From contig CAJFCJ010000009.1 in NCBI GenBank assembly GCA_904063045.1, positions 2,170,968 to 2,234,967 of the forward strand: a stretch of 64,000 nucleotides of DNA. The letters run 5' to 3'. The notes under the pieces were generated by a model. It made no database searches. It was not told where the DNA came from and saw nothing but the letters and a program-made list of their open reading frames with translations. The stretch is from Dimorphilus gyrociliatus (Eukaryota; Animalia; Annelida). Positions within the stretch are counted from its first letter, which is position 1. Every line of letters starts with the position of its first letter. The translations under genes and the position numbers were made by a program. This document shows, one piece after another, positions 1-64,000 of the stretch.

Positions 1-1004
1 TCTTGAGAGAGAATAAGTTCAACTCCGCCTCTTCCCCAAATATAATTGATTCTTTTAGGAGATGTAAAGTCATCTTTAGATAAATCCGTACTGCTTAGCC
101 AACTGGGTAAAACTCTACCAGATATTTTATAGTGATATAAAGATAATAGATGATAGGATGAATCTTCTTTAATTGTAGTAGTTAAACTTTTCATTTTAAC
201 AGCTATGGCAATGCACCTGAAAGAGTTTCATATACTGTATTTACATAGAGTATATAGATAATGTTTGCTAATTTTTGCGATATTACTTATTTACGACAAT
301 AAAAAACAGTTAATATTATTAAGTTAAAATCTATTTTTATACTTTCTAAAGAGAAGAAAAAGCTTACTGTGTAGAAGCTATGAATGGTACAGGCGTTATC
401 CATAATGAATTTTTTAACGAATTATCCAAAGAAACTAATGAGGATTGTAGAATTATTGTAAAGTGAGATACTCTCTTATTAAAATTCTCATGGGAGCGAC
501 ACATTGGTTTCATCTCAACAATTGGATTTAATTCATTAATCCTATCTTGCCATCTTTCTACCTGTGAGATTTTATTAATTATATACAACTTTATCAAGCA
601 TGAATAATTAGGTAATTTCAAATTCTATTGATATAAATTTACATAAATGCCACGCTCTAAACAAGTCAAATCATGCTTTAAAGTAATAACAAATTGATTA
701 AATATGGCTGGATTTATAAAGTACTTTTTTTTTTGTAGCGTTTAATTAGCCTCTATTTATTTATAGATGTTATTACTTTAACGTATAAAGGGCAGTAGGT
801 AAACATTCCAGTTCCTTTGAATGGTGAAAACCTTTGAAAATCCTTTAATTTTCCAGTAACGTTAACAGGACAAGAAGAGGCAGAAATATTCTGCCCAGCG
901 AACTGTTGATCTAAAATAAACATTGATACTTTCCACAAGCATCTCTTAGCTACTGCATATCTTAAGCAAAACAGTATTATCAATGGGAATTGTATCATTG
1001 CCAT
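1..1004 (-). CDS. Unknown secreted or membrane protein, 3' end runs off the window
   Basis: The ATG at 1004 opens a signal-peptide-like segment (MAMIQFPLIILFCLRYAVA). Further exons lie at about 364-560 and 1-227. The phase-2 junction CA|gtaagc...cag|G TGC keeps the frame open to the window edge. I recognise no domain. Confidence 0.55.
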
Positions 1005-1644
1005 CTATTGATTGGCAAATATTTAAAAATTCTATGAATTTAATGAATATTATTAAGAGATTGTTCTTTTACGCTGTTGTTGCGTTTTTCTTTAATAATA
1101 ATTATTATATTTCAAGACAACAAATGAGATTCACTTGTTAATAACATTGATTAAAAAATATACAATTTTCTTTTTAAAAATGCTTATCACGTTACGTTTC
1201 TATAAAAGTTTTGTTGATTTCATATATAGAAGTCACAACCTCTTTCTCTATCACTATCCTTAAAGTATCACAGACGATGCACAAAGAGAGTTGAATCATT
1301 GTAGAAATTATTAAAAAATAAAAACATTTAAGGAATTTGGCAAAGAATTAAAAGCCACAGAACAAAAAATATATGTGTAAAACATATAATAAAAGTTGAT
1401 CGATTTCATGTGATTATGTTGTTGTTTTGGTGGTATTATACACTTTAAAAACATAAAATAAGTACTAATTGCTTATTGATGGACATCACATTACTTATTA
1501 CGGAAAGAAACATTAAAACAATACAAGAGGATTGTTTGCAGTATTTTAAAAACAAAATAAAAATGATGTACAATATTTGTAAAACATAAATAGGCGAAAA
1601 TAATATGTGCGTGTATATAGGTGTAAAAATGATCAATTTCATTG

Positions 1645-2023
1645 TTACGCGTTGCTTTGAGATCCAGCAGATCCAATTCTTACTTCATATTTATCACCAG
1701 CAGTGCCATTCCTCTTAAACCTTTTGAATATGTTTAAATTCGATAAGCTTGCTTTTAAATTTTGAGGTCTGTGTTCAATTAACCATCGACCTGAGCTTGT
1801 CGATGGATTCCTGTAAGCGTAGATAACCCAGCCAACTACACCAAATATTAATCCTAGTAGAACTAAAACAACAATTACAATAGCAACAACAGCTCCACTG
1901 TTGTTACTAGAGGACTTGCTCTTATCCTTCTTTCCGTGAGGTAGTGGCGTTGGTTTGGGAGTCCATCCTTCCTGATCACAACTTGTTGTATTTATATCCT
2001 AAAAGGAAGTTGAAGACTTATTA

Positions 2024-2078
<55 letters not shown>

Positions 2079-3657
2079 CGAGAGAGATCAATTTAAGAGG
2101 AAGAACTCAAACAAAAAGAAGGGAAAAACGTTCAGTGGAATGTTAAAAAACTGAAAAAAAAGGCAAATATAAAATATTCCTCTAAATCGTAGAAAAAGAG
2201 GAACAAACACATTAAATTATATCATTAATACTTTAATTTAGCACTTTCAAAGTTAATTAGGTATTCAAGAAAATAAGACTACTATATTAAATTCGTGTGT
2301 TTTTTGTCTATTTCTCAAGGTGATGGTATTATATCTTATCTCTTTTATGTTATTTTTAATTTTATTATCAGTTTATAGTAGCTTCTTCCTTAGCCTTATT
2401 CTTATCTTTTTTATAGTAAACTATCCGTTTCTTTTGTTAAACTCACTCGAGAATTGTCTATAGTATTTGTCGTGTCACTTTTACAATTATTCAAGCTCAT
2501 TTTCTGTAATGTTTATAATATAAAGAAAGAAATGAAACTTTAATAATTTAACAAGAAAAATGGAAATAAAAATTTAATAGAGGTGATTTAAGTTTGTTTT
2601 TTTAAAAAAGAAAACTTCAATTACAAAACTGGAGAAAAACAGAGATGAATGAAAACAAAAAGTACAAGTTGTTGTTGCTTTTTTAAAGAATTTCTTTTGT
2701 ATTTGTGGAAGTGAAACAGTTTTCACTTACAATTGAAGTTGTAGTTTCTTCACGTTTGTTATTATCAGTAGTTTTCAATGTTGATTTATGCGTTGTTTCA
2801 TCGGTATTTATTAATTTTGGAGAAGTTTTCATAATTGTAGAGAATTTTTCCCTTTGAATTGTCTTAGTTTGAATGTTAGTTTGTGTGCTAATATCTATTG
2901 TACTTTCTCTTTCAGTTATGGAGGTTATTGTACTTTCTCTTTCAATTGAGGAAGTTAATGCACTTAAAAATTCAAGAGTGGTAGTTTTAATTGCTTTCTT
3001 ATGTTTTTTCTTTGTTTTTTTTTGATGAGGACAAAATGTTATTTTCTATTTAGGACAAATGTTAATTAATAATTATCGGCTAAGAGTAAATGAAAACTCT
3101 ATAAACTAAGAGAGGAAAGGAGAGAAAGAAAGTATATATTCTATTTGCAAATATAATCTATCTATTATTTTCGTAATAAAACTGTAAAGGTATATTTTTT
3201 TGTTCCTTGTTTTTCGTTAAAGTCTCTAAACAACTAGCTATTCTCCTCACAATTTTATATTAGTTATATAAATTTAGGACATAAATTAAAGGAAAACAAG
3301 TTTTTTGATTCAACTACTTACTCTCATATGGCAACCATTACTGTAGTAAGATTGACGGAATCGATCGGTACCATCTGAACAATAGCCAGTTTCGGGACAC
3401 CAGTTGCAGTCAAAGCCAATTTTAGCTGTGACACATTTCCAACAATCTCTAATTTGTATGCAAGCTATAAAAAAAGAAAATTAAATGAGAAAATAGAGCA
3501 ACTACAATTTTCCTTCTTCTATCTCTTACTAGGTAATAGTTTTATTTCTACGGTTGTCCGATTTCCGATGTCATCAAAGCGTACATTTAGCGAATGATAT
3601 TCGAATATTCGTCTTCTAATGATGTCTAATAAAAATTTATCATATTAGAATAAGAAG

Positions 3658-3704
<47 letters not shown>

Positions 3705-5161
3705 TATAAAATTTATAGATATAATTTAAAAAATTACTTACTGCCCAGAATTTGATCTATATAATATGCATCAGATAATCCAACTGTAACTGGATGTTTC
3801 AAATCCGATATTTTTGCAATTTTTAATGGTAAATCCTTATAATTAAAATATATAAGACCATCGTTAAACCATACTACTTGAAAATGGAATGTTCCAGAGT
3901 TTTTATGATCTTTAATGTGTACTTTCCTCCATTCGGCCACAAAAACGGTCCTATTATATGCATAGTAAACAGTAGAATGTTCACCAATAGACGTATCAAT
4001 ATTGGCCATCAGAGGTGCCATGTATTGACAGCGGGTTATATGCTGATGTACAAAATCGCTTAAATACAGGAAACCTATTTAATTAGGGAGCGAAAATTGA
4101 AAATTTACATTAAAATTTCATAAATATTTTGATAATTTATAAGTATTACCTCCAGTTGTTATGGTAACTTTACTAATAAAGTGTCCATAGAAGATAAAAT
4201 TATACTTTAACTCGATCGTCTATGCATTAAAAATAAAAAAGTAGAAATCAAACTATAAAATATGTATATTTACAGCTCCAAGCCTATGAGCGTCTGATAG
4301 AGATACATGTTTGACTGTTTCTAATCCCTTATTGGACTTATCTAAATCAATCCATTTATCATCGAAATCTTTCCCAGTCTTTATAGTATATTCGTAATAT
4401 ATCCTCTTCTCCTATGAATGATAAAATGATATGTTCAATTCAATCTTGATGATTAATATTTTCATCATAGTTGAATGTATACTCAAATAAAGCATAAAAC
4501 ATTAATATTGAACAACAAATTGATATTTTTGTTTGCGTATACATTCATTATTGAACAGTAAAAGATATACCTCCTCAGCAAATGGGTCTTCTGTAGTGAC
4601 ACCTTCCCCACGAGTTGTTGGAATATCATTGATTTGGGTAGTAGTCTAATAAAAATAATAAAAACCAAGAGAATTAAGATTTTATTCAGTAAATTATTAT
4701 ATTTCTTATTAAATATAACTATTTTAACAAAAATATAAATAAACTGTACCTCGTTGCTGACTGATCTTTTAACCCTCTTATTATCATTCAATTTAAACGT
4801 TTCTACTGAATATTGCCTATTAATATTCTCCAATCGATATTCAACAGCTGAAATATGCTTGAAATAAATATCGGTGATTTACAATTAAGTACGCTTTTTT
4901 CACAGATACATAAATAATACACCAGGTAAGAAGAGTTGAAAATGAAGATACCTGTCTATAGGCCTACGTGTCTTATTTTGTAGAGATGGTAATAGACCTA
5001 AATAATCACTTCTGAGCGAATGTTAGATAGATTCACTGAAGTAACATAATACTAAAAATATTAAATGTTGACTTCTTACCATGATTAGGCGTTGTGATAG
5101 AAGAAACAATGAGTATAAAGCTAAAAATTCCGATCGGTAGGCTTGGAGTCCATTTTGCCAT
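1645..5161 (-). CDS. PLXDC: Plexin domain-containing protein (PLXDC/TEM7 family)
   Basis: Signal exon MAKWTPSLPIGIFSFILIVSS. NIDO-like region (VYYAYNRTVFVAEW...FHFQVVWFNDGLIYFNY...VGLSDAY). PSI domain CIQIRDCWKC...DCNWCPETGYCSDGTDRFRQ (3322-3464). Transmembrane helix followed by the family motif YAYRNPSTSSGRWLIEHRP. Stop at 1645. Confidence 0.9.
2029..2077. repeat. Compound microsatellite (AT)n(GA)n in a PLXDC intron
   Basis: Direct reading of the sequence. Confidence 0.95.
3660..3700. repeat. (AT)~20 microsatellite
   Basis: Direct reading of the sequence. Confidence 0.95.
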
Positions 5162-5548
5162 GATTAACTTCCTCGTGAATGCTAGAACGGGGACTGACTG
5201 AATGAAAAAGGGGAAATTAAAGATGGCGCTGGTAAAAAAAGGCACTTTATACCTCCAACAGAGTATTTCTCTGGGCATTTAATATTTTCGAAATAAAGTG
5301 CCATCTATGGTGTTTATTTAAAACGAAATAATAGGTCAATTTTCTATTATCTGACGTATTGGATAATTAGTATATGGAAATAATTGAACAGATCGCAAGT
5401 GTTTTTATAAATTTATGAATGTAGGAATATTGAATAAATTCGCTTAAAAGAACAAAAAGAACTTTAATTGATTAAACTGTACATATTACTGTATATACTA
5501 TATATTTATTTCTCGTTTATTGAGAATAGGAAGGAAAAGAACAATAAT

Positions 5549-8500
5549 TCACTGAAAAGTTGATTGGGTGCTGGCGTAAGGGTATAAATCTTTCAACCCG
5601 GCGCTCACAGTTGAATTAGGCAACTCATTTACAACTTCATGTAAGCCTATTCTAGCAGCTTGTTTTAACACGCATTCCGCATTTTCTTTACAATACGAAA
5701 TGAGGAATTTCATTAAGTTGGATTTTGTTGTATGACTACGCAATATCTCTTTTCTATGAAAGTAAAAAACAAAAATATTGATTTTTTAGTCTATAATCAA
5801 ATGTTTAAATATACCTTTCACAAATTTTTGTGATCAGCTCATCGGTAAGTTTATAGCGTACTTTAAAATCTTCTATAAATTGAAAATCTGAATTTAAGAT
5901 AATTCTATGGAATAGAATATTTGCCCATTCCCTTTGCATTTCATAAGCCTCTAATACAATATGAACGTGATGGCAATTCTTATGAGTCATAGCAAAGTTT
6001 AATGCTTCCTCTTTGTTGCAATTAACAATGTATCTCGTGGGTTTCGATGACAACAGAAAGATTTGTAAGGCTGATAATTTCGCTCTTCTTAGACAATTTT
6101 CAGCCAATTTTACGCAATCATTTTTTAAATATTCGCAAGAGGCTCTTTGATAATACTCTATTGAATTCTTTAGTAATTCTTCAAAACCTTTACCAACTTT
6201 TTCAGGCAGTGATTGTAGGCATACTTTAGCTAATTTTTCGTTTGCTTCGGCCATTTCTATATGCATACTAAAATTTCTCATAAGTAGATCGTAAATTTCA
6301 CCATCTCCCGCCTCATTAGGTTTCAAATAATCTAGCAAAGCCGTTCTTAAGCTTGCATCGTCTCTTTCTGCTTTTTGCATTAACATGCCAAGCTTCCCAT
6401 TGGACTTTAATACATCTAGTGCTTCGTACATTTCATTATAGCGTCTAATTCCAAGAATTAGTTGAATCTGTAGTATTGTTTTAATAGCAAAAAGAGTTTA
6501 ATTTGCCAAGATATTAATTAAGATAACTATATTACCAGCAACGAAAATTCCTGTCTACTCGCCAATGCAGCAGTTAATTTTCTGACTGCTAATAATACAT
6601 TACATATTCCTTCCGTATTACAGGAGATTGTGTGACAATCGTGAGCTTTTATCAATAGTTCAACATTTAGCGTTAGATGCTTTGAATCTGCATTTTCAAG
6701 ATTGAAATGTGAGACAAAACTCGTCAGATCATTCCCTAATAATGACGGAGCTGGACATATTTGTATTAATTGACTAACGCTGACTTCTTTATCTGTTATA
6801 TCTTTAATTAGACAAAAAAAGAATAAATAATTAATTATATGTGCTAGAGTCTGTTATTTATTTAACTTACGTCCATTTTCGAATGTTGATAGTATCATAT
6901 CAGATAGAAAGTGAGCAATTTTCTCATAGCTTAAATAGCTAAATTTCATAAAATCTTTAGTTAAAGTATATTTTGACTTTAATCTCTGATTAAGTAAAAG
7001 TTTAACAACAGAAAGAGCGTCTTCTTTAACTACGCTATCGTAGGTTAAATTGACTAATTTCGATATTTTATAGGTGACCAATATTCTTTCGCAATAACCG
7101 CTAAATTCAGGATTTACAACTGAACATAATAATTCAATGGCAGATGTTACTTCGTCATTTAATAGCTCTTCGTCATCTTCAATCCAACTAATAACTATTA
7201 ATTGAAAAGAATTTCATTGAAAGGGAAATGCTAAATTAGATTTTTTTTACCACTGGTACTCCTTGGCAAAGCGAACACACTAACAGAAGAATGCCGTTTA
7301 GGAGGTATTTCTTGTTGCCTTTGGCAACAAAGAATAGTTTTTAAATTCTCATCTATCGTATTTGGCGTAATTAAGGATTGAGCAAGACCCATACAATTCT
7401 ATACATTTATAATAGAAATCTATACACTCTATTAACGATTAGCAAACTAAATACTTACGAGAACAATAGTTAAATTATTCTCAGGACAGTTTAGCGTTTG
7501 ACAAAGTTCTATAGCTCTTAAAACATCCCCTTCCTCCAGAAGGAAGCAAACAATTTTCGATACTGCATTTTTTGTCTAAAAGAAATAAATAGAAAGAAAA
7601 TTATAAAAGAAATATAGAATTGCTTTTAAACAAAAATAACAAACATCTTTATCAATTAAACTTTCATGTTCGTAATGAAATTCTTTTAGGTTGAGATTCT
7701 GTGGTAAAAATTCAACAATCTTACGAAAGAGCTTAGTTTCTTCGTCAATTTTACATATTTGACCAGTCTGGAATACAGTAGAACAATAGTTAATTAATAT
7801 AATTTGTTATATAATATACAGTATATATATATAAAATCACCTTTTTCAATAATTCAATTTTACATTGCCAGTATTTCTTTGTAAAACTAGTAATAATATC
7901 TTTAGATTTTTCATCTAAACTTAGCCAATTTAACAAGAATTTTGTCAGTAGTAATTCTTCTTCAGCAGTTACTGACTCTAGTAACTCTTCCTGATAAAAT
8001 TGTATAGCTTTTTCAATTGAACAACGATTAGTCGTTAAAAGATCATTAGCCCAAAACCAAAATCGACGAATAACGCTAGAATTTTGTCTATTTTCCAGAT
8101 TTCTAGATTTAATTTTCTCGTATCTTATCTATATAAAGAATATTTTATAATTAAATGTTTGTTTTTGTCTTCTATCTCTTTGTTTTTAGTGTTTTTTTTT
8201 TATTACCTTTTTAAGACATATTGAATCGAGACTTAATGAATTTAACGATGCGAATGTCTTTGCATTTTCGTATTCATTAATTTTTAAGAATTTTTCGGTA
8301 ATCTCTTCAGTTTCTCTTTTATCTTTCTCTAATAGTTTACTCGGTAAAACTTTCATTTTATACTCTTGGCATAGAATTAAACTTTCAATTATATTTTCTA
8401 TGTTGCAATCTGCGACAAAATAGATTTGAAAGTAAAGTATTTTCTTTTTAAATTTTGTTTCTTAAAAGTATTATTAAAAAGTAATTAACCTTTTGGAAAT

Positions 8501-11500
8501 ATTTCATATTTGTTGAAAATGCGCATAACATCAATTGAAGAGGCTAAAGGTAGAATATCGGCTAATCTACCGGAAACGTTTGATGCAAAGTTTATGGTCC
8601 ATTCTTGATCAAAGACAGAGCAATTTGTGTGCACTTCTGATCTTGGTATCTATAAAGAGACATAGATAATTAGTAGTATTATTGGATATTATTTATTATA
8701 TGAAAATGTCTCTACACTAATCAAGAAGGCTTTGGCTTTCATGTTTAAGTTTTACGCAGAAATTATTAGTTAAGTGTGTTAGTTCCCGTGCAAGTTAATG
8801 AACGAAAATCATTAAAATTAGAAATTAATAGAGAATAAATGGAAAAAAAGAAGCCTGATAAAAGAAATGCTATTGATTTTTGATTGTATTTTTCCTGTTT
8901 GTACTAACGTAAAAATCCCATGGAATAAGAAATTCAGTTTCTGACTGTAAAGTTATGGACTTGATTTAAAGAGGATAAGATTAAAGAAACAAAATGAAGA
9001 TTAAATATAAGCTCTTTTTGTTACGCAATTTCGTTAAGGTTGATCTACTTACGTCTAATGCTGATTTATAACGTTGCAAATGTTCTATAGATTCTTCCAA
9101 GTAGCATCCAGAAGAACATTGTTTACAAAATGTTAGAAAATGAATAATTGCTAATGCCTGAAAATAATTTAGATTAGATTAGATTATTGTCAAATTGACG
9201 TAACGTAATAATTAATCTACTGGTGTAAATATCTTGAAACAATTCAGCACGATTGTAAGATAACCGTCATGTATGAGTGTTAGCGAAAAGTCGGAGAATT
9301 TCTCAATGCTCAATTGATTGTTCAAGTCAAGACTTTTCGATTCACTTTGACTTAATAGATATGAAGTCATTGCAGTTAGTAGCTCGACATTCTGAAATAG
9401 GGATATTTGTTTAGAAATACGAATGCTTAAGACGTAAGCTTACCTCATAACAGCTCGCTATGCAAGCTAATACTGGATTTTTATATTCTATTGCTATATT
9501 TGATAACATTTTAAAAGTGTCTTGGTGTCTTTCGCATGCTAAAACTAAACCAAGCAAATCTTCCGATTCAACTTCTGATAGCATTTTAGCAACTGAAATA
9601 AAGGATAATTAATGAAAAAGATGTACTAAAATTCCTCTCTTTCCCACATTACAACCTTTTTTCGGAGTAATTTCAATACGACTTTCGTCAGTCTCGTCAT
9701 CTGAAATGATATAGGTGATTAGGGATTATCTTATTAATTTCCTTCTTGAAAACACCTCCGAATATCTTTTGTTTAGTTTTTCTCGTAACTTTTGGAGTAC
9801 TATCACCAGTTAGTGAAGCCTTTTGAACGTTTTCAGCAGTAGTTATTACATAATGTAAGTGCTCTTGAAGAGCTTTATTTGTAAAGAACTTGAGATATTC
9901 GTAAAGCTATAAAAGTGAATAGAGTTGTAAGTACAATGTTATATAATGTGTTATATCATACTTCTCTTGATGGATACTGATAAAGATGAGAATAAAGAAT
10001 AAATGATAACCAATTATTATTACGGCTTGCATTTAAAAGAAATTTATTTGAGACTTCAACTGAGTATGATTTACAGAAAAGAGAAATCAAATTCCAATGT
10101 CTAAAGGTTTTACTATCCGATCTATAATTATTAAATATTAAATAATTAATTAATTATCATACGACAGTCTTAATTACTTACGGATCAAGTGAATCATTAT
10201 TTAAAGTATTGACAGCGGCTTCTTCAAAATCTTCTAAAATATTCGACAAATCTGCATTTTGCTTCTCCATACATTTCAGTAGAGATGATGCTGTTTAATA
10301 AAATTTAAAGCTTTAAAACAATTTGCATAATATATTCATAAATTAGAAAAAATATGAATGAATTTTTAACTAACTTATATTTTGTTGTAATTTTAATTCT
10401 AGTGGTCGTTTTTCTTCAATAGTACAATTGAGTATAGCTCTTCTGTAATCATAAATTACTTTAGCTATCTGTAGGTGAAGTCTTAGTGAAAAACTTTCAA
10501 GATCTGTGGAAGAAATGAAAATATTAATATGAATAAACAATCATAATAATTAATTAAATTAGCATACTATTACCTAGCATTTCTAAAAATGCTACACAAG
10601 AAGCGGATATATCGAGCTTCGTAAAATTTTGTAGAGCTATTCTACAAGTAGTTCTATAAGTTTCTTTCAATAATCTGTAATATACATATTATAAAAACAT
10701 CATGTAATGGATAAAATATAATAAAAAACCTTTTATTAATGCTATCTCCATCTTTAATATTTGAACTTTGTAAAAAGTTAAAAAATGCAAAACAAGGTCT
10801 GCTATGTTTGAGATAATGAACATAATTCAAATTAAATACAACTCCAAATCGTTTTGCGTAAATTTCTTGCGAAAAATGTGGACCTTTCTTAAAATCTATA
10901 AACAAAACTATATAAGATATAGCATTACTGCATGCATGCTTCATTTTTACCTTCATCTTTTGATAGACCTATTTCGTCTAGTGATGAATACTTTGTCTAT
11001 AGAAAAGAATAATTAAAGAATTAATGTATATACTATATGAGAATAATATTAATAATACTTTAATTGCATCATTCAACGTAATATGTTTACTATGGAAAGA
11101 TTTTTCATTATTTAGAAACCTTTGATACCAGTTGTAATTAGTCTCATCTCTTCCATCAATGTAGGTAAACTAATATTGTATGAATGTTGTAACATAATTA
11201 GTATACAGATATTAATTTAATAAAAAAAAATTACGTCTTCATCAGATAAAGATAACAGACAAACTCCTCTATCAATTTTATTGTTTTCAATCATTGCTTT
11301 CCAGGTTTTTATCTCTTGATTTAAGTATAACTGATTAGCTGACGCTATATTGTACAATTGTTTATCGGTATTATGTAACATATTTAAAGCTAATTTAATC
11401 CAGTTAATATTGAATTCCTCTAGTATTTCAGTGAATTTGTCCGATTGACTGAAACAAAATTAAATCAGTATGATAGTAATAACAATGGGAAATAAGTATA

Positions 11501-14500
11501 TGGTATAAAAGACTAACTTAATACAGAGAAATTTATAAAATAGATCAGGTAAATCTAGATCAATGCAGTATTTCACGAAATATCTATACGCTTCATCAAT
11601 TGTTAATGCTCCAAAATCGAATGGAATGTTTAAAGTGCCCAAATTCATAAGCGTTTCTTGACTTTTCGATAATCTTTGCAAGAATTTCAAGCCAGTCCCC
11701 TCATTCTTATCTTCCTCTTCTCTTGCAAATATACCTCCCCTTTTATTTGTAATATAATGAAGTTTTAATTTATTAATATAGAAATGTTTTAACAAAAGAA
11801 TATTAACCTATATAGATAATTAAGTATCTCTTCCCTTAATGATAGCGTACCAAGTTTCAAGTCTGATAGAGCATCAGGAAATATTTGAGTGTTAAATGGC
11901 CAACGGTTCACTGTGTTTCTTTTAAAAAAATAATTATCTATCCATAATTTCAATTCTGTTTCCTTTGAATATAATACAAAGTATTTCCAAGCTGCTTTTG
12001 TAATTTGGTTACTTTGGAATGGGGTGTCTACAAGGTTAAAAAATTAGTTATAAATAAAACAATACTCACTAATTTATTTATAAAAGTATTACCGTTTTTC
12101 CTCAATATAACGTCTAATAGAACGAATAGACGAGTCTCTTCAGTCCAATTTTCAACCCAATCAATTAAAGTATTAGAGTAATTACCAGAAATAACATTCG
12201 AAGTGGTTTGTTTACTAATATCTGAACAATTTACATTGATTTTCTCGGCAATACTCTCATATTTTGTAATTAGACTTAATCGTAGATGACTTGAAGAACT
12301 AATTAAATAAATGGAAAAGGCTAAATCTAAGAAATTTTAATAATAATAATAATAAACTGTTACTTTTTAGCTGAATTCTGCAAATGTTGTTTTGAAATAC
12401 TGAGTGATGGACATGGATATAAATCTTCTAATTTGTAGATATAATTAATAAGATCACTTTGAACTTCATCAAATAAATCTTTCTCTGTTAAAACATTTGT
12501 AAGATATCTCCTTAGTTTTTTATCTGGTGTAAATTTGCAAATTTTTCTTATTTCTTTTATCCAATCAAAACCCTAGTAGATTAAAGGGGTAAAAGAACAT
12601 TTAATAATCAATTCTAATAGTAAATACTAACTAACTCACCAAAGTTAATAAAAGCGAGCAAGCATCGTCAAGTTTTCTTTGACATAGGTTATTATAAACT
12701 TCATTTAATCCCAATTCAACAATTGATTTATGAGGATCAGTATCATTACAAATCTTGTCTAAATACAATTGAAGAAATCCAACATCTTGTATTTTTAATC
12801 CTTGTAGTATAGTTTGCTGTAATATTTATTATTTATTGTTATTATTTAATAAAAATTAAACAATTTTAAAAAACCTCTTTAGATAGCATTGACCATTCAT
12901 TCAATAATGTTATTTGTTTAGTATTTAATGGACAATCTCCTAATACTTGCATTGAATAATGGCGAGAAAATTTTATATCCTTCGTTAAGAGATTTCGAAA
13001 TTTAATTATAAAATTCATTAATGAATCTAGACAAATGATAATTTTTGATTCCAATAAATCAGTAGGTTCTTCAATTTGCTTTAACATTTTTAATGAATTA
13101 ACAGCATTCTTATTCATTTTATATAAATGCTCTAAGCATAATTTGAGCAGACTTTCGCCAAACTGTCTTGTTTGTAAGTTATCAATGTGTTCAATAACAG
13201 CATTTTCTAACAGAGATAATCCACAAATTGCCCTGGTTTCATCAACAGATCTTAAGTCAGTCAGCTTTTTTTCAATGGAAAACACTAGAAGAGAGACAAC
13301 AATTACTTATTGGATAGACAATCATTTGACTACACTAACTATTTTCTTTGCTTCTCAGATAAAATGCAACAGTATCAAGTTGTTTATGCTTTATTCCGTC
13401 CTTTAACGCTTGAATTGGAATTGTATAGGTATCCCAATCGTTCATATTGCATAAAACATCAGCAGTTGAGGCAGATGAATGTATGATAAGCTGAGAAATT
13501 TTATCATTAAAGATTATTCAAAATTAAGAGATAAAAGTTGTTCTGCTTACTCTATTAACTAAGTCTTCTTGCCTTAAATCCATAAATATTCCTTGAATAT
13601 CATTATTTGAATAAATTAAATGCGGAAACGTAATAGTCTCCGTTAAAATCATCTTTCCAAAATTAAAATGTGAATAGGAAAAACGGCCAGTTTTACTATT
13701 GATATCATATTCGTATAAACAATAATCGTTATTGGGAGTTTTTAAGAGAAATGCTATAATTTTAGAATTCATAACTGAAGAATCTTCTATTTCGTATGTA
13801 CCATCCAAAAGCGTAAAATAATTGGAAAACAAGTCGTTATCTGTTGAATTTTTTGATTTTTTAAAGCCGTTAACTACTCTTTTCTCATCAACTGTTCTAA
13901 TAAGTTCCGTCTTGGCCATGCATTCGAGTCCAACAGTACTGAACCATGAAGATTGTTCTTGAACATTTATACTAGCTGGTATGAATAAATTCCATTTGTA
14001 TTTTAGAAAATATTTCCTTAAATCCAGTATAAAACATTTTCTAGTTTCATATAAAATTAAATATGAATAGTCCGTTGTCATTTGAACATTTTTGACATCC
14101 TTTAATTGATAATTAATACTATCTAAGCTTATTTCGGCGATCTTTTCCCCTGTGCTTAAATTATAAAAGTCTTTAAAAATAAACCTGCTAAGGAAGAAGA
14201 TAATTATTTCATTGTTTCGAATTATTAGAAAAAAGATATCTAATTTTAGATTTTCTCTAAAAAAGGATACAGATAAATTTATCAGATAACGAAATAAAAC
14301 AATGTCCATATATGGATGTAATCTTTGATCCATCGTTCAATTCTAATTGACTTCTTATATAAGGTTTTTGCCCATCGAATAATTGTAAACAGGATATATT
14401 TCTTGACGTTCTAATATAGATTGAATTCTTTTTATTATCCCAAATTTGTAAATCATACTCTTCCCAATCTGAAGGAAATTATTTTAAAAGATATTAACAA

Positions 14501-14966
14501 TATTTAAATATTTTCAATTAACCTTCTTGTATACTGTTCAAAACGTCTTTAACTTGAATACTGTTTATATGTAGTATGCAGGATGCAATCAAATTGGAAT
14601 CGATAGAATAAATTCGAATGCGGTAATCTTTTGAAAGGCAAACGAATTCTGCGATTTCTGGATTGTCTTTTATCCAAGAAAATCTAGAATATTGTAATTG
14701 ATAGTACTTTTATTTACAAGTTTTATTGGAAAGATCAAATGATGTTGTACAGACCGATAATATTTTCCTTCGATTTTTTGCAGCGTATTGTGTATATAAG
14801 CTAGAGAGTCATCTTTAAAGAGTACCAATAAAATTGCTTTATTTCTATTCAAACTAGCATACGAAATGTTGGATATATCTATATTATCTCTAAATTTGCG
14901 CAAGCGAACAACTTGAGCCATTTTTGTCACAAGGGATCTAGGACATTTTGGTTTCAGGCAAAGCAT
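5549..14966 (-). CDS. SPG11: Spatacsin, multi-exon
   Basis: The C-terminal exons read ELLIKAHDCHTISCNTEGICNVL...QLILGIRRYNEMYEALDVL, matching the spatacsin C-terminal motif. A roughly 9.4 kb chain of short-intron exons leads to it, with a WD40-like N-terminal region. The start could be 14966 or 14921. Not every internal junction was resolved. Confidence 0.88.
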
Positions 14967-15034
14967 AGATTTTTTTCATAGTCCTACATGTCATTGTCTC
15001 TAACCTGATTGGTCATTGGTGGAAAAAATTAATA

Positions 15035-15046
15035 GACCAATCAGCG
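15035..15046 (+). promoter_or_regulatory. CCAAT/NF-Y box in the divergent SPG11-SDR interval
   Basis: GACCAATCAGCG, with additional ATTGG motifs at about 15008-15019. The identical 12-mer occurs at 25008-25019, upstream of rough. Confidence 0.5.
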
Positions 15047-15654
15047 ATGAGAAGACAAAATGCAGAGAGGCGTTTTATTAAGCTAAATGAATATACTCTA
15101 CTTACAATTCTTGTATGTAATGTTTTGACGCTAAGACAAAATCGAAAGTAGTTCCTATCTATTCTTCTCCACACCTCAATAGGCCTATATAAGAGCATTT
15201 TTTTTTCAAGTTTTGAAAGTTTTCCAAGTTATAACTTTTAAATTACTTAATAAAAACTATTTTTTGTAATTAACTAATGATATAAATCAGTCAAAGTTCA
15301 TAAAATTAGATTTAGATCTAAACAACCCTGATTTAATTGTACAACAACATTTGACTAATTATAGAGATATGAAATGATCGTACAGGATATCTTTTGTGAT
15401 AAAATATGTTAAGGCTATCATTACAATATATATATAAATTTATATGTAATATCGACTATATTAACCATATGATGCGTGGAGGTAGCAGTCATGTAGTAAG
15501 AATAAAGAATTGTTTCAGATATATATCATATCACTTTCATTGTTAGGAAAACACCTGTGTTTTATTTTTTTTGGGAGGATTTTTAATGTAAATTTTTATA
15601 ACTCATTTGCAAACTTTCATTTGGTGGATTGAATTTAGTTCGCGTTCTGGAATA

Positions 15655-16878
15655 ATGACTTTTTTAACAATTGTATATGCTATTTTAATAATAGTTGTCG
15701 CTGTTTTTCTATTACGATGCTTAGAAATATTTCTTAGATCTTTTCGAATTAAGAATATTGATAAGAAGCATGTTCTTATTACAGGATGTGATTCCGGTTC
15801 TAAATACTTAATTTTACACTTTTAAGAACTTTTGATTTATTTCATTTACTTTTCCTCAATAGGTTTTGGATATTTATTAGCCAAGAAACTAGATAAGCAG
15901 GGAGTTCATGTTGTTGCTACTTGTCTTACCGAAAAAGGTACGACAAAGCTTGAGGATGAATGTTCGAGTCGATTGAAAGCTGTTACGTTAGATATTACTG
16001 ATGAAGAAGCCGTATCTGACTTGGCAGAATTCTTAAATTATGATTTAGGTGAGATTGGACTTCATGGTCTAGTTAATAATGCAGGAATTGGAGAACCTAG
16101 TGAGGGAGCGGACTGCCGTCATTTGATGGCTAAAGATCTCAGAGAACTATACGAAGTTAATACTTTTGCAATTGTTACAATGGTTAATAAGTTTTTGACT
16201 CTATTGGAGAAAGGAAAAGGTCGAATAGTAAACATGACTTCAATTAATGGGCGAATAATTGATCCTACTCTTACCAATATTCCTTATACAACGAGTAAAG
16301 CCGCTTCCGAAGCTATATCCGATAGTTATAGGTATAATTCTAGATATAAGATATCTCATTAATTTACTCGGAATTTTAAAACCCAAAAACAGAATTTTAT
16401 TCAAGGCGTATGGTATTCCAGTGAGCGTTCATATTATTGAGCCTGGATTTATTAAAACAGATATTCTAAATCCTGATAGAATGAGGTCTAGCTTCGAGAG
16501 AGGTAAGTATAGATGGACAAAAAGCGAACTAGAGAAAGAGAATGAGGTTTTTGAGGAATGTGAGTGCTAAAATTTGCTATGTGATAAAGGGAATACTTTA
16601 ATTCTTTATTCTATGTTTACATAGTTGGAAAGATATTAACTGTAGTTGATAAATTTGCATCTAAAAGGCCTGGATTAGTTGTAAGAGCTTATGAACATGC
16701 GCTCTTCTCAAAATGGCCAAAGAAGCGTTATAGCGTCGAAGTTGGATTGGATTTGATCGTATCATATCTTCCTTCAATAATTCAAGATGCTTTTGTCATA
16801 CTTCAATTCTATCTAGTTGTAGATGCAGCATCAAAAATTAAACAATCGGCTTTTGATCTTAAAAATAAAGAAGAATAA
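15655..16878 (+). CDS. Short-chain dehydrogenase/reductase of the retinol/17-beta-HSD (SDR9C-like) type, 4 exons
   Basis: N-terminal membrane anchor, spliced TGCDSGFG (TGxxxGxG), LVNNAG, catalytic YTTSK and IIEPG motifs. Splice phases are consistent through to TAA at 16876-16878. Confidence 0.9.
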
Positions 16879-17378
16879 GAAGATAAATTTTAAAATTAAC
16901 AATCAAAATGCGAGTGATGAATTAAGATAAAATAACTAAATAACTTGTAACTTTTTGAATAATGATTTTAAATTGAATAATAAATTGTTAAAGAGAAAGA
17001 ATACTACACAATCAATATCTTACATGTGGTGTATTTTTATGTATACATATGATATATAAAAATATATATATATCTAAGAGTTTTTATAAAACTAAATTTA
17101 GCCTATAAACCTTTAAAAAACAAAAAAATAATATTTGATATTGAATATTAATAGAAAAATAATAATTAATAGTGTTTGCATTGTTTATGTTTATGCTTTT
17201 GGATGGAAGAGCGTTATGTTAAGTATAGGAAGTAGTAACATTTAAAAAAACAGTATATAAATAACTATTAGTTGTTTAAACTAATCAAACCAAACCCCAT
17301 CTAGATAAGTCTGTTATCCTTACACCATTTATTTTGTTTTTTAACTTATCATTCTCTTCAAAAGGCGAATTTTTCAAA

Positions 17379-19782
<2,404 letters not shown>

Positions 19783-20765
19783 CTTTAACAATAATTTTGT
19801 TCAATCATTGAATGATGAATGATCTAAATATATACCGCAAATATAATAACTTATCTCTTCAACTGTTTAAAATACATTCTTCAAAAATTGATAAAAACTT
19901 TGTTTTTACTGATATTACAAAACTTTCATTTTTTTAAATAATATAATATATTCAATCATTTCCAATTCTTTAGTTTTGAATTAACGTGTTAAAAATATCA
20001 TTAACACTGTAAAAAATAATTAAAAAATTAGAATAGAGAGGATGCGATCAACTCTTTTCAGTATAATATCAAAATAATTATTTTTATATGAGGGTGGCTG
20101 CCGAGTGCCTCTCTGTTGATATAAGTTTTAAAGTTTTAATAATATAAATTAGCTATTAAAGCCTTCTTTTAGAGATAATTTAGTAACAATTTATATTTTT
20201 TTTACAAATTTACATAAGTATAGGCTTAAAATTCTAAATATGCAGGATTTATGGAGGCTATGTCAAAAAAATAATATATATATATACATTCATTAAAATA
20301 GGGGAGGTACAATGACGCTATGACTTGCATAAATGATTAATTAAGCCTGTACAGATGTCTTAAAACTTATCGAACAAATATAAATATACCTACCTACAGG
20401 ACAGGATAAATATAGAAAATAAATAAATATACAATATGTAGTATAGGCTTAACTCTTGTAGAGTAGGGAAAGAAAACAAAAATAAATCAATAATCACTGT
20501 TAAATACAAATTTGGTATGAATTTTTCATTGTCTAGTCTAGAAACCAAAGTTTACAATACCTATTTGATTTTTTTTTTAGCATTATTAATAATTTATTGC
20601 CTACTTAATTTGTTTTCTACTCGTCCCTATAATTCATCAGTTAAAATATGAAATTATACAGCTATGGCTTCGGTGAACGTATAAAGGAATGTATGAAATT
20701 TATGTATATATCTTCTATGGATGTGTTTACGAATAACTATTTCTAAAATTATATCTCTTCTAAGA

Positions 20766-23700
20766 ATGGATTATAACACGATACATTTTAACGAATTCAG
20801 TGGTATGTTCTTTATATTTATAATTTTATGAAATGTTATTGTTATTGTATTTTAATCCTTCACCTCTAGAATATGTTCCATTTTGTATTAGTATTTTCGA
20901 TAAGGAATTTGCACAAGCTCTCTCAACGAATGAATCTTTTGATCACATATACTCTCAATTTCCTCGTATTAAAAATTCAATGAAGAGAGAAGATCTTTAT
21001 CAGGAGAATGTTCAATTAGGAAGAGAAATGTGTCTTACTAATTGCAGAATGTTCTTATTGGAAGCCCTTCGTTTTTATTCGTTAGATGAATTCTTAGAAA
21101 TTTTTAAATTAAATGGGACAATGAAGCAGAGAGAGATCGCTCAAAAATCCTATATTTTAAATATTAACCTTTGTAAGTAGACATAATCGCTAATGATTCT
21201 AACGTAAATGATTATACGCCATCTAGTGGCAACAACAAATGAGAGATGCATAAAACACATTTAATCTTATATTTTTTCTATTTTCTCTTTCCTTAAATAA
21301 AAAAGGTAGAAAATTTTCGCCGTTGAAAGACGAATCAATTAATATATGGGGTAATTACTATTGGACAAAGCTAACTTCACAATTAAAGGAACTCTATTCA
21401 AGCACGCACTTCCAAGAAAAGAACATTCTTAAAAAAGAACATTTTTATAATAAAGTTAAATGGCTAATTGGTAATCAAACAGGTTTTTTACCGAAAAAGA
21501 CGCTATTAAAAGATTTTCCTAATTACGTTATCGATAATGATAAATTAATAGCCGATTATAACAATACTCAAGATAATCAAATAATTGAGACTATCTTGAA
21601 AATTAATTGGAGGAAATTGGTAATAAAAGGTGCAAAAGGAATAGGAAAATCTCTTATTCTGAAGAAAATTGCAGCAAGTTGGGCAAGGAAAACGGAAGTT
21701 ACTTCAAAATTAGTTCTTTTTATACCGCAGGCCTACAGAGTTCATGATTTTCAATCTCTTGTTAAAATTATATGCAGCGAACTATTGATTGACCTTGATC
21801 GTGAACTGTATTTTCATGTTGAAAAATTATTGGAGAATTTACCTGAGAACATAATACTGCTGTTGGATGACTCATTCTCAGCTGATAATCGACGAGATTC
21901 TTCTCACTGCTATCCTTATTTATCTAATTTTGTTGTTATTGCCACTAGCTCTATTAACCAATTAGAGGCGGACAAAGTACAAGATTTTAAAGTAGTAGAA
22001 ATTGAAGAGGAATTTCTAGAGCAGAGCTTTAAAAAAGTTATAAATAGAGAATATTCGATAGACGCCGATAATCTAATTAAAGAATTAACGTTCTTCGGCC
22101 TCAATTTCTTCTTATTATTTCCAAAATATTGGTTTATTATCGTAAAATTATGGCAGAAGAGATTACCAGTTAATAATTTCTTTTTAAGCCTACTAAAAAG
22201 TTGTTTTGGCATCAAGGCAAAAGTTCTTACTGATTTATTGTTAGTATCATTCAATTATATAATTAATTTGGAAAATAAGGAGAACAACGGCTACCAATCG
22301 AAATATTCTGCTATCAACTGTATATTAACAACTAACGAAGAAGGTAATCAGCAATTTAAAAGTAATAAGATAAGAAATTTATTAATTGCCGAACACTTAA
22401 TAAGAAATGAAACAGATTTACAATTATTCATTAAAAATCATGAGTTAATACGAAGCGAAGACGACACACTAATCTTTGACGTGATCTTTTATATTCTTTT
22501 GACAGTAAAGAACGCTCCTAAGGGTTTAGATGAATTAATAACCATTGAACCGTTCGAAAATCAATTAGTGATAATTATGCATACTGTTGAAAATTTTGAT
22601 AGGAAATTTGAATTATTTAACTGTCGAGAAATGGTAATAAACTTGGAAAAGTATTCGACATATTACCTTGACAGACTTATTAGAAATATTAAATTTTTCA
22701 TTTCCAAATTAAATAGAAAAGATAATTTCAAGTTGACTTTTAAATCTGATAAGGATTTAAATGGTTTTTGGAATAAAAGACTTGTTGAGTTTGTTAATGG
22801 GATATTAACTAACTTTACATCTAATAATATAAAATTAAGGGAACTATGCTTTAAAATTGGTCACGTTCCTAATGAAGAAAAGATTTTACAGAATATCAAC
22901 AATTATAAAGAAAAAGAACACAATGATTTAGCTGTAATACTCTGGAATTTGAATGAAGACTTTTATCATTCAATCAATCAGTACTTAATTTCGAACCATA
23001 ACGTTTATCTACTATGTTTAATCAAATGTAATGAATATTCTAATATTTTGGGAAATATTAGACAGAATAGGCTACAATTTATTGTTATTTATAATAGTAA
23101 TAACATTGTTCCAATTCTTCCCTTAAAGGAGAGAATCAAATTGAATTCATTAATTATTGAAAGTATACATTCGAATATAAAGAGTATTGATGTACAGAAT
23201 TCAACAAATGTTTCGTCCCGTAATTTCGAGAATAATTACAAGAGAGCTATAGAAATTTGCTCTAATTTGAACTTTGTTGATAGTTTAACCAAATTTTCTA
23301 TATCTTTTAGAAATATTGCAACAGCTATACCTGCAGTTGTTAAATCATTAAATAATAAAGAAATTACCGAATTGTACTTGGAAGATTGCGGTATTAATCT
23401 CTACTTATTAATCGATTTAAAAAGGTATCTGGTAGATTTAAAGACTTTAAAATATTTAAATGTTTGCCGTAATAATTTGGATGGAATTGTATCGAACAAT
23501 CTCAACTCTGAAATACAATGTTTACAGTTACAAAGATTAAATATGGATATGTGCGGTATATCAGACGATAGTATTTATTATTTAAATAATTATTTCTTCA
23601 GAAATAGCAATATAAAAAGGCTACAATTATCTTATAATTTTATATCTAAAAGTCTTAAAAGTCTATTACAATCAATTAATTTGGTAAACGAATTAACTAT

Positions 23701-24004
23701 TCGAAGCAACGATATAACAAAAGGAGATTTATTGTGTGCTGTAAAACTCTTTCAAAGTATGGAAGAATTAAAGAAAATTGATCTTAGCGAAAACGATATA
23801 GAAGAATCAGCTGCCAATCTATTTGAAAATCTCGGAGGAAAAGTTGAAGAAGTTCATCTCGAATTTTGCGGTATTAATGAATTAACGGCAAAATATATTT
23901 CTCATCAGTTAAAACAACGTAATAATAATTTAAAGGTAATTAATTTGAATAGAAACTTTTGTATAAGTAAAAATTACGAATGTTTAATTGCAAATTATAA
24001 ATGA
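20766..24004 (+). CDS. NACHT-LRR (NLR-like) protein with a possible N-terminal death-fold domain
   Basis: Walker A GAKGIGKS preceded by LVIK, Walker B-like IILLLDD, and RNI-like LRRs (LTELYLEDCGI, LKYLNVCRNNL, LKKIDLSENDI) in one 2.7 kb exon. Two short upstream exons start at ATG 20766. Confidence 0.85.
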
Positions 24005-24280
24005 AAAGTAATTAAATAAATATGAATATTAATTAATAAAGCGTTATTTATATTATTTTAATGAATTGAATCATAATATACACATCATCATAATAATAAG
24101 ATAATGCCGAAGTCATATAGCAACAAGTAGATAATTACATACGTGACTTTTTTATTCGTTCATACAATGGTGAAGGAGCTTCTACAATTAGGCTGTAAAA
24201 GCATTACCCTTTTGAGATTAAATTGCATTACAATTAACCTAGTTTCCTAAAAGAACGTGACCCCATTATGTTATTTCTTA

Positions 24281-25019
24281 CCACCTGTTACACTCCCAAC
24301 TTCACGTAGGTTACACTTTCGTTTGTTAATTAGCATACGAAAAGCAGTCGAATTAATGAAGCAGTTGTAATTACCGGACTCCGGATCCAGACACATAAAA
24401 ATATCTACCAGTGATTTCCATCAAAATTTCAAGGCATAATGCCTTTAGAAACAGAAATATATCCATCACACAATATTTTATAATAAATATCCCTCTATTT
24501 GGATCTGAAGGATTCTCCTTCTATTCTTTCAATTACAATACAAAGGCGTCTAAGTTTCTATTCGTTAAACTAACCATCTAATTCCCTTTGGTTTTAAATT
24601 AGCCCAATAGTGATAACGAAGTAGGTAATTGGGTAGTTGTTATTAAACTTAATTCGTTCTAACTCGAAACTTGGACGACAAATGCACCTGCTATTCGGAA
24701 AAAAGGAAATTGCAACGTTTCTTGCGCAGTTTGGTTAATAGCAATTTATAAAAACATCTGCCTAAAGAGTTTCGAATGAATATAAGAGAAAAAGTAAGAA
24801 AAAGAAGGGTATAATCAGAAACACAACCGACTTTGATCTTTCAATCATAATGATAACAATAACGATGAGTAATTATCGCGTCTTTGATTCGAATAATATA
24901 ATCGTAGGTGGTCGGAAACGTGCGATCCGAACAGGTGATGTGTTCATGCGTTCTCGCACACTTGATTGAACATAATAAAATCTTTAGGAAACAAAGAATT
25001 TAGCGCTGACCAATCAGCG
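24281..25019. promoter_or_regulatory. Candidate rough upstream enhancer/promoter: three CAGGTG E-boxes and a CCAAT box
   Basis: CACCTG at 24282 and 24685, CAGGTG at 24932, GACCAATCAGCG at 25008. I found no consistent coding frame in the interval. Confidence 0.4.
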
Positions 25020-25097
25020 TCTAGTATGTAAATGAGGCTCCCGTTTATTAGTCTATATAAGAAGGAGTTTACAAATTATCCGGCGAATTATATCGCA

Positions 25098-25561
25098 ATG
25101 GACGTGGGAAGTAAATTACCTGGTAAATCGGCTTTTTGTTCAATTTCGATGCTTATATCACCAACTCCAAGTGAAAATCGGTCTACTATATCTCAAACAA
25201 GTTTTCTCGGAATCGCTCAAAAGCATATAGCAGCTCTAGAGGAACAAAGTTTGAATAAGGAACTTTACTTCAATAACATGAAGGATTTTCAAGGAAATAG
25301 CTATCCAGAATTCTTGAGAAGCAATAACGAAATGTTTTCAATGGGTTAGTAAAAAGAGGAATGATAAACAAATATTGTTATTTTATTTAGGGTAAAGAGT
25401 GTAACAAAAAAAAAGGGGATCAACAGAAAAAATGGCTTTTCTTATATTTTAATCATACATCTGCAAATGCTTTTAGATTGACAAGGACGGAAACTGTCAA
25501 CTTTAATAAGTTTTTTTTAAACTTCCGTTTAAAGAACCTATTATAAAATAATAAATGATAT

Positions 25562-25593
<32 letters not shown>

Positions 25594-26688
25594 CTGTATA
25601 TATATGTAGCTGTCATAGGATAAAATGTCTCATTTTCACCAATAATTTCTACTAGCAATTAAAAATGAATTCTTTTCTCTTTAAGCTAATTTAAATATTA
25701 TAATTAATGATTTCTTATTTATTGAATTTCTTGAATAATCAGGAAATAATTCTTGTTACTAAAAAATTAAGGGAAAGCGATATTTGCATGTCTAAATTAG
25801 ATTTTAATTAAATTAAGTAATTTATTCGCTCTCTATTTATGGCTTTGGACTTTTTTTTTCCTTTCTAAAGATGCTATTCTCTTAAATGGATCATTATGCA
25901 AATTATATTAATGTAGTATTAAAAAGGACATTCTTAGTACAATATTAATAAAGATTCATTTCATTAGAGAAACCTGAACTTTTTTTTTCTAGGTATATTA
26001 ATTCTCTTAAGAGCTTAATTAAATAATGAAAGTGTAAAGATTGCGATATGCTTAAAAGATCCTAATATAAAAATCTCTTATGTAAGTGTCTTTTGATATA
26101 ATGTACAATTCTTTTCTATAAACACAGTGCCCGCTAAGAGACGCCGACGAGAAACACACTCAAGACGACAAAGAACAACGTTCACATCGCAACAGACACT
26201 CAAATTAGAGCTCGAATACCAAAGGACCGGTAAGTATCATTTCTTAATTATTATTCAATAAATAATTAAAATAATCTTTCCTTTCCGTTTTCTTTCCCTT
26301 TTTCTCGCTTTCTTCTATTATTTTTCTATTATTAGCATTTTTCATAATAGAATATATTACAAGGCCAAGAAGATTTGAACTCGCCGAGCTTTTACATTTA
26401 AGTGAGACCCAAATAAAAATATGGTTTCAAAATAGGAGGGCCAAGGACAAACGAATCGAAAAGGCTCAAGTTGACCAACATATCAGGTAGATGATAACTT
26501 GAATTTATACATATGTATATATCTTTTTTTCACATTGCAGAGCTATCAATTTGTCAAGTTGCTTACAATCTGCAAATAATCTTCAATCTCTTTACAATCC
26601 GGCCGTTTCGACTTCGTTTCCTTATTTTTCAGGTGTTACTATGCCAGAAATAAGTAATGTTTCAAGGAAACCTACATACATATATTAA
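25098..26688 (+). CDS. ro: Rough-family homeobox transcription factor, 210 aa, 4 exons
   Basis: Exons 25098-25344, 26128-26229, 26351-26486 and 26541-26688 total 633 nt in frame. The homeodomain [66 protein letters not shown] carries the Rough-diagnostic tail. An eh1-like FCSISMLI lies near the N-terminus. Confidence 0.92.
25565..25592. repeat. (AT)n microsatellite in rough intron 1
   Basis: Direct reading of the sequence. Confidence 0.9.
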
Positions 26689-27361
26689 ATATCAATGTTA
26701 ATATTTAAAAAGACAAACGAATAACATATGTACAGCATATTTTCAAAAAAAACATGTATAAGTATGTTAAAGGGCAATGAACTTTCTTTTTTTTTAGTTT
26801 TACTAACCTATATAGACCTAATAATCTTAATTATATCAATATTCATCTAATATCCTCAAATGTCTATCTAGTTAATGTTGTAATTAAAATTTCTAATAAT
26901 TAATGAGACGCTTTGAATTTCTTTTCTTAACATATAAGTATATTATTAATGACTAATAAATATACCTATTAATTCTTCTATTTATTAATCATCAATTACC
27001 AAATAACTTTAAAACTAATTATAAAGATAATTCAAAAATATTTATTAAGACTTCCGTAAGTTGTGATGACCTTTATTTACTTTCAAGGTTATGATAATAT
27101 AACTATAAAAATTATTATAATAATTTCTAGTCAATTTTATTATCATTTTTGTTTCTTTACAGCAAAAGATTAATTTAAGAATCAAGGTTGAGTAATATGA
27201 GTTTAATATGAAGATTTCTAATCTACCATATTCCCCTTTACTACCTCCAATTTCTATTACCTTACATTTCATCCTTTAGCTAATTATATAAATTAATTTC
27301 TTCTTCTTGGATAGAAGAAACATTCCATGTTCCTTTTGAATTAAAATATTAAATATCAGTA

Positions 27362-28116
27362 TTATAAATATCTCTGTTTTAAGATAATATTATAATCCCA
27401 TGTTGGGATAAACTTCGGTACAACATTCATATTCCGAAACTATTCGAATTGCGTTTTGTTTTACAATCTCAAAGTTTGAATTATCATATTGTTGCAATTC
27501 GAGACGCTTAGAATAATCTTGGAACGTAATACTCATATCTTTTCCTGTGTGAATCCAGGAACCAAATATTATTGGGCACGTATGGGTACCATTGAAATTA
27601 TCTTTACAATGAATCCTGTTTTTTAACATATAATATGTTTGTAATAAAATGTTAAAAATTGAATATAATCAACATTTACGATTAAATACTTTTTATAATA
27701 TGTCTGCCAGCGGTTCGATTATATGATTTTCCTTATCCGACCTTATCCTTCCAAATATTATTAATATTAATCGCACTTTGTCAATGATTCTCCGAGGACC
27801 AAGAGAGTCTTGGATCGGTCCAGTTCTAAATATTAGTTTATACAAATGATTAAAGTCTCTCATAAAATGAATATCATTCATTTTTCGATAGGACATTCAC
27901 AAGACTAAGTATAAATATAAGAGGATTAGGCCAACTTTTGGATGAGTCTTCTTTAAAATTGATTCCATTACATCTTCCCTTGAGTTTCTATATGAAAATA
28001 TTTCTTATAATAAATTTATCATAAGGATTGCGTAAGGATATGCAGGAAAATTTTAGATTTTGCTAAAACAGCACTATAGACGAGAAGGACAGCGAAGAAG
28101 ACCAAAGTGTTCTTAT
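27362..28116 (-). pseudogene. Decayed paralog of the AChBP-like gene
   Basis: Recognisable pieces: signal KNTLVFFAVLLVYSAVLA without an ATG, SREDVMESILKK, NWTDPRLSWSSENH*QSAININNIW, and HCKDNFNGTHTCPIIFGSWIH...EYECCTEVYPNM. In-frame TGA at 27781-27783 and 27860-27862, plus several frameshifts. Confidence 0.8.
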
Positions 28117-29885
28117 AGTGGCCTTATACTCATATAAATTTAATATATATGTATATATTAGTATATATGCAGTATATACAATATTTATATTGTTTCCTTA
28201 ATTAACGTTTTACTGTTGATTTGTACAATTAATTAACTTTTCAGCAGTAGTTGGCAAGTACAATATTGAGGCTAATCCCTCTCATTAAAGACCCACAAAG
28301 TAACAACTAAACACAGTAAATATTATTAATGATTTCATTTTGAAGTCTATAGAACTTTAATGGTTTGTTTTGTTTGTCTTTAATAATTGCTCCTAAAAGA
28401 AGGAAAAGTTTCTCTTATGAAGTATTATATCATATTGAAATTACGTTATCATTTTAGCACAATAATGTACAATTGTAGTTCAGTTCGGCTGTTTCCTTTT
28501 CCTTTTCTTTCTCTTTTTGGTGTTAAGGTTACGGAAATGAGAAACGTTTCTAGGAAACCTCGCTTATAGTTATGTTAAATTAATATTTAATGTGCACAGA
28601 GGAAGCCGTAAGAAAACCCAACTATTTAAAGAATTTTCTTAATTAACCTTAAAAGAACCGAAAATAATACTCTCTATTATATAATCTCATTATATAAGTA
28701 CTTTCATAAAGTTTATATATACAGCATACATGTCTAAGTAAATCTTAATGTAAAGTTGTTATCAAGGACACGAGCTCTAGTTATATACATTAAATATCTG
28801 TATTTAAACTCCTTTTCAAGTTGAGGTTCTACTTTTTTCCCTTTTCTTTACACTACTAAATCAAAAATTCCTGGAATATGAATTTATTATAATTCATTCA
28901 TAACCTTGATCTAATGGCAAACAAGAAGAAAAAGGAATACATGTCCAATTTTTAATATTCAATTTACTGTATATATGCAGTTAATATAATAATGAGGATA
29001 TTAGCAATTTTGTTAATATATCCCTATCTTTAAAGCTATTTTTAGAAATGACAGTCTATTAAGATAATTAATCATATTTAAATAATTGTTCAATCTGGTA
29101 CTATCATTCAAAAACAGATCAATTCTTTATCTTTAGAAAATTGAATAGTTTAACTTGTGTTTGCGAATTAATTGATTTATATTAACTATACAAGTGTAAA
29201 TTTAATATATAATGAATTATTTATATTTCAAAGATTCATTACTTTCAAACATTTTAATTGAAATCTATTTTCGATATGTAAAGTTCCAATCTTATTAAAA
29301 AGTCTATATTTTTTTTTAACTATTAATGCTATTAATGATAAAAGTTACTGTATATTTGTCATGTTTATCCTTTTTAATGGATTAGTTTTAAAATGATCAT
29401 GAAGAGAGGCTGAAGCTGAATAAATAGAATCTTTCAATAGTCAATCAAAAACTTTTTATTAATATTCTAAGAATTCTTGTTTAAAGTTAATAAAAGTTTG
29501 TTTCATATTGACCAAGGTTATTGTGAAACGAATATAGTATAGAAGATAGTTTTTACATTATTTTAAAAGAGACCTGAAAGAGAAAGAATGAAAGAGGAGA
29601 TATGGAATGGAATCAAGATTAGGAAAATAATAATTCTGATAACGATAAGAATAGTTTGAAATTCTTTTACTACAATACCAAGACATAGACAATTATTTCA
29701 TTCTATTTGACCGCTATTTTTGTGATTATCTAATTACAATAATGGATTTATGTAAGCCTATTTCCTACATCAAAACAACTTTTGACTTGTAACGCCTCAA
29801 TTGACAAAATACTCTTTCGGATGCCATAATATTATTTTATTCTGATATTAATATAATCAATATTAATAATAACAAACTCGATAGT

Positions 29886-30785
29886 TTAATTTTTTGCAAT
29901 AGTTACTTTAAATGTAACATCTATGTAAGGTTCTGGACAACAACTATAGTGTTGTTCATGACGAAATGCACCAGATTCGATAATTTTATATTTGCCTGAG
30001 TAATGGCTTAAATCTACTTTCTTATCACCCTTAATGTCTAGGTCCATTTTGAATCCATCATAGGTCCATGATCCATATTTGAAATTGCAAGTATATACTT
30101 TTCCATCGAGTGTGCATCTGACCTATTTGTCGTTATGAAATAGATAAACAATAATTCAGAGTGTAACTAGTTTAACTTACCGTTATCAGTTTTGCTGGAA
30201 CATACATGAGACTTCCATCGTTGTTAATCATTACTAGAGCATCAACAAGATCAATCTCTTTACGTGCCCTATTAAGGAAAATATAGTATATAAGAACCTT
30301 TTTAATTGTTAAACAGTTATTTACTTATTGTATATGGTAATATCAGGACTCCAAATCTCTTTAAGAGGAATATTTATAGTGTCTATATTATATTCTTCCG
30401 GTGACCACGATAGTCTACTATCATTCCATACCTGTCATAAATCAACTGTACGTTAATTTACCTGTTTTATTATCTCTATGACAGTGGAAAGAAAATAAAA
30501 ATACTCTTTCTTCCCAAACATTAAAAGTAATGATGTCATCCTCAAACTCTATAATATCATTTATAGATAATCCAATAGAAGCACTAACAAGTCCAGTAGG
30601 CTTTACGAATTTGTTATAGCTTTTTAATAAATCATTGAAGAGTCTATCCCTATTGTTATGTTTTAAATAAATGTAGAAAATAACGCAAGAGAAGGAAGAG
30701 AATAAATAGAATAGATAGCATACTCATCACCGTAGACTTGTAGAAGAAGAATCAAATGGAAAGTAGATAAGAATAGCCCACTCAT
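29886..30785 (-). CDS. Soluble acetylcholine-binding protein (AChBP)-like Cys-loop ligand-binding domain, 212 aa, no transmembrane domain
   Basis: Exons 30724-30785, 30505-30649, 30325-30431, 30181-30268 and 29886-30122 total 639 nt with consistent phases. Signal peptide, loop D VWEER, loop A WSPDITIY, loop B FKYGSWTY, loop C HYSCCPEPY. The stop falls directly after the last beta-strand (DVTFKVTIAKN*). Confidence 0.88.
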
Positions 30786-31549
30786 CCTGAAACGGTTTCT
30801 CTTGTATTGTTGAGGAAAAGTCCCCTATTCAAATATATATTACATATGAAAATGTGAAAATGATATAATTATGATAACGTGAGAGATGGAGAGAAATAGA
30901 TAGATTTAAAAATTGGATAAACGCATCCGTTTTAATATATTTTAAAAAAATTCATCCTTTTCCGTAAACCTTTAGCAATAGAAAACGTTACTGAATGTCA
31001 GCTTGCATTTTTTTTCTCTTTCCCAACCCGTTAAATATACTTAATTACGTGACTTTTTGATTTTCTTTGTCCCTGACCTATTTATTCAACTTTAGGTTTA
31101 TTGTTACAAAAGAGAAACTTTTCAACTTGAATAAAACTAATTGTATTTAAAAAGAAAGGAGTGAGGGCGGGGGCACATTAGCAATACGTTTCTCTATTTT
31201 AAATATTAGGTAATGCTTTTTCTTAGGCCTATTAGTTAAGTCTTTTTTTTGTATAAGAAATTGAAAGAGGAGGATATATACATCTACTCCATACAACAAC
31301 TCTTAGTATTGTACAAAAGAAAATTGAACACACAAGCGGCTAAAAACACTTTGACAGTATTTTTTTTTATGGCTTGCTTTTCCTTTGCGCATACCTAACT
31401 TCTGAATAGGAATAGAAAAAGAAGAATTCAAAGGGATTAGGAATTACTTGATTTATAGAGTAGGAAGATGACTGAAGATTTCCATTGGAATAGAGAAAAT
31501 ATTGACCAATAAATTATTAGAAGATTTATTATATCAAAGGAAATAGATC

Positions 31550-34500
31550 ATGTTGAGCTGGCCTGAGTTTATACACATGCTTCACGAACTTGAAAGCAAT
31601 CGGATGAGAAACAGTACCTTATCGAATAAATGTCTACAAAATAGAAAGTGGTATCTCTTCCTTTTATCTTCCGCAACAACGCTTATCTTTGGAATTGTTT
31701 TAACATTGACGTTCAAATGTTTATACTTTTTATCGAAGAAGATCATTTTTGCTGGACGAAAGAAGAAAGAAAAAGATAATAGTACTGATTCAAGTAGATA
31801 CGGAAGATCAAGTGAACAGATACGATTAGGTACTCTTATTAAAATACGAACTCAGCTGTTTATATCTGGACAGACATTGAATGGTAGAATATTGGTAAAT
31901 ATTGATCTCTTTGTATATATCTATAAAACTTAATATCTTGAATTTTAGATAACTTTGTCATGTACGCTAAGTATTGCATCCTTCATCATTTACTTAATAG
32001 ATGAAACAAAGTAAGCGAACTTTCTACAGAAAGAATAAAAGCCAAAATATATTGGCTTTATAGTTCCCATATTGACCTATAAGTTCTAATTCTTTTTCTG
32101 TTGTAATAGATCGGAAAATGCTCCTGAAACTTGTATCAAATTTGCTAACAATACTCGGCAACAGATAGACTTTATCTTCCATATTCTATTTCTATTATAT
32201 TTTCTAATAAGAGTATGAATAAATTTAAATATTCAACAATCATATCCAGTGATTTAATTTTACACTTTTTCCTATACATTTAAAGTTAATAGCAGCCGAA
32301 AATAAACTTACATTCTGGATTAAATTACATTCTTTAATTGATTTATGCACGATACCACCGATTTTCTTATCAATTTACCTTGACAGACAATGGTTAGGTA
32401 AATATCTTTTAATTCATTATAATTTATTCATAAATGATTTCGCAATATATTTATTAGGATTAAGATTTATGAGGGCTTTGTGGATTATGACAGTTCCGAA
32501 AATATTAAAATATTTGAACGTGTTACAGACAAGTAATGCCATTCATATGGCTCAATTACTGGCTTATTTAGTTGGATTTTGGCTATCTTCTGCCGGTTTT
32601 GTTCATTTGGTAGAAACTTCTGGTGATCCATTTAATAATTGGGAAAACAATCAGTACTTAAGCTATTGGGAGTGCTTATATTTTTTGGTTATTACAATGT
32701 CAACCGTTGGATATGGTGATGTGACCTGTGTGACCGTTATCGGAAAGTCATTTATTATCATATTCATAATTGGTTCAATGTATCTATTCGCTAGAAATAT
32801 TGATGTTATTGTTCAAATTATCGGTAAAGCCGGTAATAATAATTGCTCTTACAAGAAACCAGCTGGAGTAAAGTAAGTTGGGTGTAAAATTGTTTATGAA
32901 TGACGTCTAATAGATTAAAAATAACAATAATTATAGGCATTTGGTAATCGTCGGTTCGATAACGTACTATTCGGTAAAGAATTTTGTAGATGAGTTCCTT
33001 CACGTTGATTGGCAACAGAAAAATCTTACACTCATCTTTCTAAATAAGTAAGTATATCTATTAAAAATTATTTAATCTCTCCTTTTTATATATAAACAAA
33101 TAAACAAACAAAAATAGACAGAAACCTGATTTGAGGACATATACAATCTTTAAAAAAAACTTTACAAACGTAAAATTCTTTATGGGAACGCCTATGAACG
33201 CCTACGACCTTGGAAGAGTTAAGGTATGCGTCTATTCATTTATATTTTTTGCTATTGATAATTTTATAATATTGAATAAAAATTGAATTAGCTAAAGGAG
33301 GCAGAAGCTTTTATCGTGATGGCTAATCCTTATACCGGTAATAGAGACGAGGAAGACGCTTCAAACGTACTAAGAGTGATAGCCGCTAAGAATTATCACC
33401 CAAAAATAAGAATTATTGTACAGTTGTTAAGCTATCAAAACAAAGGTCATTTATTAAATTTATCACCTTGGAGCGAAGATGATAAAATCATATGCGAAGA
33501 TGAAATTAAATTAGGTTTTCTAGCGCAAAGTTGTGTTGCACCTGGTTTTTCAACTTTAATATCCAATCTATTCGTATTGAAGAACGCTAAAAACTACGAA
33601 AAGAATTGTCGACATGGATATTACAGATGGCATTCAAATTATGTAACGGGTTCCGATATGGAATTATATACTTGTAAATTCTCTGAATCGTTTTATGAAT
33701 ATACTTTTGTTGAAGCTGCCGAGTAAGTAATTAATAGTTAATTCTATTTTCAATAGAAAAAAATGATTAATTACTAAGAATATAATGAATTATAATATTA
33801 TTATTCTAGAATTTGCTATACTATGTGCGATTTATTACTAATTGGTATAAAATCAACAAATTTCTGTGGGAAAAAGCGAATTATTATGAATACCTATTCG
33901 AAACATACTATTGGTCAGGATTCTGTTGGATTTTTTATATGTAGATCTAAGGATTCGCTTAGGAAACTTAATCATTTATGCAAATTATGTCACATTGATA
34001 ATAAGATGACACCGTTGCAAAAATGTAAATGTAGACAATCGAAACGTTTGTATAGTTATTTCTCTAATATTTATGTATTAATGCATGATTTCGATAAACA
34101 GTTAGATTATTTGTTGATATTGGATCCGGATGTGACGGAAATATCAATTCAAACTTTCAATATGAACATCGAAATGTCAGAAAGAGAATTAATAAAGATT
34201 TCAATATCTTGTAATTCATCACGTTTAAATAGCTCATTTGCATATTATATTTTATAATTTATTCTATTATCTATAGAATTTCTGATAATTATTCAAATCG
34301 TGATGATATTTTCGATTTCACCGGTTTATTTCATTGGTGTCCAGACGTTCCACTTGAAAAAGCAATATGGGTATGTAATCAAATCACAGGCAATTCATTC
34401 AAACAATTATTATTGTTGTTGCTTATATTTAGAAAGAAAATCTACAAACATTCAAAAATATGAAAGATCATATCGTTGTTTGTATATTTGCTCATAAAGA

Positions 34501-35948
34501 ATCTACTTCAATAGGCCTATGTAATTTTGTCATGCCACTAAGAAGTAGTTCATTTAAAAAAGACGAGTTAAAAAGTATAGTATTCGTTGGCGATAAAGAT
34601 TACCTTAAAACCGAATGGCAAACTCTTAAAAACTTCCCGAATGTTTATATTAAACCAGTTTGTAATTTTATATTTATCTATTTTTTCTATGACAAACATG
34701 TAATATATGGGATATTATGTAATTTTCTAAAAGGGTTCACCATTAAATAGAGCAAATTTAAGATCAGTTCAATTGGATCATTGTCGAATGTGCGTCATTA
34801 TTAAAAGCTATCAGACAATGGAAGATCGTATCTTAGCCGATAAAGAATCTATCATATGCACACTTGGAATAAAATCTATGAAATTTTATAAATTAGTTGA
34901 TTTGGAAGGAGACAGTTTTTGTTGTCGTAAGTATTTACATTTTTTGTGTTAATTAATAAGATAATGGATTCTTTTCTATTTACTTTGAAGCGTCTCAAGA
35001 ATCTGAGGAATGTTCACAGAATGATAATATAACAATGACAGGTAAAATGGTTATGAAAACAACAGCAAGTATCAATGAAGAAATCGATAAAAAGAGAAAA
35101 AGTAATATCTATCTTTTATAATTGTTACTTCCGATAAACGAACGTTATTGTCTAGGTTCTTCCTATAAGATGGAGATAAGTAGTTCAAAGGTACCATTGA
35201 TAACGGATGTAGGTCAGCTGCTAGATTTCTCTATTCTATGTATTTTATGGTAATAATAACTTGTTTCTTTTTTTTGTATAGAATGTAATTCCAACGTTCG
35301 ATTTCTTGATGTTGATAATTTCCACGACCCTAAACTACCTTTTAGAATGTCATTACCATTCGCATGCGGTAGTGTATTTACATCATCTCTATTAGACTCG
35401 CTATTATGCAATGTAAGAGCAACAATCTTATTATTCTGTCTATAATTTCTCTTTAATTTTCATATCTTTGATTTATATGAAAAAGACGTATTTCAATCCG
35501 GAAAGTATCAATATAATTAGAATTCTTTTAACTGGAGCCGTTCGACCAGAATTAGATCAAATGATGGCGGAAGGTGTGGGTATACTAAAAGGTTCAGAAA
35601 GCACTAAAGATCAATTAAGCAAGAAACAGTGCAGTATTCATCAATTATCAATGGATACATTTTTCAAAGAGTATATTGACAAGACGTATAGTGAAATGTT
35701 TCTATCTTTGCTGAAAGACTATGGTATTATATGCCTCGGCTTATACCGCCAATTGGAAACGGCTGAACAGTCTGGTTCATATGAAAGGTTTGTCATAACA
35801 AATCCACCTGGTTATATACTTCTTCAAAATACAGATTTGGTTTGTATACTTACATACTGTTATTATATTAATAAATTCCATTCTTATCTCCCGCCTCTAG
35901 GTTTATTGTATGGTTCCCTTTAAAACTCAAGTTGGCGATGAAAAGTAA
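31550..35948 (+). CDS. Divergent Slo1/BK-family potassium channel (S0-S6, RCK1, RCK2)
   Basis: S0 segment, S4 WLGLRFMRAL, filter TMSTVGYGDV, RCK1 DASNVLRVIAAKNYHPKIRIIVQLL and LGFLAQSCVAPGFSTL, RCK2 DHIVVCIF, LPFACG, and C-terminal RFVITNPP...TDLVY. Stop at 35946-35948. Confidence 0.9.
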
Positions 35949-36085
35949 CAAACTTACAATCAATGAAACATACTGTTTTTTTTTTATAAAAAAAATATAT
36001 TTTTATTATCTTTTAAACATGCTTTTTATTTTTTTTATTTCAATAGTAATTTCCAAAAAACAAGTAAATAAAAATAGTGAAACTG

Positions 36086-36090
<5 letters not shown>

Positions 36091-36122
<32 letters not shown>
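36091..36122. repeat. (AT)n microsatellite
   Basis: Direct reading of the sequence. Confidence 0.9.
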
Positions 36123-36125
<3 letters not shown>

Positions 36126-36190
36126 TATTAATATATACGTATATATTAATATATTTAAAATACATGAATATTTTCAATGTTTTCCTTTAT

Positions 36191-37336
36191 TCAAATATCT
36201 GAATTAGTAACAACCTGGAGCTGGTTTGAATTTTCAACGTTATTTAATTCTGTTGTATTCTTTTCGACATTAATGAAATTACTTTCTAAACTCTTTAAAA
36301 GTTTATCTCCTATTTTTGTTATTGCTAGAAAGAATATAAAACCAGCTCCTATAGCTCCCAGAGATAATCCTAACAGTGAACCCGTTGGTTTAATAATTAT
36401 GAATGCTGTAACTATTGATGCTACATCTACTATGTAAACAAGAGCGGCTAAAACTAATCTGTGAAAATGGGTACCAAAGAGTGAACCTATTGGAGCTCCT
36501 ACGACTACAATTGGTGCGCAAACCAAAAAATAATCCCAAGTAACTGTTGAAATTCCCTCGTGTATAAAATTTCTCCAAAAAACTCCAAAAAATGAATTAA
36601 ATGCCATAAGAACTACAGATGTTGGTGTAGCAACTTTCTCAGAAACTCTAAAGAGTAGTGTTAGTATGCTAAAAGAGCATATATCTACACCACTGCCTGT
36701 AAATGATGTAAATATCCCACCGACAAAACCAGTTAACAATAGTATAGGATAGGTCCACCATTGCAGATTTACTATTTGCCTAAAAGTTTTCCTTTTTTTT
36801 CTAAAATTTAATAAGAAGAGGGAAAAAGCAAATGTAAACCAAATGCAGACAAACAACATCTTTTTCTGCGCTGCTGTTAGTTTTTTATCAACGAATTCAT
36901 AGCCAAAAATACCACCACCTATTGCTCCTATGGAACAGAATATTATAGAATTGTACTCGACTTGAACTTTCATGAAAAAAATGCTGAAAGAGGCGCAAGA
37001 CATTCCGCATGATTGAATTAATAATGAAAAATCCTTGGCCTTTACAGGATCTATTTTTAAAAGAAGAGTCATCACTGGAAATGCAACTGCTCCTCCTCCC
37101 TCGGATGTCATTCCAGCAATAATCGAACCAAAAATCATAGTTAGAGTCATAGTATATCCAGTCGTAAATTTTTCCCAAATCGAATGCTGGATAGCGTAGG
37201 AAAACCACAAAAATTCAACAATTAAAAATGGTATTAAAACTGCTATAATTCTTCTATATTTCTTCAAAAATTTACTTCGTCCTCCGAAATGTTCACCTCT
37301 AATAAATTCCTCATTATCTTCATCATCTCTTTTCAT
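36191..37336 (-). CDS. TauE/SafE (TSUP) family sulfite/sulfur-compound exporter-like membrane protein
   Basis: Multi-pass hydrophobic ORF with GMTSEGGGAVAFPVMTLLL and the second-repeat motif GFVGGIFTSFTGSGVD...ATPTSVVLM. The first ATG is at 37336; the track's 37360 start is a TTG. A short upstream exon is possible. Confidence 0.8.
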   Translation of the reverse strand: MKRDDEDNEEFIRGEHFGGRSKFLKKYRRIIAVLIPFLIVEFLWFSYAIQHSIWEKFTTGYTMTLTMIFGSIIAGMTSEGGGAVAFPVMTLLLKIDPVKAKDFSLLIQSCGMSCASFSIFFMKVQVEYNSIIFCSIGAIGGGIFGYEFVDKKLTAAQKKMLFVCIWFTFAFSLFLLNFRKKRKTFRQIVNLQWWTYPILLLTGFVGGIFTSFTGSGVDICSFSILTLLFRVSEKVATPTSVVLMAFNSFFGVFWRNFIHEGISTVTWDYFLVCAPIVVVGAPIGSLFGTHFHRLVLAALVYIVDVASIVTAFIIIKPTGSLLGLSLGAIGAGFIFFLAITKIGDKLLKSLESNFINVEKNTTELNNVENSNQLQVVTNSDI

Positions 37337-38568
37337 TTGTCCTATTGTGCAATGGCACAAAATATTATTTATATCTCTTTGAAATTATCAATATATAGTC
37401 AACAATGTCAACAAACCTTCAAAAAAGTATTTAATACACCAAACTTTCGGTCCATTCCTACAACAGTTTATTCTATCTTTAATAGTTTCTTTCTTGTTCT
37501 CTTCCATTCTAGCACAATTCAACTTCTGATATAAGAGACGGTCGACGCAATATATAGTATACGATTTACATATGAAATCAATAATAGTACCTCAGTTTCT
37601 ATACAACTTTTTGAAAACTTGTACTATCTACTAACAATGAGCATTACAATGGCGTTATATTAAGTTTTCTATTAAAAAGCATCAAAAGTATCTTCTCTAT
37701 AGTATTTAGAGAAAATTATCTATCGATTTGCTAAAATTCTAAAGCCTTTCCAAATTAAACAATAACTTGTTAAAGATCATAGAAAAAGGATGATTTATTA
37801 CATTTTTCCTATGTTATTATATGTAACAAATTTCATATATTTTCGTTAATACAGTTTTGAGGTTGAGTGACCCGAACTCGTTTTGAACAGGTCTCACCCA
37901 ACAAATATATAATAGGTGTCTTGAACTAGTATATTCTTTTGTGTATTATACTCAAAAATGTAATCCTATATTTAAGTTCGTATTGAGATAAATTTCAACT
38001 TGACATAAAAACAGTACGAGCTAACTGAATTCCCTAAATTACAAGTCCGATAATCCTTATCTATTAGGAACATTGGGATTATCTTAAATTTTTAAGACGA
38101 ATATAACAATATAAAAATTATTAATCATTTAAAAGAAATTATTATTAATACTCTTTTGAATTAATTATGCAATTAATGGAATAGTTTAAAAAGTGATGAT
38201 CAAGATTAGTATTATCGATAATACGATATTTTCAAAATATTTTGTAATATTTTGTTAATCTTCTAAAGTGTTCTTCACCTTTGTTTCTTACAGACAAGAA
38301 AATTTAGTTTGGATATTATTAACTTATTTCCATTCATATATGAATATTCAATAATCTAATAAATAGATAGAAACTTTGTGTAATTACGTATTTCCGTTAT
38401 AAAATATTCATTTTTTATATAGTCTTTTATATATATATAAATTTATATATATGTATTTTTTAACTGTATATATACTGTATATATATATATATTATTGTCA
38501 TAAAAAACTAATTAGCATAAGCTTATCAGTTAAGAAACATTCATTTCTGTACGTTTTTCTCTTTCGAC

Positions 38569-39618
38569 ATGAACATAATTGTGATTTTAACAATATTACA
38601 TGTTTGTTATGGGCTCAACTTGACACCATCCGTTAGCTATGGTATACCTTTTTCTTATTTTTCTAACGTTCATCTATCTTAAATCATCTTAATAATATCA
38701 AAATATTTCATACAGGTAAACTCTACGTTAAAGAGAGCTTATGTAATAATAGTTTTAAAATGGAGGAATCTGGATTTGAAGTGGTCAAGCTACATTCTGC
38801 ATGGTCATCAAATGAATTTGATAAAAAACGAACATGTATAGCAACAATTCAGCCTCCCTTGAATAGAGGACTAATAATAACTATTGTTGATATGAATAAA
38901 GGATTAGAATTGTGTAAAAATAAAGATAAAAATGCTCTACTTATTGAAACTAGGAATTCTTGTAAGTTTATTCGAATTCCCTGTAGTGTTCACATTCATA
39001 TAAGATATATTTTAAAACATAAACTCTTCTCAAAAAGCTTCCACATGTAAGAAAGATTTAAGAAAAATGGGAATTATTTCTTTACCAAACCAATTAATAA
39101 AAGTAAAATTAAAGGATAATGATTTTGGATTCAAATTAATCCTTACAACATATCAATCTCAAAATAAACAAGATGTTTGTCAACCAAATCAATTTCAATG
39201 TATACATAATGGTATTAAAAATTGTATAAATTCTAATCTCCAATGCGATGGGTATAATAATTGCGGTGATAGCAGGGATGAGACTTGGTCTTCGGCAAAT
39301 TGTTTTTTCAACCTAATTTTGGATCCAATTCAATTTTCAGTTCTAATTTCAATATTTATATTATTTCTCATTGGAATATCAATAATATTCTGCCTTTGTT
39401 GCTTTAAAAAGAAATCTCATAGACTGGTTTGTAAAATGTGTTTAATATGTAATACTCTAATATATAATATATATTATCAGGTTCAACAACAATTTGGCGG
39501 AGTCACAACACCGTTTATAAGTTCAGCTGACAAAACATTTGACTATGATGAAGCCAATCTAAACTATGAAAATATCATAAAACCCCCAGCTTATAACTCT
39601 CTCTTTCCCTACAAATGA
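38569..39618 (+). CDS. Single-pass membrane protein: signal peptide, degenerate CUB-like region, LDLa, transmembrane helix and PPxY tail (LDLRAD-like)
   Basis: Signal exon MNIIVILTILHVCYG. LDLa CQPNQFQCIHNGIKNCINSNLQCDGYNNCGDSRDE. Transmembrane helix followed by CLCCF. C-terminal PPAY. Confidence 0.75.
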
Positions 39619-39949
39619 ACTATTACGCTCTAAATTGTATGGCACTTACCTGTTTAATCGTTTTTATAACTTCAATAACCTAAAAATTTGAAAGAAATTG
39701 AAAAACCTGTTTATTAGTAATAATTTTCAACCAAATACAACAAAATATTGCTTTAAACTAATTAAAAATCATCACATAATTAATATATAATTAATTTCAA
39801 TTGTTTCATTTATGTAATATTTGGTAACAGTGCTATTCTTATGTATAAAAAAAAAGATATCTATAAGGCCTAGAATATGCTCCAATTACGTCAGAGCTGT
39901 TGAACAGTACTTTATTAAATACTAGCGTAACCATGATACAAAATGTGAG

Positions 39950-40022
39950 GGCCGCGTGGCCTAATGGATAAGGCGTCTGACTTCGAATCAGAAGATTGCG
40001 AGTTCGAGTCTCGTCGCGGTCG
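39950..40022 (+). tRNA. tRNA-Arg (anticodon TCG)
   Basis: 73-nt cloverleaf. Acceptor stem GGCCGCG/CGCGGTC, anticodon arm TCTGA-CTTCGAA-TCAGA, T-arm GCGAG-TTCGAGT-CTCGT. A and B boxes are present. Confidence 0.97.
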
Positions 40023-40024
40023 AA

Positions 40025-40033
40025 TTTTTTTTT
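40025..40033 (+). terminator. Pol III terminator (T9)
   Basis: T-run beginning 3 nt after the tRNA. Confidence 0.85.
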
Positions 40034-40297
40034 GTCAAATACATTTCATTTGCATAAGGCAGGTGGCGCTACTATACAATCAACTTCGGCAAAACTTTGT
40101 GAATTTAGAATATTTGGTAATAAAATCATAAACCGATTCTAAAGGAACGTCTTTTATTTCGATTTTTCGCGAATAACATTAAGTACATAAAAGCCCCGTT
40201 CAAAAAATGGCAATTTAGTAATTTTTGCGTGTTTTTTTTTGTCTCTTATTTTTTTTGAAGGGAATTTAAATACATATTTTCAATAAGCAATCATGAC

Positions 40298-41754
40298 TTA
40301 ACGGTCAACTTCACCAAAAACGATATCCAGGGTTCCGATGACAGCCACAACATCGGCTAACATGAAACCCTTTGTCAGTTTGTGAAGGGCGGCTAAGTGA
40401 GCAAATCCTGGCGCCTTGATTTTACACCTGTATGGTTTATTGCTACCATCAGAGACTAAATAGACACCGAATTCTCCTTTTGGTGCTTCGATAGCTGTAT
40501 ACGTGGAACCTGGTGGTACCAAATAACCCTCCGAATATAATTTGAAGTGATGGATTAGTGCTTCCATGCTATCCTTCATTTCTCGTCGTTTAGGAGGAGC
40601 AACCTTGTTATCATCTACTTTTATTTCACCTTGTGGCATCTTATTTAAACATTGCATGATAATATTCATTGATTGCCTCATTTCCTCCATTCTAATTACG
40701 TAACGATCAAAACAATCGCCATTGACTCCTATTGGAACGTCGAATTCAACTTTGTCGTAAGCATCGTAGGGTTGAACTTTTCTTATATCCCACTTTATGC
40801 CCGATCCTCTAAGCATAACACCGCTAAATCCCCAATTGAGAGCGTCTTCAGCCGAAATAACACCAATACCCTCTAAACGTTGCCTCCAAATTCTATTATT
40901 TGTTAAAAGATCGTCGATTTCGTCCAAACGTTGACCAAACTTAGTCATCCACTCGTATATATCATCCATCAAACCTAGAGGTATATCTCTATCGACTCCT
41001 CCTGGACGAACGTAAGCAGCATGCATACGGGCTCCCGAAACTCTTTCATAAAATTCACATAGTTTTTCTCTCTCTTCAAAGAACCAAAAGAATGGAGTAA
41101 TGGCACCTACATCCAAAATATGAGTACCAATACCCATAGTATGATTCATTAGTCTTGTTATTTCGCCAAAGAGTGTTCTAATCCATTTAGCTCTTTCAGG
41201 AATTTCTATATTAAGTAATTTCTCAACAGCCAAAGAGTAAGCCTGCTCATTGCACATCATAGAACAGTAATCGAGTCTATCAAAATACGGTAGAGCTTGC
41301 AGGTAAGTTTTATGCTCTATCAATTTCTCAGTGGCTCTATGAAGTAGTCCAATATGAGGATCAGCTCTCACTACTGTTTCTCCGTCCAGAGTTAATACTA
41401 AACGCAGTACTCCATGAGCCGCCGGATGTTGGGGTCCAAAATTGAGAGTTATATTTTGTACTTTCTTGTCAGTTCTCTGTTTGCAATCGAAGATATGCTA
41501 TGTAATATAATACATAATTTTGAATGTCGATTGTTTACCTCGAGTCTCTTTAAGTTTTTTGGAAGGGTTTTCCACTTGGCCATCTCTTCATTAGCCGGGT
41601 ATAAGACTGGGGATTCGAATTTTTTGTAATATTCTGCATCAGGATACCAGCTAGATCCATGGCGTTTTGATGCTACGACTGGAGTGGCAAAACGAAGTGG
41701 GGTTAACAGAAGGCTGGCATTTTGCGCGACTTTGTTAATAACCTTTGCCGCCAT
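40298..41754 (-). CDS. NDUFS2: NADH dehydrogenase (complex I) 49 kDa subunit
   Basis: Transit peptide [34 protein letters not shown], and C-terminal [10 protein letters not shown] single intron lies near the 5' end. Confidence 0.97.
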
Positions 41755-42235
41755 TTTGAGAAAACTTAGAACATACAAATATCGTATCGGCTAATATCGA
41801 AAGTAGCGATGCATTATCGTAATCGATATCGCTCTTTTTAATAAAATTCAAACTTTTTTTTTTGCCTAGTTAGCTTTCATTAGTGCAATAAAAATATTGT
41901 ACTTTAATGTAGTATTCAATTACAAGAGAGCAAAATATTGAAAACTTTGTAAGACAGTAATTAATAAAGTACTGCAAAATGTAAATTTATTCGATAATAT
42001 ATTCCATTTATTTAAGGTTTAAGAGAACCATATAAACATAAATTTTAATGTTTAACAAAATAAAACAAAAAAAACAATAAAACAAAAATCAAAAGAAAAT
42101 TTTCTTCAGCAAAACGAAACGCCGGGAAAAATATCATAAACAATACCAATTATCGCTCACTAAACACTTGAACAGAATTGCAGTTAAATAATAAAGACTT
42201 AAAGAATTTTTACTTATTGAACAGTCCTTTAATGA

Positions 42236-43575
42236 ATGAAAATGAAATTTTTTGCATTTGGCAATAATATAGGTAATCAAGTATGCTCAAAATCTACAGA
42301 AAGTAAAATAACTAGCCCACATCGCTTTCTGATGAAAAAACAAAGAATTCAATGTTGTTGTGAATGTGAACAAGGAAATTCCGATGAAGACAGTAATCAA
42401 ACTTTACCAATTATCTGTATAACATTCTCAAAAATAGCTTGTATATTCAATGGATATGGTAAGTATACTAATATTAGTGTATAGTTCAAATACAACTAGA
42501 AAAACTTCTCCAGTTTATTCTACAAAATCAACACCTGATGTAAATTTTGATTATCCAGTACAAGATTGGAATTCTAATCTTACTCATTCGCTTAATATAT
42601 CAAAAGATAATCTGAACATCACTGACTTGGTATCAAATACTACTGTTCAAGTTAAAACTGATAAAAAACAAACAAATTTAATATCAATTCACATGACTGA
42701 CTTTCAAATTTATGTTAAAGATTCAAAAGGTTAGAATTAAATATTTAGAATGGATAATATAGTCTATTATTTGTTATTAAATAGGTCATTGTTATGAAAT
42801 AATTAATGTATTGGAGAATAATCCTGAAATATGTCAGTTGAATATCTCATCTATTAAGTCAGTTAGTTGCGGTGCAGCACATACCCTTCTCCTCGATGAA
42901 GATGGTGTTGTTTACTCGTTTGGAGATGGAAGGTATTAATTCAATTCCGTGTCGAAAAACAAATAACGAATATATTCTATAGTCGAGGTCAATTGGGTAA
43001 CGGAACGACAGAAACGTCAACAAATCCTGACAAGATCCCTGCTTTAATGGGTATAGATATAAAAGCAATTTCAGCAGGAAGTTGGCATTCGGCAGTTATC
43101 ACATGTAAAGCGGACTATATTTTAGTTTAGGAAATTGTTCATTTTAAATTTTTCATTAAGCCACTGATGACTTATACACGTGGGGATGGAATGATAAAGG
43201 CCAGTTGGGATTTCCGTCAAAAAAAAATAAACATAACCACAAAGAGGAAGAAGTTGTTAATATATTATGTACACCTCATTGGTTAGATATACCTGAAGAG
43301 GAATATATAAACAACATTTGTTGCGGTTCTCAACATACAATTGCATTAACCGGTAGGAGGAACAATCTAAATAATTATTCAATTATCTTTTAATTCTTTC
43401 TCAAGGATCTGGAAGAATCTACGGTTGGGGTTTGAATAAATACGGACAATTAGGATTTAATGCAGAATCAGATTTTGTAGATAAACCGACTGAATTGATA
43501 TTCTTTAGAGAAGAAGAACTAAAAATTATTAACATATTTGCACGTCATTGGACAACTATAATATTAACTGAATAA
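42236..43575 (+). CDS. RCCD1: RCC1-repeat protein, RCCD1-like
   Basis: Spliced repeats VSCGAAHTLLL...VYSFGDGSRGQLG, ISAGSWHSAVI...LYTWGWNDKGQLG, ICCGSQHTIAL...YGWGLNKYGQLG. The assignment to RCCD1 specifically is moderate. Confidence 0.75.
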
Positions 43576-43626
43576 GTGAACAGTATCCAGTTTATTCAGA
43601 AATGTATTGTATACATATTAATCTCT

Positions 43627-44238
43627 TTATATTGTTAAGTACTTTTTACCGTAAAGCTTGACTTTATTCTCAAAAGCGACGCTCCTAATTGGCGTTCCAA
43701 TATCGTAAAATGGATTCATAGAAATCTATAACGGAAATAATTTATTAAATTCTCTTTAATTACGTCAAAATATTTAAATAAAAGGATACTTTAACATAAT
43801 GTTCGTAAATATCTTGGAAGAAGTTCTTTATGCCATCGTCATTTTTCACATCATGTAACATTATAAATCTTATTCCTTAAAAAATTGATAAAAGCATATA
43901 GGCTGACAATAATAATCTTTTTTGAAAACTCACTACTAGCTGTTACAAAAGCTGAAATCATCCATTCGTTAAATTTATCAATATTCTTAAAGTACATGGA
44001 ATTCGTATACCACATGTGCTCATCAATTATATCCAATGAAGCATGCATGATAAATTGAATAAGATGGCCATTATCATCTTTCTAGAGAATATTAGATAAA
44101 TATTTTCTCCCCTTTTTAAGGTCATACAAATATACTTTATACCTTATAGCTTGCTCTTGAAAATGGTTTAATTTCAACTTCAAATATAGGAGAATCTGTT
44201 TTATTTACAATAGCAAAGTAGTATGTACCATTAGCCAT
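43627..44238 (-). CDS. TRAPPC2: TRAPP subunit 2 (sedlin), 4 coding exons
   Basis: [11 protein letters not shown]...[24 protein letters not shown]...[18 protein letters not shown]|[20 protein letters not shown]...YVK|ISMNPFY...GKKYLTI*. Confidence 0.95.
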
Positions 44239-44736
44239 TTTATTTGGACTTTAACTGTAGACCCGTACAGTCGTATACATGTATGTACAAGGATGCTTCT
44301 GACTGATATATATGTATATATATATATAAACATATATATATATATAATTACACTGTCTAATATGTATTCATTATAAGATCTCAATAAGAACTTGATGAGT
44401 TTTGTTCTTATTTTTTTTTTATGCATAAAAACTTTATTAATACTTTAGTTACTATAAAATTGAATAATGTTTCCATCGTTAATTATAAGATATTGAATAG
44501 AAAACAATAAAAAAGGCCTATTTTGTAATATAGCTCTATATTCTTAGCAGTATTATCTATTATCTCAACGCCTACTTTTCTTCCTTCCTCTGTATTTTTA
44601 ATAAATATTGGACTAATTTCTTTTGTTTAAGAAGAAAGAGAACTTCTATTGAAATTTCTTTAAATTGCTAATAAAATATCAAATGTTAGTTGAAGTTATT
44701 TATCCATTCAATATCTTTATTGAAAACTCTTTACAG

Positions 44737-45502
44737 GGATAGCGAATTGCGAGATCTAATTAAAAACGATAGCTATGAAATGATTAAGGATATTGATGAA
44801 CTGGTTTCCAAGTTGTTATCTTTAAAAGTCAAATCTGAACGAATTATTGAACGGGCGGGAGCGATTGAAAAAAAAGCGCAATCTTCGATACAATCTTCAT
44901 CAGATGTAAGCAAGGAAGATGAAGTGACTAAAGAAGATTTAAAACCGATTAAATCAAATATTCAAGATCTACCTAAAAATACCGACACTTTGGATCCTTT
45001 GTCGATTCGTGTCAAAAGACTAATTGAATTTACAGATATTGATAAAAATCTTCAATTATGGAAAGTGAAAGCGGGATGCACAAACCTTTGGAAATGCTAT
45101 CTAATACTCAATGGATCAATATGGAATCCTGACAATTCAACATTTTCAAACTTCTATGAAGCTATTGTACACGTGGAAAATGGGGATTGGTTTAATAATT
45201 TTGACAGGGTATTCCAAAAACCTATTCTTAATGACATCTTAAGAGAGCACGAGAATTATATAATACAGGTGATTGGTGAAAAAAGCAAATGCGTAGATGC
45301 TAAAAGATTAATATCTCTATCGAAAAATTTTGATTCAAAATATCATATAACGTCGACAGAAGACCATAATAAAGCTCTAGTTATATTATTTAATATTCAA
45401 CAGCATCTTCCTTCTTTACAAAAGGAAGACTTTAAAAGTTCTTTAAGATGTAACAGGGAATGTAAGATTTTAAGTTATTCAATACTTCCAAGTTATACTT
45501 AG
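44737..45502 (+). CDS. Orphan protein (about 250 aa, N-terminal coiled coil); start unresolved
   Basis: The frame is open for about 810 nt in AT-rich DNA. Acceptor tttacag| at 44736, first internal ATG at 44780. I recognise no family. Confidence 0.6.
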
Positions 45503-45641
45503 CAAATCTACTGCAAAGTGAAAAATACATATATATTTATACTGTATATAACTGTAATTGAAATTATTTGTATTCATTGTTAATTTTGTAATTTTTAAAA
45601 TTATCAATGTCTTTCATCTTTGAGATAAATTAACAGATTTC

Positions 45642-48600
45642 CTATTCAAGCAAACTAACGTTTCCAACAGAAATAAGATACGGTGTTGTTATTTTCTGAT
45701 ATTGAAAATTCTTTTCACTACTAGGTCTAAAAGTAATTTTCAGCTTAGATAAATCATAAAGACCAGCGCATGAGAATGTTGCAATTAATTTACAATCGAG
45801 ATAACTTTTTGATTTTATCTTTTCGCAAAAGTAAACTTGTTTACTCCAAATAAATCTTCGTTGACTATCCGCCTTATAATCTTTAATTATTTCAACGCTA
45901 GAAGAAATATATAAAAGAGATTAAATGCTATTTCATTATATATTATAATTAAAACTTACTTGTTATGATTAGCATCGATGATAGTTTCAATATCTGTTTC
46001 ATAGTTATTATGCAATCGAAGGATAACAGGAACATGACAAAGGCGTCTGTAGGGAGTATATATGTACTAATATATACATATTTATATTTTAATAATGTTA
46101 ATAAATTACCTTGGCTTAGAGTTAAATTCGTGTGCAACCTTTTGAGAATAAATTAATTGAACGTCAACCAAAGAGTGTTGTGTTGAGGAAATAGATGGTT
46201 TCAAATCAATTGATACATTATTTTGACCTAAAATATTGTTATCAATTTCCCAAAACGCTGAAAGTATAACAACATCTTTCAATGATTCCTTTTCTTCTGA
46301 TCTTTTAAACCAACAAAAAGAGTCAGTATCTGTTTTGGAATCTTCTTTTTCAGCGCCATTCAAAGTTAAATATATCATTTCATTTTCTCCCTTTCTCAAG
46401 CAAATATCTTTTATTTCTTTATCCAATCCTTTGGCTTCTATAGTATAATTTTGAACACATCGAATCTCCTTTAATTGCACAGTCTGTTCAAGCAAAAAAA
46501 AAAAATAATAAGATATTCTTGGTATTAGATTGTATATCTAATTAACAAACCTTATTCCCATCATTTTCGATACAACATTGAACAACCTGAGGAATTTCTT
46601 TCCTATCGCTATCGATAATCATCGCCGAAATCAACAAACCCGATACAGTATTGAATATTACATTTTTCCTTAATGTTCTATATCTAAGAAAACAATAATT
46701 AAATATATAAAAAAAACAACTGAAAATAGTAAAAAAAGTATCATATTATAGACGTACTGATTATCATCTCCTAAGAACATAAATATTAAATGTATTATAC
46801 ATTCTCCAACTTGATCCGAAGCCCTTACAAAAGCCTTTTTCACAATTTCTTCCCCTGGTTTTATTTCATTGTGCAACAGTAAAGTATTATTTTCCAACTC
46901 TTCACTATCCAATACAATTAATAGGTGCGATGTAGAAGTCGCCAATTTAATAGCGTTAACCGTCTTATTTCCAATATTCTTTATGCTTAAGTTAAAATTA
47001 ACAATTTGTCCACAAACTAAACTTTCAGGTAGATCACTCATAGTTAGCTCTACCCTTGGTAGATCTTCTGTAATTTTTATCTCAAATATATTCCTCGGAA
47101 TGGAGTCTGCATTGAAATATTAAATGGAAAAAAAATATTATATAGAATTATATTGAAGGAAATATGATTGCTAGCATACCTAATTTGACTGATTGTATAC
47201 CGCGGACCGTAACTGGCTGTTGTTGATTTGCGCTGGTACACGATAGCTCGTAAATCAAACCGGTTATTACCAATTTACCAATTTTATTGGGTTTCACTTT
47301 AAGAATAAGAGTTTTTTCATTTTCCTGAAGAAGCATTGTAAAATTGGATATAGGCTCTATGTTTACAGCATCCTCATCTGATTTGTCATCAAATTTCCAT
47401 AGTAATACAATATTTGTCATGACTAGATGAAGCTTTAGACGTTTTTTAAAGGTTAGCTCAAAGGCCAGATCCTCTGTCGATGTTAATTATTTAAATTAAT
47501 TTAAATTATATTATAAATATTGTTAGCAAACCTCCAACAAATGCTGTAATCGGCCTTTTTATTTTGCCAGATACTGCCGAGTGACAGAAAATGGAAGCTT
47601 TTTGTGAAGGGATCCCAAGTAATTTTTCCAAGCTTTCAAACTTTTTTTGATAACGGAGAGTGTGATGAACACTATCCAACTTGGTTATCTGTCCAGTTGA
47701 GGAGGGTAGATAAAGATGAGCCCGCGACCAATCAATTTCAGGTATAGATAGCGATGGAGGAGGTGAATCTTTAGTCGCTAAACTCAAAACGTACAAATAC
47801 TCTCTGAAATAGGCAGCTTGTTGAGCAGGATTTTGCTTTGAATAAGAGATAAGTTGTTCGAAAGCATCACATGATTTGTCGAGATATTTAAGATTTGAGC
47901 ATTGACGTCCAATAGTGAAGTTTATATGGTCTTCGGCTAAATTCCAATGTTTTCCTTTGTAAATTAAAAGTGTTTGGCAGTAAGCTCTGAGAGCGTGTAA
48001 CCGTTGACCAGCTTTACTATATCTATGTCCAGAAAGTATCATATGGAATGCGTATTTTCTTGTTTGGTTGCGACAAGAAACCCCGTAGTGATTCAGATAG
48101 CAATGAGCAGCCTGTTCAAGTAAGAGGGCACTGCATAAATCAGAGTCTTCACTTGTCATTTTTATCAATTGACTAGCCGCTTCCGTATACATTTTTTTAA
48201 ATTTTAATACTTCAGTCAAGAGTAAAGTCGATCTAATAGCTAAGGTCATTTGTCTGCATGTATATGCGTAAGTATTAATAGCAGTTTCTATATTGCTAGA
48301 GGGAATTTTCCCTTGCATGAAAGCAGCAAGCTCGCCCATTTCCAAAGCACCAGCGTAATATAACCATGCATGATCTGAATTGAAATTTCTCTTCGCCGTA
48401 TGGTACATATTTCCCGCTAGTTCGTACATATGAAAAGCAAAAGCCAAATCGGCAAGTCGTCTAACTTGCATTTCCGGAGCTTCTGTTGTGTAGACAACAT
48501 TTGCAGCATTCGATTCTCCAGAATTCGAACTCGAAGAAGCAGGTTTATTCTGCGAACCAAATAATTTCCAAAATCCTCTCTTTTTGCTTGCTACTTGATC

Positions 48601-49843
48601 ACTAATTTAATAATAATAAAAAATTGATTAGCATGTTGAAAAAATTACATATTTAAAATATGCATACTTTAGAGTTTGAATAGATTTTTCGGCCCAAACA
48701 ATTAGAGATTTTGAAGCAAATTCAAAGATAAAAGCTTTTATTCTATCGTGATCCTCAGTTGATAGGCAACATCCATAACTTTCATCTTTAGTCTCAACCA
48801 TATTGAGGCTTCTTAGACTCGTTACCGATACAGACGATGGTATACTGATTTCATGTTCTGGAGATTCGCCTCTCAATTCCAAAGGATGACTACCAACTGG
48901 AGAATCTCGTTGGTCACCAGGAGGATCAGGAATTTTTGGTGTTACTGAGCAATTCCAGTAATTAATTGGTGCCGACTTCTCATCAATTGGATTTCTTGAA
49001 TTAATAACTAGCATATGACATAGATTATTTCCATAAACACTTCGCATAGACTCGATTGTTTTTTCGGCCCTGTTTGTTTTAAGGATATATGTAATAAACT
49101 GTCTATCTTTATTAATAACAATCCACTTACTTTGCTTGATGAGGTGATGATGCATCGTGTAACAGAACATAGTAGCGCAGAATATGAGTTGAGAACCATT
49201 TAGATTGCTTACTTTGATACTGATTTTGCTGTTGACTATGAGTTAGTGCATTAAATTGTTCTATTGCATTATCCGTGGCAGACGATACAACAAAAATACA
49301 AGCTAAATAATTCTTTATAAATTCATGATCATAATTAGGACAGCAATTCATGAACGTTTCTCTGAATGCTTCGAACCAAGGGGTTTCATCTACAAAATAT
49401 AGATTAATTAGCTCTATTGATAATTGATTAATTATTTTTATTCACTCACGAGAAGGGCGGAACTCCAACCCAGTACTATTGAAATACGATCTACTTGAAA
49501 GAGTCACAGTATCGTTTAATAATTTTCTTGTCATCGAGGGTTGAGGGGCAGAATGATTGATGTCACGTAAAATTAATCGCAAATTTGAAATGTTATGAGG
49601 TACTGCATGAGTGTCTCTTATTTCGACTTATAAGATAAAAAAGGCTCAGTTTATTAATTTTTAATTTATAATTAAATTTAACAAACCGTCAGTGGAGAGT
49701 TTACAAAAAGGTTCAACCATATCAGCAAAAGAAAGATTATTTTTTGCACATACTTCAGCGGCATCGTTGCTGCATGAAACGGCTATTGTTGGTGAAAAAG
49801 AATCTTGGATGAATTCTACGGCGGACAATTTACAGTTCGCCAT
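45642..49843 (-). CDS. TRAPPC8: TRAPP III subunit 8 (Trs85)
   Basis: N-terminal EFIQDSFSPTIAV...NNLSFADMVEPF, MQVRRLADLAF...YAGALEM, and RKYAFHMILSGHRYSKAGQRLHA. The last exon ends at TAG 45642. Confidence 0.93.
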
Positions 49844-50000
49844 AGCCGATTCAATGATATCAAGTATTGAAAAGGAAAGAGGATTACTCCCAAGTCTATA
49901 TACTAAATTAGCAAAATACTCTAAAACGAAACCAGTTACCAGTTGAATTTCTCTCCAGTGTAAAATATTCTCTTAAGTGATACCAGGTGATTTTACACAT

Positions 50001-50030
50001 GTGACGTCACAAATCAATACTTTTTGGCGC
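50001..50030. promoter_or_regulatory. CRE palindrome and E2F site in the TRAPPC8/DSCC1 bidirectional promoter
   Basis: GTGACGTCAC at 50001-50010 and TTTGGCGC at 50023-50030, within a 227-bp head-to-head gap. Confidence 0.6.
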
Positions 50031-50070
50031 AAATCGGCATTTGCAATTTCTGATTATTACAGCCTAAGCT

Positions 50071-51216
50071 ATGGCATCAAGAACATCTAATGAAATAAAA
50101 GAAACTTTAAAGCTAGCGAAAATAGAAGAATCCGATTTAAAATCATTCAGCCAAACTCTTTACTTTTCCAAAGAGTTTTCGTCCTCAGAATATTCTTTAG
50201 TTGAACTGCCGCCAGATGTAGTTCTGGCTTTAAAAAATCAAGATGAAGTTTGTATACGAGGGAGAAAAGACGACAATGCAATACTATGCACCAAATCCAA
50301 TACTTATACTGTAAAGGAAGCTGAAGTATCAAATTCAATGCTATTATCAGACAATTTAACGTTTCCGGATGGATTTAATAATTCGAAGGATGTAAACTAT
50401 GTTTCGTTAAACAGTTTAAATTTTAATTATTATGAATTAAAAAAGACGGTTGCTAACAAGAGAAGAATTGAACAAATTCTCAAGGATAATCCATATATTG
50501 GTAAAAGCTCTGAAAAAAATATGACTAAATATACAACAGAAGATCTTAAGAAAGAGATACAAGCCAGCGAACGAGAAATTTTGAAAGGACTTGAAGATAT
50601 AAAAGCCTGCGAAATCGAAGGATATTGGAGATTAATTAACATTGACTACATTAAGACGATATTGGATGCCATAATCAACTTTAAAGAAGAAAATTCTTGG
50701 GAAATTGATGAAATTGACTTTAATGAGTGTAGCTCTGTTCTAGGTGAAATTTACCCATCGACGATAATTGAACATATTATTAAATCATATTTAAAAAGAG
50801 AAGATGAAACAAATCGATATACATTGCGATCTGAGGAATTTGTAAAGTTTATCGCTATATACTTATTAACTAATGCTGCTGAGTTTAATCTAAAAGAATT
50901 TTTGACTGTTTGGAAGCAGTTACTTCCTGAAGGAATAGCAGATATGGCAAAAGCTAGTTTACTGAATGGGATAGCTTTAGTAAGAGATCAGGGTATTCCA
51001 AGTATTTGTTATTTTCCTATAAGCAAACTACCTGAGAAAGTTGACGAAAGATTTTCTGCATTATTCCAAATGAAAGAAAAGTGGAAGTTTGATGAAATTT
51101 TACCATATATTCGTGATTTAGATGACGATGAATCTAAATTAATATCAATTCTAAATAAGTATACCAGATCAAGTCAAGTTGATGGAGTGAAAATGTACAG
51201 TCACAAGCATATTTGA
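50071..51216 (+). CDS. DSCC1: Sister chromatid cohesion protein DCC1, intronless
   Basis: IRGRKDDNAILCTKSNTYTVKEAEVSNSMLL, IEGYWR, ERFSALFQMKEKW...ILPYIRDL...LNKYTR. Confidence 0.93.
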   Translation: MASRTSNEIKETLKLAKIEESDLKSFSQTLYFSKEFSSSEYSLVELPPDVVLALKNQDEVCIRGRKDDNAILCTKSNTYTVKEAEVSNSMLLSDNLTFPDGFNNSKDVNYVSLNSLNFNYYELKKTVANKRRIEQILKDNPYIGKSSEKNMTKYTTEDLKKEIQASEREILKGLEDIKACEIEGYWRLINIDYIKTILDAIINFKEENSWEIDEIDFNECSSVLGEIYPSTIIEHIIKSYLKREDETNRYTLRSEEFVKFIAIYLLTNAAEFNLKEFLTVWKQLLPEGIADMAKASLLNGIALVRDQGIPSICYFPISKLPEKVDERFSALFQMKEKWKFDEILPYIRDLDDDESKLISILNKYTRSSQVDGVKMYSHKHI

Positions 51217-51592
51217 AAATGTCTTTATAATATTTCTTTAGGTAGGAACTTTTACAATCTAAAATAAATAATACAAGATAAAGACAAGTATACTGTGTCG
51301 TTTCTTTCAAGTTTTCAAACTTAGACCGTAATAGGATGAATACTTGGTAATACCATGAGAAAAGATTATAAAAGCGAAGAGAAATACGGTTCCAGTCATT
51401 GACGTTGCAAAATAATTCCCTATCCGGTTCTGTTGGCCAATAGAAAACAGCCAAATTGAGAAATCAACATCCGGTCAAGCTGCATGTGGTTTTTGGAGTT
51501 TGTACCAGTGATATAATTATAGACAGCTAGTTAGAGTGTAATTAGTTATTTAAAATTCTTTACTATAGATAATTAATAGATAGTCGAGCAAG

Positions 51593-54500
51593 ATGACAAA
51601 TTCTAAAGAAAATAAGGGACCCAGTGTATTCAAATTTTTTATCTGCTTTACCGGCATCTTCTTCTCCTATCTCTATTACGGAATTCTCCAAGAAAAAATG
51701 TAGGTCTATTTTAATTACATATCAATTATACCTTCGTTTCTACAATTCGTCAAGAGAAAATAAAAAGCATTTCAAGTAATAAACGGGAAAATATTGTAGC
51801 CATTTAAAACATTGTTTATCACATTTTTAACAATTGCAACAAAGCAGATATAGGGGATTTTATGAGCTGATAACAATATATTCACCCATTTGTTCTATCA
51901 GTATAAATAAAAAAGACTTTTTTCGCTTTAAAAACATGAGCAACTCTTTATGAATAGAGATAAAAGTACTGATTTTTTTTTTTACAATTTTGTGATATTA
52001 TTAATATTCTTACTACGAATAATAAAAAACTATTTATCAATGCTTGTAAGTTTTATCAAAATATAATTGTTATAATATTTCTTTATTGATCATCTGATGT
52101 TATCAGTTAAAGCGTCAGCTGTTTTTAAATATACTATTTAATAGATATAATTTTGTTCCTCTAAAGTAGAATGAATCTTCCCCTTCTGTGAAATTAGCAT
52201 ATTACGAGTTTCAAAAGGCCTTTGTATAGATATTATATTTTTAATACGTAAAAAGTAAAAAGAATACATAGATGGCGCTTTTATATACTTTAGGTGCGTT
52301 AACCCCCTTCCCGCCTTCTCCTTTAGGTCTAGAAAAAAAAGGGGAAAAACGAATAATTGACAAATGCATAATAATGAATTCTCTGAATAAATTATTTATA
52401 GTAATAGATTGATATATCTAAATATGTTTTTATACAGTTTGTTCTGCTGAATCTAAGTTACATTTTCTTTTAATTAAATGATTATATTGCCTCTTTAAAA
52501 CGGAAATATAGTATATTAAGAATATAAATGCTTACATAGTATTCTAAATTTTTATAATATGGCAAACTTAGGATAGGAATTTTCTTGGTATTTTTTGTTC
52601 TGTTCTCAATAACCCAGAAGTATAAAAATGTTCTATCTATAGTTTAAAAAATTAAAATATAATAATGCAGCCTATATAGAATAAAAAAACTTGGGAAAAC
52701 TATTTAGAACATTTAACGCATACTCTTCTATATCGGACATGGAACAGCTTGAGATTAGGGCAAAGTCTTTAAGATAGAACTACTAAGTATTTTTTTATTT
52801 AACAAGGAGCGACTATTACTTGTCTATATATATTTTATTACATTATTAATTAATTGTATGCTATAAATATTACAGAACAAAAGGGAAATATGGCGATAAA
52901 AAAGAAAATTTTCGTTACACCTTATCAATGGTTTTTATTCAATGTATAGTGAATTCGTTAATTGCTTACATGGGTAAGTGCTTTAATTCCATAATTTAAT
53001 GATATATACGTGTAATGTATAATAAATAACAACTAATTGAACAATAGACTAGGTCGAATTTTTCAAAAGATATTAATACGGTACAATATCTTAAATAGAT
53101 ATATTAATCACAGGTAAACAAGTAGAAACTGAAGATTATATAGTATATTACCATTATAAAATAAATATAAAAATATATTATAGCTATTACAAATAGTCTT
53201 TCAACTTTTTTTCAATATACAATGAAATCAACATATCAACTCATCAATATTGTTTCGAGAAATGTTGTCATAGGTTAGGTGAAGTCCGTTTAAACGTGTT
53301 CAATATCCTTGATAAACAGACATGCTAACGTGCCAAGGGCGTTACTATTTATTCGTCCAATTCATATTTTACGACACGTATTCATTTATATTTATACATA
53401 TGTATTTCATAGTTAAATCCTTTACCTATAAAAAAATATCTTTAGAACTGAATTAATGATCGTTGAACGTCTTTTCGTTTGTTTGTTGGTCTATGCGTCC
53501 ATTTAAGCTGGCCCTCTGTGACTGAGTTGTTAATGTCTCAACGTAATAACTCAACCAAGAGACCCGCTCAACGGTACAACTTTGATTCAATTGAAAAACA
53601 AAAATATAAAACAAAAAATAAAAGCGAATCAGCAAGAAGAAAATGAAAGTAGAATAGAAAATCCTAAAGAATGTAAAGGTTCGTCGAGTGTAACAAAAAA
53701 ACAAAATCAGAATGAGCTGATTGAGTTACAAAGACTAATAAATACGTTGTATCTCAATAGTCCATCCTAATTCTATCATTTCATCTTTCGAATTGCTAAA
53801 ATATAATATTAAAAAAGAATATACAGTATATTTATATTATCTATACCTTTACTTAATGATGTCGTAGCAATTTCTGAGCGGCTTTGCGGTGGAATTTTAC
53901 TTATAAGCGATAAATGCAGCAATGTGATTGGCTGATAGAAGTTAGATAGGAAAATAACCAAATTCTTTCACTGGGTATAATACGTTAAAATTCGTGGGTA
54001 AATTATGTAATATTCCATAAATTTATTTAAAAAAAAACTCCTTTGTTCTTAAATATATATACTGTATATATATATATATAATTATAGAACAGGAGTACTA
54101 GTCGTCACATATGTTTGCATGGTTATGTTTTTAAACACTATTTAACTATATTTTTCTCTTTGTAAAATAAATTAAAATCAATATTATGAAATTTTGTTAT
54201 CCCCACTTAATTTAAATATATTACATTGATTCATTTAGTATACCGTATTTGGCTGGTTTGTTCGTTAATGACAAAAACTCTCTTCAATACTAGTAAAAAC
54301 CCCAAGGTCATTTTATAATGGCTTTTACTAGAGCTCTTTTATTTAAGGCTAAACGATAAAATTCTATTCTTTATATTTTATTCCTTCGTTGTCGTTATTA
54401 ATTTAGTATTTCGAGCATTGACACAATTGTATTGTTGTTTTTGTTTTTAAACTTTCTCAAGACATAACCGCAAAATTCTTAGGCCTAAAATAAATAAAAA

Positions 54501-56140
54501 ACATGGTAAAAATTACGCAGTTAGAAACTTTATAAGAAAATATAAACTGTTTTCTTGTTTTATCTTTCCTTGTCGCTCTATTAATTGTATTACATCAGTG
54601 TTTCAAAACAGCCCCCTTTTTTTTTTCTCTCTTTCTCTCTTTATCAAATAATTTCTTTAGAAAAAGAAATCAATAGTCATAGAATGACTCAGTTTCACCG
54701 ATCATCAGTTGTTATACGCTTTTATACAAATTTATTTTATTTTAAGAGAATGATTGTTTTATTAATATGGTTATAGGAAGATCAGGATTAACCGTGTCTC
54801 TATCTTATCATTTAAAATCTATTTTAGTTGAAAATCTTATTGATTTTAAATTATATTTTAGAAAATCAACCAAATTATATAAACAAATTCCTTTAAATAG
54901 GACGATTGTATTCAAAGGAATGGAAGGAGGAGAATACCCCGATACCCCAAAAATACTATGCTGCAATGTCTGTAACATATCTTGGAGCGATGTTGGCTAG
55001 CAATCACGCTCTACAATTTGTTCCCTATCCCACCCAAGTTTTGGGAAAATCTGTTAAACCGATACCAGTTATGATACTGGGTGTTTTATTGGCTGGAAAG
55101 AGATACCCTTTAAGGAAATATTTATTTATTGTTTTGATAGTAGCCGGGGTAGCATTGTTCATGTATAAAGAAAAGAAAGGAGCAGCGACGACCGTCGGAT
55201 TTGGTTTTGGAGAAATACTATTAGTAAGTATGATCTCTTGAATGGACAATATTATTGTGAACCTTTAAACACTAAAAAAAATCTTACGCAATATTTCTGA
55301 TAAAATAACCAACCAACCATTTTAGCATAATAGTCATATTCAACATTTAGCCTATAAAATGCTTACAAATATATTATATTTATTTTCTAGACAAGTTGGA
55401 AAGTACAGAATAGTCTATTATCGATTTTCATTTATAACGACTATTTGACCTTGACCGTCTGCTTGATTAAATGTTTAAATATCATTTACTATTCGTATGT
55501 TCACTGGACATTTTTACTTCCTTTTATTCGATTTTAGATTACATCTCTACTGTTAGATGGCGGCACTGGCTCAATTCAAGATAAAATTCGTTCAAATTAT
55601 ACGGTAAAAACTTTTGGAATGATGCTTTTTATGAATGTCTGGTCTGTTTTATATTTGGGAATTGGTAAGTGAATTATCTCTTTAATTAAATATTTCGATT
55701 ATCCTTTGATTATCAATTTAAAATAATATCTATTTTGTAGGTTTACTTTTAACTGGTGAAGCTTTTTCATTTCCTGTATTTTCATTTAAATACCCTTCTG
55801 TTCTACTCCATATATTTATATTTTCGCTCGCTAGCGCAGTTGGACAGGTTAAAATATAGTTTTTATTAAATTATCATTGAATTATTAATTAATTAATTAA
55901 TTAACTTTTATCCTTCTTTAGTTTTTCATCTTTATGACAGTCACCAATTTTGGACCATTACCTTGTTCAATTATTACAACTACTAGGAAATTCTTTACGA
56001 TATTGTTCTCAGTTTTCATTTACGGACATCCGATGATCATAAGACAATGGATAGGAACAATATGCGTATTTATTGGTCTTGGTCTCGATTCCGCTTACGG
56101 AAAACAAAAGAGGAAGGTTGAAAAAATAGAGAAAAGTTAA
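51593..56140 (+). CDS. SLC35B1: Solute carrier family 35 member B1
   Basis: Exon 1 [21 protein letters not shown], exon 2 from 52877, [32 protein letters not shown], and [17 protein letters not shown]. Introns 1 and 2 are unusually long. Confidence 0.93.
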
Positions 56141-56497
56141 TTCTTTCATTTGGCAATAATGTCTTTTTATTTATTGAGAAAAAAATCCTTTTGGTGTTAA
56201 TATTGGCTATCTTATGTATTACTCTCTCTCTCTCTCTCTTTCATTTAAGTCTTATCAAAATGACAAATGAGCGATTATCTCAAAAAAAAACAATGAAAAA
56301 AGAAATTAGTAGAATTTTTATTATGTAAAATACATGTTGAATTATCTAATCTTAATAGGTTATTTTTAATAAATTCATCGTTATACGAAATTGTTACTTT
56401 CCCCTTCCCCATCTTATTTATAGATGCATAAAACTATAAAAAAAAGATGTATTTTCTTCCTTACATTTAGTAACTAAATTTTTTTCCATTGTTTTCT

Positions 56498-58606
56498 TTA
56501 TACATCTGTAGTTTTGGTGTGAATTACGCCATTAAACTTCACTTTTTTCTTTAATACTCTACTGCAAATAATTCTTAGACATTTCCTACGAACATCCTCT
56601 TCCGTATAAAAATATATAACGAAGAAAATTAGACCCTGTAATCCAGTACATAAGCAGAATAGAATTTGAAAAACAAAGCGAACTCTTTCAATTTCAATAA
56701 TTTTAAAGATCCATGTAAGGCCCATTGATGTAAAAAATGAAACTAGACTACAAAATATCTTCATATTCTTCTCCTTATCCGACAATGTTGTCCTGTGCTT
56801 AATTTTCTTTATCACTACACAAGTAATTCGAAAGAGAATCAAGTAATTAATTAAGAGCATCAGTAATAAGAATGGTAGAAATCCTATGTAATAAGCTTTT
56901 TTATCCAACCAACATCTATTTATAGAGATGGCTAACATTCAATACTTAGCTAATAGAATATAAATCACTTACAAAACTCCCTTTTCAAATAGCATTTTGT
57001 AATCAACAGCAGCAATAACTCCAACGACGATAGATGGCATCGCTGTTCGAAGGAGATAATCGAAATTATTAAATATAGCTCCAGTTTAAGGTAACAAAAA
57101 AAAAATAAAACAAACTCCAGCATGGTAAAACACATTTGTATTTAAAATGCAATATCCTTGCTGTATTCTTATGAACGAAGTTTAAAGGATAAAGCGTAAA
57201 CAGGTAGAATAAAATTCCCAATTCTGCCATCCAAGAAATAGAAGCTAACAAGAAATAAAGTATAATAGCGGACGCAATTGCGCATCCAATATCAGTTTCG
57301 CTTCTACTTATTCCTATAATATACGAAATACCCAAAAGGCCTAACGAAAGAGCCAAATTAAATTTTGAATGTTGTATTGTAGTCTTTCTAGCAGATCTGA
57401 TTGAAAGTTTAAAATATAAAGACTATTTTGTTACTCTAAAGAAAAAATTAAAGAACTATTGTTTAACCTGCAAAAAGCGTAAGATATAATTATGCAAACT
57501 AAGCATGGAATTGACAAACATAGTCCTGTGAATAGAATCTTTTCCAGAATGATATCTTCTTTAACATATGAACTTGTAATCTAAAATAAAAGATCATTTC
57601 ATATAGAATAAATAGAGATTCTGTTTGTTGATTTCTTTAAACTTTACCATTAAAACGGCTAGATGAGCAGACGAATTAAAATTACATTTAACTCTAGTTT
57701 CACCGAGTTCTTTTACTCTACTTTTCATCCATTTTCCATTAATAAATTGTCCACAATAACAAATTGTCATTAATTTCGATTTTTCTTCAATATATTCATC
57801 ATTTAAACTAAATTCAACTTCAATATCTTTAATCGTAGTAGATTTCTCGAAATATGGTTTCAAAATATTGCTAATAATTTTAACATTATTACCCAAATTT
57901 AGAAACTTGGAGGTTCTATACGCAAAGATGCTAACACGTTGATTTGCTTGAATCTTAGTTTGGTGAATTTTTAAATAATCTCCAATATTTTCTTTTTTAA
58001 CTGAATTCATAATTATTTTTGTTCGATTTCGAGGAAAATAATTCAATTTTCTATCATAAATTAAATTAATTGATGATAGTAAAATATTCATCTCTATTGC
58101 CATGGTAATACTTTTACTAACAATGAATTTATTCTTTGATAATGGAATAGTTTTAGAAACATTTTCCATTGTATCGGCAATATTAAAATATATATTTTGT
58201 ACATTTTCATCGTTATCGGCGTTACTGTTCAAGTTATCGACAATGTAGACCATTTCGTCTAAACATTTATGGTTCGTACAGAACGTCTCAGTCTTGCGAA
58301 AGGTTTCATCGATAATAGACAAAACTTTTGTGGATATATTAGATTTCCCTATTAAATTATTTGTTTTCTTTAATATTGAAAATGAACTAGTACGATCGTT
58401 GAAACTTTTACTTAAAAGTTCAAGAGCTATTTCGTTTTCTGACCAATTAAAAATGATAAATAACAATAATAATTAATTATCAACTTTATTAATAACTTAC
58501 CAGTTTCTTCGATTCCTTTATTAAGATTTCTAGTAAGATTGTAGCTATTAATAATAGTTGAATAATTCATTAATAATGGTAAGAACAATATTAAAAAATT
58601 CCACAT
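56498..58606 (-). CDS. Adhesion-type GPCR (GAIN-like ectodomain plus 7TM) with a degenerate GPS
   Basis: Signal exon MWNFLILFLPLLM, a GAIN-sized exon, and seven spliced hydrophobic helices including GCAIASAIILYFLLASISWM, CWL, MGLTWIF and LQGLIFF. Confidence 0.85.
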
Positions 58607-59048
58607 TTTAAAATGTGATTAAACTGTGTTTTTGTACTGGAAAAAAAAAAGAATATAAGATTCCTTACTCTGTGCATTTGGTATGACGCGTAGGTAATTG
58701 CAAACTAATTGACAATAATTAATCATAGTAAATATAAACATAATTAAATAAGTAATTAAAAGTCATTCATGATAAACTTTATCTAACGTATTTAAAAAAA
58801 GAAAAAACCTAGCTATTATCATAAATTCATATCTTTTATCTTTTCAAAATTCGAAACAAAATAAATAATAAAGAAAGGGAAAAAAGTTTATTATTGTAAT
58901 AAATTATGCAAATTTATTCAATGATAATGTTTTCTTTATCGTTTGATGTTTTATATCAGTATCCATTAATAAGAAGAAAGGTTAGAAATATTAATTATTG
59001 AGTAGTTATTATATTGGAAATGGTGATTTTTGGCTTTCTTTAATTTAG

Positions 59049-59455
59049 AGATGGATTGGTTCTCCTTGTTTATTTTCCAACGATTGTTTACCGAGGAATG
59101 CTTATTGCGTACGATTAGAAAGTCAAGCTATCGGTAAATGTAAACTTTCATTATTAAAGGTAATTAATTAAAATCATTAATCTCATACAATTAATCCATT
59201 TTCCTATAATAATAAAAAAAGATTGCTCTGAAAAGTGATGAAAAACATTGGATAGAATTTAGTACATTCGTTCAGTTGAAACGTAATGATTTAATTACAA
59301 ATAAATCATCAATTGATAAAGGAAAATCAATATTTGATTATATTTTTAATCATTCTCCATTTCAAAGACCTAAAATAATAACTTTAAAAAAAAATCACTC
59401 TAAACTTGTAAGAAGAAAACTTAAAAGAAAAAAGTCTAAAAAGAAATTAGAATAA
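59049..59455 (+). CDS. Small gene with a Cys-rich exon and a Lys/Arg-rich tail; 5' end unresolved
   Basis: Phase-0 exons 59049-59159 (RWIGSPCLFSNDCLPRNAYCVRLESQAIGKCKLSLLK) and 59222-59455 splice in frame to a stop. I found no compatible ATG exon. Confidence 0.45.
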
Positions 59456-59622
59456 CATTTTATATTTATTTATTTCGTTTGTTTGTTTGTTTTACATTCA
59501 TTTGAAAAACAAAATAAATTATTTATTATGAATTCATAAAAAAAAAATAAGGACAAGCTAAACTAAATTTGAGCGATAATATAACAAGGAATGCTGACGG
59601 ATGAGAAGCTATATACACTTTC

Positions 59623-59648
59623 TATATATATATATATATATATATATA
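59623..59648. repeat. (TA)n microsatellite
   Basis: Direct reading of the sequence. Confidence 0.9.
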
Positions 59649-59984
59649 TGTTATACATATGTATAGATAGTATAGAGTATGACTTAATGTTTTTAAGACT
59701 AGAAAGTTACACAATCAAGAATATTATGCACAAAAAAATTCTTGAGTAAGAATATGTTGTTCCATTTCACTTCCATACTTTCGTTAGAGAAAGAACAATT
59801 AACAAAACAAACGTAATTTGGTGGAATATATATAATTTGGTAACCAACTCATTTCAAAATATAAGAGAGAGAGAGAGAGAGAGGAATTATATAGAAGTAA
59901 ACATTGAAAATTTTGGGGCTATAATCATTTTCAAAAAGTTCTGTTCAGTTATTTTAAACGTATACATTATTAATATCTTTTTTT

Positions 59985-62825
59985 TTAAACATCATCAAAT
60001 ATTCCTCGTGGGGGTCCACCATATTTTGTGTAATTCGATGTACTCAATCTACCTGAATCAGATTGATAACCTCCCAGTCCAATTGGAGCACCGTCGGGGT
60101 TACTATAACTAGAAGTTGGATCTTCTAGCTGGTAGTTGTTATAATCAATAGGTTCGGCTTCTCTTAACAACTCTGTCCGATCGTTCTTCGAAGATCTTTT
60201 ACTTGCTAAACGATCTAGTTAATTTATTGATATTGTTATTATTTTTTTTAGATAGAAAATTAAAAAGTATATAATAAATTACTTTTCCAGTTTCCTTCCT
60301 TAGCACTTTCTGAAGGTTCTGACTGATTTGGTGGGGATGAATCACCAAATCTTTGATTCCACTCTTTTCTCCTTGTCTCCCAATCTTCTCTCCTTTGTAA
60401 CCTTCTTCGTTCTAATAAACAAACGAAAAATATTTCATTTCAATTTCATTCATAATACTGTATAAAATAGAATAAATAAATTGATCTGTTTACCTCTTCT
60501 TACGAGATCTTTGCCTTCGTCGACCAATTCTTGAGTTAAGTGATCATCCTCAACGAATTGTTCAAATCCAAAGAAATGCAAAGCTTTTGAACACAAGTTA
60601 AAGTATGTTGCAACGCAAAGTAGAACAATTAATATTGGAAAGTATATATTAAATCCATCTGATATAAAAGGAATAACATCCATATGTCCCATGATATTCG
60701 TATAAGCTGTCTCCTCTTTTCTTTCGTCTTTCGTTATATGAGTATCTAGATGAATCAGTCCCAAGAAATTTAAACACATTGGAGGAGTAAGTCGACATAA
60801 CATCCTGTTCGAAGAGAGATTTTTCTCGAATAAGTCATCAAATAAAGAGATAATAATAATAAAATACATACATTCCGGCAAAAATAAGGCTGTTAGCATT
60901 TGTTTGATGATCGGGAACCAAATAATAATAATTGAATATTCTAACTTTAAATAGAGTTGAATAGGCGCAGAAACACAAAAATGTTATAGTCAAACAGGAC
61001 GACAACTATTTAAAAATATTTAATTGCATTAAATAGTTATATAATGAATTCTAATATACATACTTCTACATAGAAATAACCAGAATTCTTGGCAGCAGCC
61101 TGAACGAATAGTGCAAAAAATGATAAAACTGGCTTCTTAATAAAGAATAAGCATTCGGACCAAACGACCATAAATGATAAAATACACAAGCATACTGCTA
61201 GTATTTTCATCAAAATAGGTCGTATTAAGCATTTCCAATACCATTCTAATAATTTGAATATAGAATAAAGAAAGCATTTTTCTTTTTAATATATAACAAT
61301 ATGTACTAATTACCGATTTGAGGTGTAATAAGACGCCTTAGAAAGGAAACAGGTTGATAATCAACTCCGACTGAATGAACAAATTTTCTGGTACTACTTT
61401 TCTCATTAGCCTCTAAATCTTCTAATTCAAAGGCTCTTTGCAACGTTTCATTCCACTGACACCTTGCTCTTTCAACGTTATGAGTTGCTAATTTTTAGGA
61501 TAAAGAAGAAATTATACATAATTGATCTCCTTTTATATAGTAAATCTTACCTTTTTTAATATTTTTATGTATTCTAACAAGAGACTTTTCCGTAACAACT
61601 TCGGAAGCTGAATATTCTTCGAAATCGTCTGTACTCCTCTTTAAATTTTTGGTCATCGACTCCGGACACTGTACAATAATTATCATAAAGAATCAATTTC
61701 ATTTTTCTTATAAAATAATATACCTTTTCCAAAATAACATCAACGTATTTTCTCATTGGATTTGTATATTTTACAGTTTCGGCTATTTTTTTAATATCCT
61801 TTTTTTTATGAAATTTTTAAACATTTAAATTAATATTTTAATAAATGAATTAATATGTAATTTACATCCAAAATATCTTCTACATTCTCTTCCGCTTCGG
61901 TCTTTTCTGTACTCAGTTTAGCCATTTTAAAATAAGCGTGGGCTAATTGATAGCCCTGTTTGCTTGCATACCAATAGGATCTTGGAATATCGACTAATCC
62001 ATAACCAAGTAGTAAAACGAGGAGAAAAAGTCCCCATGTGTTACTTGCAGTAATACCAATGACTTTTAATTGTGACCTGGTTAATGAATAAAACACTTTT
62101 ATAGTGAATTTAATAATAAAACACTAATTAACGCAAACCCATTTATATTTAGTCCGGGTTTAATAGCAACGTATACCAAGCATATACCAAATATGAGTAA
62201 ATAAGTTCCATAATAGATGGCATTTTCGAATAGAGCAGACTTTATTTTCCTCCAAACAGTAAAATCGCCAGCATTTGAAAACGATTGCATCATAGGAAGG
62301 AGGATCCTGTTTTTTTTTTTTTAATTTTTTTTGTAAACGTCTGAAAATGTGTTATTTATCAGCAGTATACCATGTTAAGAATTGCGATGTCCAATAAACA
62401 ACTCTCCAGAGTACAGGTAATACTGTTGGTGGAAACCAACTCCAAGGTTTCTCACATACTTGTTCAGGAGAAATTATTTGAGATGTTGATAAAGTTGGCT
62501 CGTTAATTATTGTTGTTGTTAAATTCGGATTCGATGTTGTATCAGGCAATGGTGAGTTATCTTTTAAACATTGTCGATAAAACGTCTGTTAATTGTTTAA
62601 TAGAGTAAATTAAGGCCTAGGGTAACAAAAAAAATTATTGTAATTCTATACCGATGAAACATCCAAAGGTAGAACGAATATTATCATGAAAGAGAAGTAC
62701 CAAGCTATGAAACAAGCTACAGTAACCAAAATATGCTGTTTTCTGTAATCTCCATATCTGTGTAGCATGAGAGCAGCTACACAGAATACTAGAGAAACTT
62801 CTATCGTTAGCGGAATGACACTCAT
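59985..62825 (-). CDS. LMBRD2: LMBR1 domain-containing protein 2
   Basis: [10 protein letters not shown]...[61 protein letters not shown], and C-terminal PPRGIFDDV*. Confidence 0.95.
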
Positions 62826-63341
62826 GCTAAAAAAATAAGAAAAGTGTGTTTCAGTTATAACTAATTATTTATACACAGTGATTCAGCTTGTTATTTAGCA
62901 GCTTTAATTTTTGTTTCAAAAGTATTCTAAACCTGAAATTTTTTTCTCTTAATCTTCAAAACATAACAACTTTTCTTAACCGAAGAAAATTAGAAATCAA
63001 TGGCACGAATATAAAATATTGACCAAAAGGATGACGTTGTCTATTTCATATTGACAACGGCAGACATTTATACCACCAACCAGTTTTGTTGTTCTTTTCT
63101 CTTACAATGGAATACAAACCAGTTGAATATATTTTTGCTTTATTTTGCAATGTAGAAAAAGAAACTGGTTCCAGGTTCAATATTAGAACCCTTTGACCTT
63201 GAACTGAAACATTTTTCATGATCGTTTTTAAATCAATAAACACGAGGTTAAGGATGCACAATGTTAAAAAAAGGTCCAATTCTATCTAAAAAACCTTTAC
63301 GTCGACAATTTGCCACAACAACTAGATTCGCTGATTCAAGA

Positions 63342-64000
63342 ATGACACAAAAATTCACAGACGAAAAGCTTCATTTTAATTATGAAGAAACTGTTATCAA
63401 ATTGAACAATTATTATGGAACAGGTTTGTTATGAAATATAATGAATACGTAAAATTGTAAAATTGAGTCTGTTTTCTTAGTCAAACGACAAATTCTCAGA
63501 CATCAGAGTCCAACAACAGGATTATTTCCATGTAACTTAGCCGATGCTAGTTCAAAAGAGGCTCATGTTAGAGACAGCGTTTATTGTGCAGCATGCCTGT
63601 GGGCATTATCTCAAGCTTATAGGTAGGAAAGTAGTTGAAAATCTTTGAAAATGTCTATTGTTGAATATTCATATCAATAGGAGAATTGATGACGATAAGG
63701 GGAGAACATATGAACTAAGTCAATCAGCTGTAAAATGTATGAGAGGAATCCTCTCTTGTTGGATACGACAATCTGATAAAGTTTGTAAATAATAAATACA
63801 TATATTTGTATCAATCACAATTGTATATATCCATTCTAACTTGAACAGCTAGAAAAGTTCAAACATCATCAAATTCCGAAAAATGCACTGCATTCAAAAT
63901 TTCATTTAGATACTGGAGATTCACTATATGACAACGAAGAATACGAGCACCTGCAGATTGATTGTATAGCTTTATACATACTTTTTCTCATTCAAATGAT
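63342..64000 (+). CDS. PHKB: Phosphorylase kinase regulatory subunit beta, 5' part
   Basis: [17 protein letters not shown]...[19 protein letters not shown]|[24 protein letters not shown]...[17 protein letters not shown]. The gene runs off the window. Confidence 0.92.

Follow-up and report, generated by a model that had tools for sequence, protein, structure and literature searches.

What kind of channel is encoded by a Slo1-like gene, in the window of 64,000 nucleotides that was analysed, that has lost together many of the residues by which BK channels sense voltage, Ca2+ and Mg2+? BK channels are a main model for the allosteric coupling of voltage, Ca2+ and Mg2+ sensors to one gate. We consider it likely that the locus encodes a divergent Slo1 (BK)-type K+ channel alpha subunit that is expressed and selectively maintained, and whose gating we infer from its residues.

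The gene occupies positions 31550-35948 of the forward strand, in 18 exons with an intact frame of 1080 amino acids (Table 1). Its 17 introns are 54-99 nt long, all GT-AG, and its 5' UTR extends to at least 31400. A spliced contig of 3458 nt from a public run (X2), which may come from the assembly's own strain, has joints matching every intron; transcripts from a second run (X1) match several introns and support only parts of the gene. The gene is transcribed and spliced. Exon 10 is revealed by the transcript contig only and is absent from the model made from sequence, and an alternative exon 14 donor at 35041 is ruled out by the contig, which joins at the longer donor. The product has the full Slo1 architecture, with S0, S1-S6, a TVGYGD filter, two RCK domains, BK_channel_a and Slowpoke_C. 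Pfam finds Ion_trans and Ion_trans_2 in exon 5, PF22614 in both RCK domains, PF03493 (3.8e-21) and PF21014 (2.7e-23). Canonical Slo1 channels (KCNMA1, slowpoke, slo-1; structures 5tj6, 6v22, 7pxe) have this architecture and these domains in common with it.

Table 1. Exons and functional positions of the Slo1-like gene, in window coordinates.
Feature	Position	Strand	Content and evidence
Exon 1	31550-31894	+	N-terminus, S0 helix (31649-31714), S0-S1 linker; transcript joint 31893/31948
D99 equivalent, Ile (exon 1)	31841-31849 (KIR)	+	Alignment to fly Slo 7pxe, KDW vs KIR
Exon 2	31949-32010	+	S1; gene model and transcript
Exon 3	32110-32212	+	S1-S2 loop, S2; D153 and R167 equivalents kept (QQID...YFLIR); transcript joints
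Exon 4	32286-32397	+	S2-S3 loop, S3; N172 to Glu (AAEN, 32292-32303), D186 kept; aligned to human Slo1 169-204
Exon 5	32458-32872	+	S4, S5, pore helix, filter, S6, start of S6-RCK1 linker; ungapped vs Aplysia Slo1, E 1e-43
Trp (TGG) at R213 gating-charge position	32481-32483	+	X2 contig, 0 differences; Trp also in ortholog and paralog
K+ selectivity filter TVGYGD, intact	32703-32720	+	Alignment to Aplysia Slo1
Altered cytosolic S6 end and linker, FARNIDVIVQIIGKAGN	32787-32837	+	S317R, Y318N, P320D, E321V, E324Q, RKK to AGN
Exon 6	32937-33047	+	RCK1 start; D362E, H365 and D367 kept, E374T; aligned to human Slo1 344-378
Exon 7	33118-33223	+	RCK1; H394N, Q397N, E399K (NVKFF, 33167-33181); aligned to human Slo1 383-415
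Exon 8	33292-33722	+	RCK1 core, BK_channel_a; M513L, R514K, E535 kept (SDMELYT, 33652-33672)
Exon 9	33810-34045	+	RCK1 end; CKLCH (CxxCH) at 33979-33993; transcript
Exon 10	34102-34210	+	RCK1-RCK2 linker; X2 contig joints 34045/34102 and 34210/34277
Exon 11	34277-34370	+	Linker, RCK2 start; transcript
Exon 12	34433-34657	+	RCK2 (Slo-like_RCK, E 1.7e-17); transcript
Exon 13	34734-34926	+	RCK2 (Slo-like_RCK, E 5e-12); transcript
Exon 14	34991-35101	+	Variable RCK2 loop; long donor 35101 used, joint 35101/35156
Exon 15	35156-35212	+	Strand into calcium bowl; gene model
Exon 16	35282-35412	+	Calcium-bowl exon; 93% protein and 77% DNA identity to ortholog
Degenerate calcium bowl, RFLDVDNFHDPK	35299-35334	+	D895N, D896F, D897H
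Exon 17	35486-35839	+	Slowpoke_C domain (E 2.7e-23); transcript
Exon 18, TAA stop (35946-35948)	35901-35948	+	Gene model and transcript

Residues were called from phmmer alignments to solved BK structures (human 6v22, Aplysia 5tj6 and fly 7pxe), with human numbering taken from 6v22. The earlier note had listed a set of substitutions, and all of them persist against the solved structures; none is restored. S4 reads LRFMRALWIM where Aplysia Slo1 has LRFLRALRLM, which puts Trp at R213 and keeps R207 and R210, and the X2 contig covers this TGG codon without differences. The calcium bowl is NVRFLDVDNFHDPK against the canonical NVQFLDQDDDDDPD, with the core DQDDDDDP turned into DVDNFHDP. Alignment to human Slo1 bears out the replacement of the Mg2+ ligands E374 and E399 by Thr and Lys. 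The S6 end, FARNIDVIVQIIGKAGNNNCSY, aligns without gaps to Aplysia Slo1 and has Asp, Val and Gln at P320, E321 and E324, with R329, K330 and K331 replaced by Ala, Gly and Asn; with Asp at 320, one acidic residue therefore remains beside the lost E321/E324 ring. To this list we add D99I, N172E, E219K and S317R. Since D99, N172, E374 and E399 are all replaced, four of the four Mg2+ ligands are changed. Set against canonical Slo1, then, the protein is without R213, the Mg2+ site, the D895/D897 bowl ligands, the E321/E324 ring and the YVPE S6 end. The features said in the earlier note to be retained are indeed present in the alignments to BK structures (S0, D153, R167, D186, TVGYGD, D367, E535 and CKLCH), and H365, D261, R207 and R210 are kept as well. 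Of the canonical sensor residues, only the ligands of the RCK1 Ca2+ site, D367 and E535, survive; Lys replaces R514 and Leu replaces M513. The CxxCH heme motif, which had been noted as retained, is present but is not special to this gene, because nearly all of the Slo1/Slo3 family has it. The roles in BK channels of R213, D99/N172/E374/E399, D367/E535, D895/D897 and E321/E324 are described in PMC4319557.

A search of representative proteins found no full-length ortholog, only a fragment of 135 amino acids (P0001); this fragment led to contigs of a related species that hold an ortholog and a paralog. The ortholog adjoins the same TauE neighbour gene. Of about 20 derived positions, the ortholog matches our gene at nearly all and the paralog at most. 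The paralog has W213, T374 and K399, together with the NIDVIVQ S6 motif, an acidic residue at 172 and a degenerate bowl. The core of the S6 end is identical in all three genes, and this S6 motif is absent from all other relatives sampled. The bowl is identical in the ortholog and reads RFLDLDNFQEPD in the paralog. The paralog has Gln in place of the His at D897 and Leu at H365, which leaves no obvious alternative ligand site. Position 172 is Glu in our gene and Asp in the paralog, and position 399 is Lys in all three. Because the paralog shares nearly all of the derived residues, the derived state predates the duplication. Over 989 codons compared with the ortholog, dN is 0.17 and omega is 0.08-0.17 against a saturated dS, which points to strong purifying selection on the gene. 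That so many canonical functional residues are replaced together would suit a decaying or functionless copy in which the losses reflect relaxed constraint; however, the frame of 1080 codons is unbroken across its 17 GT-AG introns, two runs contain spliced transcripts, and neither the omega values nor the sharing of the derived positions with the ortholog and paralog fit decay. We find this explanation hardly credible, and the lack of expression or neutral evolution that would have undone the earlier note's reading is not what the transcripts and omega values show.

The gene is of Slo1 type, as the earlier note had supposed. For each exon, the top PDB hit is a canonical Slo1, and the RCK1 exon scores 131 bits with Slo1, 84 with Slo3 and 39 with Slo2 (KCNT1). 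Membership of Slo2 (KCNT) is rejected by these scores and by the presence of S0, and membership of Slo3 by its score and by a vertebrate Slo3 clade that excludes the gene. Over its N-terminal 617 residues the protein is 44% identical to a canonical insect slowpoke; at full length, the closest representative compared reaches 36%. The gene, its ortholog and its paralog form a clade (100/100) inside bilaterian Slo1-type channels. The canonical spiralian Slo1 clade (100/98) excludes it, as does that of vertebrate Slo3 (100/99), and it also falls outside the canonical protostome clade; this deep placement is weakened by long branches and odd amino-acid composition. Those same long branches and the odd composition, flagged for the clade in the trees, would suit a fast-evolving ortholog or recent duplicate of the lineage's own Slo1, displaced by long-branch effects and belonging to no old separate paralog lineage. 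Genomes of the dinophilid type are compact and fast evolving, which also counts in its favour, as does the weak link to divergent genes of Owenia (84/7). Nevertheless, grouping the clade with canonical annelid Slo1 is rejected by an AU test (p = 0.019), the related species has at least two genes of the derived type, and the annelids Capitella and Lamellibrachia carry a fully canonical Slo1. We regard a fast-evolving ortholog as quite improbable. A paralog lineage shared among annelids with three divergent Owenia genes was suggested by quick trees (92 SH-aLRT); in the careful tree support fell to 84/7, and for this reason we do not claim kinship with them.

Loss of R213 together with a basic residue (Lys or Arg) at E399 recurs in many unstudied invertebrate Slo1-like genes, which have only an automatic "BK channel" annotation. 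Examples are Owenia fusiformis A0A8J1T6U9, A0A8S4NR19 and P0219, Tubulanus XP_074641051, Acanthaster XP_022111761 and Seison KAI3384474, along with genes of tardigrades and flatworms. Searches with the Owenia proteins return mostly canonical Slo1. P0219 was considered as a canonical Slo1 of Owenia and rejected, having R213A and E399R. The full combination of losses was found in none of the divergent invertebrate genes sampled. Nearly all of them keep the S6 proline, unlike our gene, and the calcium bowl is still acidic in Owenia P0219 and in the Acanthaster protein. The Slo1-like gene is the extreme of a continuum and not a unique case; among the sequences compared, its proline-less S6 end is its most distinctive trait.

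Vertebrate Slo3 (KCNU1, a pH-gated sperm channel) is the partial parallel proposed in the earlier note, being also derived from Slo1, with no Asp-rich calcium bowl and with an altered Mg2+ site. The convergence stands for the calcium bowl and for part of the Mg2+ site; it does not extend to R213 and the S6 P-E..E motif, which Slo3-like vertebrate sequences keep and our gene has lost. In our trees the vertebrate Slo3 clade groups with a starfish gene (92/77). The idea of pH gating fares poorly, H394 being Asn and H365 being Leu in the paralog.

What follows on gating and conductance is extrapolated from mammalian mutagenesis to a protein whose full-length identity to the representatives compared does not exceed 36%. 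We propose a K+-selective channel in which the RCK1 calcium site would be the last canonical sensor. Mg2+ activation would be gone, all four ligands being changed, as is R213, the electrostatic target of Mg2+. The acid at 172 and Lys399, conserved in the three genes, are probably paired as fixed charges at the former Mg2+ position between voltage sensor and RCK1, a pairing predicted from sequence and lying between neighbouring subunits. The calcium bowl would not bind Ca2+ through D895/D897 and would be kept for a structural or interface role. Voltage dependence would be lowered and not abolished, because R207, R210, D153, R167 and D186 remain. With D367 and E535 as the sole canonical sensor, the most likely mode is therefore Ca2+ gating at the RCK1 site, combined with a weak dependence on voltage. 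Loss of the E321/E324 ring and of RKK, together with Arg317, is predicted to lower outward conductance and alter the energetics of the gate, and E219K with P320D may rewire the S4-S6 contact.

Two of these changes have engineered counterparts. The pair of Glu/Asp172 and Lys399 mirrors mouse Slo1 N172D/E399R, in which an engineered 172-399 charge pair changes voltage dependence and intrinsic gating (PMC3557308). The natural Lys219 mirrors the charge reversal E219R (Zhang et al. 2014, as cited in PMC4319557), which according to that paper interacts with E321/E324 at the S6 end. The mutant phenotypes are not directly transferable, because the natural protein also loses R213, D99, E374 and the E321/E324 ring.

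The regions best conserved with the ortholog are the core transmembrane and RCK interface regions (exon 5, 86%; exon 16, 93%), and the bowl loop, which sits at the inter-subunit assembly interface (PMC4319557), is strongly constrained despite the loss of its ligands. This would be consistent with a modulatory subunit, as the earlier note had offered among its readings, one that forms poor homotetramers and co-assembles with a more canonical Slo1, tuning its sensitivity to voltage, Mg2+ and Ca2+ and its conductance. Against it, the filter and pore are intact, which makes a homomeric channel equally plausible, and the two paralogs of the derived type are explained no less well by an independent channel class; we think a modulatory subunit unlikely. 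Within our preferred reading of a maintained Slo1-type alpha subunit, we put forward, tentatively and as a possibility only, that the three genes represent an old distinct Slo class. In such a class the Mg2+ bridge would have become a permanent acid-lysine pair between 172 and 399 and the S4-S6 contact would have been rewired by E219K/P320D, giving a small-conductance K+ channel that is gated by RCK1 Ca2+ or tonically biased. By analogy with Slo3, the gene may have a sperm- or male-specific role.

The gene offers a natural, constrained protein in which the gating charge, the Mg2+ site, the bowl ligands, the conductance ring and the RKK cluster are lost together and the RCK1 site is kept, and which carries, at 172/399 and 219, the very charge swaps that have been engineered for studies of interdomain coupling. 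It is a way to ask how much of BK gating the RCK1 pathway alone supports, and whether the 172-399 pair replaces Mg2+. Invertebrates have generally been described as having a single Slo1 gene (PMC4270693, PMC5337896); in contrast, our data show annelids and other spiralians with several divergent Slo1-like genes. If the proposed class is real, the recurrent Lys or Arg at E399 would represent a widespread and so far unrecognised "built-in Mg2+" solution among invertebrate Slo1-like genes.

The gene at 31550-35948 (+) encodes a Slo1-type channel, and its model is supported by spliced transcripts. The window is AT-rich (G+C about 29%), and along the locus short open frames follow one another, separated by GT-AG introns of 54-99 nt. 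We built the gene model by hand, and then compared it with contigs of two public sequencing runs, X1 and X2. For X2, a single 3458-nt contig reproduces the locus minus all introns with no base differences. For X1, a coral metatranscriptome from a separate study, there are five short contigs with identities of 95-99%, several of which span exon junctions also seen in the X2 contig. As corrected by the spliced contigs, the model comprises 18 exons and codes for 1080 amino acids, with the terminal stop as the only one. The product includes the Pfam domains Ion_trans, Ion_trans_2, BK_channel_a and Slowpoke_C, and a Slo-like_RCK domain in each half. A tblastn search with the product reveals no further copy in the window. 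In exon 17 (35632-35680), an X1 contig has four base differences, two synonymous and two replacements (D1004A and F1006Y) that fall in a variable loop, which suggests that this contig comes from a different strain or from a close relative inhabiting the coral sample. Other genes in the window appear in the table; the NACHT frame resembles an intronless NLR-like gene.

Features of the window and of one related-species contig (L009)
Feature	Position	Strand	Evidence
893-aa single open frame, NACHT domain and weak LRR match	21323-24004	+	domain search
Trp codon TGG at R213 position	32481-32483	+	exon 5 alignment
Exon 9 end	34045	+	spliced contigs
Linker exon	34102-34210	+	spliced contigs
Exon 14 donor (the distal one)	35101	+	spliced contigs
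389-aa intronless ORF, TauE/SafE sulfite-exporter domain	36191-37360	-	Pfam E 3e-27
ORF with LDL-receptor class A domain, neighbour of the NDUFS2-like ORF	39067-39618	+	domain match
ORF matching the 49-kDa respiratory complex I subunit (NDUFS2-like)	40298-41371	-	E 4e-126
Complete paralog in the related species	L009:1714-6526		14.7-kb Logan contig, same samples as ortholog

The earlier note, made from the sequence alone, had proposed that this channel lacks most canonical BK gating residues. We aligned the exon translations to all solved structures (residue numbers are those of human Slo1), and proper alignment does not restore the canonical residues; all the substitutions listed in that note hold. 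Exon 5, which spans human residues 206-338, needs no gaps when aligned to Aplysia Slo1 (E 1e-43) or to human Slo1. Its S4 reads LRFMRALWIM where the canonical sequence is LRFLRALRLM, so that R207 and R210 are retained, R213 is Trp and E219 is Lys. The same exon keeps the selectivity filter TVGYGD and ends S6 with FARNIDVIVQIIGKAGN, in which S317R, Y318N, P320D (an Asp in place of the proline), E321V and E324Q are changed and RKK becomes AGN. The calcium bowl is altered as claimed: the gap-free alignment of exon 16 has DVDNFHDP in place of DQDDDDDP, so that Asn and His take the places of the side-chain ligands D895 and D897. As for the Mg2+ site, the earlier note had two altered ligands, E374 and E399, and we find all four altered: D99I (exon 1), N172E (exon 4), E374T (exon 6) and E399K (exon 7). 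Exon 6 (human 344-378) also has D362E, exon 7 (human 383-415) has H394N and Q397N, and exon 8 has M513L and R514K. The residues reported as retained are indeed present, namely S0 (exon 1), D153 and R167 (exon 3), D186 (exon 4), D367 (exon 6, which also keeps H365) and E535 (exon 8).

The derived residues are shared with two genes of a related species. A representative-set search with exon 8 finds no full-length twin of the window gene, but yields a 135-aa protein fragment, P0001, at 77% identity. Four runs of a single study supplied the contigs for P0001 and those retrieved with exon 17, which together cover amino acids 1-767 and 784-1080 of an ortholog in the related species. Orthology is supported by a common neighbour, since in both the related species and the window the Slo gene is followed by a TauE/SafE gene on the other strand. 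The ORF in the window is tail-to-tail with the Slo gene, and the related-species contigs L005 and L006 have the same layout. Cys-loop receptor ligand-binding-domain ORFs also lie beside the Slo ortholog, at L001:1188-1601 (-) and L006:2008-2358 (-). The ortholog shares W213, K219, the S6 motif, T374, N397, K399, E172, I99 and L513/K514, and its calcium bowl is identical; the bowl exon is the most constrained, with 93% protein and 77% DNA identity. The 989 codons aligned give a dN of 0.17 and a saturated dS (2.1 by NG86, 0.92 by LWL85), and hence an omega of 0.08-0.17. With this omega, and with transcription and splicing seen in the X2 contig, the gene is neither unexpressed nor neutrally evolving, two outcomes that the earlier note had named as counting against it. 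The paralog has the same S4 Trp and S6 motif, T374, K399, a degenerate bowl (RFLDLDNFQEPD), Asp at the N172 position and Leu at the H365 position. Because ortholog and paralog both carry the derived residues, we infer that these are older than the duplication and were retained afterwards.

The family is Slo1-type. Against PDB structures, the RCK1 exon scores 131 bits for Slo1, 84 for Slo3 and 39 for Slo2. Trees were made from cluster representatives and named canonical sequences, in quick runs and then a careful run. In the careful tree the window gene, ortholog and paralog form a clade (100/100) flagged for long branches and odd composition, with the transcript protein P0032 as sister (100/98). 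This clade lies within bilaterian Slo1-type channels (97/97 versus a coral sequence), outside the vertebrate Slo3 clade (100/99) and outside the canonical spiralian Slo1 clade (100/98), which includes Lineus, Capitella, Lamellibrachia and molluscs and in which the annelid and nemertean members checked have fully canonical motifs. An AU test rejects grouping with canonical annelid Slo1 (p = 0.019, for a group defined after the tree was seen). A grouping with three divergent Owenia genes (84/7) is not robust. Separately, the Acanthaster starfish protein P0065 ("alpha-1-like") joins the vertebrate Slo3 clade, represented by the Slo3-like proteins P0067, P0070 and P0106 from shark, gar and turtle. 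This grouping has a support of 92/77 in the careful run and of 97 (SH-aLRT) in one of the quick trees, and it hints that the Slo3 lineage may predate vertebrates, contrary to PMC5337896.

Individual losses recur among Slo relatives. Of 72 representatives covering S4 (50% identity set), just 30 retain Arg at R213, and Trp occurs there in 12; R213 is missing in the three Owenia genes, a nemertean gene, Macrostomum, tardigrade genes, a starfish gene and a coral gene. E399 is replaced by Lys or Arg in Owenia, Seison, flatworms and Acanthaster. Of seven key acidic or basic residues, 16/43 full-length representatives have lost five or six, and the window gene has lost all seven; its S6 end has neither Pro nor E321/E324, and this motif occurs in none of the relatives sampled outside its clade. 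Six eukaryotic proteins from ENA/Logan (P0055, P0074, P0075, P0098, P0113 and P0121) form a well-supported Slo-like clade whose S4 ends in FIWLT, with Trp at R213, and whose acidic bowl is mostly kept (QFLDFGDEDEPD). Because this clade falls outside bilaterian Slo1, we infer at least two independent origins of Trp at R213. Invertebrates have been described as having a single Slo1 gene, with teleosts the only prior exception and paralogs reported in trichocephalid nematodes (PMC4270693), and invertebrate genomes surveyed yielded Slo1 only (PMC5337896). Our literature search found no published study of these divergent Slo1-like genes.

In BK channels, R213 carries the principal gating charge of S4, and Mg2+ bound at D99, N172, E374 and E399 acts on it electrostatically; the two Ca2+ sites are D367/E535 and bowl D895/D897; E321 and E324, with which E219R interacts, account for as much as half of the outward conductance (PMC4319557). 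Charges introduced at 172 and 399 interact across the interface between voltage sensor and RCK1; with the attractive pair N172D/E399R, the voltage dependence of the open state is shifted and intrinsic opening is reduced (PMC3557308). All three members of the window-gene clade have a natural equivalent of that pair, Glu or Asp at 172 and Lys at 399, although, unlike the mutant, the window gene has neither the Mg2+ ligands nor R213. Based on these residue roles, the natural pair and the lost Mg2+ ligands and R213, we read the product as a putative K+-selective channel that lacks both a Mg2+ pathway and a bowl Ca2+ site. The main rival reading is a heteromeric, modulatory subunit. As a K+-selective channel, it would have a weakened voltage sensor, a fixed interdomain charge pair (172/399) in place of the Mg2+ bridge, and RCK1 as the remaining canonical sensor, and with its inner mouth rebuilt its conductance should drop.
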